A stretch of DNA of 64,000 nucleotides from Eledone cirrhosa (taxonomy: Eukaryota): assembly GCA_964016885.1 (NCBI GenBank), contig OZ024740.1, forward strand, positions 422,406,001 to 422,470,000, given 5' to 3'. Under the pieces are notes generated by a model. That model ran no database searches, was not told where the DNA came from, and worked only from the letters and a program-made list of their open reading frames with translations. The translations under genes and the position numbers were made by a program. Positions 1-64,000 of this stretch are shown piece by piece (position 1 is the stretch's first letter; each line of letters starts with the position of its first letter).

Positions 1-86
1 AGAACCGTGACGAATGGAGAGATGCCGTGCTTAATAAGACCCATTCCCTTGCAAGCAGGGAAAAGCGGACGTAAAATGATGATGAT
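1..86 (+). mobile_element. 3' end of an RTE-clade LINE with (GAT)n tail
   Basis: gcaagcagggaaaagcggacgtaaaatgatgatgat matches the reverse complement of the tail at ~16565-16610 and resembles the other RTE tails in the window. Confidence 0.75.
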
Positions 87-189
87 CAGATATAGATATA
101 GATATAGATATGTGAATATATATATATATATGATAATGATGAAGTAGAAGGTAATAATGTGTAGGAAGTGTAGCAATGAAATACAGTTT

Positions 190-660
190 TCCCAATCCCA
201 AGAAGATACATAGAATCAGTTGATAACTTCTGTTGTCTTGGTGACAGAATTAACAGCGGAGGAGATAGTTCCAAAAGCATAGCAGACAGAATAAGGAAAG
301 GCTGGAGAAAGTTCAGGGAGCTACCAACTTCGTTAATGATAAAGGGTCCTTCTTCACAAGAGACGTTCAGATCACATGATGCCCACATGAGAAGTGCAAT
401 GCTTCAAGTTAGCGAGACAGGGTGTAATAAATGTAGAGGGTGTGCAGAAACTGGGGACAAAGGAAGTGAGTATGCTCCACTGGATGTGCAATGTTACTGT
501 GCATGAACAACGGGACATGAATTATGTAAGAGAAAACCTGGGTATAATAAGAATGAGATGTACTGCAGAAGAGAGATCATATTGGCACTGACGTGTGATG
601 TATATGGATGATGAATGGAGGAGGGTGAGGAAGTGACAGGAAGACTGAGATAAACCTCGG
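190..660 (+). mobile_element. Degenerate RTE LINE fragment (C-terminal RT region)
   Basis: Decayed match to the VDSFRYLGD...GWKKFREL...MLRWMCN region of the intact RTE ORF at 18262-20742. Confidence 0.7.
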
Positions 661-759
661 CTGAATTAATAAAAAAAGTCTCAAGCCAGAAGGTTTGTTA
701 GGGCTGGGTGCTTATGGTGCTTATTCCAGTTTCATGGTGTGAAGCAACTTAGAGTACAA

Positions 760-975
760 GACTCCCCCCCCCCCCCCCCTGGACAGGACACCAATCCATC
801 GTAGGGTTAACCCTCTCAGCTATTGCTGGTACTCATTTTCAGCTGAGTATACTGGAGCAACGTGAAATGTAGTATCTTGCTCAAGAACACAACACACAAT
901 CCAGTCCAGGAATCAAACCCACACCATTATGATCGTAAGTCCAACACCCTTACCACTAGGCTACGTACCTCCACT
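760..975 (-). mobile_element. tRNA-derived SINE with CORE-like body
   Basis: Minus strand reads ggaggtacgtagcctagtggtaagggtgttggac (A-box-like) ... gggtttgattcc (B-box-like), then tgttcttgagcaagatactacatttcacgttgctccag. The same body recurs at 16762-16818. Confidence 0.7.
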
Positions 976-979
976 TATT

Positions 980-1235
980 AGAACTGACCTCAAAACACTG
1001 AATGCTGTAGAAGAATGACAAAAGAATGCTAAAAGTGGAGAAAAGTTGTGCTGGAAAGAACCTATTTTAACTATGCAAGCATAGAAAATAATCTGGACAG
1101 GAGTAGTAAAAGCTGACCTTAAAACATTGACTTTATAGAGGAGATGACAAAGGAATGCTACATGTGGAGAGAAACTGCGCTAGAGAGAACATATCTTATC
1201 TATGCAATCTTAGAAAAACAGACATAAAATGATGT
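980..1235 (+). mobile_element. Two tandem degenerate RTE 3'-end fragments
   Basis: ctgacct.aaaaca.tga...atgacaaa.gaatgcta...gtggaga...tatgcaa...tagaaaa occurs twice (~985-1090 and ~1112-1234) and ends in aaatgatg. Confidence 0.55.
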
Positions 1236-1749
1236 CTTCTGTATTGTTGAAGACACAATTACTTTCCAGTTTCCGTTTCTTTATTAGAACCTTCTCATAT
1301 TTTCTAATAAAGCCTCTGCAGTTTGCTTGGAATAACAAAGTTCTTAACTCTATAATTTCGTCAGTGTTTCTAGACTTTCACAGTCTCATCATCAGAAGTG
1401 TTGTTGGTTTATTTTTACTGCCTCTTTTATTGTAGGTATATATATATTTTGTGAAGTTTTATGCAGTTTTTCTTATTTTGCCCACATTTCATGGATTCCA
1501 TTTGAGAATTTGAATATTAAATTTGACTGTAAGACTCACATGTCAGAATTTAGGTGTTCATGACGTGTATGGTTCTTGAGTGGCTGGCACTATAAAGCAG
1601 TTGGTAGAAACTGCATATGATGTACACAATGTAAAGTATGGGTTCAAAAGTGATGTAGTGGGATAGCAGGCCAACCAACAGTAGACATAGTACATAGCTG
1701 ATGTGCAAGGATAGTTGGTAGCATGAACATCAGTGAAATGAGCTATTTA

Positions 1750-2800
1750 CAATCCTGGGAAGGCTCCATAGAAGTAGTTGATAGCTTCTGCTACTTGGAT
1801 GACCTAATTATTAGTGAAGGAGGTTGCTAAGAAAGCATAGTAGCTAGGATAAGAACAAGCTGGAGAAAGGTCAGAGAGCTATTACCTCTGTTGACAACAA
1901 AATATTTCTCACTATGAATGAAAAGCCAGCATTATGATGCCTGCATGTGATGTGCAATATTGCAATGTAGAGAGACAGGGGCAGTAAATGCAAAGGATTG
2001 CAAAGGCCAAAAAGAAATGAAGCAAGCATACTTCAATTTTATGGGTATGAATGATAAAACATGGATGAACTGAGAGAAAAAACTGGGTATAAGAGGAATC
2101 AGATGTAGTGTGTAAGAGAGAAGACTGCATTGGTGTGTATGGATGATGATTGTTGGGTGACTGTCAGGAAATCTCTGTGGAAGAAAGCTGCAATAGAGGA
2201 AGACCTGGGCAGAGCTGGTGAGAGCTGATCCCAAATTGTTGAAGCTCATGATGAAGGAATGTAACAAGTGGAGGGAAGTAATGCTACAAAAGACCCATGT
2301 AACACATACAGGCATGGAAAAATGGACATGATGATGATGTACATAGATGCATGTATATACAGAAATAAGCAGACTTTATGATACCAGTATGTGAACTGCA
2401 ATGCTACATGGCAGTGAGACATGGAATTCAACATACAACAGCAGTGAGATATGGGCCTTGACTGTATGATAGAAAGCCTGGAAAGACTAGAAAAAAAAGC
2501 AACTAGCATGCTCTGGTGGGTATGTAATGTTAGTGTGCATAAATAAGGTAGCATAAAAGAGGACTTGGATACTGTATGCAAGAGAGAAGATTGCGATGGT
2601 TTGGTCATGTAATACCTTTGGAAGATGACAGCTGTATAGAAAATTACAGAGAAATCTGATGGGACTCATGGAAGAAGTTAGACCTAGGAAGACATGAGAT
2701 GATTCAGTGAAGTCAGACGTTAGGAAACTGACTCATAACAGATGACAAAGGACCATGAGGATTAGCAACATATAGTACTGAAGAAGACTTACCTATCAAC
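1750..2800 (+). mobile_element. Degenerate RTE LINE 3' fragments (at least two)
   Basis: Decayed EVVDSFCYL / GWRKVRELLPLL / MLHGSETW / LRWFGH motifs; gatgatgat tail at ~2330. Confidence 0.7.
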
Positions 2801-3099
2801 ATAAGAATGTAACCGGACCTATTGTCACAGTTCCACCATTGCTTCTTAGTAACCAATTGAGGATTATAGCTGTTCTAATTATTGCAGTCCCTCCCTCCCT
2901 CCATTGATTCCTATTACACTTGTCGTACACTTCTGACATCTCTCCCACATCACCCCTTTGAATCCCCACCACACCTTTCATACACCTTGACATTATATTG
3001 TCATCTATCCATGACATCTTACCTCCCTATACTCTATCCCTCACATAGGGAGGTAAGGGAAAGTAGTGTGTACTAGATGTATGCGTCAATCTGGGAGGG

Positions 3100-3599
3100 C
3101 GGGTCTTCTGTAATACTGCATAACGCCAGAGATCTCGATCCTGTGTCATCGCCTTTGAGCGGTGCAATTATGCACAGTCAATTTTTATCAACTCCTCCCA
3201 AGTCTTCCTGGGTCATCCTACTCCATAGCTTCCATCAACTTTGAGCACCCTGCACCTTTCTATAGAGCTGTCATCCTTCATATGCATCACATGTCCATAC
3301 CAGTGCAATCTCCTCCCCTGCACACTGCATTTGATCCTTCTTATGCCCAGTTTCTCTCTTAGTTCATTTATACTTTGCCATTCATGTAGATTACTATTAC
3401 ATATCCTTTGAAGCATGCCAGCTTCATTTCTTTCCAATCTTCGCAAGTCATCTGCACACTGTATCCAGATCTCACTACTATGTAACATTGCTATTCAGAT
3501 ACACGCATTATACAATCTGCCCTTCATTTTGAGGGAAAAACCTTTTGTAGCTAACAGTGGTAGCAGCTCCCTCTACTGTTTCCATCCCGTTCTCACTCA
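3100..3599 (-). mobile_element. Old RTE LINE 3' coding fragment whose 5' edge seeds the satellite
   Basis: ORF 3213-3488(-) [12 protein letters not shown]...RRLHWYGHVMHM is homologous to the RTE C-terminus and continues directly into the first satellite unit. Confidence 0.85.
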
Positions 3600-6500
3600 C
3601 CTTTTGTAGCTAGCAGTGGTAGCAGCTCCCTCTACTATTCCCATCCTGTTCTCACCTTTTGTAGCTAGCAGTGGTAGCAGCTCCCTCTACTATTCCCATC
3701 CCGTTCTCACCTTTTGTAGCTAGCAGTGGTAGCAGCTCCCTCTACTATTCCCATCCCGTTCTCACCTTTTGTAGCTAGCAGTGGTAGCAGCTCCCTCTAC
3801 TATTCCCATCCTGTTCTCACCTTTTGTAGCAAGCAGTGGTAGCAGCTCCCTCTACTGTTTCCATCCCGTTCTCACTCACCTTTTGTAGCTAGCAGTGGTA
3901 GCAGCTCCCTCTACTATTCCCATCCCGTTCTCACCTTTTGTAGCTAGCAGTGGTAGCAGCTCCCTCTACTATTCCCATCCCGTTCTCACCTTTTGTAGCT
4001 AGCAGTGGTAGCAGCTCCCTCTACTATTCCCATCCCGTTCTCACCTTTTGTAGCTAGCAGTGGTAGCAGCTCCCTCTACTATTCCCATCCCGTTCTCACC
4101 TTTTGTAGCTAGCAGTGGTAGCAGCTCCCTCTACTATTCCCATCCCGTTCTCACCTTTTGTAGCAAGCAGTGGTAGCAGCTCCCTCTACTGTTTCCATTC
4201 CGTTCTCACTCACCTTTTGTAGCTAGCAGTGGTAGCAGCTCCCTCTACTATTCCCATCCCGTTCTCACCTTTTGTAGCTAGCAGTGGTAGCAGCTCCCTC
4301 TACTGTTTCCATTCCGTTCTCACTCACCTTTTGTAGCTAGCAGTGGTAGGAGCTCCCTCTACTGTTTCCATCCCGTTCTCACCTTTTGTAGCTAGCAGTG
4401 GTAGCAGCTCCCTCTACTGTTTCCATTCCGTTCTCACTCACCTTTTGTAGCTAGCAGTGGTAGCAGCTCCCTCTACTGTTTCCATTCCGTTCTCACTCAC
4501 CTTTTGTAGCTAGCAGTGGTAGCAGCTCCCTCTACTGTTTCCATCCCGTTCTCACCTTTTGTAGCAAGCAGTGGTAGCAGCTCCCTCTACTGTTTCCATC
4601 CCGTTCTCACCTTTTGTAGCAAGCAGTGGTAGCAGCTCCCTCTACTGTTTCCATCCCGTTCTCACCTTTTGTAGCAAGCAGTGGTAGCAGCTCCCTCTAC
4701 TGTTTCCATCCCGTTCTCACCTTTTGTAGCAAGCAGTGGTAGCAGCTCTCTCTACTGTTTCCATCCCGTTCTCACCTTTTGTAGCAAGCAGTGGTAGCAG
4801 CTCCCTCTACTGTTTCCATCCCGTTCTCACCTTTTGTAGCAAGCAGTGGTAGCAGCTCCCTCTACTGTTTCCATCCCGTTCTCACCTTTTGTAGCAAGCA
4901 GTGGTAGCAGCTCCCTCTACTGTTTCCATCCCGTTCTCACCTTTTGTAGCTAGCAGTGGTAGCAGCTCCCTCTACTGTTTCCATTCCGTTCTCACTCACC
5001 TTTTGTAGCAAGCAGTGGTAGCAGCTCCCTCTACTGTTTCCATCCCGTTCTCACCTTTTGTAGCTAGCAGTGGTAGCAGCTCCCTCTACTGTTTCCATTC
5101 CGTTCTCACTCACCTTTTGTAGCAAGCAGTGGTAGCAGCTCCCTCTACTGTTTCCATCCCGTTCTCACCTTTTGTAGCTAGCAGTGGTAGCAGCTCCCTC
5201 TACTGTTTCCATTCCGTTCTCACTCACCTTTTGTAGCAAGCAGTGGTAGCAGCTCCCTCTACTGTTTCCATCCCGTTCTCACCTTTTGTAGCTAGCAGTG
5301 GTAGCAGCTCCCTCTACTGTTTCCATCCCGTTCTCACTCACCTTTTGTAGCTAGCAGTGGTAGCAGCTCCCTCTACTGTTTCCATTCCGTTCTCACTCAC
5401 CTTTTGTAGCTAGCAGTGGTAGCAGCTCCCTCTACTGTTTCCATCCCGTTCTCACCTTTTGTAGCAAGCAGTGGTAGCAGCTCCCTCTACTATTCCCATC
5501 CCGTTCTCACCTTTTGTAGCTAGCAGTGGTAGCAGCTCCCTCTACTATTCCCATCCCGTTCTCACCTTTTGTAGCTAGCAGTGGTAGCAGCTCCCTCTAC
5601 TATTCCCATCCCGTTCTCACCTTTTGTAGCTAGCAGTGGTAGCAGCTCCCTCTACTATTCCCATCCCGTTCTCACCTTTTGTAGCTAGCAGTGGTAGCAG
5701 CTCCCTCTACTATTCCCATCCCGTTCTCACCTTTTGTAGCAAGCAGTGGTAGCAGCTCCCTCTACTGTTTCCATTCCGTTCTCACTCACCTTTTGTAGCT
5801 AGCAGTGGTAGCAGCTCCCTCTACTATTCCCATCCCGTTCTCACCTTTTGTAGCTAGCAGTGGTAGCAGCTCCCTCTACTATTCCCATCCCGTTCTCACC
5901 TTTTGTAGCTAGCAGTGGTAGCAGCTCCCTCTACTATTCCCATCCCGTTCTCACCTTTTGTAGCAAGCAGTGGTAGCAGCTCCCTCTACTGTTTCCATCC
6001 CGTTCTCACCTTTTGTAGCTAGCAGTGGTAGCAGCTCCCTCTACTGTTTCCATCCCGTTCTCACTCACCTTTTGTAGCAAGCAGTGGTAGCAGCTCCCTC
6101 TACTGTTTCCATCCCGTTCTCACCTTTTGTAGCAAGCAGTGGTAGCAGCTCCCTCTACTGTTTCCATCCCGTTCTCACCTTTTGTAGCTAGCAGTGGTAG
6201 CAGCTCCCTCTACTATTCCCATCCCGTTCTCACCTTTTGTAGCAAGCAGTGGTAGCAGCTCCCTCTACTGTTTCCATCCCGTTCTCACCTTTTGTAGCTA
6301 GCAGTGGTAGCAGCTCCCTCTACTGTTTCCATCCCGTTCTCACCTTTTGTAGCAAGCGGTGGTAGTAGATCCCTCTACTGTTTCCATCCCGTTCTCACCT
6401 TTTGTAGCAAGCAGTGGTAGCAGCTCCCTCTACTGTTTCCATCCCGTTCTCACCTTTTGTAGCTAGCAGTGGTAGCAGCTCCCTCTACTGTTTCCATCCC

Positions 6501-9500
6501 GTTCTCACCTTTTGTAGCTAGCAGTGGTAGCAGCTCCCTCTACTGTTTCCATCCCGTTCTCACTCACCTTTTGTAGCTAGCAGTGGTAGCAGCTCCCTCT
6601 ACTGTTTCCATCCCGTTCTCACCTTTTGTAGCAAGCAGTGGTAGCAGCTCCCTCTACTGTTTCCATCCCGTTCTCACCTTTTGTAGCAAGCAGTGGTAGC
6701 AGCTCCCTCTACTGTTTCCATCCCGTTCTCACCTTTTGTAGCTAGCAGTGGTAGCAGCTCCCTCTACTGTTTCCATCCCGTTCTCACCTTTTGTAGCAAG
6801 CAGTGGTAGCAGCTCCCTCTACTGTTTCCATCCCGTTCTCACCTTTTGTAGCAAGCAGTGGTAGCAGCTCCCTCTACTGTTTCCATCCCGTTCTCACCTT
6901 TTGTAGCTAGCAGTGGTAGCAGCTCCCTCTACTGTTTCCATCCCGTTCTCACCTTTTGTAGCAAGCAGTGGTAGCAGCTCCCTCTACTGTTTCCATCCCG
7001 TTCTCACCTTTTGTAGCTAGCAGTGGTAGCAGCTCCCTCTACTGTTTCCATCCCGTCCTCACCTTTTGTAGCAAGCAGTGGTAGCAGCTCCCTCTACTGT
7101 TTCCATCCCGTTCTCACCTTTTGTAGCTAGCAGTGGTAGCAGCTCCCTCTACTGTTTCCATCCCGTTCTCACTCACCTTTTGTAGCTAGCAGTGGTAGCA
7201 GCTCCCTCTACTGTTTCCATCCCGTTCTCACCTTTTGTAGCAAGCAGTGGTAGCAGCTCCCTCTACTGTTTCCATCCCGTTCTCACCTTTTGTAGCTAGC
7301 AGTGGTAGCAGCTCCCTCTACTGTTTCCATCCCGTTCTCACTCACCTTTTGTAGCTAGCAGTGGTAGCAGCTCCCTCTACTGTTTCCATCCCGTTCTCAC
7401 CTTTTGTAGCAAGCAGTGGTAGCAGCTCCCTCTACTGTTTCCATCCCGTTCTCACCTTTTGTAGCTAGCAGTGGTAGCAGCTCCCTCTACTGTTTCCATC
7501 CCGTTCTCACCTTTTGTAGCAAGCAGTGGTAGCAGCTCCCTCTACTGTTTCCATCCCGTTCTCACCTTTTGTAGCTAGCAGTGGTAGCAGCTCCCTCTAC
7601 TGTTTCCATCCCGTTCTCACCTTTTGTAGCTAGCAGTGGTAGCAGCTCCCTCTACTGTTTCCATCCCGTTCTCACCTTTTGTAGCAAGCAGTGGTAGCAG
7701 CTCCCTCTACTGTTTCCATTCCGTTCTCACTCACCTTTTGTAGCTAGCAGTGGTAGCAGCTCCCTCTACTGTTTCCATTCCGTTCTCACCTTTTGTAGCA
7801 AGCAGTGGTAGCAGCTCCCTCTACTGTTTCCATTCCGTTCTCACTCACCTTTTGTAGCTAGCAGTGGTAGCAGCTCCCTCTACTGTTTCCATTCCGTTCT
7901 CACCTTTTGTAGCTAGCAGTGGTAGCAGCTCCCTCTACTGTTTCCATTCCGTTCTCACCTTTTGTAGCTAGCAGTGGTAGCAGCTCCCTCTACTGTTTCC
8001 ATTCCGTTCTCACTCACCTTTTGTAGCTAGCAGTGGTAGCAGCTCCCTCTACTGTTTCCATTCCGTTCTCACCTTTTGTAGCTAGCAGTGGTAGCAGCTC
8101 CCTCTACTGTTTCCATTCCGTTCTCACTCACCTTTTGTAGCTAGCAGTGGTAGCAGCTCCCTCTACTGTTTCCATTCCGTTCTCACTCACCTTTTGTAGC
8201 AAGCAGTGGTAGCAGCTCCCTCTACTGTTTCCATTCCGTTCTCACTCACCTTTTGTAGCTAGCAGTGGTAGGAGCTCCCTCTACTGTTTCCATCCCGTTC
8301 TCACCTTTTGTAGCTAGCAGTGGTAGCAGCTCCCTCTACTGTTTCCATTCCGTTCTCACTCACCTTTTGTAGCTAGCAGTGGTAGCAGCTCCCTCTACTG
8401 TTTCCATTCCGTTCTCACTCACCTTTTGTAGCTAGCAGTGGTAGCAGCTCCCTCTACTGTTTCCATCCCGTTCTCACCTTTTGTAGCAAGCAGTGGTAGC
8501 AGCTCCCTCTACTGTTTCCATCCCGTTCTCACCTTTTGTAGCAAGCAGTGGTAGCAGCTCCCTCTACTGTTTCCATCCCGTTCTCACCTTTTGTAGCAAG
8601 CAGTGGTAGCAGCTCCCTCTACTGTTTCCATCCCGTTCTCACCTTTTGTAGCAAGCAGTGGTAGCAGCTCTCTCTACTGTTTCCATCCCGTTCTCACCTT
8701 TTGTAGCAAGCAGTGGTAGCAGCTCCCTCTACTGTTTCCATCCCGTTCTCACCTTTTGTAGCAAGCAGTGGTAGCAGCTCCCTCTACTGTTTCCATCCCG
8801 TTCTCACCTTTTGTAGCAAGCAGTGGTAGCAGCTCCCTCTACTGTTTCCATCCCGTTCTCACCTTTTGTAGCTAGCAGTGGTAGCAGCTCCCTCTACTGT
8901 TTCCATTCCGTTCTCACTCACCTTTTGTAGCAAGCAGTGGTAGCAGCTCCCTCTACTGTTTCCATCCCGTTCTCACCTTTTGTAGCTAGCAGTGGTAGCA
9001 GCTCCCTCTACTGTTTCCATTCCGTTCTCACTCACCTTTTGTAGCAAGCAGTGGTAGCAGCTCCCTCTACTGTTTCCATCCCGTTCTCACCTTTTGTAGC
9101 TAGCAGTGGTAGCAGCTCCCTCTACTGTTTCCATTCCGTTCTCACTCACCTTTTGTAGCAAGCAGTGGTAGCAGCTCCCTCTACTGTTTCCATCCCGTTC
9201 TCACCTTTTGTAGCTAGCAGTGGTATCAGCTCCCTCTACTGTTTCCATTCCGTTCTCACTCACCTTTTGTAGCAAGCAGTGGTAGCAGCTCCCTCTACTG
9301 TTTCCATCCCGTTCTCACCTTTTGTAGCTAGCAGTGGTAGCAGCTCCCTCTACTGTTTCCATCCCGTTCTCACCTTTTGTAGCTAGCAGTGGTAGCAGCT
9401 CCCTCTACTGTTTCCATCCCGTTCTCACCTTTTGTAGCAAGCAGTGGTAGCAGCTCCCTCTACTGTTTCCATCCCGTTCTCACCTTTTGTAGCAAGCAGT

Positions 9501-12500
9501 GGTAGCAGCTCCCTCTACTGTTTCCATTCCGTTCTCACTCACCTTTTGTAGCTAGCAGTGGTAGCAGCTCCCTCTACTGTTTCCATCCCGTTCTCACCTT
9601 TTGTAGCTAGCAGTGGTAGCAGCTCCCTCTACTGTTTCCATCCCGTTCTCACCTTTTGTAGCTAGCAGTGGTAGCAGCTCCCTCTACTGTTTCCATTCCG
9701 TTCTCACTCACCTTTTGTAGCTAGCAGTGGTAGCAGCTCCCTCTACTGTTTCCATCCCGTTCTCACCTTTTGTAGCTAGCAGTGGTAGCAGCTCCCTCTA
9801 CTATTTCCATCCCGTTCTCACCTTTTGTAGCTAGCAGTGGTAGCAGCTCCCTCTACTGTTTCCATTCCGTTCTCACTCACCTTTTGTAGCTAGCAGTGGT
9901 AGCAGCTCCCTCTACTGTTTCCATCCCGTTCTCACCTTTTGTAGCAAGCAGTGGTAGCAGCTCCCTCTACTGTTTCCATTCCGTTCTCACTCACCTTTTG
10001 TAGCTAGCAGTGGTAGCAGCTCCCTCTATTATTCCCATCCCGTTCTCACCTTTTGTAGCTAACAGTGGTAGCAGCTCCCTCTACTGTTTCCATTCCGTTC
10101 TCACTCACCTTTTGTAGCTAGCAGTGGTAGCAGCTCCCTCTACTGTTTCCATCCCGTTCTCACCTTTTGTAGCAAGCAGTGGTAGCAGCTCCCTCTACTA
10201 TTCCCATCCCGTTCTCACTCACCTTTTGTAGCAAGCAGTGGTAGCAGCTCCCTCTACTATTCCCATCCCGTTCTCACTCACCTTTTGTAGCAAGCAGTGG
10301 TAGCAGCTCCCTCTACTGTTTCCATCCCGTTCTCACCTTTTGTAGCAAGCAGTGGGAGCAGCTCCCTCTACTATTCCCATCCCGTTCTCACTCACCTTTT
10401 GTAGCTAGCAGTGGTAGCAGCTCCCTCTACTATTCCCATCCCGTTCTCACTCACCTTTTGTAGCAAGCAGTGGTAGCAGCTCCCTCTACTATTCCCATCC
10501 CGTTCTCACTCACCTTTTGTAGCAAGCAGTGGTAGCAGCTCCCTCTACTGTTTCCATCCCGTTCTCACCTTTTGTAGCAAGCAGTGGTAGCAGCTCCCTC
10601 TACTATTCCCATCCCGTTCTCACTCACCTTTTGTAGCAAGCAGTGGTAGCAGCTCCCTCTACTGTTTCCATCCCGTTCTCACCTTTTGTAGCTAGCAGTG
10701 GTAGCAGCTCCCTCTACTGTTTCCATTCCGTTCTCACTCACCTCTTGTAGCAAGCAGTGGTAGCAGCTCCCTCTACTGTTTCCATCCCGTTCTCACCTTT
10801 TGTAGCTAGCAGTGGTAGCAGCTCCCTCTACTGTTTCCATCCCGTTCTCACCTTTTGTAGCTAGCAGTGGTAGCAGCTCCCTCTACTGTTTCCATCCCGT
10901 TCTCACCTTTTGTAGCAAGCAGTGGTAGCAGCTCCCTCTACTGTTTCCATCCCGTTCTCACCTTTTGTAGCAAGCAGTGGTAGCAGCTCCCTCTACTGTT
11001 TCCATTCCGTTCTCACTCACCTTTTGTAGCTAGCAGTGGTAGCAGCTCCCTCTACTGTTTCCATCCCGTTCTCACCTTTTGTAGCTAGCAGTGGTAGCAG
11101 CTCCCTCTACTGTTTCCATCCCGTTCTCACCTTTTGTAGCTAGCAGTGGTAGCAGCTCCCTCTACTGTTTCCATTCCGTTCTCACTCACCTTTTGTAGCT
11201 AGCAGTGGTAGCAGCTCCCTCTACTGTTTCCATCCCGTTCTCACCTTTTGTAGCTAGCAGTGGTAGCAGCTCCCTCTACTATTTCCATCCCGTTCTCACC
11301 TTTTGTAGCTAGCAGTGGTAGCAGCTCCCTCTACTGTTTCCATTCCGTTCTCACTCACCTTTTGTAGCTAGCAGTGGTAGCAGCTCCCTCTACTGTTTCC
11401 ATCCCGTTCTCACCTTTTGTAGCAAGCAGTGGTAGCAGCTCCCTCTACTGTTTCCATCCCGTTCTCACCTTTTGTAGCTAGCAGTGGTAGCAGCTCCCTC
11501 TACTGTTTCCATTCCGTTCTCACTCACCTTTTGTAGCTAGCAGTGGTAGCAGCTCCCTCTACTGTTTCCATCCCGTTCTCACCTTTTGTAGCTAGCAGTG
11601 GTAGCAGCTCCCTCTACTGTTTCCATTCCGTTCTCACTCACCTTTTGTAGCTAGCAGTGGTAGCAGCTCCCTCTACTGTTTCCATCCCGTTCTCACCTTT
11701 TGTAGCAAGCAGTGGTAGCAGCTCCCTCTACTGTTTCCATTCCGTTCTCACTCACCTTTTGTAGCTAGCAGTGGTAGCAGCTCCCTCTACTATTCCCATC
11801 CCGTTCTCACCTTTTGTAGCTAACAGTGGTAGCAGCTCCCTCTACTGTTTCCATTCCGTTCTCACTCACCTTTTGTAGCTAGCAGTGGTAGCAGCTCCCT
11901 CTACTGTTTCCATCCCGTTCTCACCTTTTGTAGCAAGCAGTGGTAGCAGCTCCCTCTACTATTCCCATCCCGTTTCACTCACCTTTTGTAGCAAGCAGTG
12001 GTAGCAGCTCCCTCTCCTATTCCCATCCCGTTCTCACTCACCTTTTGTAGCAAGCAGTGGTAGCAGCTCCCTCTACTGTTTCCATCCCGTTCTCACCTTT
12101 TGTAGCAAGCAGTGGGAGCAGCTCCCTCTACTATTCCCATCCCGTTCTCACTCACCTTTTGTAGCTAGCAGTGGTAGCAGCTCCCTCTACTATTCCCATC
12201 CCGTTCTCACTCACCTTTTGTAGCAAGCAGTGGTAGCAGCTCCCTCTACTATTCCCATCCCGTTCTCACTCACCTTTTGTAGCTAGCAGTGGTAGCAGCT
12301 CCCTCTACTATTCCCATCCCGTTCTCACTCACCTTTTGTAGCAAGCAGTGGTAGCAGCTCCCTCTACTATTCCCATCCCGTTCTCACTCACCTTTTGTAG
12401 CAAGCAGTGGTAGCAGCTCCCTCTACTATTCCCATCCCGTTCTCACTCACCTTTTGTAGCAAGCAGTGGTAGCAGCTCCCTCTACTATTCCCATTCCGTT

Positions 12501-13243
12501 CTCACTCACCTTTTGTAGCAAGCAGTGGTAGCAGCTCCCTCTACTATTCCCATCCCGTTCTCACTCATCTTTTGTAGCAAGCAGTGGTAGCAGCTCCCTC
12601 TACTGTTTCCATTCCGTTCTCACTCACCTTTTGTAGCTAGCAGTGGTAGCAGCTCCCTCTACTGTTTCCATTCCGTTCTCACTCACCTTTTGTAGCTAGC
12701 AGTGGTAGCAGCTCCCTCTACTGTTTCCATCCCGTTCTCACTTTTTGTAGCTAGCAGTGGTAGCAGCTCCCTCTACTGTTTCCATTCCGTTCTCACTCAC
12801 CTTTTGTAGCTAGCAGTGGTAGCAGCTCCCTCTACTGTTTCCATCCCGTTCTCACCTTTTGTAGCAAGCAGTGGTAGCAGCTCCCTCTACTGTTTCCATT
12901 CCGTTCTCACTCACCTTTTTTAGCTAGCAGTGGTAGCAGCTCCCTCTACTGTTTCCATTCCGTTCTCACCTTTTGTAGCTAGCAGTGGTAGCAGCTCCCT
13001 CTACTGTTTCCATTCCGTTCTCACTCACCTTTTGTAGCTAGCAGTGTTAGCAGCTCCCTCTACTATTCCCATCCCGTTCTCACCTTTTGTAGCTAGCAGT
13101 GGTAGCAGCTCCCTCTACTGTTTCCATCCCGTTCTCACCTTTTGTAGCTAGCAGTGGTAGCAGCTCCCTCTACTGTTTCCATCCCGTTCTCACCTTTTGT
13201 AGCTAGCAGTGGTAGCAGCTCCCTCTACCGTTTCCATCCCGTT
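3541..13243. repeat. Tandem satellite, 55-bp unit (59 bp with extra ctca), roughly 170 copies, derived from RTE RT coding sequence
   Basis: Unit ccttttgtagctagcagtggtagcagctccctctactgtttccatcccgttctca[ctca]. The reverse complement encodes VRTGWKQ*RELLPLLATK, and the unit aligns to the RTE copy at ~47502-47556. Confidence 0.97.
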
Positions 13244-15760
13244 GCCTACACGGCCACATTACAGCGTGGACTGTCTGGCAGGTTTTCTACAGCTGGATGC
13301 CCTTCCTAACACCAACCACATTTACAGTGTGGGTCTGGGACGTTTTTACCGTGTTGCCTACACGGTCACATTACAGCGTGGACTGTGTATTTTTTTTTCG
13401 TGACACCTACACGATCTCATTTGTTTCGGCCTGGATTTTGTGGCACCAACATAACTTTACATTGAAAGGGGCGGTGTGGATGGGGTGGGGGTGGTGGGAC
13501 GGGGGTGTATTTTGTTAGAGATGCCTACTGACTGTAGTAGGTTTTACTTTGTATTTAGGTAACGCGGGTCTTCTCTGTTACTGAGTACCGCCAAAGGTCT
13601 CGGTTCAGTGACATTGTCTTGGAGAGGTGTAAGTGTGTGAGGTTGGAATTTATCAGCTCGTCCCAGGTTTTTCTGGGTCTGCCTACTCCGTGGCTACCGT
13701 CTATCTTTATTGCCCTACACTTTGTTATACAGCTATCGTCCTTCATGCGCATCACGTGACCATACCAACGTAGCCTTCTCTCTAGTAAACAACATCTGAT
13801 CCCTCTTATTTCTAATTTTTTCCTTAGTTCGTTTATGCTTTGTCGTTCACGTATATTACTATTACACATCCAGCCTAGCATGCAAGCTTCGTTTCTCTCT
13901 AGTCTGCGTATATCCTCTGCACACAATGCCCAGGTCTCACTGCCATGCAACATTGTTGTTCGTATGCAGGCATTGTACAGCCTGCCTTTCATTTTTAGGG
14001 AGAACTCTTTAGCAGCTAATAGTGGTATAAGCTCTCTGAACTTTTTCCATCCAGTTCTGACTCTAGCTACTGTACTTTCGTAGCACCCTCCCCCACTGCT
14101 GATTTTGTCACCCAGGTAACGGAAGCTGTCCACTATTTCTATAGAACCCTCTGCGCAGTTGAAAGAGCTAGTATTTTCTGGGCACTTGCTGCTACTTATT
14201 GCACGAGAGCACCGGCCACATGTAAAATCTGTGTTCTTAGTTAGCTTACCTGTGATCCCACTACATCTTTTATGCACCCATACTTTGCATTTGGGACATA
14301 AAATGGAGTTTCTACCTACGCCTTTCCTACACACTGAGCATGGCCATTTCCTGGAAGGGACTGGCGCCTTATTTTCTTTCCTACAGACTAGAACTTTAGT
14401 CTTAGCCATGTTAATTTTAAGGCCTTTTGATTCTAGGCCGTGCTTCCATGTTTGGAATTTCTTCTCTAGCTCGGCCATTGATTCAGCTATGAGCGTTAGG
14501 TCATCTGCGTATAGGAGTTCCCATGGGCAGCCGGTCTTGAACTCCTCTGTTATAGCCTGAAGAGCAATAATGAATAGTAGTGGGCTAAGAACAGAGCCCT
14601 GATGGACACCAACTTTTACGCTAAACTCTTCACTATATTCGTTGTTAATTCTAACCTTGCTGACTGTTTCTTTATACATGGCTTGTATAGCTCTCACAAG
14701 CCATTCGTTAACACCTAGTTTTCTAAGAGCCCACCAGATAATGGAACGGGGGACTCTGTCGAAGGCTTTCTCCAAGTCGACAAAGGCTAATTATAGGGGT
14801 TTACTTTTAGCTAGGTACTTCTCCTGTAGTTGTCGTACAATGAAAAGAGCGTCTGTGGTACTTTTACCTGACACAAACCTGAACTGCATTTCATCTAGAT
14901 CGATTCTCTCTCTGATTAGTTGCACTATTACTTTTTCCGTGACCTTCATGACCTGGTCGATTAATTTAATGCCTCTATAGTTACTCCTATCTAGGGCGTC
15001 TCCTTTACCCTTGTGACAGTTAATGATGATGCTGCTACGCCAGTCCTTCGGAACAACCCCATTCTGTATGACTTGGTTTACTATCCGGGTGACCATGGTG
15101 TGTCCCACCGTTCCAGAGGCCTTCAGCATCTCAGCAACTATTTCCGAAGGCCCAGCCGCCTTACCCGTCTCATATCCTTGATTGCCTTACTTATTATACT
15201 ACCTTCGACTAACACTGCTGGTCCCTCTATTGGGTCGATGTGGGGGAGACTGTCTTTCTCCCATTTATTCTCCTCATTTAGTAGCCTGTCGTAGTGACAC
15301 TTCCAAGCTACCTTCTTATCGGCGTCGGTGATGGCAAGTACGCCGTCATCGTTAAGTACACACTTCTCCCCAACAATATCACGGTTTTCCTTCACACATT
15401 GCCTAGCAATCCTGAACACCTCACGTTTTTGGTCCTCACGTTGTAGAACATGCTTGAACTTTCTTTCCTCTGCTTCCCTTCTTGCAAAGTACACTTGTCT
15501 CCTAGCTTCCCTCCTGGCCACTTGATAGTCTTCTCTACTTCCCCCATCCCGCCATATTTTCCAAGCCTGCTTTTTGGCCTTAATCGACTCCTCCACCTTA
15601 CTGTTCCACCACCATGTTACTCTCCTCCTGCCTATAGGCCTGCTCTGGCCACAGATTTCGTCTGCCGCCAACAGCAGGTTTGCTTTCAGGAATTCCCACT
15701 GTCCCTCTCTATTGTCCGACTCCAAATGCTCTTCCTTACTGTCGAAAGCGTCAAGTAATA
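13241..15760 (-). mobile_element. RTE LINE subfamily B, 5'-truncated, lacking the terminal tail, disrupted
   Basis: ORFs 15138-15760, 14791-15129 and 13555-14775(-) give linker plus RT (LLYADD) plus PHD-like finger, broken by a frameshift/stop. 3' UTR at 13241-13554. Confidence 0.95.
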
Positions 15761-16563
<803 letters not shown>

Positions 16564-16564
16564 A

Positions 16565-16735
16565 CATCATCATCACCGTCTTTTTACGTCTGCTTTTCCC
16601 TGCTTGCAAAGGTGGGACGGGAACTGATTCTGGCTTGATTTCTACAGCTGGATGCCCTTCCTAACACCAACCTCATTTACAGTGAGTGCTGGGTGCTTTT
16701 TTGCTGTGGCACCTCCATGACCACTTTGCAGTGGA
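16565..16735 (-). mobile_element. RTE 3' UTR/tail fragment
   Basis: (CAT)n followed by ttctacagctggatgcccttcctaacaccaacc, shared with RTE UTRs at ~46925 and ~56520. Confidence 0.85.
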
Positions 16736-16761
16736 ATGATAGGGACCCCAGTCCCTATCAT

Positions 16762-16818
16762 CTCATTTCTACAGCTGAGTAAACTGGAGCAATGTGAAAT
16801 AAAGTGTCTTGCTCAAGG
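16762..16818 (-). mobile_element. SINE body fragment
   Basis: ctcattt...cagctgagtaaactggagcaatgtgaaataaagtgtcttgctcaagg matches ~832-886. Confidence 0.65.
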
Positions 16819-18261
16819 TATGTATGTATATATATATATATATACATACATATATGTATATATATATATACATGTATGTATGTATATATATATACATGTA
16901 TGTATATATATACATGTATGTATATGTATATACATGTATGTATGTATATATATACATGTATGTATATGTATATACATGTATGTATATATATACATGTATG
17001 TATGTATATATATACATGTATGTATGTATGTATATATATACATGTATGTATGTATGTATATATATACATGTATGTATGTATGTATATATATACATGTATG
17101 TATGTATATATATATACATGTATGTATGTATGTATATATATATACATGTATGTATGTATGTATATATATATACATGTATGTATGTATGTATATATATATA
17201 CATGTATGTATGTATGTATATATATATACATGTATGTATGTATGTATATATATATACATGTATGTATGTATGTATATATATATACATGTATGTATGTATG
17301 TATATATATATACATGTATGTATGTATGTATATATATATACATGTATGTATGTATGTATATATATATACATGTATGTATGTATGTATATATATATACATG
17401 TATGTATGTATGTATATATATATACATGTATGTATGTATGTATATATATATACATGTATGTATGTATGTATGTATATATATATACATGTATGTATGTATG
17501 TATATATATATACATGTATGTATGTATATGTATGTATATATATACATGTATGTATGTATGTATGTATGTATATATATATACATGTATGTATGTATGTATA
17601 TATATATACATGTATGTATGTATATGTATGTATATATATACATGTATGTATGTATATGTATGTATATATATACATTTATGTATGTATATGTATGTATATA
17701 TATACATTTATGTATGTATATGTATGTATATATATACATGTATGTATGTATATATATGTATGTATATGTATGTATATATATATACATGTATGTATATGTA
17801 TGTATATGTATGTATATATATATATACATGTATGTATATGTATGTATATGTATGTATATATATATACATGTATGTATATATATATACATGTATGTATATA
17901 TATACATGTATGTATGTATGTGTATGTATGTATGTATGTATATATATGTGTATGTATATATATGTATGTATGTATGTATATATATACATACATGTATGTG
18001 TATATACATGTATGTATATATATATATGTATATATATATATGTATATATATATGTATATATATATGTATATATATATATGTATATATATATATATGTATA
18101 TATATATGTATATATATATGTATATATATATGTATATATATATGTATATGTATATGTATATATATATGTATATGTATATGTATATGTATATATATATGTA
18201 TATATATATGTATATATATATGTATATATATATATATATGTATGTATATATATATGTATAT
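16819..18261. repeat. (TA)/(TATG)/(TACATG) compound microsatellite
   Basis: Direct reading; ~24-28-bp higher-order units such as tatatatatacatgtatgtatgtatg. Confidence 0.97.
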
Positions 18262-20742
18262 AAAAAACGTGACAATCACCTGATTACCTATAGATCCGGG
18301 GAACACACAAGCCAGGTAGATTATATCCTTACCAGAAGACGTGACAGAGTGTCTGTTGTAAACACTAAATCCCTCCCCCATGAAGAATGCACCTCCCAAC
18401 ATAGACTGATAATTAGCGACCTCATAGTCAGGACGAGACGCACCCGACAGCAGAAGAGGACTATCCTCAGGAGGAAAATATGGAAACTAAAAGACCCCAC
18501 AGCCAGAAATAAATTTCAAAGCATATTACTTGATGCTTTCGACAGTAAGGAAGAGCATCTAGAATCGGACAATATAGAGGGACAGTGGAAATTTCTGAAA
18601 GCTAACCTGCTGTTGGCGACAGACGAAGTCTGTGGCTGGAGCAGGCCTGTAGGCAGGAGGAGAGTAACATGGTGGTGGAACAGTAAGGTGGAGGGGTCAA
18701 TTAAGGCCAAAAAGCAGGCTTGGAAAGTATGGCGGGATGGGGGAAGTAGAGTAGACTATCAAGTGGCCAGGAGGGAAGCTAGGAGAGAAGTGTACTTAGC
18801 AAGAAGGGAAGCTGAGGAAAGAAAGTTCAAGCATGTTCTACAACGCGATGACCAAAAACGTGAGGTGTTCAGGATTGCCAGGCAATGCGTCAAGGAAAAC
18901 CGTGATATTGTCGGGGAGAAGTGTGTACTTAACGATGATGGCATACTTGCCATCACCGACACTGATAAGAAGGTAGCTTGGAAGTGTCACTATGAAAGGC
19001 TACTAAATGAGGAGAATAAATGGGAGAAAGACAGTCTCCCCCATATCGACCCGATAGAGGGACCAGCAGTGTTAGTCGAGGGGAGTATAATAAGTAAGGC
19101 AATCAAGGATATGAAGACTGGTAAGGCGGCTGGGCCTTCGGAAATAGTTGCTGAGATGCTGAAGGCATCTGGCACGGTGGGACACACCATGGTCACCCGC
19201 ATAGTTAACCAAGTCGTACAGAATGGGGTTGTTCCGAAGGACTGGCATAGCAGCATCATCGTTAACTGTTATAAGGGTAAAGGAGACGCCCTAGATAGGA
19301 GTAACTATAGAGGCATTAAATTAATCGACCAGGTCATGAAGGTCACGGAAAAAGTAATAGCGCAACTAATCAGAGAGAGAATTGATCTAGATGAAATGCA
19401 GTTCGGGTTTGTGTCAGGCAAAAGCACCACAGACGCTCTTTTCATAGTACGACAACTACAGGAGAAGTACCTAGCTAAAGGTAAACCCCTCTACTTAGCT
19501 TTTGTCGACCTGGAGAAAGCCTTCGACAGAGTCCCCCGCTCCATTATCTGGTGGGCTCTTAGAAAACTAGGCGTTGACGAATGGCTTGTGAGGGCTATAC
19601 AAGCCATGTATAAAGAAACAGTCAGCAAGGTTAGAATTAACAACGAATATAGTGAAGAGTTTAGCGTAAAAGTTGGCGTCCATCAGGGCTCTGTTCTCAG
19701 CCCCCTACTATTTATTATTGCCCTTCAGGCTATAACAGAGGAGTTCAAGACAGGCTGCCCATGGGAACTCCTATACGCAGACGACCTGACACTCATAGCG
19801 GAATCAATGGCCGAGCTAGAGAAGAAATTCCAAACATGGAAGCACGGCCTAGAGTCAAAAGGACTTAAAATTAACCTGGCTAAGACCAAAGTTCTAGTTT
19901 GTAGGAAAGAAAACAAGGCGGCGGTCCCTTCTGGGAAATGGTCGTGCTCGGTATGTAGGAAAGGCGTAGGTAGAAACTCCATCTTATGTCCTAAATGCAA
20001 AGTATGGGTGCATAAAAGATGTAGTGGGATCACAGGTAAGCTAACTAAGAACATAGACTTTACATGTGGCCGGTGTTCTGGTGCAATAGGTAGCAGCAAG
20101 TGCCCACAAAATACTAGCTCTTTCAATTGCGCAGAGGGTTTTATAGAAATAGTGGACAGCTTCCGTTACCTGGGCGATAAAATCAGCAGTGGGGGAGGGT
20201 GCTCTGAAAGTACTGTAGCTAGAGTCAGAACTGGTTGGAAAAAGTTCAGAGAGCTTATACCACTATTAGCTGCTAAAGGGTTCTCCCTAAAAATGAAAGG
20301 CAGGTTGTACGATGCCTGCATACGAACAGCAATGTTGCATGGTAGTGAGACCTGGGCATTGTGTGCAGAGGATATACGCAGACTAGAGAGGAACGAAGCT
20401 TGCATGCTCCGCTGGATGTGTAACAGTAATATACGTGAACGGCAAAGCATAAACGAACTAAGGAAAAAATTAGAGATAAGAGGGATCAGATGTTGTTTAC
20501 TCGAGAGAAGGCTGCGTTGGTATGGACACGTGATGCGCATGAAAGTCGATAGCTGTATTACAAAGTGCAGGGCAATAAAGATAGACGGTAGCCACGGAAT
20601 AGGCAGACCTAGAAAAACATGGGATGAGCTGATAAACTCCGACCTCACACACTTACACCTCTCCAAGACAATGTCACTGGACCGTGACCTTTGGCGGTAC
20701 TCAGTAACAGAGAAGACCCGCCTTGCCAGTAGGCATCTCTAA
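18262..20742 (+). CDS. RTE ORF (C-terminal part of APE endonuclease, RT, PHD-like finger), uninterrupted but lacking its start
   Basis: SQVDYIL/SQHRLI (APE C-terminus), [60 protein letters not shown]. Confidence 0.93.
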
Positions 20743-21093
20743 CAAAATACACCCCTCCCGCCGCCACCCCCACCCCATCCACACCACCCCGTTCTATGTA
20801 AAGTTATGTTGGTGCCGCGCCATCCAGGCCGAAACAAATGAGATCGTGTAGGTGTCACGACAAAAAAACACACAGTCCACGCTGTAATGTGGCCGTGTAG
20901 GCAACACGGTAAAAACCTCCCAGACCCACACTGTAAATGTGGTTGGTGTTAGGAAGGGCATCCAACTGTAGAAAACCTGCCAGACAGTCCTATGCGAGCA
21001 AGACAATCACTCTTGCCTCAAGTGGGACTACCCCCGTCCAAACCCATGCAAGCGTGGAACACGGACGTTAAACGTTGATGATGATGATGATGA
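18262..21093 (+). mobile_element. Young RTE LINE subfamily A, 5'-truncated, with 3' UTR and (GAT)n tail
   Basis: Open ORF to 20742, 3' UTR 20743-21075, then gatgatgat. Near-identical to 43051-46590. Confidence 0.97.
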
Positions 21094-21111
21094 TATATAT
21101 GTATATATATA

Positions 21112-22371
21112 TCATCATCATCAACGTTTAACGTCCGTGTTCCACGCTTGCATGGGTTTGGACGGGGGTTTTCCCACTTGAGGCAAGAGTGATTGTCTTG
21201 CTCGCATAGGACTGTCTGGCACGTTTTCTACAGTTGGATGCCCTTCCTAACACCAACCACATTTACAGTGTGGGTCTGGGAGGTTTTTACCGTGTTGCCT
21301 ACACGGCCACATTACAGCGTGGACTGTGTGTTTTTTGTCGTGACACCTACACGATCTCATTTGTTTCGGCCTGGATGGTGTGGCACCAACATAACTTTAC
21401 ATAGAAGGGGGCGGTGTGGATGGGGTGGGGGTGGTGGGACGGGGGTGTATTTTGTTAGAGATGCCTACTGACTGTAGTAGGTTTTACTTTGTATTTAGGT
21501 AAGGCGGGTCTTCTCTATTACTGAGTACCGCCAAAGGTCTCGGTCCAGTGACATTGTCTTGGTGAGGTGTTTATCAGCTCGTCCCAGGTTCTTCTGGGTC
21601 TGCCTATTCCGTGGCTAACGTCTATCTTTATTGCCCTGCACTTTGTTATACAGCTATCGTCCTTCATGCGCATCACGTGACCATACCAACGTAGCCTTCT
21701 CTCTAGTAAACAACATCTGATCCCTCTTATTTCTAATTTTTTCCTTAGTTCGTTTATGCTTTGTCGTTCACGTATATTACTATTACACATCCAGCCTAGC
21801 ATGCAAGCTTCGTTTCTTTCTAGTCTGCGTATATCCTCTGCACACAATGCCCAGGTCTCACTGCCATGCAACATTGCTGTTCGTATGCAGGCATTGTACA
21901 GCCTGCCTTTCATTTTTAGGGAGAACTCTTTAGCGGCTAATAGTGGTATAAGCTCTCTGAACTTTTTCCACCCAGTTCTGACTCTAGCTACTGTACTTTC
22001 AGAGCACCCTCCCCCACTGCTGATTTTGTCACCCAGGTAACGGAAGCTGTCCACTATTTCTATAGAACCCTCTGCGCAGTTGAAAGAGCTAGTATTTTCT
22101 GGGCACTTGCTGCTACTTATTGCCCCAGAACACCGGCCACATGTAAAATCTGTGTTCTTAGTTAGCTTACCTGTGATCCCACTACATCTTTTATGCACCC
22201 AAACTTTGCATTTGGGACACAAAATGGAATTTCTACCTACGCCTTTCCTACACTCTGCGCATGGCCACTTCCCGGAGGGGACCGCCGCCTTATTTTCTTT
22301 CTTACAAACTAGAACTTTAGTCTTAGCCAGGTTAATTTTAAGGCCTTTTGATTTTAGGCCGTGCTTCCATG
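21112..22371 (-). mobile_element. RTE LINE subfamily B, 5'-truncated, tail-to-tail with the previous copy
   Basis: (CAT)n, reverse-complement UTR and RT C-terminus (ORF 21518-22370); shares the diagnostic ORF-end insertion with the 13241 copy. Confidence 0.95.
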
Positions 22372-22381
22372 TGTATATATG

Positions 22382-22460
<79 letters not shown>

Positions 22461-22479
22461 GTATATATATATATATATG

Positions 22480-22522
<43 letters not shown>

Positions 22523-22634
22523 GTATATATATATATATATGTATATATATATGTATATATATATGTACATATATATATGTACATATATATATATGTATAT
22601 ATATACATACATGTATGTGTATATACATGTATGT

Positions 22635-22668
<34 letters not shown>

Positions 22669-22707
22669 GTATATGTATGTATGTATATGTATGTATGTAT
22701 GTATGTA

Positions 22708-22768
<61 letters not shown>

Positions 22769-22840
22769 GTATATATATATGTATATGTATGTATGTATAT
22801 GTATGTATATATATATATATATGTATGTATATATATATAT
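22372..22840. repeat. (TA)/(TATG) microsatellite
   Basis: Direct reading. Confidence 0.97.
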
Positions 22841-23001
22841 GAAAACAAAAAAACAAATAACGAAACAAAATTAAATTTCGTTTCGCTTCTAACTCACTTT
22901 TGTATGACTGACGCTTAAACAATTAAGTTAAAGTGTACATCTACATATGTATACAGAAGTATTAGTATGCATATATATACACACATGTATACATATGTAC
23001 A

Positions 23002-23426
23002 TGTACTGAGTTTTTCACTAGACACTTTACAGTGAGTGTCAGCTAGTCTGTATGTAACCACACAGACGGACCGGGTTTTAGAGTCATACGAGTTTTCAAG
23101 GAAACACATTTCCTCTATTCTACAGAGAGCCAGACAGGAATATTGGACTAGTTTCGATGTTATTACATCTCATCAGCAATATTTACCCATCTTCCGGCTT
23201 CTCTAGAGAATTGTAAAAGCACATATCGTTATATGCTTTTTCTATGAAAATTAGTAGTGGGTAGACTAATTTGCATAGAACGTGAGTCATAGAGAAATGA
23301 GAAGTGAGAATAGAGGAAATGTGTTTCCTTGAAAACTCGTATGACTCTAAAACCCGGTCCGTCTGTGTGGTTACATACAGACTAGCTGACACTCACTGTA
23401 AAGTGTCTAGTGAAAAACTCAGTACA
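23002..23426. mobile_element. MITE-like/foldback structure with 120-bp perfect inverted arms and 185-bp spacer
   Basis: 23002-23121 (tgtactgagtttttcactagac...tcctctattct) is the reverse complement of 23307-23426. Confidence 0.75.
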
Positions 23427-24086
23427 CTTCCAAGCTACCTTCTTATCAGCGTCAGTGATGGCAAGTACGCCATCATCATTTAGTACACACTTCTCCCCGA
23501 CAATATCACGGTTTTCCTTGACACATTGCCTAGCAATCCTGAACACCTCACGTTTTTGGTCATCGCGTTGTAGAACATGCTTGAACTTTCTTTCCTCTGC
23601 TTCCCTTCTTGCGAAGTACACTTGTCTCCTAGCTTCCCTCCTGGCCACTTGATAGTCTTCTCTGCTTCCCCCATCCCGCCATACTTTCCAAGCCTGCTTT
23701 TTGGCCTTAATTGACCCCTCCACCTTACTGTTCCACCACCATGTTACTCTCCTCCTGCCTACAGGCCTGCTCCAGCCACAGACTTCGTCTGCCGCCGTCA
23801 GCAGGTTTGCTTTCAGGAATTCCCACTGTTCCTCTACCTTGTACGTCTCTAATTGCTCTTCCTCACTGTCGAAAGCATCAAGTAATATGCTTTGGAATTT
23901 ATTTTTAGCTTTGGGGTCCTTTAGCTTCCATATTTTTTTCCTGAGGATAGTCCTCTTCTGTTGTCTAGTACGTCTCGTCCTGACTATTAGGTCGCTAATT
24001 ATCAGTCTATGTTGGGAAGTGCATTCTTCATGGGGGAGGGATTTAGTGTTTACGACAGTCACTTTGTCACGTCTTCTGGTAAGGAT
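23425..24086 (-). mobile_element. Internal RTE fragment (EN-RT linker), both ends missing
   Basis: [28 protein letters not shown]...KKVAWKC in ORF 23382-24890(-). Confidence 0.93.
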
Positions 24087-24117
24087 GTATATATATATAT
24101 ATGTATATATATGTATG

Positions 24118-24202
<85 letters not shown>

Positions 24203-24286
24203 GTATATATATATATGTATATATATATATATGTGTATGTATATATATGTATATATATATATGTATATATATATGTATGTATATGT

Positions 24287-24320
<34 letters not shown>

Positions 24321-24523
24321 ATGTATGTATATGTATATATATATATATATATATGTATGTATATATATGTATATATATATGTATGTATATGTATATATAT
24401 ATATATATGTATATATATGTATATATATATATATATATGTATATATATGTATATATATGTATATATATATATGTATATATATGTATATATATGTATATAT
24501 ATATATGTATATATATATATATG

Positions 24524-24568
<45 letters not shown>

Positions 24569-24701
24569 GTATATATATATATATGTATATATATATATGT
24601 ATATATATATATGTATATATATATATATGTATATATATATATGTATATATATATATATGTATATATATATATGTATATATATATATATGTATATATATAT
24701 G

Positions 24702-24748
<47 letters not shown>

Positions 24749-24963
24749 GTATATATATATATGTATATATATATATATGTATATATATATGTATATATAT
24801 ATATATGTATATATATATATGTATATATATATATGTATATATATATATATGTATATATATATATGTATATATATATATGTATATATACATATGTATATAT
24901 ATATATGTATATATATATATGTATATATATATATATGTATATATATATATGTATATATATATG

Positions 24964-24994
<31 letters not shown>

Positions 24995-25025
24995 GTATAT
25001 ATATATGTATATATATATATATGTG

Positions 25026-25122
<97 letters not shown>

Positions 25123-25412
25123 GTATATATATATATATGTATATATATATATGTATATATATATATGTATATATATATATATGTATATATATATATGTAT
25201 ATATATATATATGTATATATGTATATATATGTATATATATGTATATATATGTATATATATGTATATATGTATATATATGTATATATATGTATATATGTAT
25301 ATACATATATATGTATATATGTATATATATGTATATATGTATATATATGTATATATATGTATATATGTATATATATGTATATATATATATATAATGTATA
25401 TATATATATATG

Positions 25413-25459
<47 letters not shown>

Positions 25460-25468
25460 GTACATATA

Positions 25469-25523
<55 letters not shown>

Positions 25524-25548
25524 GTATATATATGTATATATATGTATA

Positions 25549-25591
<43 letters not shown>

Positions 25592-25596
25592 GTATA

Positions 25597-25639
<43 letters not shown>

Positions 25640-25960
25640 GTATATATATGTATATATATGTATATATATATATATATGTATATATATGTATATATATGTA
25701 TATATATGTATGTATATGTATATATATTTATATATATATATATGTATATATATGTATATTTATATATATGTATATATATGTATATATATGTATATATATA
25801 TATGTATATATATATATTTATATATATGTATATTTATATATATGTATATATATGTATATATATATATGTATATATATATATTTATATATATGTATATTTA
25901 TATATATGTATATATATATATTTATATATATGTATATTTATATGTATATATATGTATATG

Positions 25961-26009
<49 letters not shown>

Positions 26010-26083
26010 GTATATGTATATATATATATATGTATATATATGTATATATGTATATATATGTATATGTATATATATATATATGT

Positions 26084-26117
<34 letters not shown>

Positions 26118-26322
26118 GTATGTATATGTATATATATGTATATGTATATATATGTATATGTATATATATGTATGTATATATATGTATATGTATATATATA
26201 TATGTATATATATGTATGTATGTATGTATATATATATGTATATATAAATATATGTATATATATACATATGTGTATATATAAATATATGTATATATATACA
26301 TATGTATATATATATATGTATG

Positions 26323-26353
<31 letters not shown>

Positions 26354-26440
26354 GTATATATATATATATGTATATATATATATGTATCTATATATATATA
26401 TGTATATATATATATATGTATCTATATATATATATGTATC

Positions 26441-26507
<67 letters not shown>

Positions 26508-27118
26508 GTATGTATATATATATATATGTATATATATATGTATGTATATATATATATATGTATATATATATGTATATATATATGTATATATATGTATGTA
26601 TATATATATATATGTATATATATATGTATATATATATATGTATGTATATATATATATATGTATATATATATGTATGTATATATATATATATGTATATATA
26701 TATATGTATATATATATATGTATATATATATATGTATATATATATATGTATGTATATATATATATGTATATATGTATATGTATGTATATATATATGTATG
26801 TATATATGTATGTATGTATATCTATATGTATGTATGTATATATATATATGTATGTATATATATATATGTATGTATATATATATATGTATGTATATATATA
26901 TATGTATATATATATATGTATGTATATATATATATATATATATGTATGTATATATATATATGTATGTATATATATATATGTATGTATATATATATATGTA
27001 TGTATATATATATATATATGTATATATATATGTATGTATATATATATGTATGTATGTATATATATATGTATGTATGTATATATATATGTATGTATGTATA
27101 TATATATATGTATGTATG

Positions 27119-27149
<31 letters not shown>

Positions 27150-27334
27150 GTATATATATGTATATATATATATATGTATATATATGTATATGTATATGTA
27201 TGTATATATATATATGTATATATATGTATATATATATATATGTATATATATGTATATGTATATGTATGTATATATATATATGTATATATATGTATATATA
27301 TATATATGTATATATATGTATATGTATATGTATG

Positions 27335-27365
<31 letters not shown>

Positions 27366-27447
27366 GTATATATATATGTATATGTATATATATATGTATA
27401 TATATATGTATATGTATATGTATATATATATGTATATATATATGTAT

Positions 27448-27529
<82 letters not shown>

Positions 27530-27646
27530 GTATATATATATGTATATATATATGTATATATATGTATATGTATATATATATGTATATATATATATGTATA
27601 TATATGTATATATATATATATATGTATGTATATATATATATGTATG

Positions 27647-27686
<40 letters not shown>

Positions 27687-27762
27687 TATGTATGTATATA
27701 TATATATGTATGTATATATATATGTATGTATATATATATGTATGTATATATATATATGTATG

Positions 27763-27807
<45 letters not shown>

Positions 27808-27850
27808 ATATATATATGTATATATATATATGTATATATATATATGTATG

Positions 27851-27890
<40 letters not shown>

Positions 27891-27912
27891 TGTATGTATA
27901 TATATATGTATG

Positions 27913-27945
<33 letters not shown>

Positions 27946-28006
27946 GTACATATATATATACATACATATGTATGTATATATATATGTATGTATATATATA
28001 TGTATG

Positions 28007-28037
<31 letters not shown>

Positions 28038-28056
28038 GTGTGTATATATATGTATG

Positions 28057-28107
<51 letters not shown>

Positions 28108-28329
28108 GTGTATATATATATGTATGTATATATATATATGTATGTATATATATATATGTATGTATATATATATATGTATGTGTATATATATATGTATGTA
28201 TATATATATATGTATGTATTTATATATATGTATGTATATATATATATGTATGTATATATATATATGTATGTATATATATATATGTATGTATATATATATA
28301 TGTATGTATATATGTATGTATATATCTAT
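24087..28329. repeat. ~4.2-kb (TA)nTG compound microsatellite
   Basis: Direct reading. Confidence 0.98.
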
Positions 28330-28937
28330 GTCAGGTCACCAGTTGGTGCTACTGGTAACATGTATCCCAGTACAACCTGTCTCATGGTCGGGTCGTTGGC
28401 GACTAAACTGGCAACCCCACCAAGGTTTCTTGGTGAGGAGGGTGACTTTGGACATCCTGCAGGACTAAAAACAAAACCTGTCAAAGGACAAAGGACCTCT
28501 TAAGAGTCAATGGCCATCCAAAATCACCGGGAGAGATGACCCCTTAGCCTTTGTAAAGGCAGAATTCTAGGAGAAGGAAAACTCTGATATAACACCTGCA
28601 ACCCTGATGGTATCCAATGATGTTGGCTTGTTCTTCTTTTTGGTAAATATCATCTTGGTTAAGAGAGTGGGACTGGCTTTGTGCAGTGCCCTTCCTCACT
28701 ATAAAAGCTTCACGGCACAGGTATTGCTTTATATCTGGAGATCTCTTAGCACTTGTCGTCACATGGTGCCATGGGCCCAGCACTATGTGTCAATGATTGT
28801 CACAGGTGTAGTGTTTGTACCAGAGTTTTCAAGTCGCTGGCTGGACTAAAAAGTCACACTCGTTCAGCGTATCGGTAGGGGTTCTCCTACATGGATATAA
28901 AGTCATGGCCGTACTCGAAAACGAGTTGGCAGCCACC
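28330..28937 (+). mobile_element. ~608-bp non-coding interspersed element, full-length copy 1
   Basis: Near-identical to 41339-41942, 59971-60568 and partial 40931-41229. All end at ttggcagccacc followed by TA. Orientation inferred from left-side truncations. Confidence 0.85.
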
Positions 28938-29220
28938 ATATATGTATGTATATATGTATGTATATATATATATATGTATGTATATATATATATGTATGTA
29001 TATATATATATGTATGTATATATATATATGTATGTATATATATATATGTATGTATATATATATATGTATGTATATATATATATGTATGTATATATATATA
29101 TGTATATATGTATGTATATATATATGTATGTATGTATATATATATATGTATGTATATATATATATGTATGTATATATATATGTATGTATATATATATATG
29201 TATGTATATATATATGTATG

Positions 29221-29253
<33 letters not shown>

Positions 29254-29446
29254 GTATATATGTATATGTATGTGTATATATATGTGTATATGTATGTGTA
29301 TATATATGTATATATATATGTATATATATGTATATATATATATATGTGTGTATATATATGTATATATATATATATATGTGTGTATATATATGTATATATA
29401 TATGTATATATATGTGTATATATTTGTATATATATATGTATATATG

Positions 29447-29483
<37 letters not shown>

Positions 29484-29650
29484 GTGTATATATTTGTATA
29501 TATATATGTATATATGTATATATATATATATATATGTGTATATATTTGTATATATATATGTATATATGTATATATATATGTATATATATGTATATATATA
29601 TATATGTGTATATATTTGTATATATATATGTATATATGTATATATATATG

Positions 29651-29692
<42 letters not shown>

Positions 29693-29818
29693 TATGTGTA
29701 TATATATATATGTGTATTTATATATATATGTATATATGTGTATATGTATATATGTATATATATATGTATATATATATGTATATATATATATATGTATATA
29801 TATATGTATATATATATG

Positions 29819-29867
<49 letters not shown>

Positions 29868-30458
29868 GTGTATATATATATATGTGTATTTATATATATA
29901 TGTATATATGTGTATATGTATATATATATGTATATATATATGTATATATATGTATATATATGTATATATATATATATATGTATATATATATGTATATATA
30001 TATGTATATATATGTATATATATGTATATATATATATATATGTATATATATATGTATATATGTATGTATATATGTATGTATATATATATGTATATATATA
30101 TGTATATGTATATATATATGTATATATATGTATATGTATATATATATGTATATGTATATGTATATGTATATATATGTATATGTATATGTATATATATATA
30201 TGTATATGCATATATATATGTATATATATATGTATATGTATATGTATATGTATATATATGTATATGTATATGTATATATATATATGTATATGCATATATA
30301 TATGTATATATATATGCATATATATATGTATATATATATGTATATGTATATGTATGTATATGTATGTATATGTATATATATATGTATATGTATGTATATG
30401 TATATATATATGTATGTATATGTATATATATGTATATATATGTATATGTATATATATG

Positions 30459-30512
<54 letters not shown>

Positions 30513-30546
30513 TACGTATATATATATATATACGTATATATATATG

Positions 30547-30577
<31 letters not shown>

Positions 30578-30638
30578 GTATGTATATATATATATATACG
30601 TATATATATGTATATATATATATATACGTATATATATG

Positions 30639-30688
<50 letters not shown>

Positions 30689-30697
30689 TATATACAC
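28938..30697. repeat. (TA)/(TATG) microsatellite
   Basis: Direct reading. Confidence 0.98.
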
Positions 30698-31075
30698 AGG
30701 ACAAAATGAAAACACACGCATAGAACAAACAACCAACCAACAATAAATAAATAAATAAACAAATAGATAAATGAACACAAACACACACAGACACCCGGAT
30801 GTGGCGCATGCGCAAACTGAGCACACAACACACACAGAGAAACAAAATGGCGTAGGATAGAAGAAAGGAAAGGCACAGAAACAAAGAAAGGAATCCCCAG
30901 TCACTAAAGAGGTCACAGAGTGTGTGACGAAAGGACTATGACTATATATAAACAACTATCTGGTTGTGGAACCAACCAACCAACCAGAAATTTATAAATA
31001 TATAATAAATTGAAGTGAAAGCAACTGGTGCGTGTGTTTCTTATTGGCAACATGACCCTCCCAAAGTATAACAAT
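30698..31075 (+). mobile_element. Solo 3' UTR/pLTR fragment of the Penelope-like element
   Basis: Near-identical to 58787-59175 and ends at the same base (ccaaagtataacaat). Confidence 0.9.
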
Positions 31076-31106
31076 GTATATATATATATATACGTATATA
31101 TATATG

Positions 31107-31137
<31 letters not shown>

Positions 31138-31422
31138 ATATATATGTGTATATATATATGTATATATTTATGTGTATATATATGTATATGTCTATCTATC
31201 TCTTTACGATGGACACTTGTGCTGAGCTCGCTCGCTAAGTTTTGTTTAAATTCATCCGGAAATTGTAAACTGTAAACTTTCATTTTTGTACCATTTTGTA
31301 GAGGGACTGCCAGGTCAAACTTTGATCTGGTCAGTCTCTCAAAATATTCTACGCCTTTAGGCGAAATAGTTAAACAAAAAAAAAATAGTTTTTTTCTTGT
31401 TGAAAAGTTAATAATTTTTAAA

Positions 31423-33241
31423 ATGGCTGAAGCTTCTTCACCAAAATTCGAAGGAGGAAAGGGGAAGATAAACTTACAGCTTCTCCCTGCCACTGTCACA
31501 GTAGCAGATGCCAAAGGCAGAGGTCAGCCAGAGGAAGAATTGTCTTCACCTGTTGACCGACCACTAGATGTAGCCACAACTATACAAGAAACTGAAAACA
31601 ACGACAACAGCAGCAACAATAAAGACAACAAAAACAACAACACAAACATCACAAGTATCCACACACCAAACGAGAAAGACAACAACAAAGATGAAAACAA
31701 CTCAAACGAAGAGAAACAAAACAATACAAACACCAACAACGAAAACAAAATATCTTTTGCACAAACGGCTAAATTATCAGTCACGTATGTGCTGGAAGAT
31801 ATTTCAAAAGCAAAAGAAATGCTGGAAAAAGCCAAGAAATATGTATCTTTTGGCGAAAACGGTTCGTTTTCTATAAATTCACCTCCAGAACTAAAAATAC
31901 AGACGGAATTACGAACTGTCGTATTCCGTACAATTTTAAATAAAACAAAAAAATCAGCACAACCATCTCAAGCTGAAATTCAGTTAGTACTGAAAGAAGC
32001 GATGAGAGACATCACTTTTATACAAAAGGATAAACTCTATGGGAGTTTATCCATATTGATGAAAGACGAATTGGCGGTGAAAAAATACTCTGTGTTGCCA
32101 ATTCGTTCCATACACTACACCTTCTTCCCCACCTACATGGGTAAAAAAACCCAGAGGATATGGATAACCACCATCACCCCAAACATAAACTACTGGTGGT
32201 TACTAACCGGTTTCCTCAATTTAGACGAGGACAACCTCATTTCAATAGGGAAGGCATCCGGCGACGCGTTCAGTGGAACGAGCATCGAAGTTCTGACCCA
32301 AATAAGGCCAGAACGCATCGCCCAAATCCCTGAGCGCGTTATGCTGGATGACCGTACCCACCTCAACATTATTGTGGAGGGTAGGCGTCTCTCCTGTTAC
32401 CTCTGTGGCAATAGAGGTCACCTGAGGGCTGCCTGTCCCCAGCTCACACAGAAAAAAACACTGCTACCAACACCAACCCTACCCAACAACAACAAAAACA
32501 ACCACAACAACAACAAAAACCAACAACACCACCACAACAACAACAACAACAAACACGTGAAAAAATAACAGAATACTGTCCCATCCAATCCCTCCCCACC
32601 CAAAACAAATACAAAAACACACACACCGCAAACACTACCAGAAAACATACCCCTCCCACCCAACAAGGAAGACGAACCCCTTTCGTCGCAAGACGAAAAA
32701 GATCCCTTCCAACAAGTAAAAAGAAAGAAGAGGAGACGCACCACAGACACACGTTAACTTTAACCCTCCCCAAGAGAACACAAACTACACACAAACCACC
32801 CCTCCCTGTCACACAACACTAACTGCTACACAAAAAAAGACCTTACAATATACATACATGAACACAGACAACAAAGAATTACTGAAAACAATTTCAGCAA
32901 ACCCTTCGGTCCAAACTGAAGGGCCTAACTTTATAACTGCTGTGGGACTACCTCATTTAAAAATGATTAAAATCCCAATGAACTTGTACAAAACACTGAA
33001 AATAAATTTCATGGAGGACGTGGCGCCCCCCCCCCCCCCCCCCTGCGCCAAACCAATCAACCGCGTCCTCCTAAAAAATTTCACCACCCCACCCCACCCA
33101 GACACCCACTCAACCACAAACACCCCAACCCCACAACACACTGATGCCCCTTCACTTCCACAAACCACCACCTCACCCAACAACCCATCCCCAACCAGCA
33201 TGGAAATTGAGCGGCCCGTTTCCCGGGACGCAGAGAGGTAA
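31423..33241 (+). pseudogene. L1/Tx1-like ORF1 (gag-like), open to 32568 then disrupted
   Basis: CYLCGNRGHLRAAC zinc knuckle and N-rich tracts. The frame continues after TAA 32566 as QNTVPSNP...DPFQQVKRKKRRR, so the stop is probably premature. Confidence 0.8.
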
Positions 33242-33265
33242 GTGCCTTTTCTCCTTACCACCAAC

Positions 33266-36200
33266 ATGGCTGTGCTAAGAGTAGGGTGTCTAAATGCGCG
33301 TGGCCTGGGCTCATCTTGGAAGCAAGCAATGCTTCTAAATGACCTCAGGTCACAATCTATAAATGTGATGGTTATCTGCGAGGCCCGGATCAGCAACATG
33401 CGGCAGCTAGCCCCCACCTTTGACGACTTTGAGATGCACGCATCTCTCTGTCAGCCCGGAGGTGGGGGTGGGGTTGTCGTTCTGCTGCAAAAACATCTGG
33501 GCCTTGCAACACAGATAGTTCACTTGGACCCAGGGGGTTGACTGGTGGTGCTGGACCATGGCAGTGGTGAAGGTAGAGCCTTTAGGCTGGTAGCCGCATA
33601 TGCCTCTTTTGGGACAGAGCGGCCCGACTTTTTCCAGCGTCTGGAGTCTTTTCTAGGGACGTCCCGTTCCCTGCTTTTAGTGGGGGATTGGAATGGTATC
33701 CTGGATGCACGTTGGGACTATGCAGGGGCATGTCCTGATAGAGAGGGGTGCAACAGCCTCAAGGGGTTACTCGGCCGATTTGACCTGGCCGATAGATTTC
33801 GACTAGATTTTCCGACGGTGCCAACCTGGTCTTGGTCAAATCGCAGCGGATCATCTAGGTCGTACCTAGATAGATTTTTAGTTAGAAATAAGGACAGGGA
33901 CTTTTTAAGTTGTCCAGAAATGCTCATGGTTGGCTATTCAGACCACAAGTTGGGGACCTGCATGGTCAACCTTGATAGAACGCATAGACAGGGCCCCGGT
34001 TACTGGAAGCTCAACTTGTCCTTGCCGGCAAGTAGAGCTTACAGGGATCGGATTAGTACGTTAGTTAAGGAACGGTTGACTGGAGCGATCGTCAACAGCA
34101 GGTGGTGGGTATCTCTAAAGAGAGAGATTAGAGTAGTCTCGATAGAATTTAGTAAGGTTCTAGCTGCGAATAGGAAGGAAAGGGAGCTAATAGATAGAGT
34201 AGAAGAGGCAATTAGAAGCGGCGACGTGGCCAGAGTGCTAGCATCGAGAACGGCTTTGAGCCAGTTTTTCGACGCGAAGCACGAAGGCTGCGTTGTCCGA
34301 AGTAAAATACGTGCTCTAGGGAACGAGGGGACCAAAGCTGTTAGCTGGGCCCGCGTGACAGAGGCCAACAGTGGAACTAAATCCACCATCCGGTCTTTGC
34401 GAGACCTGGATGGACGGGCGATTCTTGAGCCTAAGCAAGGCCTTTCATTCTTGAGGCCTTTCAAAGGCACTTTGCCCGACTGTTCGGGAGGGGCGGGGAG
34501 CCGGTTGGGAATGTGGACTTCGGTCCATACCTCGACGGCCTGCCGCGTCTCTCGGACAGGGAGGCGAAGTCCTGCGAGGAGCCAATTTCGGCCGCTGAGA
34601 TAGAGGACGTGCTGAGCCAATGCGGCAAACGCAAATCCCCGGGTCTCGATGGTCTTCCATACGAATTATATCTAGCTATGCCGGACTTGTTCCCCGATCT
34701 CCTCGAGGTGGTCTACTGCAACTGGCAACAGAACGGGAGAATTCCCTGTACTGTGACCAAGGGCGTAGTCACACTAGTAAGGAAGGACGAGAACAAGGGG
34801 GACGAAATAAGTAACTTCAGGCCCATAACTCTGCTAAATACAGTTACAGATTTTGGCCAAGGTGCTAGCAAAGAGGTTGGTGCTTGTCGTGGGCAACCTG
34901 GTGGGAGATGCGCAGACATGTGCTATCTCGTCCAGGTCCATCCATGACAACCTCATGCGATACATCATAGAGAGGGTTGGGAACGAACCCGGCTTTGGTG
35001 GGGCTCTGATCAACTTGGATCAATCTAAAGCGTTCGATAGGGTTGACCATGGTTACCTGGATGCGGTGCTAGCGGCGGCAGGCTTCGGACCCGTTTTCAG
35101 GGGCTGGATCACTGCTATGCACAGCAGCCGCATCTGCTCTAGGGTCAAGGTGAACGGCTACCTCTTGGAGCCGTTCAAAATCGCCCGGTCCATCCGACAA
35201 GTGTGCCCTCTCTCCTCCCTTCTGTATGTCTTGACTCTCGAGCCACTACTGCGGAAGTTGGAGTTGTTGCAGGGCATCCCTTTGGAACTGGGATTGCGGA
35301 AAGCGGTGTCGGCCTACGCCGATGACGTGACAGTAATGGTGTCGACGGCCTCCGAAATCGGGGCGGTCGGCACCTTACTGGAGGAGTACGAAAGGTTCAC
35401 AGGAGCTAAGCTGAACCGGGACAAGTCGATAGGTTTGCAACTCGGCACGTGGAGGGGCAGACCGATGCCCTCCGATGGCGTCGTCGGACGCTGGACGGAG
35501 GGCCCGGTGAAGTTGGTCTGGTTCGGACCGGACCTCCAGGTGGAGAAGAACTGGGAGGAGGTTACGAACAGGGTGTTTGCACTGACCCAGAAGTGGGCCA
35601 GTTGCAAACTATCCCTGAAAGGTCGGGCGGAGGTGGCGAACACCTATATAGCGTCCGTCATCTACTACCGCCTGACCGTAGTGCCCTGCCCAAGGGAAAC
35701 CCTCGCCAAGATGGAGCGCGCGCTCTTCCAATTCCTTTGGAAGAGGCGGGCTCCTATGGTGAGGAGATCCATCTGCTGTCAACACCCTTCGAAAGGAGGG
35801 CTGGGGATGCCGTGGCTAATGATGCGTAAATACGCATTAAGGCTACGGCACCTCTACGTATTCCTCACCGGTCAACCGGTGTGGGCCTCGTTTGTGAGAC
35901 GAACCTTTCCCAGACTCGTCTCACTGACCGAGCTGCAATCCTGGGTCAAGCAAAGACCGAGAAAACTGGGCGCCTGGCACACTGAGTGTGCCCAGGCGCT
36001 CACCGCCCTCTGGCAGGCGGATCCGGTTATCAGTGGAGACTCCACCGCAACATTCTATAGAGGGCTGGTACGCAGCAGGTGCGACGACGCCCTCGGAGAA
36101 GCCCTAGACATGGAGGAGGACGAACTGGCCAGCCTGTTCGGTAGGACATTCAACCCGGGACCTATGAACAACTTCCAGAAGTCCCTGGCCTGGCAGTGCT

Positions 36201-36672
36201 ACCGAGGGGCTCTACCCGTTCGAGAAAAGCTCTACAGACACGGGCGGCCGGGTAGGGACCCCGCCAAAAAGATCTGTCCCAGATGCATGTGCGACGAGGA
36301 AACCGTTGCACACGCATTGGTACACTGCTCGGGCGTAGCCGATCTGTGGGGCTATGTCGAACAACTGCTGTCAAGGGTGGGACCGATCCGGTTGACCACC
36401 GAGTCTATTGTAATGATCAAGCCGCCTTCCCCCTTCAAAGATGAAGGAGAGGCGGTGTTTCTGTGCGTAATAGCCATGGTGAAAGAAGTTGTATGGTGGA
36501 CGCGTCTGAAAGGACTGAGGTCAGGCACCTTTTTCTCTGGCCAACAACTGGTCCGTTTCTTCTGATATCATTTCGGAAGAAGGATCAGGATGGAGAGAGA
36601 GGTGCTCCACCCCAGTCGTTTTTATGAAAGGTGGGTGAAAGTGGCGAGAATGGCCCGTGTGAATGGGCCTTC
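33266..36672 (+). pseudogene. L1/Tx1-like ORF2 (APE endonuclease, RT, C-terminal zinc finger) with stops and frameshifts
   Basis: CLNARGL, GDWN, SYLDRF, YSDH, WKLN, KSPGLDGLPYELY, FRPITLLN, LDQSKAFDRVDH, AYADD, CPRC...ETVAHALVHC, split over several ORFs. The 3' end is approximate. Confidence 0.9.
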
Positions 36673-37914
36673 TCTTTACATAAGCCTGTAGGTGGAAAAG
36701 AGGAAGGAACGAGGGAGCACCCCCTCTCTGTGCTCCTGAGGAAAAGGGTTGCACACTTTTTTCGGGGGTGTGTGCGACCCCCCAAGGCGCCTCCTCTCTA
36801 TTGAGGATTTTGTTATAAATTTTATTTTTTGTTATATTTTATTTTATTTTTATATATTGTTATTGCCTCCTCCTTATTGAGGACGCCTTTTTGTGTAAAC
36901 TCCCCCCTTTGTACTTGTCCCACTTTTGATGCCCTGGTGGCAAATAAAAGAAACATATGTATATATATATATACATATATATGTACATCCTAAACGGACG
37001 GTAGTCCATTTAGTAATATTGTTGTGGTCGTGTTTTCGTTGGCAATCGTCTGTTTACGACAGTACAGCGCGGCTGTACTTTAATTGAGATAAAACTTATA
37101 TGAGCATGAACAGTAGATCATTACGCATCTTTTGGCTTAAAAATCTAGAAATTTGGTCCAGCGGGAAAAAGTTTATAATCAAAGTTTGCTGATAAATCTT
37201 GTGTTCAAGTGAGTGAGTAGTAAGCGTGACGCTAGGGGAGGTAATCCAGAAATGACGAATTTTTTTCGGCGGAACTCTTGTGATTGTGATTACGTTAGTC
37301 AAATGTAGTCAAATCGCCGAATCCCCTCCTCCTAATTGACTACGTCATTTCTGAACGGCCCTACTTGTGTCAGTGTGAAACATTACTTCACTTTTCACTG
37401 CTAAAATGCTTTTTAAATACTTCGTTAAAAATTTATGTTTATTATCAAAGCTATGTTTTGTACCAATATATCAATAGTTTGCGAAAATATAGGTAAACAT
37501 GAGTTAAATTTTTTTTAATCGCATCGATCGCTTTGTTGCACCGACTGTGACACTGTCTGACTGTCTGTCTGACTGACACCTTTGTCGGACCGACACCTTT
37601 GTTCAAGCGGACAACTTTGTGTCACTGACACCTTTGTTCATGCCGGCATCGCTGCGAAACACTGATGACAACAACCAGACCAAAATTTCACTTCATTCTT
37701 CATTCTTCTTCAAGACCAATCGCCGACCGATCGTATCGGTTGCTCTTCATATATCAGGTATTCAACAGATAGTTTGCACTTCTAGTATTATTAACGGTCA
37801 TGCGATTTTTTGTACCGATAGGTGCGAATAGTGCGCTATATTTTTGTACCGATAGGTGCGAATAGTGTACAATATTTTTTGAGATTTGCATCCACTAATT
37901 TTGCTTAATTAAAA

Positions 37915-38710
37915 ATGATGTTTCGCGGCTTTTTGATCGGCTTATTCATTTTTTCCATGGCACGGAAATGGAGTATTTCCATTTCGAATCAAAACTTTTC
38001 ACTAAAATCGGGCAATTGGACTGATCAAATTCACATTCATGCCAGTTTTTACAAATCCATAATTAGAAATGTGGCGAAATCGAATGACCAGAAGGTATAA
38101 AAATATTAATTCAAATGTATTTACTTATCATACCAACAAAAATACTTAGATATTTTGTATACCTGGGGCCCGTCAGGGCCAGGTAATGTTAATCGCCAAC
38201 ATTGTTATCTGTTGTCCTTTTGTGAAAGTATTGGTGGTTCATGTCGGCTCTAATGATCTGAATCCTCGTTGCACCGTTGGCACTACAAAGCTGTGCAAAG
38301 TAATACAATAATTTTTGCCCAAGTATTTTTTATTAATCATTTATTTGTAAATTAAGGACAAAGTGCCCATTCGAGGCACAAAACGGGAAAAACAGGGGAA
38401 GAGTCTCTTTGCAAGGCTACAGAAAATAGCGGAAAAGCACCACTGTACACCCATTTTCTACAGTGGTGTCATTCCACGTCCACAAAGTGTAATTGAAAAT
38501 AAAAATGACTTGGGCAAGAGAAATTCTCGTTTGGAAAAGTTTAATTACTGCATGAAAGAAATGATTCAAAAATTGAACTTGCCCAATCTTCACAGCATTG
38601 AAAATTGGTCAAAATTTGACAAATCTGACTTCAAACCAGATATGATTCATTTGAACAATGTTGGAAATCTTAAATTGACACAAATTTTTGCCAATGTTTT
38701 TGCCACCTGA
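37915..38710 (+). CDS. Putative spliced SGNH/GDSL hydrolase, exons 37915-38094, 38150-38299, 38357-38710 (~227 aa; start uncertain)
   Basis: Two phase-0 GT-AG introns (gtataa...tacttag, 55 nt; gtaata...attaag, 57 nt) join one frame with KSIIRNV (block I-like, GD missing), CIPGA (II), VHVGSND (III), SGVIPR and DMIHLNNVG (V). AATAAA at 38748. Confidence 0.75.
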
Positions 38711-38881
38711 TCCTTGTTCTATGGCTGACTGACTAATTTTGTGACTTAATAAAATGTCATCATACTAGTAATGCACAATGGTCATTTTTAAATTTAAATT
38801 TTATTAAATAGTTGTTGCTTGCATTGCTTTAAAATAGTAACAAGAATGTACACATACTTTTTAAAAATACATCATTATCAG

Positions 38882-39241
38882 TCAAATGTCACTAAAAGCC
38901 AGGTGGTCGATAACAACTTCTATAAGATTAGTTACATGCTCACACATTGGATCACCTCTCATCAATGGCATTGGGTGTCTGAGATAATCGTGGAGATAAC
39001 TGATGAAGTCACAAATGAAGTGATGGTCTTCCAGTGTGAACAACTCCCTATATCCATTGATATATGTGATGGCTTCCGATTCATAGGTGCATTTTATGAG
39101 GAATTCCATGCATCCGATTTTCAGTGATTCAATGGGCATTTTATCAGAGATGATAAGGTATTTGACCACGTTTTGCTTTGTAAGTAAATTGGAGAGAATC
39201 ACTGCAGTCAAAGTCATTTCTTTGCATGGGTTTTTGTCCAT
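38882..39241 (-). CDS. Unknown 119-aa ORF or terminal exon, convergent with the SGNH gene
   Basis: Protein-like composition, a ttttag acceptor-like site just before the ATG, and minus-strand AATAAA at ~38800. No recognised motif. Confidence 0.4.
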   Translation of the reverse strand: MDKNPCKEMTLTAVILSNLLTKQNVVKYLIISDKMPIESLKIGCMEFLIKCTYESEAITYINGYRELFTLEDHHFICDFISYLHDYLRHPMPLMRGDPMCEHVTNLIEVVIDHLAFSDI

Positions 39242-39514
39242 TCTAAAAAGTTAAAATGATAAAGTATTACTACTATATAACTTACATCTATTGTTGTAAC
39301 ACCATTGAAATGCACAAGTTTCACCAATTCACTATTATGCACTAATCATCTCAAATGCATTCATGATTTACTAGCTTTGTCATTAAGCCAGTTGCCTCAA
39401 CTAGATTGCAATTATACTCAAAAGAACTTTAAAATGTCAATCACTTGTCAGTAATTCACTATGATCATTTAATTATTAGATAGTTGTTGCTTGCATTGCC
39501 CTAAAAAATAGTAG

Positions 39515-40636
39515 ACCAGATAGAAAAATGCGTACAGCAAAAAAGAGTAATATTGTTGGAATATAAACCTTTAAAAATACAGGACAAGAAACTAAAATAA
39601 AACTTTAAAAGAATAGGACAAGAAACTAAAATAAAACTTTAAAAGAATAGGACAAGAAACTAAAATAAAACTTTAAAAGAATAGGACAAGAAACTAAGAT
39701 AAAACTTTAAAAGAATAGGACAAGAAACTAAGATAAAACTTTAAAGAATTGGACAAGAAATAAAAAATTTTACAATAATATTAGTGGCAAAATTTTTTTA
39801 TTCGTTTCCTGTGCTATGCCCCAGTATCTTCTTGATTAGTGCATAATAATTGTCATGCTCTCATTGTGCGTTGCCCCTGAGCGGTTGGGGTTGGTTGGCT
39901 GAGCAGTTCTGCTCCGTCAGAATGACCATTGCAAGAAGAATTGGCCGATGCAGCTGCAGGTCTCCTCCAAGAATGCACTTCTGGTCCCGCAACACCAGAC
40001 GAAGAAGGAGAAGACGACCGGGACAAGATGTCGACTCTGACCACCGACTACGGCACCTCCCTCCCTCTGTCCCGTCATCCCTCCAGTCCTCCTGCTCCCC
40101 CTTCCTGTACCAGAAAGATGTGGCACGCATTCATCTGGACTGCCGGACTTGAACTCAAGGACAAGATGGACAGGTTGGTCAAGATCAAGGATGAGCGGGA
40201 CGACAAGACCGTCCGCTGCTGCTCAAGATTTGTGCTCATGGGCCCATGGGTCCATTCACATTATGCATGACACATGAGGTGTGTCGCCGAATGATGAAAT
40301 AGGGGTATGGTTATGGCCCAATTGGTGTTCAAACCAGGATCAAATGATCCCCCCGTCTGACGACGACCTCTGAATGTGTAACCCAGAGCCTATGAATGTG
40401 GAACTCGATTTTTTACCAATGAAAATTTTGCCACTAATATTATTGTAAAATTTTTTATTTCTTGTCCAATTCTTTAAAGTTTTATCTTAGTTTCTTGTCC
40501 TATTCTTTTAAAGTTTTATCTTAGTTTCTTGTCCTGTTCTTTTAAAGTTTTATTTTAGTTTCTTGTCCTGTATTTTTAAAGGTTTATATTCCAACAATAT
40601 TACTTTTTTTTTGCTGTACGCATTTTTCTATCTGGT
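39515..40636. mobile_element. Foldback-like structure with long inverted arms containing 33-bp tandem subrepeats and a GC-rich interior
   Basis: 39515-~39797 (accagatagaaaaatgcg...tagtggcaaaatttt) is inverted at ~40422-40636. The unit aggacaagaaactaaaataaaactttaaaagaat has about five copies on the left and three on the right. Confidence 0.75.
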
Positions 40637-40641
40637 ATATA

Positions 40642-40674
<33 letters not shown>

Positions 40675-40930
40675 GTAGGAGGTGAGTTTTATTGTAGTAC
40701 AATAAAGCAATGCAGATATCGGATAAGAAGCACTCTACAGTTTGTAGGACTGGAGTATACATAATATATAAGATCAAAAGATGGTTAAAGGAGTTCCATG
40801 TATTTTATTATGCGCATTTCAAATACAAACATCATCATGCAATAATATTTGTGTTTTCATCAGATAAAACAGGAGGACATGATATGAAGGCTAAAAAACA
40901 CTTGTGGATAGTGCAGTTTTAAATCAACAT

Positions 40931-41229
40931 ATGACCCCTTAGCCTTTGTCAAGGCAGAATTCTAGGGACTGGCTTTGTGCAGTGCCTTTGCTCACTATAA
41001 AAGCTTCACAGCACAGGCATTGCTTTATATCTGGAGATCTCTCTGCACTTGTCGTCACATGGTACCATGGGCCCAGCACTATGTGTCAATAATTGTCACA
41101 GGTGTAGTGTTTGTACCAGAGTTTTCAAGTCGCTGGACTAAAAAGTCACACTCGTTCAGCGCACCGGTAGGGGTTCTCCTACATGGATATAAAGTAGTGG
41201 CCGTACTCGAAAACGAGTTGGCAGCCACC
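40931..41229 (+). mobile_element. 608-bp element, left-truncated and internally deleted copy
   Basis: atgaccccttagcc...ctag|ggactggctttgtgc...gcagccacc. Confidence 0.85.
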
Positions 41230-41338
41230 ATATATATATGTATATGTATGTATGTATGTATATATGTTTATATGTATGTATATATATATATATGTATGTA
41301 TGTATGTATATATATATATGTATATATATATATGTTAT

Positions 41339-41942
41339 GCCAGGTCACCAGTTGGTGCTACTGGTAACATGTATCCCAGTACAACCTGTCTCATGGTCGG
41401 GTCGTTGGCGACTAAACTGGCAACCCCACCAAGGTTTCTTGGTGAGGAGGGTGACTTTGGACATCCTGCAGGACTAAAAACAAAACCTGTCAAAGGGCAA
41501 AGGATCTCTTAAGAGTCAATGGCCATCCAAAATCACCGGGAGAGATGACCCCTTAGCCTTTGTCAAGGCAGAATTCTAGGAGAAGGAAAACTCTGATGTA
41601 ACACCTGCAACCCTGATGGTATCCAATGATGTTGACTTGTTCTTCTTTTTGGTAAATATCATCTTGGTTAAGAGAGTGGGACTGGCTTTGTGCAGTGCCT
41701 TTGCTCACTATAAAAGCTTCACGGCACAGGCATTGCTTTATATCTGGAGATCTTTCTGCACTTGTCGTCACATGGTACCATGGGCCCAGCACTATGTGTC
41801 AATAATTGTCACAAGTGTAGCGTTTGTACCAGAGTTTTCAAGTCGCTGGCTGGACTAAAAATTCACACTCGTTCAGCGCATCGGTAGGGGTTCTCCTACA
41901 TATAAAGTAGTGGCCGTACTCGAAAACGAGTTGGCAGCCACC
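41339..41942 (+). mobile_element. 608-bp element, full-length copy
   Basis: Matches 28330-28937 end to end. Confidence 0.88.
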
Positions 41943-42035
41943 ATATATATGTATATATATATATGTATATATATATATGTATATATATATATGTATATAT
42001 ATATATGTATATATATATATGTATATATATATATG

Positions 42036-42092
<57 letters not shown>

Positions 42093-42261
42093 ATGTATAT
42101 ATGTATATATATATATGTATATATATATATATGTATATATGTATATGTATATGTATATATGTATATATATATATGTATATATATATATGTATATATATAT
42201 ATATGTATATATATATATGTATGTATATATATATATATGTATGTATATATATATATGTATG

Positions 42262-42342
<81 letters not shown>

Positions 42343-42919
42343 GTATATATATATATGTATGTATATATATGTATATATATATATGTATATGTATATATAT
42401 ATATGTATATATGTATATATGTATATATATATATATGTATATATATATATGTATATATATATGTATATATATATATATGTATATGTATATATATATATGT
42501 ATATATATATATGTATATATATATATGTATATATATATATGTATATATATATATGTATATATATATATGTATATATATATATGTATATATATATATGTAT
42601 ATATATATATGTATATATATATATGTATATATATATATGTATATATATATATGTATATATATATATGTATATATATATATGTATATATATATATGTATAT
42701 ATATATATGTATATGTATATATGTATATGTATATATGTATATATATATATGTATATATATATATGTATATGTATATATGTATATGTATATATATCTATAT
42801 ATGTATATATATCTATGTATATATATCTATGTATATATATATATGTGTATATATATATGTATATATATATGTATATATATATGTATATATATATATGTGT
42901 GTATATATATATATGTGTG

Positions 42920-42972
<53 letters not shown>

Positions 42973-43050
42973 GTATATATATATGTGTGTATATATATAT
43001 GTGTATATGTATATGTGTATATATATATATGTATATATGTATATATATAT
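41943..43050. repeat. (TA)nTG microsatellite
   Basis: Direct reading. Confidence 0.98.
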
Positions 43051-46000
43051 CGAAAATGCCAAAGTTAAAGTCAAATTCACCTCGTGGACGAGAATGCGAG
43101 CACTCCTCTTTGTTTCGTCCGCGGATGGCTAACGTAACCCTATCTCCCCCCGTCCCCCACCACCCCCACCCCCACCCTCCAAACGCAACCCAAAACTTCA
43201 GAGTTGGTACCATAAATGTAGGCACCCTAAAGGGTCGCGCTAACGAGGTTGTAGAAATGCTTGAACGTAAGGAGGTCGATGTTTGTTGTATTCAAGAGAC
43301 CAGGTGGAGGGGTGGGTCTGCTAGATTCATTGAGGGTAAAAAACGATGTTATAAGCTTTTCTGGGTGGGAAACGACGATGGGCTGGGTGGAGTAGGAATC
43401 ATGGTAGCAGAAAAGTGGGCAGATAAGATAATAGACGTAAATAGAGTGAACGACAGAATAATTAAAATAAGACTTGTCCTCAATAGAACTACGGTGACAG
43501 TAATATCTGCGTACGCACCCCAATCCGGACTGCCCGGCACTATAAAAGACAGATTCTATGAGACACTGTTGCTAACTACCTCCCAAATATCTGACAGTGA
43601 CTATATAATTATTGCAGGCGACCTAAATGGTCACGTTGGACAACATTGTGACGGCTACGACGAAATCCATGGAGGCTATGGGTTTGGTACTAGAAATGAG
43701 GAAGGCTCCAGAATCCTGGAATTCTGTGATGCAAATAACCTAACTATCTGTAACACTAACTTCAAAAAACGTGACAATCACCTGATCACCTATAGATCAG
43801 GGGAACACACAAGCCAGGTAGATTATATCCTTACCAGAAGACGTGACAGAGTGTCTGTTGTAAACACTAAATCCCTCCCCCATGAAGAATGCACCTCCCA
43901 ACATAGACTGATAATTAGCGACCTCATAGTCAGGACGAGACGTACTCGACAGTAGAAGAGGACTATCCTCAGGAGGAAAATATGGAAACTAAAGGACCCC
44001 ACAGCCAGAAATAAATTTCAAAGCATATTACTTGATGCTTTCGACAGTAAGGAAGAGCATCTAGAATCGGACAATATAGAGGGACAGTGGGAATTTCTGA
44101 AAGCAAACCTGCTGTTGGCGACAGACGAAGTCTGTGGCTGGAGCAGGCCTGTAGGCAGGAGGAGAGTAACTTGGTGGTGGAACAGTAAGGTGGAGGGGTC
44201 AATTAAGGCCAAAAAGCAGGCTTGGAAAGTATGGCGGGATGGGGGAAGTAGAGTAGACTATCAAGTGGCCAGGAGGGAAGCTAGGAGAGAAGTGTACTTA
44301 GCAAGAAGGGAAGCTGAGGAAAGAAAGTTCAAGCATGTTCTACAACGCGATGACCAAAAACGTGAGGTGTTCAGGATTGCCAGGCAATGCGTCAAGGAAA
44401 ACCGTGATATTGTCGGGGAGAAGTGTGTACTTAACGATGATGGCATACTTGCCATCACCGACACTGATAAGAAGGTAGCTTGGAAGTGTCACTATGAAAG
44501 GCTACTAAATGAGGAGAATAAATGGGAGAAAGACAAGTCTCCCCCATATCGACCCGATAGAGGGACCAGCAGTGTTAGTCGAGGGGAGTATAATAAGTAA
44601 GGCAATCAAGGATATGAAGACGGGTAAGGCGGCTGGGCCTTCGGAAATAGTTGCTGAGATGCTGAAGGCATCTGGCACGGTGGGACACACCATGGTCACC
44701 CGCATAGTTAACCAAGTCGTACAGAATGGGGTTGTTCCGAAGGACTGGCATAGCAGCATCATCGTTAACTGTTATAAGGGTAAAGGAGACGCCCTAGATA
44801 GGAGTAACTATAGAGGCATTAAATTAATCGACCAGGTCATGAAGGTCACGGAAAAAGTAATAGCGCAACTAATCAGAGAGAGAATTGACCTAGATGAAAT
44901 GCAGTTCGGGTTTGTGTCAGGCAAAAGCACCACAGACGCTCTTTTCATAGTACGACAACTACAGGAGAAGTACCTAGCTAAAGGTAAACCCCTCTACTTA
45001 GCTTTTGTCGACCTGGAGAAAGCCTTCGACAGAGTCCCCCGCTCCATTATCTGGTGGGCTCTTAGAAAACTAGGCGTTGACGAATGGCTTGTGAGGGCTA
45101 TACAAGCCATGTATAAAGAAACAGTCAGCAAGGTTAGAATTAACAACGAATATAGTGAAGAGTTTAGCGTAAAAGTTGGCGTCCATCAGGGCTCTGTTCT
45201 CAGCCCCCTACTATTTATTATTGCCCTTCAGGCTATAACAGAGGAGTTCAAGACAGGCTGCCCATGGGAACTCCTATACGCAGACGACCTGACACTCATA
45301 GCGGAATCAATGGCCGAGCTAGAGAAGAAATTCCAAACATGGAAGCACGGCCTAGAGTCAAAAGGACTTAAAATTAACCTGGCTAAGACCAAAGTTCTAG
45401 TTTGTAGGAAAGAAAACAAGGCGGCGGTCCCTTCTGGGAAATGGTCGTGCTCGGTGTGTAGGAAAGGCGTAGGTAGAAACTCCATTTTATGTCCTAAATG
45501 CAAAGTATGGGTGCATAAAAGATGTAGTGGGATCACAGGTAAGCTAACCAAGAACATAGATTTTACATGTGGCCGGTGTTCTGGTGCAATAAGTAGCAGC
45601 AAGTGCCCACAAAATACTAGCTCTTTCAATTGCGCAGAGGGTTCTATAGAAATAGTGGACAGCTTCCGTTACCTGGGCGATAAAATCAGCAGTGGGGGAG
45701 GGTGCTCTGAAAGTACTGTAGCTAGAGTCAGAACTGGTTGGAAAAAAGTTCAGAGAGCTTATACCACTATTAGCTGCTAAAGGGTTCTCCCTAAAAATGA
45801 AAGGCAGGTTGTACGATGCCTGCATACGAACAGCAATGTTGCATGGTAGTGAGACCTGGGTATTGTGTGCAGAGGATATATGCAGACTAGAGAGGAATGA
45901 AGCTTGCATGCTCCGCTGGATGTGTAACAGTAATATACGTGAACGGCAAAGCATAAACGAACTAAGGAAAAAATTAGAGATAAGAGGGATCAGATGTTGT

Positions 46001-46590
46001 TTACTCGAGAGAAGGCTGCGTTGGTATGGACACGTGATGCGCATGAAAGTCGATAGCTGTATAACAAAGTGCAGGGCAATAAAGATAGACGGTAGCCACG
46101 GAATAGGCAGACCTAGAAAAACATGGGATGAGCTGATAAACTCCGACCTCACACACTTACACCTCTCCAAGACAATGTCACTGGACCGAGACCTTTGGCG
46201 GTACTCAGTAACAGAGAAGACCCGCCTTGCCAGTAGGCATCTCTAACAAAATACACCCCGTCCCGCCACCACCCCCACCCCATCCACACCACCCCGTTCT
46301 ATGTAAAGTTATGTTGGTGCCGCGCCATCCAGGCCGAAACAAATGAGATCGTGTAGGTGTCACGACAAAAAACACACAGTCCACGCTGTAATGTGGCCGT
46401 GTAGGCAACACGGTAAAAACCTCTCAGACCCACACTGTAAATGTGGTTGGTGTTAGGAAGGGCATCCAACTGTAGAAAACCTGCCAGACAGTCCTATGCG
46501 AGCAAGACAATCACTCTTGCCTCAAGTGGGACTACCCCCGTCCAAACCCATGCAAGCGTGGAACACGGACGTTAAACGTTGATGATGATA
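43051..46590 (+). mobile_element. RTE LINE subfamily A with complete but disabled ORF (APE, RT, PHD-like finger)
   Basis: ATG 43056; [26 protein letters not shown]; premature TAG 43953; single-base insertions near 44535 and 45745; ORF end 46246; UTR and (GAT)n tail. Confidence 0.96.
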
Positions 46591-46636
46591 CATACATATA
46601 TATATATGTATATATATATATGTATATATATATATG

Positions 46637-46667
<31 letters not shown>

Positions 46668-46690
46668 GTATATATGTATATATATATATG

Positions 46691-46739
<49 letters not shown>

Positions 46740-46790
46740 GTATATATATATATATGTATATATATGTATATATGTGTATATATATGTATA

Positions 46791-49700
46791 TCATCATCAT
46801 CATCATCATCACCGTTTTACGTCCGTTCTTCCACGTTAGCATGGGTTAGACGGGTTGTCCTGTTGTGGGCAGTGTCTGGTCGGCTGACCATGCGTTGCTC
46901 ATACAGGAACTGATTTGGTTTGATTTCTACAGCTGGATGCCCTTCCTAACACCAACCTCATTTACAATGAGTGCTGGGTGCTTTTTCGTGGCGCCTACAC
47001 GTCCACTTTACAGTAGGGGGGCATATTGTCTATAAGCTTCAGCTTGTACCCATGGGAGGTCGGGTACTCTGTATTACTGCGTGACGCCAGAAGTCACGGT
47101 CGTGTGTCATTGCCTTTGAGATGTGTAATTGGGTAAGGTCGGCTTTTATCACCTCATCCCAGGTCATCTTGGGTCTCCCCACTCCGCGGTTTCCATTAAC
47201 TTCTAGTGCTCTGCACCTTTTTATGCAGCTGTCATCCTTCATACGCATCACATGTCCATACTAGTGCAACCGCCTCTCCTGCACACAGCATTTGATTCCT
47301 CTTATGCTCAGTCTCTCTCTCAATTCATTTATGCTTTGTCATTCACGTATATTACTGTTACACATCCATCGGAGCATGCAGGCTTCGTTTCTCTCTAATC
47401 TGCGTAAGTCTTCCACCTTCAGCGCCCAGGTCTCACTACCATGCAACATTGTTGTTCGGATACACGCATCATACAGTCTGCCTTTCATTCTGAGGGAGAA
47501 GCCTTTTGCAGCTAGCAGTGGTAGTAGTTCCCTAAACTTCTTCCATCCCGTTTTTACCCTAGTTATTGTACTTTCTGAACACCCACGTTCGCTGCTAATT
47601 CGGTCACCGAGGTAGCAGAAGCTGTCTACTGTTTCTACAGAGCCCTCCCAGAGATTGGTGGTATTTGTTTCCTGTGGCTGCTGCTGTTTGCTGTCCCAGC
47701 ACAGCTGCTGCATGTGAAGCCTACATTCTTAATTAAGCTTCCTGAGATCCCGCTACATCTCTTGTGTACCCATTGTTTGCATTTGGGGCAGAGAATGGAG
47801 TTACTACCTACACCTTTCCTACATACTGTGCAAGGCCATTTCTCTGAGGGGATCTGGGTTCTGTTTTCTCGTCTACTTACAAGGACCTTAGTCTTTGTCA
47901 TGTTGACTTTCAGACCCTTTCTTTCTAGTCCCTGCTTCCAAGTTTGGAATTTATTCTCTAGTTCTACCATAGATTCAGCTATAAGTGCGAGGTCATCAGC
48001 ATACAGGAGTTCCCATGGGCATCCGGTCTTAAACTCCTCCGTTATTGCTTGCAGGACTATGATGAACAGGAGGGGGCTAAGAACAGAGGCCTGGTGGACC
48101 CCAACCTGTACGCTAAATTCCTCGCTATACTCATTGCTAATCCTAACTTTGCTGACTGCTCCCCTATACATGGCTTGTACCGCTTTCACAAGCCATTCAT
48201 CTACTCATAGTTTTCTAAGAGCCCACCAAATTACAGCACGTGGAACTCTGTCAAAGGCTTTCTCAAGGTCAACAAATGCCAAGTAGAGTGGCTTACTTTT
48301 AGCTAGGTACTTATCCTGTAGCTGCCTCACAAGGAAGAGGGCGTCAGTGGTGCCTCTTCCTGGTACAAACCCAAATTGCATGCCGTCTATTTTCAGCCGG
48401 TCCCTAATCAACTGTGCTATAACTCTTTCTGTTACTTTCATGACCTGGTCCATCAACTTTATACCTCTATAGTTTCCTCTATCTAGTGCATCGCCTTTAC
48501 CTTTGTAGCAGTTGACAATGATGCTACTGCACCAATCTTTTGGTATGACACCTTCTAGTATTACCTGGTTAACAATACGTGTGGTTATAGTGTGACCTAC
48601 AGACCCAGATGCCTTCAGCATCTCGGCAGCTATACCCGATGGACCGGTTGCCTTCCCCATCTTCATATCTTTGATTGCCTTACTTACTACGTTGCTGCTG
48701 ACTTGTACTGCTGGCCCCTCTATAAGGTCTACTTGGAGTAGGGTCTCTTCTTCCTATGCATTCTCCTCATTTAGTAATCTATCATAATGTCTCTTCCATG
48801 CATTTTTCTTCTCAGCACTTGTGAGGGCAAGCTCACCTTTATCATTCCGGATACACTTCTCTCCAATGACATCACAACTCTCTCTGACACACTGCCTCGC
48901 ATCTTGAACACCTCCTGTTTCTGGTCCTCGCGTTGCAAAACATGCTTAAATTTTCTATCCTCTGCTTCCCTCCTAGCTAAGTATACTTGTCTCCTTGCTT
49001 CCCTCTTGGTCTCTATGTAATGTACCCTGCTCCCCCCGTTCTTCTATTCTTTCCATGCCTGTCTCTTGGCCTTAACTGCCTCATCTACCTTATTGTTCCA
49101 CCACCAAGTCACTCTCCTCCTGCTTGAGGTCTTACTCCAGCCATAGACCTCATCCGTCGCTTCTAGTAAGTTATATTTTAGGAACACCCAGTTCTCTTCT
49201 ACATTGAATGTCTCTATCTGTTCTTCTTTACTGTCGTAGGCATTGAGTAAAATATCTTTAAATCTGTTACTGGTTGATGGGTCTTTCAGCTTCCAGATTT
49301 TTCTTCTCCAGGTTGGCCTCTGTTTCCAGGTTCATCTAGTTCTGACTGTGAGGTCGCTGACAACTAAGCTATGTTGGGATGTACAATCCTCACTAGGGAA
49401 GGCTTTTGTGTTTACAACCGTCCATCTGTCACGTCCTCTGATGAGGATAAAATCTATCTGACTAGAGTGCTCCCCTGATCTATAGGTGATCAGGTGGTTG
49501 TCGGGTTTTTTAAAGTTTGTGTTACATATCGACATGTCATTGGCGTCGCAGAATTCTAGAAGTCTGAATCCTTCCTCATTTCTTGTGCCAACCCCATGGC
49601 CTCCATGTACTCTATTGAAGCCGTCGCAGTGTTTACCTACGTGTCCGTTAAAATCTCCTGCGATGATTAGGAAGTCATTGTCGTCTGTTAGAGCAGTAGT

Positions 49701-50135
49701 GTGCATTAGGGACTCGTAAAACCTATCCTTATGTTCGTCTGGCAGCCTCGATTGGGGTGCGTAAGCTGATATTATTGTGGTAATTGTTTTATTCAGGACT
49801 AGTCTGAGTTTAATGATTCTTGCATTTACCCTGTACACTGAGATTACTTTATCTACCCACTTGTCAGCTAGTAGTATACCTACACCACCCATCCCATCGT
49901 CATTTCCCACCCAGAAAAATTTGTAGCACCGACTTTTTCCTACAAGGACTCTAGCAGACTCTCCTCTCCATCTAGTCTCTTGCACACATCATACATCAAT
50001 TTCCTTTCGCTCTAGCATTTCTACGATTTCTCCTGCTCTTCCTTTGATTGAGCCTACATTGATGGTACCAACTCGGAGTTTTGGGCATTTGTCGACACTC
50101 GTAGGGAAGGGTCTCTGGATTGGCGCTTCACATGG
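46791..50135 (-). mobile_element. RTE LINE subfamily C, near full length, older with multiple stops, tail-to-tail with the previous copy
   Basis: ORFs 49332-49985, 48205-48666, 47635-48189, 47339-47713 and 47039-47251(-) give APE, RT and PHD-like segments; (CAT)n at 46791. Confidence 0.95.
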
Positions 50136-50669
50136 GTATACATATACATGTATGTATATGTATGTATGTGATCACAGTTTAATGTCCATTTTTTCATGTT
50201 ACCACAAATTATCCTGTTGTGAGACAAGTCTGCTCAGACATGCTCCTACAGAACTGTTTCTGATATATATATATATTATCATTATTTTTATGTTGATGGG
50301 TCCTTTTTAACACACCATCTCTCCACTCATTGCATTCCTTCATGCCTTCTGTGAGTGTCATAGAGGTCACCTCTCACCACCTCTGCCCAGGTCTTTCTAG
50401 GACTATCTCTATTGCAGCTTCCTTCCACTGGGAATTTCTGGTACTTCTTCACTTGTCCATACCAGCACAAGTCTCTTCTCTTGCACACCACTTCAGATTC
50501 CTCTTAAACCCAGTTTCTCCAAGCTGTGACTTTCTCTCACATTTACATTGCACATCCAATGAAGCATGGCTACTTCATTGCTCTGTAGTCTATACATATT
50601 CATACATGTATGTAATGAATATATATGTGAATATATGCATGATTATATATATGTATGTATATGTATATA

Positions 50670-50746
50670 CATGATGTCCCCCAAAAATGTATACACATTT
50701 ATTAGAATGCTGTTGAAGTATGTATACGTTTTTTGGGGACACCCTG
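50670..50746. mobile_element. Tiny Tc1/mariner-type MITE remnant
   Basis: ta|catgatgtcccccaaaaatgtatac ... gtatacgttttttggggacaccctg|ta: imperfect TIRs flanked by TA. Confidence 0.5.
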
Positions 50747-51002
50747 TATATGTATATACAGGGACATTGAAATCCTCATGTTGGTGTCTGAGTACACAGC
50801 TAGCCGAGTCTGACCCAGAGACCCCTGGTCCTTGTTAGGATATCTCTTTAGGAGAGGGAGACTGATATAGAACCTCTGGCTTATTAGTATCATCTTTAAA
50901 TGATGTGAATGGCTGGGTTTGTATGTAACATTACACAACTCAAGCTGATGTCATTAGATAGCCATACTCCACTACCAGCTGACTGCCAATATATATATGT
51001 AT

Positions 51003-51575
51003 CAGCTGGACTGTATATGTCTGAGCTGAACTTTATATGTCTGAGCTGAACTTTATATGCCTGAGCTGAAATTTATATGTCTCAGCTGAACTTTATATGT
51101 CTGAGCTGAACTTTATATGTCTGAGCTGAACTTTATATGTCTGAGCTGGACTATACTTAATATGTATGAGCTGGACTATACTTAATATGTATGAGCTGGA
51201 CTATACTTAATATGTATGAGCTAGACTATTCTTTATATGTATGAGCTGGACTATTCTTTATATGTACGAGCTGAACTTAATATGTACGAGCTGAACTTAA
51301 TATGTACGAGCTGAACTTAATATGTATGAGCTGAACTTAATATGTATGAGCTGAACTTAATATGTATGAGCTGAACTTAATATGTATGAGCTGAACTTAA
51401 TATGTATGAGCTGAACTTAATATGTATGAGCTGAACTTAATATGTATGAGCTGAACTTAATATGTATGAGCTGAACTTAATATGTATGAGCTGAACTTAA
51501 TATGTATGAGCTGAACTTTATATCAGTGAGCTAGACTTTATATGTATGAGCTGAACTTTATATGTATGAGCTGGA
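51003..51575. repeat. Minisatellite, 20-bp unit tatgtatgagctgaacttaa with 25-bp variants
   Basis: Direct reading, about 27 units. Confidence 0.95.
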
Positions 51576-51579
51576 GTTG

Positions 51580-53790
51580 CAGATGAACAAACATACCTCT
51601 TTTATGATGTCCTTTTGGTTGGTGACTTTAATGGTTATGTTGCACAACACCAGGATGTATTCCATGGTATGCATGGAGGCTATGGACTTGGTGTAAGAAA
51701 TATAGAGGGATGAAGGCTCCTGGAATTTTGTGATGCAAATGACCTGACAATTGATAACACAAACTTAAGGAAACCGGCAAGCCTTTTGATCACCTCTCAA
51801 TCTGGTGTGAACACAAGCCAGATTGACTGTGTTTTCACAAGAAAACAAGATAGGCTGGTGGCCATAAATGCTAAAACATTCTCTGAGGAACAACGCAGCA
51901 CCAAAAACAGTTTAGTGATTAGGACCTCTAGAGTCTGAGCTAGATACAAACAGAAGCCTAAGACGGTCTTGAGAAGAAAGATATGGAGGTTTAAAGTCCC
52001 ATCAAACAGCCAAGAGTTTAGAGACATACCAGAAGAAGCACTTGATAAGGAGGATAAAAGTTAGATATATATAACATAGAGGACAATTTGAAACTCCTAC
52101 AATTCAACATGCGTGCTGTGGATGGGACAAGGTTCCAAACAGATGGAAGGTGATGTGGTGGGGAAGCAGTACTGCAAATAGGGCCATAAAAGCTTTTAGA
52201 CAGGTTTGAAAAGTCTGAAAGTTGTAGGGCTGTAAGGAATAATACCAATATCTAAGAAAGAAGCTAAGAATCAGGTTTATTTCTCAAGTGGGGCAGCAGG
52301 AAGTAAGAGGTTTGCCTATGTTTTATAGCATGAGCGTGAGAGGTGTGAAGGTTTCTGAATTGTATAACAGTGCAAGTGAGAAGTTGTGATGGAGGATAAC
52401 TGTGTACAGAATGTTAGTGGTTCCCTTATCTCTACTGACATTGAGAAGAAAGATCCTTGGAAGTGCTATTATGAGAGGTTGCTGAATGAGGAGAATGATT
52501 GGAAGAGTGAGAGTCTACCCCAAATAGACTCAACTAAGGGACCAACCATTAAAGTTGACAACAGGATAGTAGATGAGTTGATTAAAGAAATGAAGGTAGG
52601 GAAGGTAGCTGGTCCTACAGGGAATGTTACTTAGATGTTTAAACTCTCCTGTGGAGCAGTTCACAGGTTAGCCAGTTGTTTAGCTAATTAGGTAGAGCAG
52701 GAAAGTGTCATGCACAATGACTGGCATAGCAGCATCATTGCCAACTGTTACAAGAGTGAAACAGATACACTAGAGGGAGAGGCGATTATAGAGGCATTAA
52801 ATCGTTGGATTAGGTTATGAACATCACAGAAAGGGTGATAGCAAAACTGATTAGGGATGCAATTAACCCTGGTGAGATGCAGTTTGGCTTTATGTCTAGG
52901 AGAGGCAATAGTGATGTTATTTTACTGGTGAGGTAACTGCAGAAGAGTAAATTAGCATTTGTCACCCTGGAAAAGGCTTTTGATAGAATCTAACGCTCTC
53001 TAATCTGGTAAGCTCTTAGGAAGCTAGAGATAGAGGAATGGCTTGTGAGGGCTGTACAGGTTATATGCAGCAGTGCAACCAGCAATATTAGGCTAACAAT
53101 GAGTAACATGCTTCTAGGAGTCCACCAAGGCTTAGTTCTCAGCTTCCTCATGTTTATTATAGTCCTCCTGGCTATAAAGAAACTGTAGACTGGATGTCAA
53201 TGGGAGCTCCCATATACTGATGAATCTATCCCTCTTAGCTGAAACTACAGGACTAGACATTTTAGATATGGAAACAAAATCTGAAATAAGGGCCTCAAAG
53301 TAAACCTAGCAAAGACTTAACTTTTGGTAAGTAGGAAAAAGGATATGGCCCTGCAACTATCAGGGAAATAGCCATATTATATATGTCGAAGAGGTGTGGG
53401 TAGGAATTCCATATGTTGTACCCAGTGAGGTGGACACACTAGAGATATAGTGGGATCACAGGTAAGCTGACTGGAAGGGAAGGGTTCATATATGGCAGAT
53501 GCAGAGGAACTTTCTCAAATGTTGAGAAGGCTCACTGGAAGTGGTGAAAAACTTTTGTTACCTGAATAATGTCATTAGTTATGAGGCAGATGTACAGAAT
53601 GTGTTATAACCAGAGTGAGAACAGGGTATTCAGGGAGTTGCTATCTCTGCTGGCAACAAAGGGTTTTTCTTCTCTGAGAGTGAAGGGCAAATTATATGGA
53701 GCATATCTTTGAATTGCTGCATGAGATGGCCTTGAGTAGAAAAGATTTGCAGAAGTTAAAAGGAATTGAGGCATGCGTGCTTCACTTGTG
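51580..53790 (+). mobile_element. Old, heavily decayed RTE LINE (APE to RT C-terminus)
   Basis: [41 protein letters not shown] and GRNSICC remnants with many stops. Confidence 0.85.
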
Positions 53791-53944
53791 AGAAGCCAGA
53801 AGCAAACAGAAAGGAATTAGGGTTTGTGAGGACTCTTCAGTCTCACTCAACATGTGACAACCTTTCCAGTTCTGGAGTTTCAATAAAATAATCCAGTAGA
53901 GCCTTTAAGGTATTAGTGTTGTTTGTTGGTACTACAATAAAATG

Positions 53945-54330
53945 CTGGGTGCTTTTTGTTGTGTCAACAACACAACCACTTTACAGTGTGGACTGGGTGC
54001 TTTTTGTCATGGCACTAACATGACCACTTTGCAATGAGTACTGGGTGCTTTTTATCGTGACACCAAAACAACCACTTTACAGTGTGGACTGGGAGCTTTT
54101 TGTCATGCACCAACACAACCACTTTACAGTGTGGATTGGTTGCTTTGTGTGGTGGCACCAAAACGACCACTTTACAGTGTGGACTGGGTGCTTTGTGTGG
54201 TGGCACCAAAACGACCACTTTACAGTGGACTAGGTGCTTTTTGTGGTGTCACCAACACAACCACTTTAAAATTAGTACTGGGTGCTTTTTATCGTGACAC
54301 CAAAACAACCACTTTAAAGTGTGTACTAGT
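53945..54330. repeat. ~48-bp tandem repeat (about 8 units) related to the RTE 3' UTR
   Basis: Unit ctgggtgctttttgtcgtggcaccaaaacaaccactttacagtgtgga resembles ~46975-47013, 56569-56655 and 16689-16734. Confidence 0.85.
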
Positions 54331-54370
54331 GAGGGGGGTAAGACATGGGAGGTCTACGGAAGAGGTGGAA

Positions 54371-54543
54371 TATATATGTATACATTTATATATATATATT
54401 ATATATTCACATATGTATATATATATCTATATATACACGTGTGTGTGTGTAACAATAGTAAAAATATATATAGAAAGTTTAAATGTATGTAGAGAATTAC
54501 ATATTTAATTCTCTCTCTCTCTGTGTTCGTGCGTGCGTGTGTA

Positions 54544-54593
<50 letters not shown>

Positions 54594-54673
54594 ATTGTGT
54601 GTATATATATACACACACGTACATATATATATATGTAATTGTGTGTATATATATATACATATATAATTCTATG

Positions 54674-54732
<59 letters not shown>

Positions 54733-54783
54733 CTATGTATTTATATGTATATATATATATACATATATAATTCTATGTATTTC

Positions 54784-54815
<32 letters not shown>
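54371..54815. repeat. TA/TG/TC-rich low-complexity tract
   Basis: Direct reading. Confidence 0.9.
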
Positions 54816-54821
<6 letters not shown>

Positions 54822-55359
54822 GAAATCTATCTAAAATAAACTCTAACCGATCTGTTCCTCGTCTTTGTTATGTACTACCTAAACTGTGTTAAGTCTTTCC
54901 TGTTCATATCTTCTTCCTCTGTATTCCTGTAAGTGCCATGTTTTCTCTCGTTCTTTGTCGTTTCGGGGGGTTTTCTTTTGTACTGCATAACTATAAGCAC
55001 TCGTTTTCTTTTTATATATCTATTGTTAGTCTAAGAAATTCTTATATTATATCATATCCTATCGTATATTATTTTTCTATCGAGTTTATGACATCTTTCT
55101 ATAAAGCTTTTTTTTATTTTCCGATATGCGTAACTGTTTTGTTTTTCAACTATAATCTCTCATAGTTCTATGTCGCACAGTTGTCCTCTTATTTTCCCTT
55201 TTTTTTAATCCCATTACCACTAATTTCTATAATCTTGTTTTCATTTTATTATAAATATGGATATTTCAGATGCTAAACACAAAACACACACTTCAATTGT
55301 AATGCGTATCGTGTGTGTGTGTATATATATAAAGTAGGGTGTAAACGTGTTTAATATAG

Positions 55360-56375
55360 AAATGGCTTCTACAGGACTAGAACTGTTTCATTCAAAAGAA
55401 ATCATTATATATATATATATGGAGAAAAAAAAAATATATATATATGTGTGTGTGTGTAGTTATTTAACCCCAGGTGAAGCCTGATTGAGCAGAGCTATGA
55501 TCAAAAGCATCCCAACCGTGACCATCGCGCAATTCTCGTACGTACGGGGAACCCAGGACTACATCATACAACGTGCCCTTTTCTAAACCGGTGGAGTGTG
55601 ATTTTTAGAATGTTTGGCTGCTATTTCTAGCTAGTCGAGCGACTACGTAGAAAGCCGCTCGCTCGCTGACTGGTGTATTGTATAAAATGCAATGTGGTAT
55701 TTTGTATGTGTAAAGAAAGTCATATCTGTAGTATGTAGTGCGAATGTATGCTATTACCTGTGTATGTGTATATATCACCACATACATATATAAATACCAC
55801 ACACACAGTCGGGTGGGGGGTGATAACCATAGTTAAAAAAAGGTACTCAATACGTTAGTAGAGTATAGGCATCTTTATTATATATAAAAATGACTTCTAC
55901 CGGACTAGAACTGTTCATTTGTATGAAATCACCAGGACATTCTTGATTTCATACGAACGAAACAGTTATAGTCATTTCTATATATACATATATTATATGA
56001 TTTTATTTAGAAAAGGCTTCTACAAGACTAGTACTGTTTCATTCGTATGAAATCATGCGGATAATAATAATGAAATTATTGTGTAAAGTGCTCAGGTGCA
56101 CTACAACTCATCAAAGGTGCATGTATAGATTATTAAAACACTCAAGAAACCTCCTAAGAGATGTAACCCCATAGAAGGCTGGTTAAACTGGCATGAGGTA
56201 CAAGCCATATCCACAACTACAACAAACAATATTTCAGTACTTACTGAAATAGTACTAGTCTATGAAACAGTACTAGTCTTGTAGAAGCCTTTTCTATATA
56301 AACTCCTGTTTTCACTCTACACATGTATTGAGTACCTTATTTGCTGCGGTTAACGCCAACTCAAATCGGGACCTA
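55360..56375. mobile_element. Cluster of decayed Penelope-type pLTR/hammerhead-like remnants in both orientations
   Basis: cttctac..gactag.actgtt(t)catt...gaaatca at ~55366, 55894 and 56017; inverted copy atgaaacagtactagtcttgtagaagcctttt at ~56262. Confidence 0.5.
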
Positions 56376-56391
56376 CTTATATTTATTTATA

Positions 56392-56767
56392 TCATCATCA
56401 TCATTACCGTTTTACGTCCGTTCTTCCACGCTAGCATGGGTTAGACGGGTTGTCCTGTTGTGGGCAGTGTCTGGTCGGCTGGCCATGCCTTGCTCATACA
56501 GGAACTGATTTGGCTTGATTTCTACAGCTGGATGCCCTTCCTAACACCAACCTCATTTACAGTGAGTGCTGGGTGCTTTTTCATGGCGCCTACACGTCCA
56601 CTTTACAGTGTGGGCTGGGTGCTTTTTTGCCGTGGCACCTCCACGACCACCTTGCGGTGGGGGGGGGGGGGGGCATATTGTCTATATGCTTCAGCTTGTA
56701 CCCATGGGAGGTCGGGTACTCTGTATTACTGCGTGACGCCAGAAGTCACGGTCGTGTGTCATTGCCT
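56392..56767 (-). mobile_element. RTE subfamily C 3' tail fragment
   Basis: Near-identical to 46800-47115 with one extra ~48-bp UTR unit. Confidence 0.92.
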
Positions 56768-56941
56768 ATATACATATATATATACATATGTATATATACA
56801 CATACATATATATATATATATACACATATATATACATATATATATATATATACATATATATATACACATATATATATATATATATACACATATATATATA
56901 TACACATATATATATATACACATTTATATATACATATATAT

Positions 56942-58786
56942 GTCGCAGGACCACCAACACGGCCAGTCTGTGGAGCTAACATTGTTAGTAACTACAGACT
57001 GTCCTACTTCCTCTCCCTGATCATACGCCCCATCATTGAAATGTCCCCAGATGTATGTGACAGCATGGAGGACCTCCTCAGCAGAATCGGCGAGAGTAAC
57101 CGATCTAGGGACCTAACAAACTGCATAATAGGTAGTATGGATGTTGTGTCCCTGTATCCATCTATTGACGTGGATTCTGCTGTGGAGAAATGCGTAGAAA
57201 TGATCAGTGAGAGCAATGTTGAGTTCCGTGGGATTGATACCAGTGAGCTGGGACTCCTACTTAAACTTACCTATAGTAATAATTACCTAGACACATATGA
57301 CCTTAGCAACCTGTGCCCTACAAGACCAGCAAGAGGCAGACCACCTACCATTACCTCAATGGCCAAGAAAACCCACACAGATAGATGGAACGGGTGGACC
57401 AGAGCCATACGGACACCCGAAAACCACGATGAACTGAAGAAAATGATTGCACATGCGGTAGGGGCCAGCATAAAACTAACCCTTAAGGAACATATGTTCA
57501 AATTTAATGGAAAAACATATGCCCAAGAGGAAGGAGCAGCCATTGGTGTTAGCATTGCAGGCGACATAGCTAACTTATTCATGGTATGGTGGGACAGTAG
57601 AGTTAAACTTAAAGAACAATTAGAAGACCCCTTAACCCTGATAATGTACTCTCGCTACGTTGATGATATAAACATCGTAGTTAAGACACCCCCACTAGAG
57701 AACAGTCAGGAACTAGAGAAAAACACAATGGAAAGCATCCAGCAAATAGCTAACTCCATCCACCAGAGCATTAGACTTACTGTAGACTACCCAAGTAAAC
57801 ACCCCAACCATCGATTACCTGTACTAGACACAGAGCTCTGGTTAGATACCATTAATAACAAAAAACAAATCCTCCATTCCCATTATGCCAAACCCATGAC
57901 TTCCAAACATCTGATCCACCGAAACTCGGCCGTTTCGGACCATACCAAAATCAACATACTGATTGCGGTTTTGGTACGGGTGATGAGAAACGTGTCCCGC
58001 ATGTACAACCCCGAAGAACTAGAGAGACACATACAACACTTCATCCACCGTATGCAGTTCTCTGGCTACAATCAGAGAGATAAAATCAGAGTGTATAGAG
58101 GAGCCAGAACCAAATGGGAAAAAATGGTAAATAATGACATAAATGGGACCTGCCCCTTGTATAGGAGCAAATTTTGGAATAGAATAGAAAGAACTAGGAA
58201 CAAGGCTAATAGAATAAACTCATGGTATGATAGCAATAAATACCAGAGTGTAATGTTCATCGATACAACCCCTAGAGGTGAATTAGCTTACAAATTTAGA
58301 AGGGCCCTAGATAAACATAAACTCAACATTAAGATAGCAGAAAGACCAGGTACCTCCGTAAAAACACTTATTAGCAAGACATACCCTTTTCAAAGACCCT
58401 CATGTATAGATAAGAAATGTATAACCTGTAAAATAAGCCCCCATATTAACTGTAAAACTAGAAATGTAGTGTATAGCATAAGATGTACTGAAGGACAATG
58501 TAGAGACAAAAATATAGTGTACATAGGTGAGACAGCTCGTAGTGTAGGGGAACGGATAAATGAACACTGGCGAGACCTTCAAGATAGTAAAGAATCATCT
58601 GTACTCTACCAACATGCTAAATTAGAACACAAGGGTAAATTAGAGAACATAGAAATAAAAATAGAATCTACACACAGAAAAGACGCAATGTTTAGACAAA
58701 TCACAGAGGCAATAAACATAAAAGAATTACAACCAAAATTAAATAGAAAATATGAGTGGAACAGCAACATCACAACTTACAATTAA
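56942..58786 (+). CDS. Penelope-like RT and GIY-YIG endonuclease (uninterrupted, N-terminus missing)
   Basis: [37 protein letters not shown], Cys-rich linker CIDKKCITC...C, VVYSIRC...C...VYIGETAR...R...EH. Confidence 0.92.
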
Positions 58787-58991
58787 GGACAAAATGAAAA
58801 CACACACACACATAGAACAAACAACCAACCAGTAACATGTAAATAAATAAACAAATAAATAAATGAACATAAACACACACAGACACCCGGATGTGGCGCA
58901 TGCGCAGACTGAGCACACAACACACACACAGAAACAAAATGGCGTAGGACAGAACAAAGGAGAGGCACAGAAACAAAGAAAGGAATCCCCA

Positions 58992-59034
58992 GTCACTGAA
59001 GAGGTCACAGAGTGTGTGACGAAAGAACTATGAC
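58992..59034 (+). ncRNA. Minimal type I hammerhead ribozyme-like motif
   Basis: gtca-CTGAAGA-g-gtcac(agagtgt)gtgac-GAAA-gaac-TA-tgac: stem I gtca/tgac, stem II gtcac/gtgac, minimal stem III. Confidence 0.6.
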
Positions 59035-59175
59035 AATGTATAAACAACTATCTGGTTGTGGAACCAACCAACCAACCAGAAATTTATAAATTTATAAATT
59101 TATAATAAATTGAAGTGAAAGCAACTGGTGCGTGTGTTTCTTATTGGCAACATGACCCTCCCAAAGTATAACAAT

Positions 59176-59350
59176 ATATATAAATGTGTATATGTATATA
59201 TGTATATATATGTATATATATGTATATATATGTATATATATGTATATATATATATGTATATATATATGTATGTGTATATATATGTATATATATGTATATA
59301 TATATGTATGTGTATATATATGTATATGTATATATGTATATATATATATG

Positions 59351-59413
<63 letters not shown>

Positions 59414-59428
59414 GTATATATATATATG

Positions 59429-59459
<31 letters not shown>

Positions 59460-59474
59460 GTATATATATATATG

Positions 59475-59521
<47 letters not shown>

Positions 59522-59536
59522 GTATATATATATATG

Positions 59537-59567
<31 letters not shown>

Positions 59568-59764
59568 GTATATATATATATGTATATATATATGTATATA
59601 TACATGTATGTGTATATATATGTATATATATATGTATGTGTATATATATGTATATATATATGTATATATATATGTATATATATATGTATATATATATATA
59701 TGTATGTATATATATATGTATGTATATATATATGTATGTATATATATATGTATGTATATATATG

Positions 59765-59801
<37 letters not shown>

Positions 59802-59842
59802 GTATATATATCTATGTATATATATGTATATATATATATGTA
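59176..59842. repeat. (TA)nTG microsatellite
   Basis: Direct reading. Confidence 0.97.
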
Positions 59843-59977
59843 TCATCATCATCATCATCATCAACGTTTAATGTCCGTGTTCCACGCTTGCATGGGTTTG
59901 GACGGGGGTAGTCCCACTTGAGGCAAGAGTGATTGTCTTGCTCGCATAGGACTGTCTGGCAGGTTTTCTACAGTTGG
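59843..59977 (-). mobile_element. RTE subfamily A extreme 3' tail fused to the 608-bp element
   Basis: (CAT)n then caacgtttaatgtccgtgttccacgc...ttttctacagttgg. Confidence 0.9.
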
Positions 59978-60568
59978 TGCTACTGGTAACATGTATCCCA
60001 GTACAACCTGTCTCATGGTCGGGTCGTTGGCGACTAAACTGGCAACCCCACCAAGGTTTCTTGGTGAGGAGGGTGACTTTGGACATCCTGCAGGACTAAA
60101 AACAAAACCTGTCAAAGGTCAAAGGAGCTCTTAAGAGTCAATGGCCATCCAAAATCACCGGGAGAGATGACCCCTTAGCCTTAGTCAAGGTAGAATTCTA
60201 GGAGAAGGAAAACTCTGATATAACACCTGCAACCCTGATGATATCCAATGATGTTGACTTGTTCTTCTTTTTGGTAAATATCATCTTGGTTAAGAGAGTG
60301 GGACTGGCTTTGTGCAGTGCCTTTGCTCACTATAAAAGCTTCACGGCACAGGCATTGCTTTATATCTGGAGATCTCTCTGCATTTGTCGTCACATGGTAC
60401 CATGGGCCCAGCACTATGTGTCAATAATTGTCACAAGTGTAGTGTTTGTACCAGAGTTTTGAAGTCGCTGGTTAGACTAAAAAGTCACACTCGTTCAGCG
60501 TATCGGTAGGGGTTCTCCTACATGGATATAAAGTAGTGGCCGTACTCGAAAACGAGTTGGCAGCCACC
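59971..60568 (+). mobile_element. 608-bp element, copy lacking the first ~9 bp
   Basis: Matches 28339-28937. Confidence 0.88.
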
Positions 60569-60575
60569 ATATATG

Positions 60576-60628
<53 letters not shown>

Positions 60629-60683
60629 GTATATATGTATATATATGTATATATATATATATATGTATATATGTATATATATG

Positions 60684-60718
<35 letters not shown>

Positions 60719-60773
60719 GTATATATGTATATATATGTATATATATATATATGTATATATGTATATATATGTA

Positions 60774-60804
<31 letters not shown>

Positions 60805-60864
60805 ATATGTATGTATATATATGTATATATGTATATATGTATGTATATATATCTATATATATAG

Positions 60865-61453
60865 TAAGGAAAGAATTAGAGATAAGAGGGATCAGATGTT
60901 GTTTACTCGAGAGAAGGCTGCGTTGGTATGGACACGTGATGCGCATGAAAGTCGATAGCTGTATTACAAAGTGCAGGGCAATAAAGATAGACGGTAGCCA
61001 CGGAATAGGCAGACCTAGAAAAACATGGGATGAGCTGATAAACTCCGACCTCACACACTTACACCTCTCCAAGACAATGTCACTGGACCGAGACCTTTGG
61101 CGGTACTCAGTAACAGAGAAGACCCGCCTTGCCAGTAGGCATCTCTAACAAAATACACCCCGTCCCGCCACCACCCCCACCCCATCCACACCACCCCGTT
61201 CTATGTAAAGTTATGTTGGTGCCGCGCCATCCAGGCCGAAACAAATGAGATCGTGTAGGTGTCACGACAAAAAAAACACACAGTCCACGCGGACTGTAAA
61301 TGTGGTTGGTGTTAGGAAGGGCATCCAACTGTAGAAAACCTGCCAGACAGTCCTATGCGAGCAAGACAATCACTCTTGCCTCAAGTGGGACAACCCCCGT
61401 CCAAACCCATGCAAGCGTGGAACACGGACGTTAAACGTTGATGATGATGATGA
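60865..61453 (+). mobile_element. RTE subfamily A 3' fragment with UTR deletion and (GAT)n tail
   Basis: [12 protein letters not shown]...TRLASRHL*, then UTR. Confidence 0.93.
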
Positions 61454-61623
61454 TATGTATATATGTATATATATATATATATGTATATGTATATATGTGT
61501 ATATATGTATATATGTGTATATATATGTATATATATATATGTACATATATATATGTATATATATGTATATATGTATATATATATATGTATATATATGTAT
61601 ATATATATATGTATATATATATG

Positions 61624-62571
61624 TCATCATCATCATCATCATCATCAACGTTTAACGTCCGTGTTCCACGCTTGCATGGGTTTGGACGGGGGTAGTCCCA
61701 CTTGAGGCAAGAGTGATTGTCTTGCTCGCATAGGACTGTCTGGCAGGTTTTCTACAGTTGGATGCCCTTCCTAACACCAACCACATTTACAGTGTGGGTC
61801 TGGGAGGTTTTTACCGTGTTGCCTACACGGCCACATTACAGCGTGGACTGTGTGTTTTTTTGTCGTGACACCTACACGATCTCATTTGTTTTGGCCTGGA
61901 TGGCGCGGCACCAACATAACTTTACATAGAACGGGGTGGTGGCGGGACGGGGTGTATTTTGTTGGAGATGCCTACTGGCAAGGCGGGTCTTCTCTGTTAC
62001 TGAGTACCGCCAAAGGTCTCGGTCCAGTGACATTGTCTTGGAGAGGTGTAAGTGTGTGAGGTCTGAGTTTATCAGCTCATCCCAGGTTTTTCTAGGTCTG
62101 CCTATTCCGTGGCTACCGTCTATCTTCATTGCCCTGCACTTTGTTATACAGCTATCGACTTTCATGCGCATCACGTGTCCATACCAACGCAGCCTTCTCT
62201 CGAGTAAACAACATCTGATCCCTCTTATCTCTAATTTTTTCCTTAGTTCGTTTATGCTTTGCCGTTCACGTATATTACTGTTACACATCCAGCGGAGCAT
62301 GCAAGCTTCGTTCCTCTCTAGTCTGCGTATATCCTCTGCACACAATGCCCAGGTCTCACTACCATGCAACATTGCTGTTCGTATGCAGGCATCGTACAAC
62401 CTGCCTTTCATTTTTAGGGAGAACCCTTTAGCAGCTAATAGTGGTATAAGCTCTCTGAACTTTTTCCAACCAGTTCTGACTCTAGCTACAGTACTTTCAG
62501 AGCACCCTCCCCCACTGCTGATTTTATCGCCCAGGTAACGGAAGCTGTCCACTATTTCTATAGAACCCTCT
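61624..62571 (-). mobile_element. RTE subfamily A 3' fragment, tail-to-tail with the previous copy
   Basis: (CAT)n, UTR and [14 protein letters not shown]...RLASRHL on the minus strand. Confidence 0.95.
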
Positions 62572-62596
62572 GTATATATATGTATATATATATATG

Positions 62597-62643
<47 letters not shown>

Positions 62644-62766
62644 GTATATATATGTATGTATATATATATATGTATATATATGTATATATATGTATATATA
62701 TATATGTATATATATGTATATATATATATATGTATATATATGTATATATATATATGTATATATATG

Positions 62767-62797
<31 letters not shown>

Positions 62798-63156
62798 GTA
62801 TATATATGTATATATATATATGTATATATATATATGTATATATATATATGTATATATATGTATATATATATATGTATATATATGTATATATATATATATG
62901 TATATATATGTATATATATATATATGTATATATATATATGTATATATATGTATATATATATATGTATATATATATATGTATATGTATATGTATGTATATA
63001 TGTATATGTATATATATATGTATATATATATATGTATGTATATGTATGTATATATATATATGTATATATATATGTATGTATATGTATGTATATATATATA
63101 TGTATATATATATGTATATATATATATGTATATATATATATGTATATATATATATG

Positions 63157-63187
<31 letters not shown>

Positions 63188-63488
63188 GTATATATATATG
63201 TATATATATATGTATATGTATATGTATATGTATATATATATGTATATGTATATGTATATGTATATATATATGTATATGTATATATATATGTATATATATA
63301 TGTATATATATATGTATATATATATGTATATATATATGTATATATATATGTATATGTATATATATATGTATATATATATGTATATGTATATATATATGTA
63401 TATATATATGTATATGTATATATATATGTATATATATATGTATATGTATATATATATGTATATATATATGTATATATATATGTATATA

Positions 63489-63565
<77 letters not shown>

Positions 63566-63654
63566 GTATATATGTATATATATATATATATGTATATATA
63601 TGTATATATATATGTATATATATGTATATATATATGTATATGTATATATATATG

Positions 63655-63692
<38 letters not shown>

Positions 63693-63720
63693 TGTATATA
63701 TGTATATGTATATATATATG

Positions 63721-63758
<38 letters not shown>

Positions 63759-63979
63759 TGTATATATATGTATGTATATATATATGTATATATATGTATG
63801 TATATATATATGTATATATATGTATGTATATATATATGTATATATATGTATGTGTATATATATGTATGTATATATATATGTATATATATGTATGTATATA
63901 TGTATGTATATATATATGTATATATATGTATGTATATATATATGTATATATATGTATGTATATATATATGTATATATAT
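62572..63979. repeat. (TA)/(TATG) microsatellite
   Basis: Direct reading. Confidence 0.98.
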
Positions 63980-64000
63980 GGCCGGTGCTCTGGTGCAATA
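63979..64000 (+). mobile_element. Start of another 5'-truncated RTE copy at the window edge
   Basis: tggccggtgctctggtgcaata matches RTE ORF at ~20067-20088. Confidence 0.65.

Follow-up and report, generated by a model that had tools for sequence, protein, structure and literature searches.

The question raised by this locus is whether a 3.7-kb island between two TA tracts is a mobile element and, if it is, of which kind and by what route it is copied. The window, which is the whole stretch of 64,000 nt of DNA that was analysed, had been read from its sequence alone as holding a cargo-bearing mobile element at this place, bounded at 36985 and 40636, that would be non-autonomous or a fragment. 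We find that the island is a Helitron, and it is virtually certain that it is non-autonomous and descends, by an internal deletion, from a Helitron of 12.6 kb in the same genome. The proposed bounds were nearly right and move only to 36988 and 40635; the TA tracts on either side are the target into which the element went (Table 1).

Table 1. Features of the island and its flanks, in positions of the window (the slash marks the boundary between element and target)
Feature	Position	Strand	Remarks
TA microsatellite, left half of target	36955..36987	.	outside the element, at LINE tail
Non-autonomous Helitron, family A deletion derivative	36988..40635	+	3,648 nt; A/TC...CTGG/T; no target-site duplication
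Left terminus, TC and 10-bp hairpin with GGTA loop	36988..37013	+	likely start site for copying
Short iterated motifs, 17 nt and 34 nt	37558..37874	.	upstream of RepHel start; in parent too
RepHel frame, first 48 codons	37915..38058	+	deletion leftover; start identical to parent ORF L142:1107-2078; junction read
NADAR-SGNH gene, 3' part	38059..38710	+	fused in frame to RepHel stub; introns 38095-38149, 38300-38356
Sequence before the inner arm, diverged second copy (75%)	38750..38839	+	brackets the minus ORF
Convergent ORF, 119 codons	39241-38882	-	parent has it too
Pre-arm region, TGCC(T/C)T-A-run motif	39430..39515	+	conserved in A, B, C, C', D/E
Inner arm of terminal fold-back, six 34-nt units	39516..39796	+	starts as exact reverse complement of 3' terminus
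Spacer, coding-like composition	39797..40421	.	no domain match; sequence differs per family (by eye)
Outer arm, four 34-nt units	40422..40635	+	ends GCATTTTTC-N-CTGG at right terminus; copying likely stops here
TA microsatellite, right half of target	40636..40674	.	

That the island is mobile is seen from its genome-wide copy number and from the boundaries that its copies have in common, the two things that the sequence-only reading had proposed to look for. With the left 2.5 kb as query, 729 candidates were recovered, and all 40 that were scored match at 93-100% identity, mostly across the full query. The junction left by the deletion described below has 96 exact matches in the genome, which puts the number of copies at at least 96, and there are 317 exact matches to the perfect 26-nt left end and 812 to a 24-nt right-end motif, both arms of the fold-back being counted in the latter; the reversed-pattern control gave 0 for each end. 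The ends are sharp: the base before TC is A in 29 of 30 loci, in a search whose pattern left that base free, and the base after CTGG is T in 37 of 37 readable ends from 40 loci found with interior queries, a few of which overlap. When loci are pooled, A stands before TC in 92 of 93 and T after CTGG in 78 of 80, a part of the pooled 3' set having been chosen with T already in the search pattern. There is no duplication at the flanks of the island family, and two empty sites confirm an A/T target, one where a family B copy lies within family A's intron and one where a short copy lies within the parent's Rep, at A/T. The parts of the island also occur together elsewhere: in each of the 20 copies that were fetched through the fold-back interior, one and the same stretch of the element lies ahead of the inner arm. 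Further subfamilies arose by other deletions, which spared the fold-back and some 250 nt at the left end.

A host gene island is ruled out, because the island is multicopy. The TA tracts are not a target duplication, since many copies have flanks other than TA, and neither a Polinton/Maverick nor a foldback transposon with terminal inverted repeats fits an element that has one arm internal, has no duplication and descends from a parent encoding RepHel. To the left of the island lies a LINE, with its RT at 34838-36565.

RepHel, one of the genes to be sought in longer copies, is indeed present there. The piece that is absent from the window was found in sister copies at seven places, four of them with RepHel DNA. 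The parent copy with both ends (G000:C28:42936072-42948699) is 12,628 nt long, and in its twin at C2:46.81 Mb Pfam recognized Helitron_like_N (7.7e-24), DUF6570 (1.9e-14), PIF1, UCH and NADAR, the last as three exons in order, each of which is below the curated cut-off when taken alone. Besides the minus ORF and a NADAR-SGNH gene of five exons, the parent carries an HLE2-type RepHel (with DUF6570 and UCH and no endonuclease), and it has both ends in common with the non-autonomous copies. The deletion took out parent positions 1154-10138 (8,985 nt), and with them nearly all of RepHel, and it joined 48 RepHel codons in frame to the esterase, turning the G-D-S of block I into Y-K-S. The reading of the island as non-autonomous was correct. 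As to its suspected origin, Helitron holds, strict Helentron does not, there being no endonuclease, and the lead towards a Polinton-like element is not needed. The iterated short motifs that had been noticed are real and are also seen in the parent. In family A, to which the island belongs, no intact RepHel frame was found among the 80 scored of 975 candidates, the longest being 1,240 and 1,174 aa versus about 2,400; in family B one copy has a single internal RepHel stop, and the PH(I/V)H, YxxxY and Walker A motifs were found in the RepHel of families B and C.

The island had been credited with a compact spliced SGNH hydrolase gene with introns of about 55 nt. The spliced frame is open over 227 aa (37915-38094/38150-38299/38357-38710), and its GT-AG introns are 55 and 57 nt long, but the intact esterase is not there: exon 1 is the deletion junction, and the "SGNH gene" of the window is a chimera of 48 RepHel codons and the esterase tail of NADAR-SGNH. 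In the window's copy the G-D of block I is lost, while G, N and D-x-x-H motifs can be seen by eye. The last exon matches the Pfam family Lipase_GDSL_3 weakly (E=0.0021, under the curated cut-off); a comparison with 48 longer candidates gave it no homologue at E<=1, PDB gave nothing meaningful, and its single-sequence fold reached a pLDDT of 47. The introns of the parent's gene measure about 55, 215, 55 and 57 nt. Of the four copies in which this gene could be read to its end, one has an open 335-aa NADAR-SGNH frame with G-D-S and the other three are frameshifted. Among the 20 copies that match best, which are a biased sample, 16 keep the chimeric frame open. Among 45 distinct copies, omega is 1.00 for the last SGNH exon (78 N, with 5 stops included, and 26 S); for the middle exon it is 0.66 (30 N, 18 S) from few sites. 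On these omega values we reject a functional SGNH gene in the island.

The convergent ORF with back-to-back poly(A) signals is also as described, with AATAAA at 38748 (+) and 38800 (-) between the convergent frames. It has no match in Pfam, in PDB or among 1.84 billion representatives, the last searched with a query missing the first 4 codons, and its predicted fold is uninformative (pLDDT 39). By eye we presume a likeness to the BTB-BACK helices of SPOP-like proteins, for which these searches gave no confirmation. Its omega among copies is 1.22. Judged by such substitution patterns, the passenger genes appear to be dead weight in the island copies, evolving neutrally with omega of about 1.0. 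No diverged match to the NADAR, SGNH or minus-ORF cargo was found in the sister-family loci read, those of B, C and E included. Since sister families dispense with it, the NADAR-SGNH gene of the parent is of modest interest, and the esterase piece in the island is ordinary debris.

What makes this decaying derivative interesting is its ends. Terminal hairpins had been noticed. The left one is present at 36990-37013 (-10.2 kcal/mol), with a mismatch at 37008 in the window copy where most copies are perfect; in family B it has a compensatory pair, and in family E a different stem carries the same GGTA loop. On the right there is no small hairpin of note, the 3' end folding at -1.2 to -2.7 kcal/mol, and in families A, B and C a short 3' hairpin is a 3-bp stem only, the last 60 nt giving -2.3 to -2.7 kcal/mol. 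At the right end there is instead the fold-back, with arms that are 92-97% complementary. Both a foldback end and its coding-like interior had been noticed, and both are real. They do not form a module of their own, however, since the fold-back belongs to the element as its right terminus. The direct repeat that had been reported is likewise there, at about 38750-38839 and 39430-39513 with 75% identity. Across families the arms are 140-290 nt long and the outer arm closes exactly on CTRG. The two arms of one copy differ by 0.020 versus 0.026 between copies, and because the difference within a copy is barely lower, one arm is not renewed from the other with every transposition.

Both the TC with its hairpin and the fold-back are kept, with changed sequence, in families B, C, C' and D/E. 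Family B, with 86-88% DNA identity in RepHel, has CTAG as its 3' end. The inner arm is altered along with this terminus, six B-specific differences being present in both arms in all three B copies. Family C has 55% protein identity, frames of 2,230-2,245 aa (one intact RepHel copy lies at G000:C5:5.366-5.379 Mb) and copies that are 99% identical; A/TC with a longer hairpin was found in eight of eight copies, CTAG/T in seven and arms of 210-220 nt in seven. Family D/E is at about 45-60% identity and has an unrelated 5' stem. For family E, which was chosen by its 5' hairpin alone, the fold-back was predicted beforehand, and the prediction held: 21 matches gave 19 loci that were read, and of these 13 have the CTAG end, each followed by T, 13 have the inner arm and 11 have both. 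In all families read, a TGCCTT-A-run lies just ahead of the inner arm, and none has lost the fold-back. The spacer stays at 0.5-0.9 kb across families, while arms and spacers have turned over. In a tree rooted at its midpoint, built with no named references and leaving out rows of <120 aa and two frameless top-match loci, six representatives, a single one per family (A, B, C, C', D and E), form one branch (100/100), which lies among unnamed DUF6570+UCH proteins (99/95) and far from three of the genome's best PF14214 matches. Among 52 metagenome loci, no comparable terminal fold-back was seen in those longer than 5 kb, on contigs that are short and with element ends not delimited, so that this says little on whether other organisms have one.

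How would such an element be copied? We consider it probable, for the account as a whole, that the island is a deletion-derived Helitron that uses a relative's RepHel, starts at TC and stops at the fold-back. The RepHel of a full-length relative would likely copy the island. By analogy with Helraiser (PMC4778049), it would nick at A/TC and then displace the plus strand, and a circle with joined ends would form and then insert at AT. The inner arm would be displaced first and, we infer, could pair with the outer arm during unwinding, giving a stem of 140-290 bp that has the last nucleotide at its base and would replace the usual 16-20-nt hairpin; copying would then stop where the fold-back closes on the terminal CTGG. 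Of the parts of this account, the TC end is likely the start of copying, and we lean towards the fold-back as the terminator. Five single copies that have a precise CTRG/T end without the full fold-back (L121, L172, one of eight in family C, and L367 and L376 of family E) speak against the latter role, and they may reflect later deletions or an inner arm that is dispensable; that the arms are not renewed with every transposition speaks against it as well.

That copying runs in the opposite direction, with the fold-back end as origin and the TC-end hairpin as terminator, is quite improbable. Read in reverse, the order of terminal repeat, second repeat and far hairpin is like that of canonical HLE2 (PMC11417382), and the AT target is symmetric; however, TC...CTRR stands on the plus strand, exact, in all families read. 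A composite running from an outer left end to an inner right end, with two left ends and one right end, was found at 2 loci that have different left flanks and from which the parent remainder is absent. Such an order of ends exists where a short copy was inserted in the parent's Rep, and the composite is what a start at TC and a stop at the first right end predict; the reciprocal junction gave 0 exact matches. Read-through that began at the other end would explain the composite too, however, and a difference of 0 versus 2 rests on few loci. Seven listed copies that lack the TC end keep CTGG/T (L131, L133, L140, L144, L225, L237, L246), as an origin on that side would have it, but left-truncated junctions have no common base or hairpin, right-truncated copies exist as well (L231, L240, L249, L250, L251), and L226 and L241 retain merely 12-13 nt of the left end. 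Truncated copies, being found on both sides, do not decide the direction.

With a start at TC preferred, the fold-back could still have a use other than stopping. It could serve second-strand work, the inner arm being a further right end, on the other strand, where nicking or self-priming would convert the single-stranded copy to double-stranded DNA, and termination would then rest on the conserved GCATTTTTC-N-CTRG sequence. We regard this as unlikely, although in A, B, C and D/E the minus strand of the inner arm does end in CTRG with a T behind it, the TGCCTT-A-run is conserved just outside it, and copies that lack the inner arm have precise ends all the same. Inversion of the spacer, seen in 2 of 77 loci, would also suit this reading, but such inversions are rare and ordinary recombination between the arms suffices for them. 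No solo fold-back with host DNA on both sides, such as a MITE of this kind would be, was found in the clusters read from C1 0-150 Mb, and all 14 inner-arm matches among 30 loci adjoin element DNA on the outside. It is more improbable still that the fold-back is a functionless relic of an old reverse self-insertion, kept alike by gene conversion. Self-insertion is observed in the Rep of the family A parent and has been proposed for Fusarium Helitrons (PMC5148889), and inverted repeats do convert each other, three A copies having a private change in common to both arms. Against a relic, position, last-base register, spacer length and pre-arm motif all persist at about 50% RepHel identity, and no loss of the fold-back was seen in the families read.

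What is known of how Helitrons stop and of how their second strand is made comes for the most part from a single reconstructed element of the canonical type. A clade that has intact, near-identical autonomous copies, no short 3' hairpin and a long fold-back in exact register with the last base offers natural donors for direct tests. We put forward tentatively that these families could be a third structural class of Helitrons, with an HLE2-type UCH-bearing transposase, TC...CTRG ends, a 5' hairpin selected for its structure and a kilobase 3' panhandle required for termination or for second-strand synthesis; such a class might be alive, given the many 99% identical copies and 2,230-aa open frames of family C, and might occur in the UCH-bearing clade of other animals. 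Tools that locate element ends by a 3' hairpin or by repeats of 11-18 nt would miss or mis-trim elements of this design.

TC...CTRR ends with an A/T target are the canonical Helitron signature (PMC11417382, PMC4778049), and the marker of the HLE2 clade, DUF6570, is present (E 1.9e-14 and 1.9e-17). With HLE1/Helraiser (PMC4778049) the elements have in common the 5' TC, the 3' CTRR, the A/T target and the lack of a duplication; they differ in lacking the short hairpin that stands some 11 nt from the 3' end there, with a hairpin at the 5' end instead, and in a RepHel of another clade, with DUF6570. Canonical HLE2 elements, as PMC11417382 describes them, have terminal repeats of 12-16 nt, a 3' stem-loop and T/T insertion, none of which is seen here. 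Pfam found no Exo_endo_phos match in the A frames or in the intact C protein, and because no AP endonuclease is fused to RepHel the elements are not strict Helentrons. RepHel with DUF6570 and UCH is also found in the UCH-bearing HLE2 subgroups c/d of HELIANO (PMC11417382), in a comparison that covers content and not ends.

As for cargo, the texim SGNH genes of fish Helitrons (PMC4021074) are, by description, likewise intron-containing SGNH genes that are carried and multiplied; here SGNH is fused behind NADAR, lies downstream of RepHel and is broken in the island. NADAR is known in Gypsy and Tx1 elements (PMC12477816). In the openly accessible articles that were searched, we found neither a Helitron with a long 3' fold-back nor a Helitron-borne NADAR, and the portions seen of PMC13282606 and PMC13085455 describe no such ends. 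The HLE2-reverse elements FoHeli3-5 of Fusarium oxysporum (PMC5148889) resemble the present ones in having a 5' hairpin, no 3' hairpin and inverted repeats, but those repeats are 13-16 nt long and the ends are TGCCT...CTCCTGT.

Closest by description is proto-Helentron-Pi/HelenPi572 of Phytophthora infestans (PMC4067079, PMC11417382), which also has an HLE2-type RepHel with DUF6570 and no endonuclease, a CTAG-type 3' end, A/T insertion without duplication, a 5' stem-loop, and inverted repeats of which one is internal and far from the 5' end. It begins with TT where these elements begin with TC, its repeats are about 12 nt long whereas here they are 140-290 nt, 0.5-0.9 kb apart and both behind RepHel, and its cargo is SET and TIR rather than UCH and NADAR-SGNH. 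According to PMC11417382, HELIANO found no element similar to proto-Helentron in 404 species. A proto-Helentron-like design, hitherto reported from Phytophthora only, is now seen in a 3-Gb animal-type genome.

The island, a non-autonomous Helitron, occupies the TA tract at the tail of a LINE that retains pieces of endonuclease, RT and zf-RVT and carries stops and frameshifts. Elsewhere in the window there is a 9.7-kb tandem array of 55/57-nt units, which by eye are similar to the LINE RT sequence of loci L143/L159.

Among related copies in this genome, more than one left end was found inside a single element (L259, L261, L222-L223, L343/L344, L359 and L367), and from these repeated left ends we conclude that self-nesting is frequent in families A and E. 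The left end is cut to its first 12-13 nt in the minimal copies L226 and L241, in one of which this remnant joins the inner arm of the terminal fold-back almost directly. The spacer of the fold-back lies in the opposite orientation at L160 (C28:42.936 Mb) and L168 (C4:29.79 Mb) compared with 75 other loci, and both are long-type copies with NADAR. A small insert with internal repeats lies within the roughly 215-nt second intron of NADAR, and in one copy a family B element is inserted at the 5′ end of this intron.

Many family C copies are 99% identical and have open RepHel-UCH frames of 2,230 aa; this family has probably been active recently. Near-identical Helitron Rep matches also recur on small chromosomes at intervals of about 100-130 kb, and this spacing suggests giant tandem units.

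Positions of Helitron features in the genome and of sequences around the island
Feature	Position	Remark
LINE	window 31276-36950	
Tandem array	window 3540-13243	
Second NADAR intron	L048:2460-2670	
Spaced Rep matches (L071-L098)	C20 3.5-5.2 Mb; C27 13-15.5 Mb; C19 35-40 Mb; C16 0.5-0.8 Mb	
Family C copies	G000:C5:5366554-5379368 and kin (L195-L203)	open RepHel-UCH frame
LLIIGCVELNPGP motif, family A	L142:1321-1356	RepHel N-terminus
LLIIGCVELNPGP motif, family B	C13:18.886 Mb, around residue 129	RepHel N-terminus

Outside this genome, the metagenome relatives L286-L288 have a 49-nt imperfect inverted repeat immediately behind RepHel (about 7010-8300), with its copies 1.2 kb apart. The nearest RepHel in the database, P0001, comes from a 7-kb contig labeled as a Gammaproteobacteria MAG, a label that likely reflects host contamination.

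The LLIIGCVELNPGP motif was looked for in the family C RepHel and was not found. In families A and B, LLIIGCVELNPGP is present behind a hydrophobic leader, and we take it to resemble a 2A ribosome-skipping peptide.
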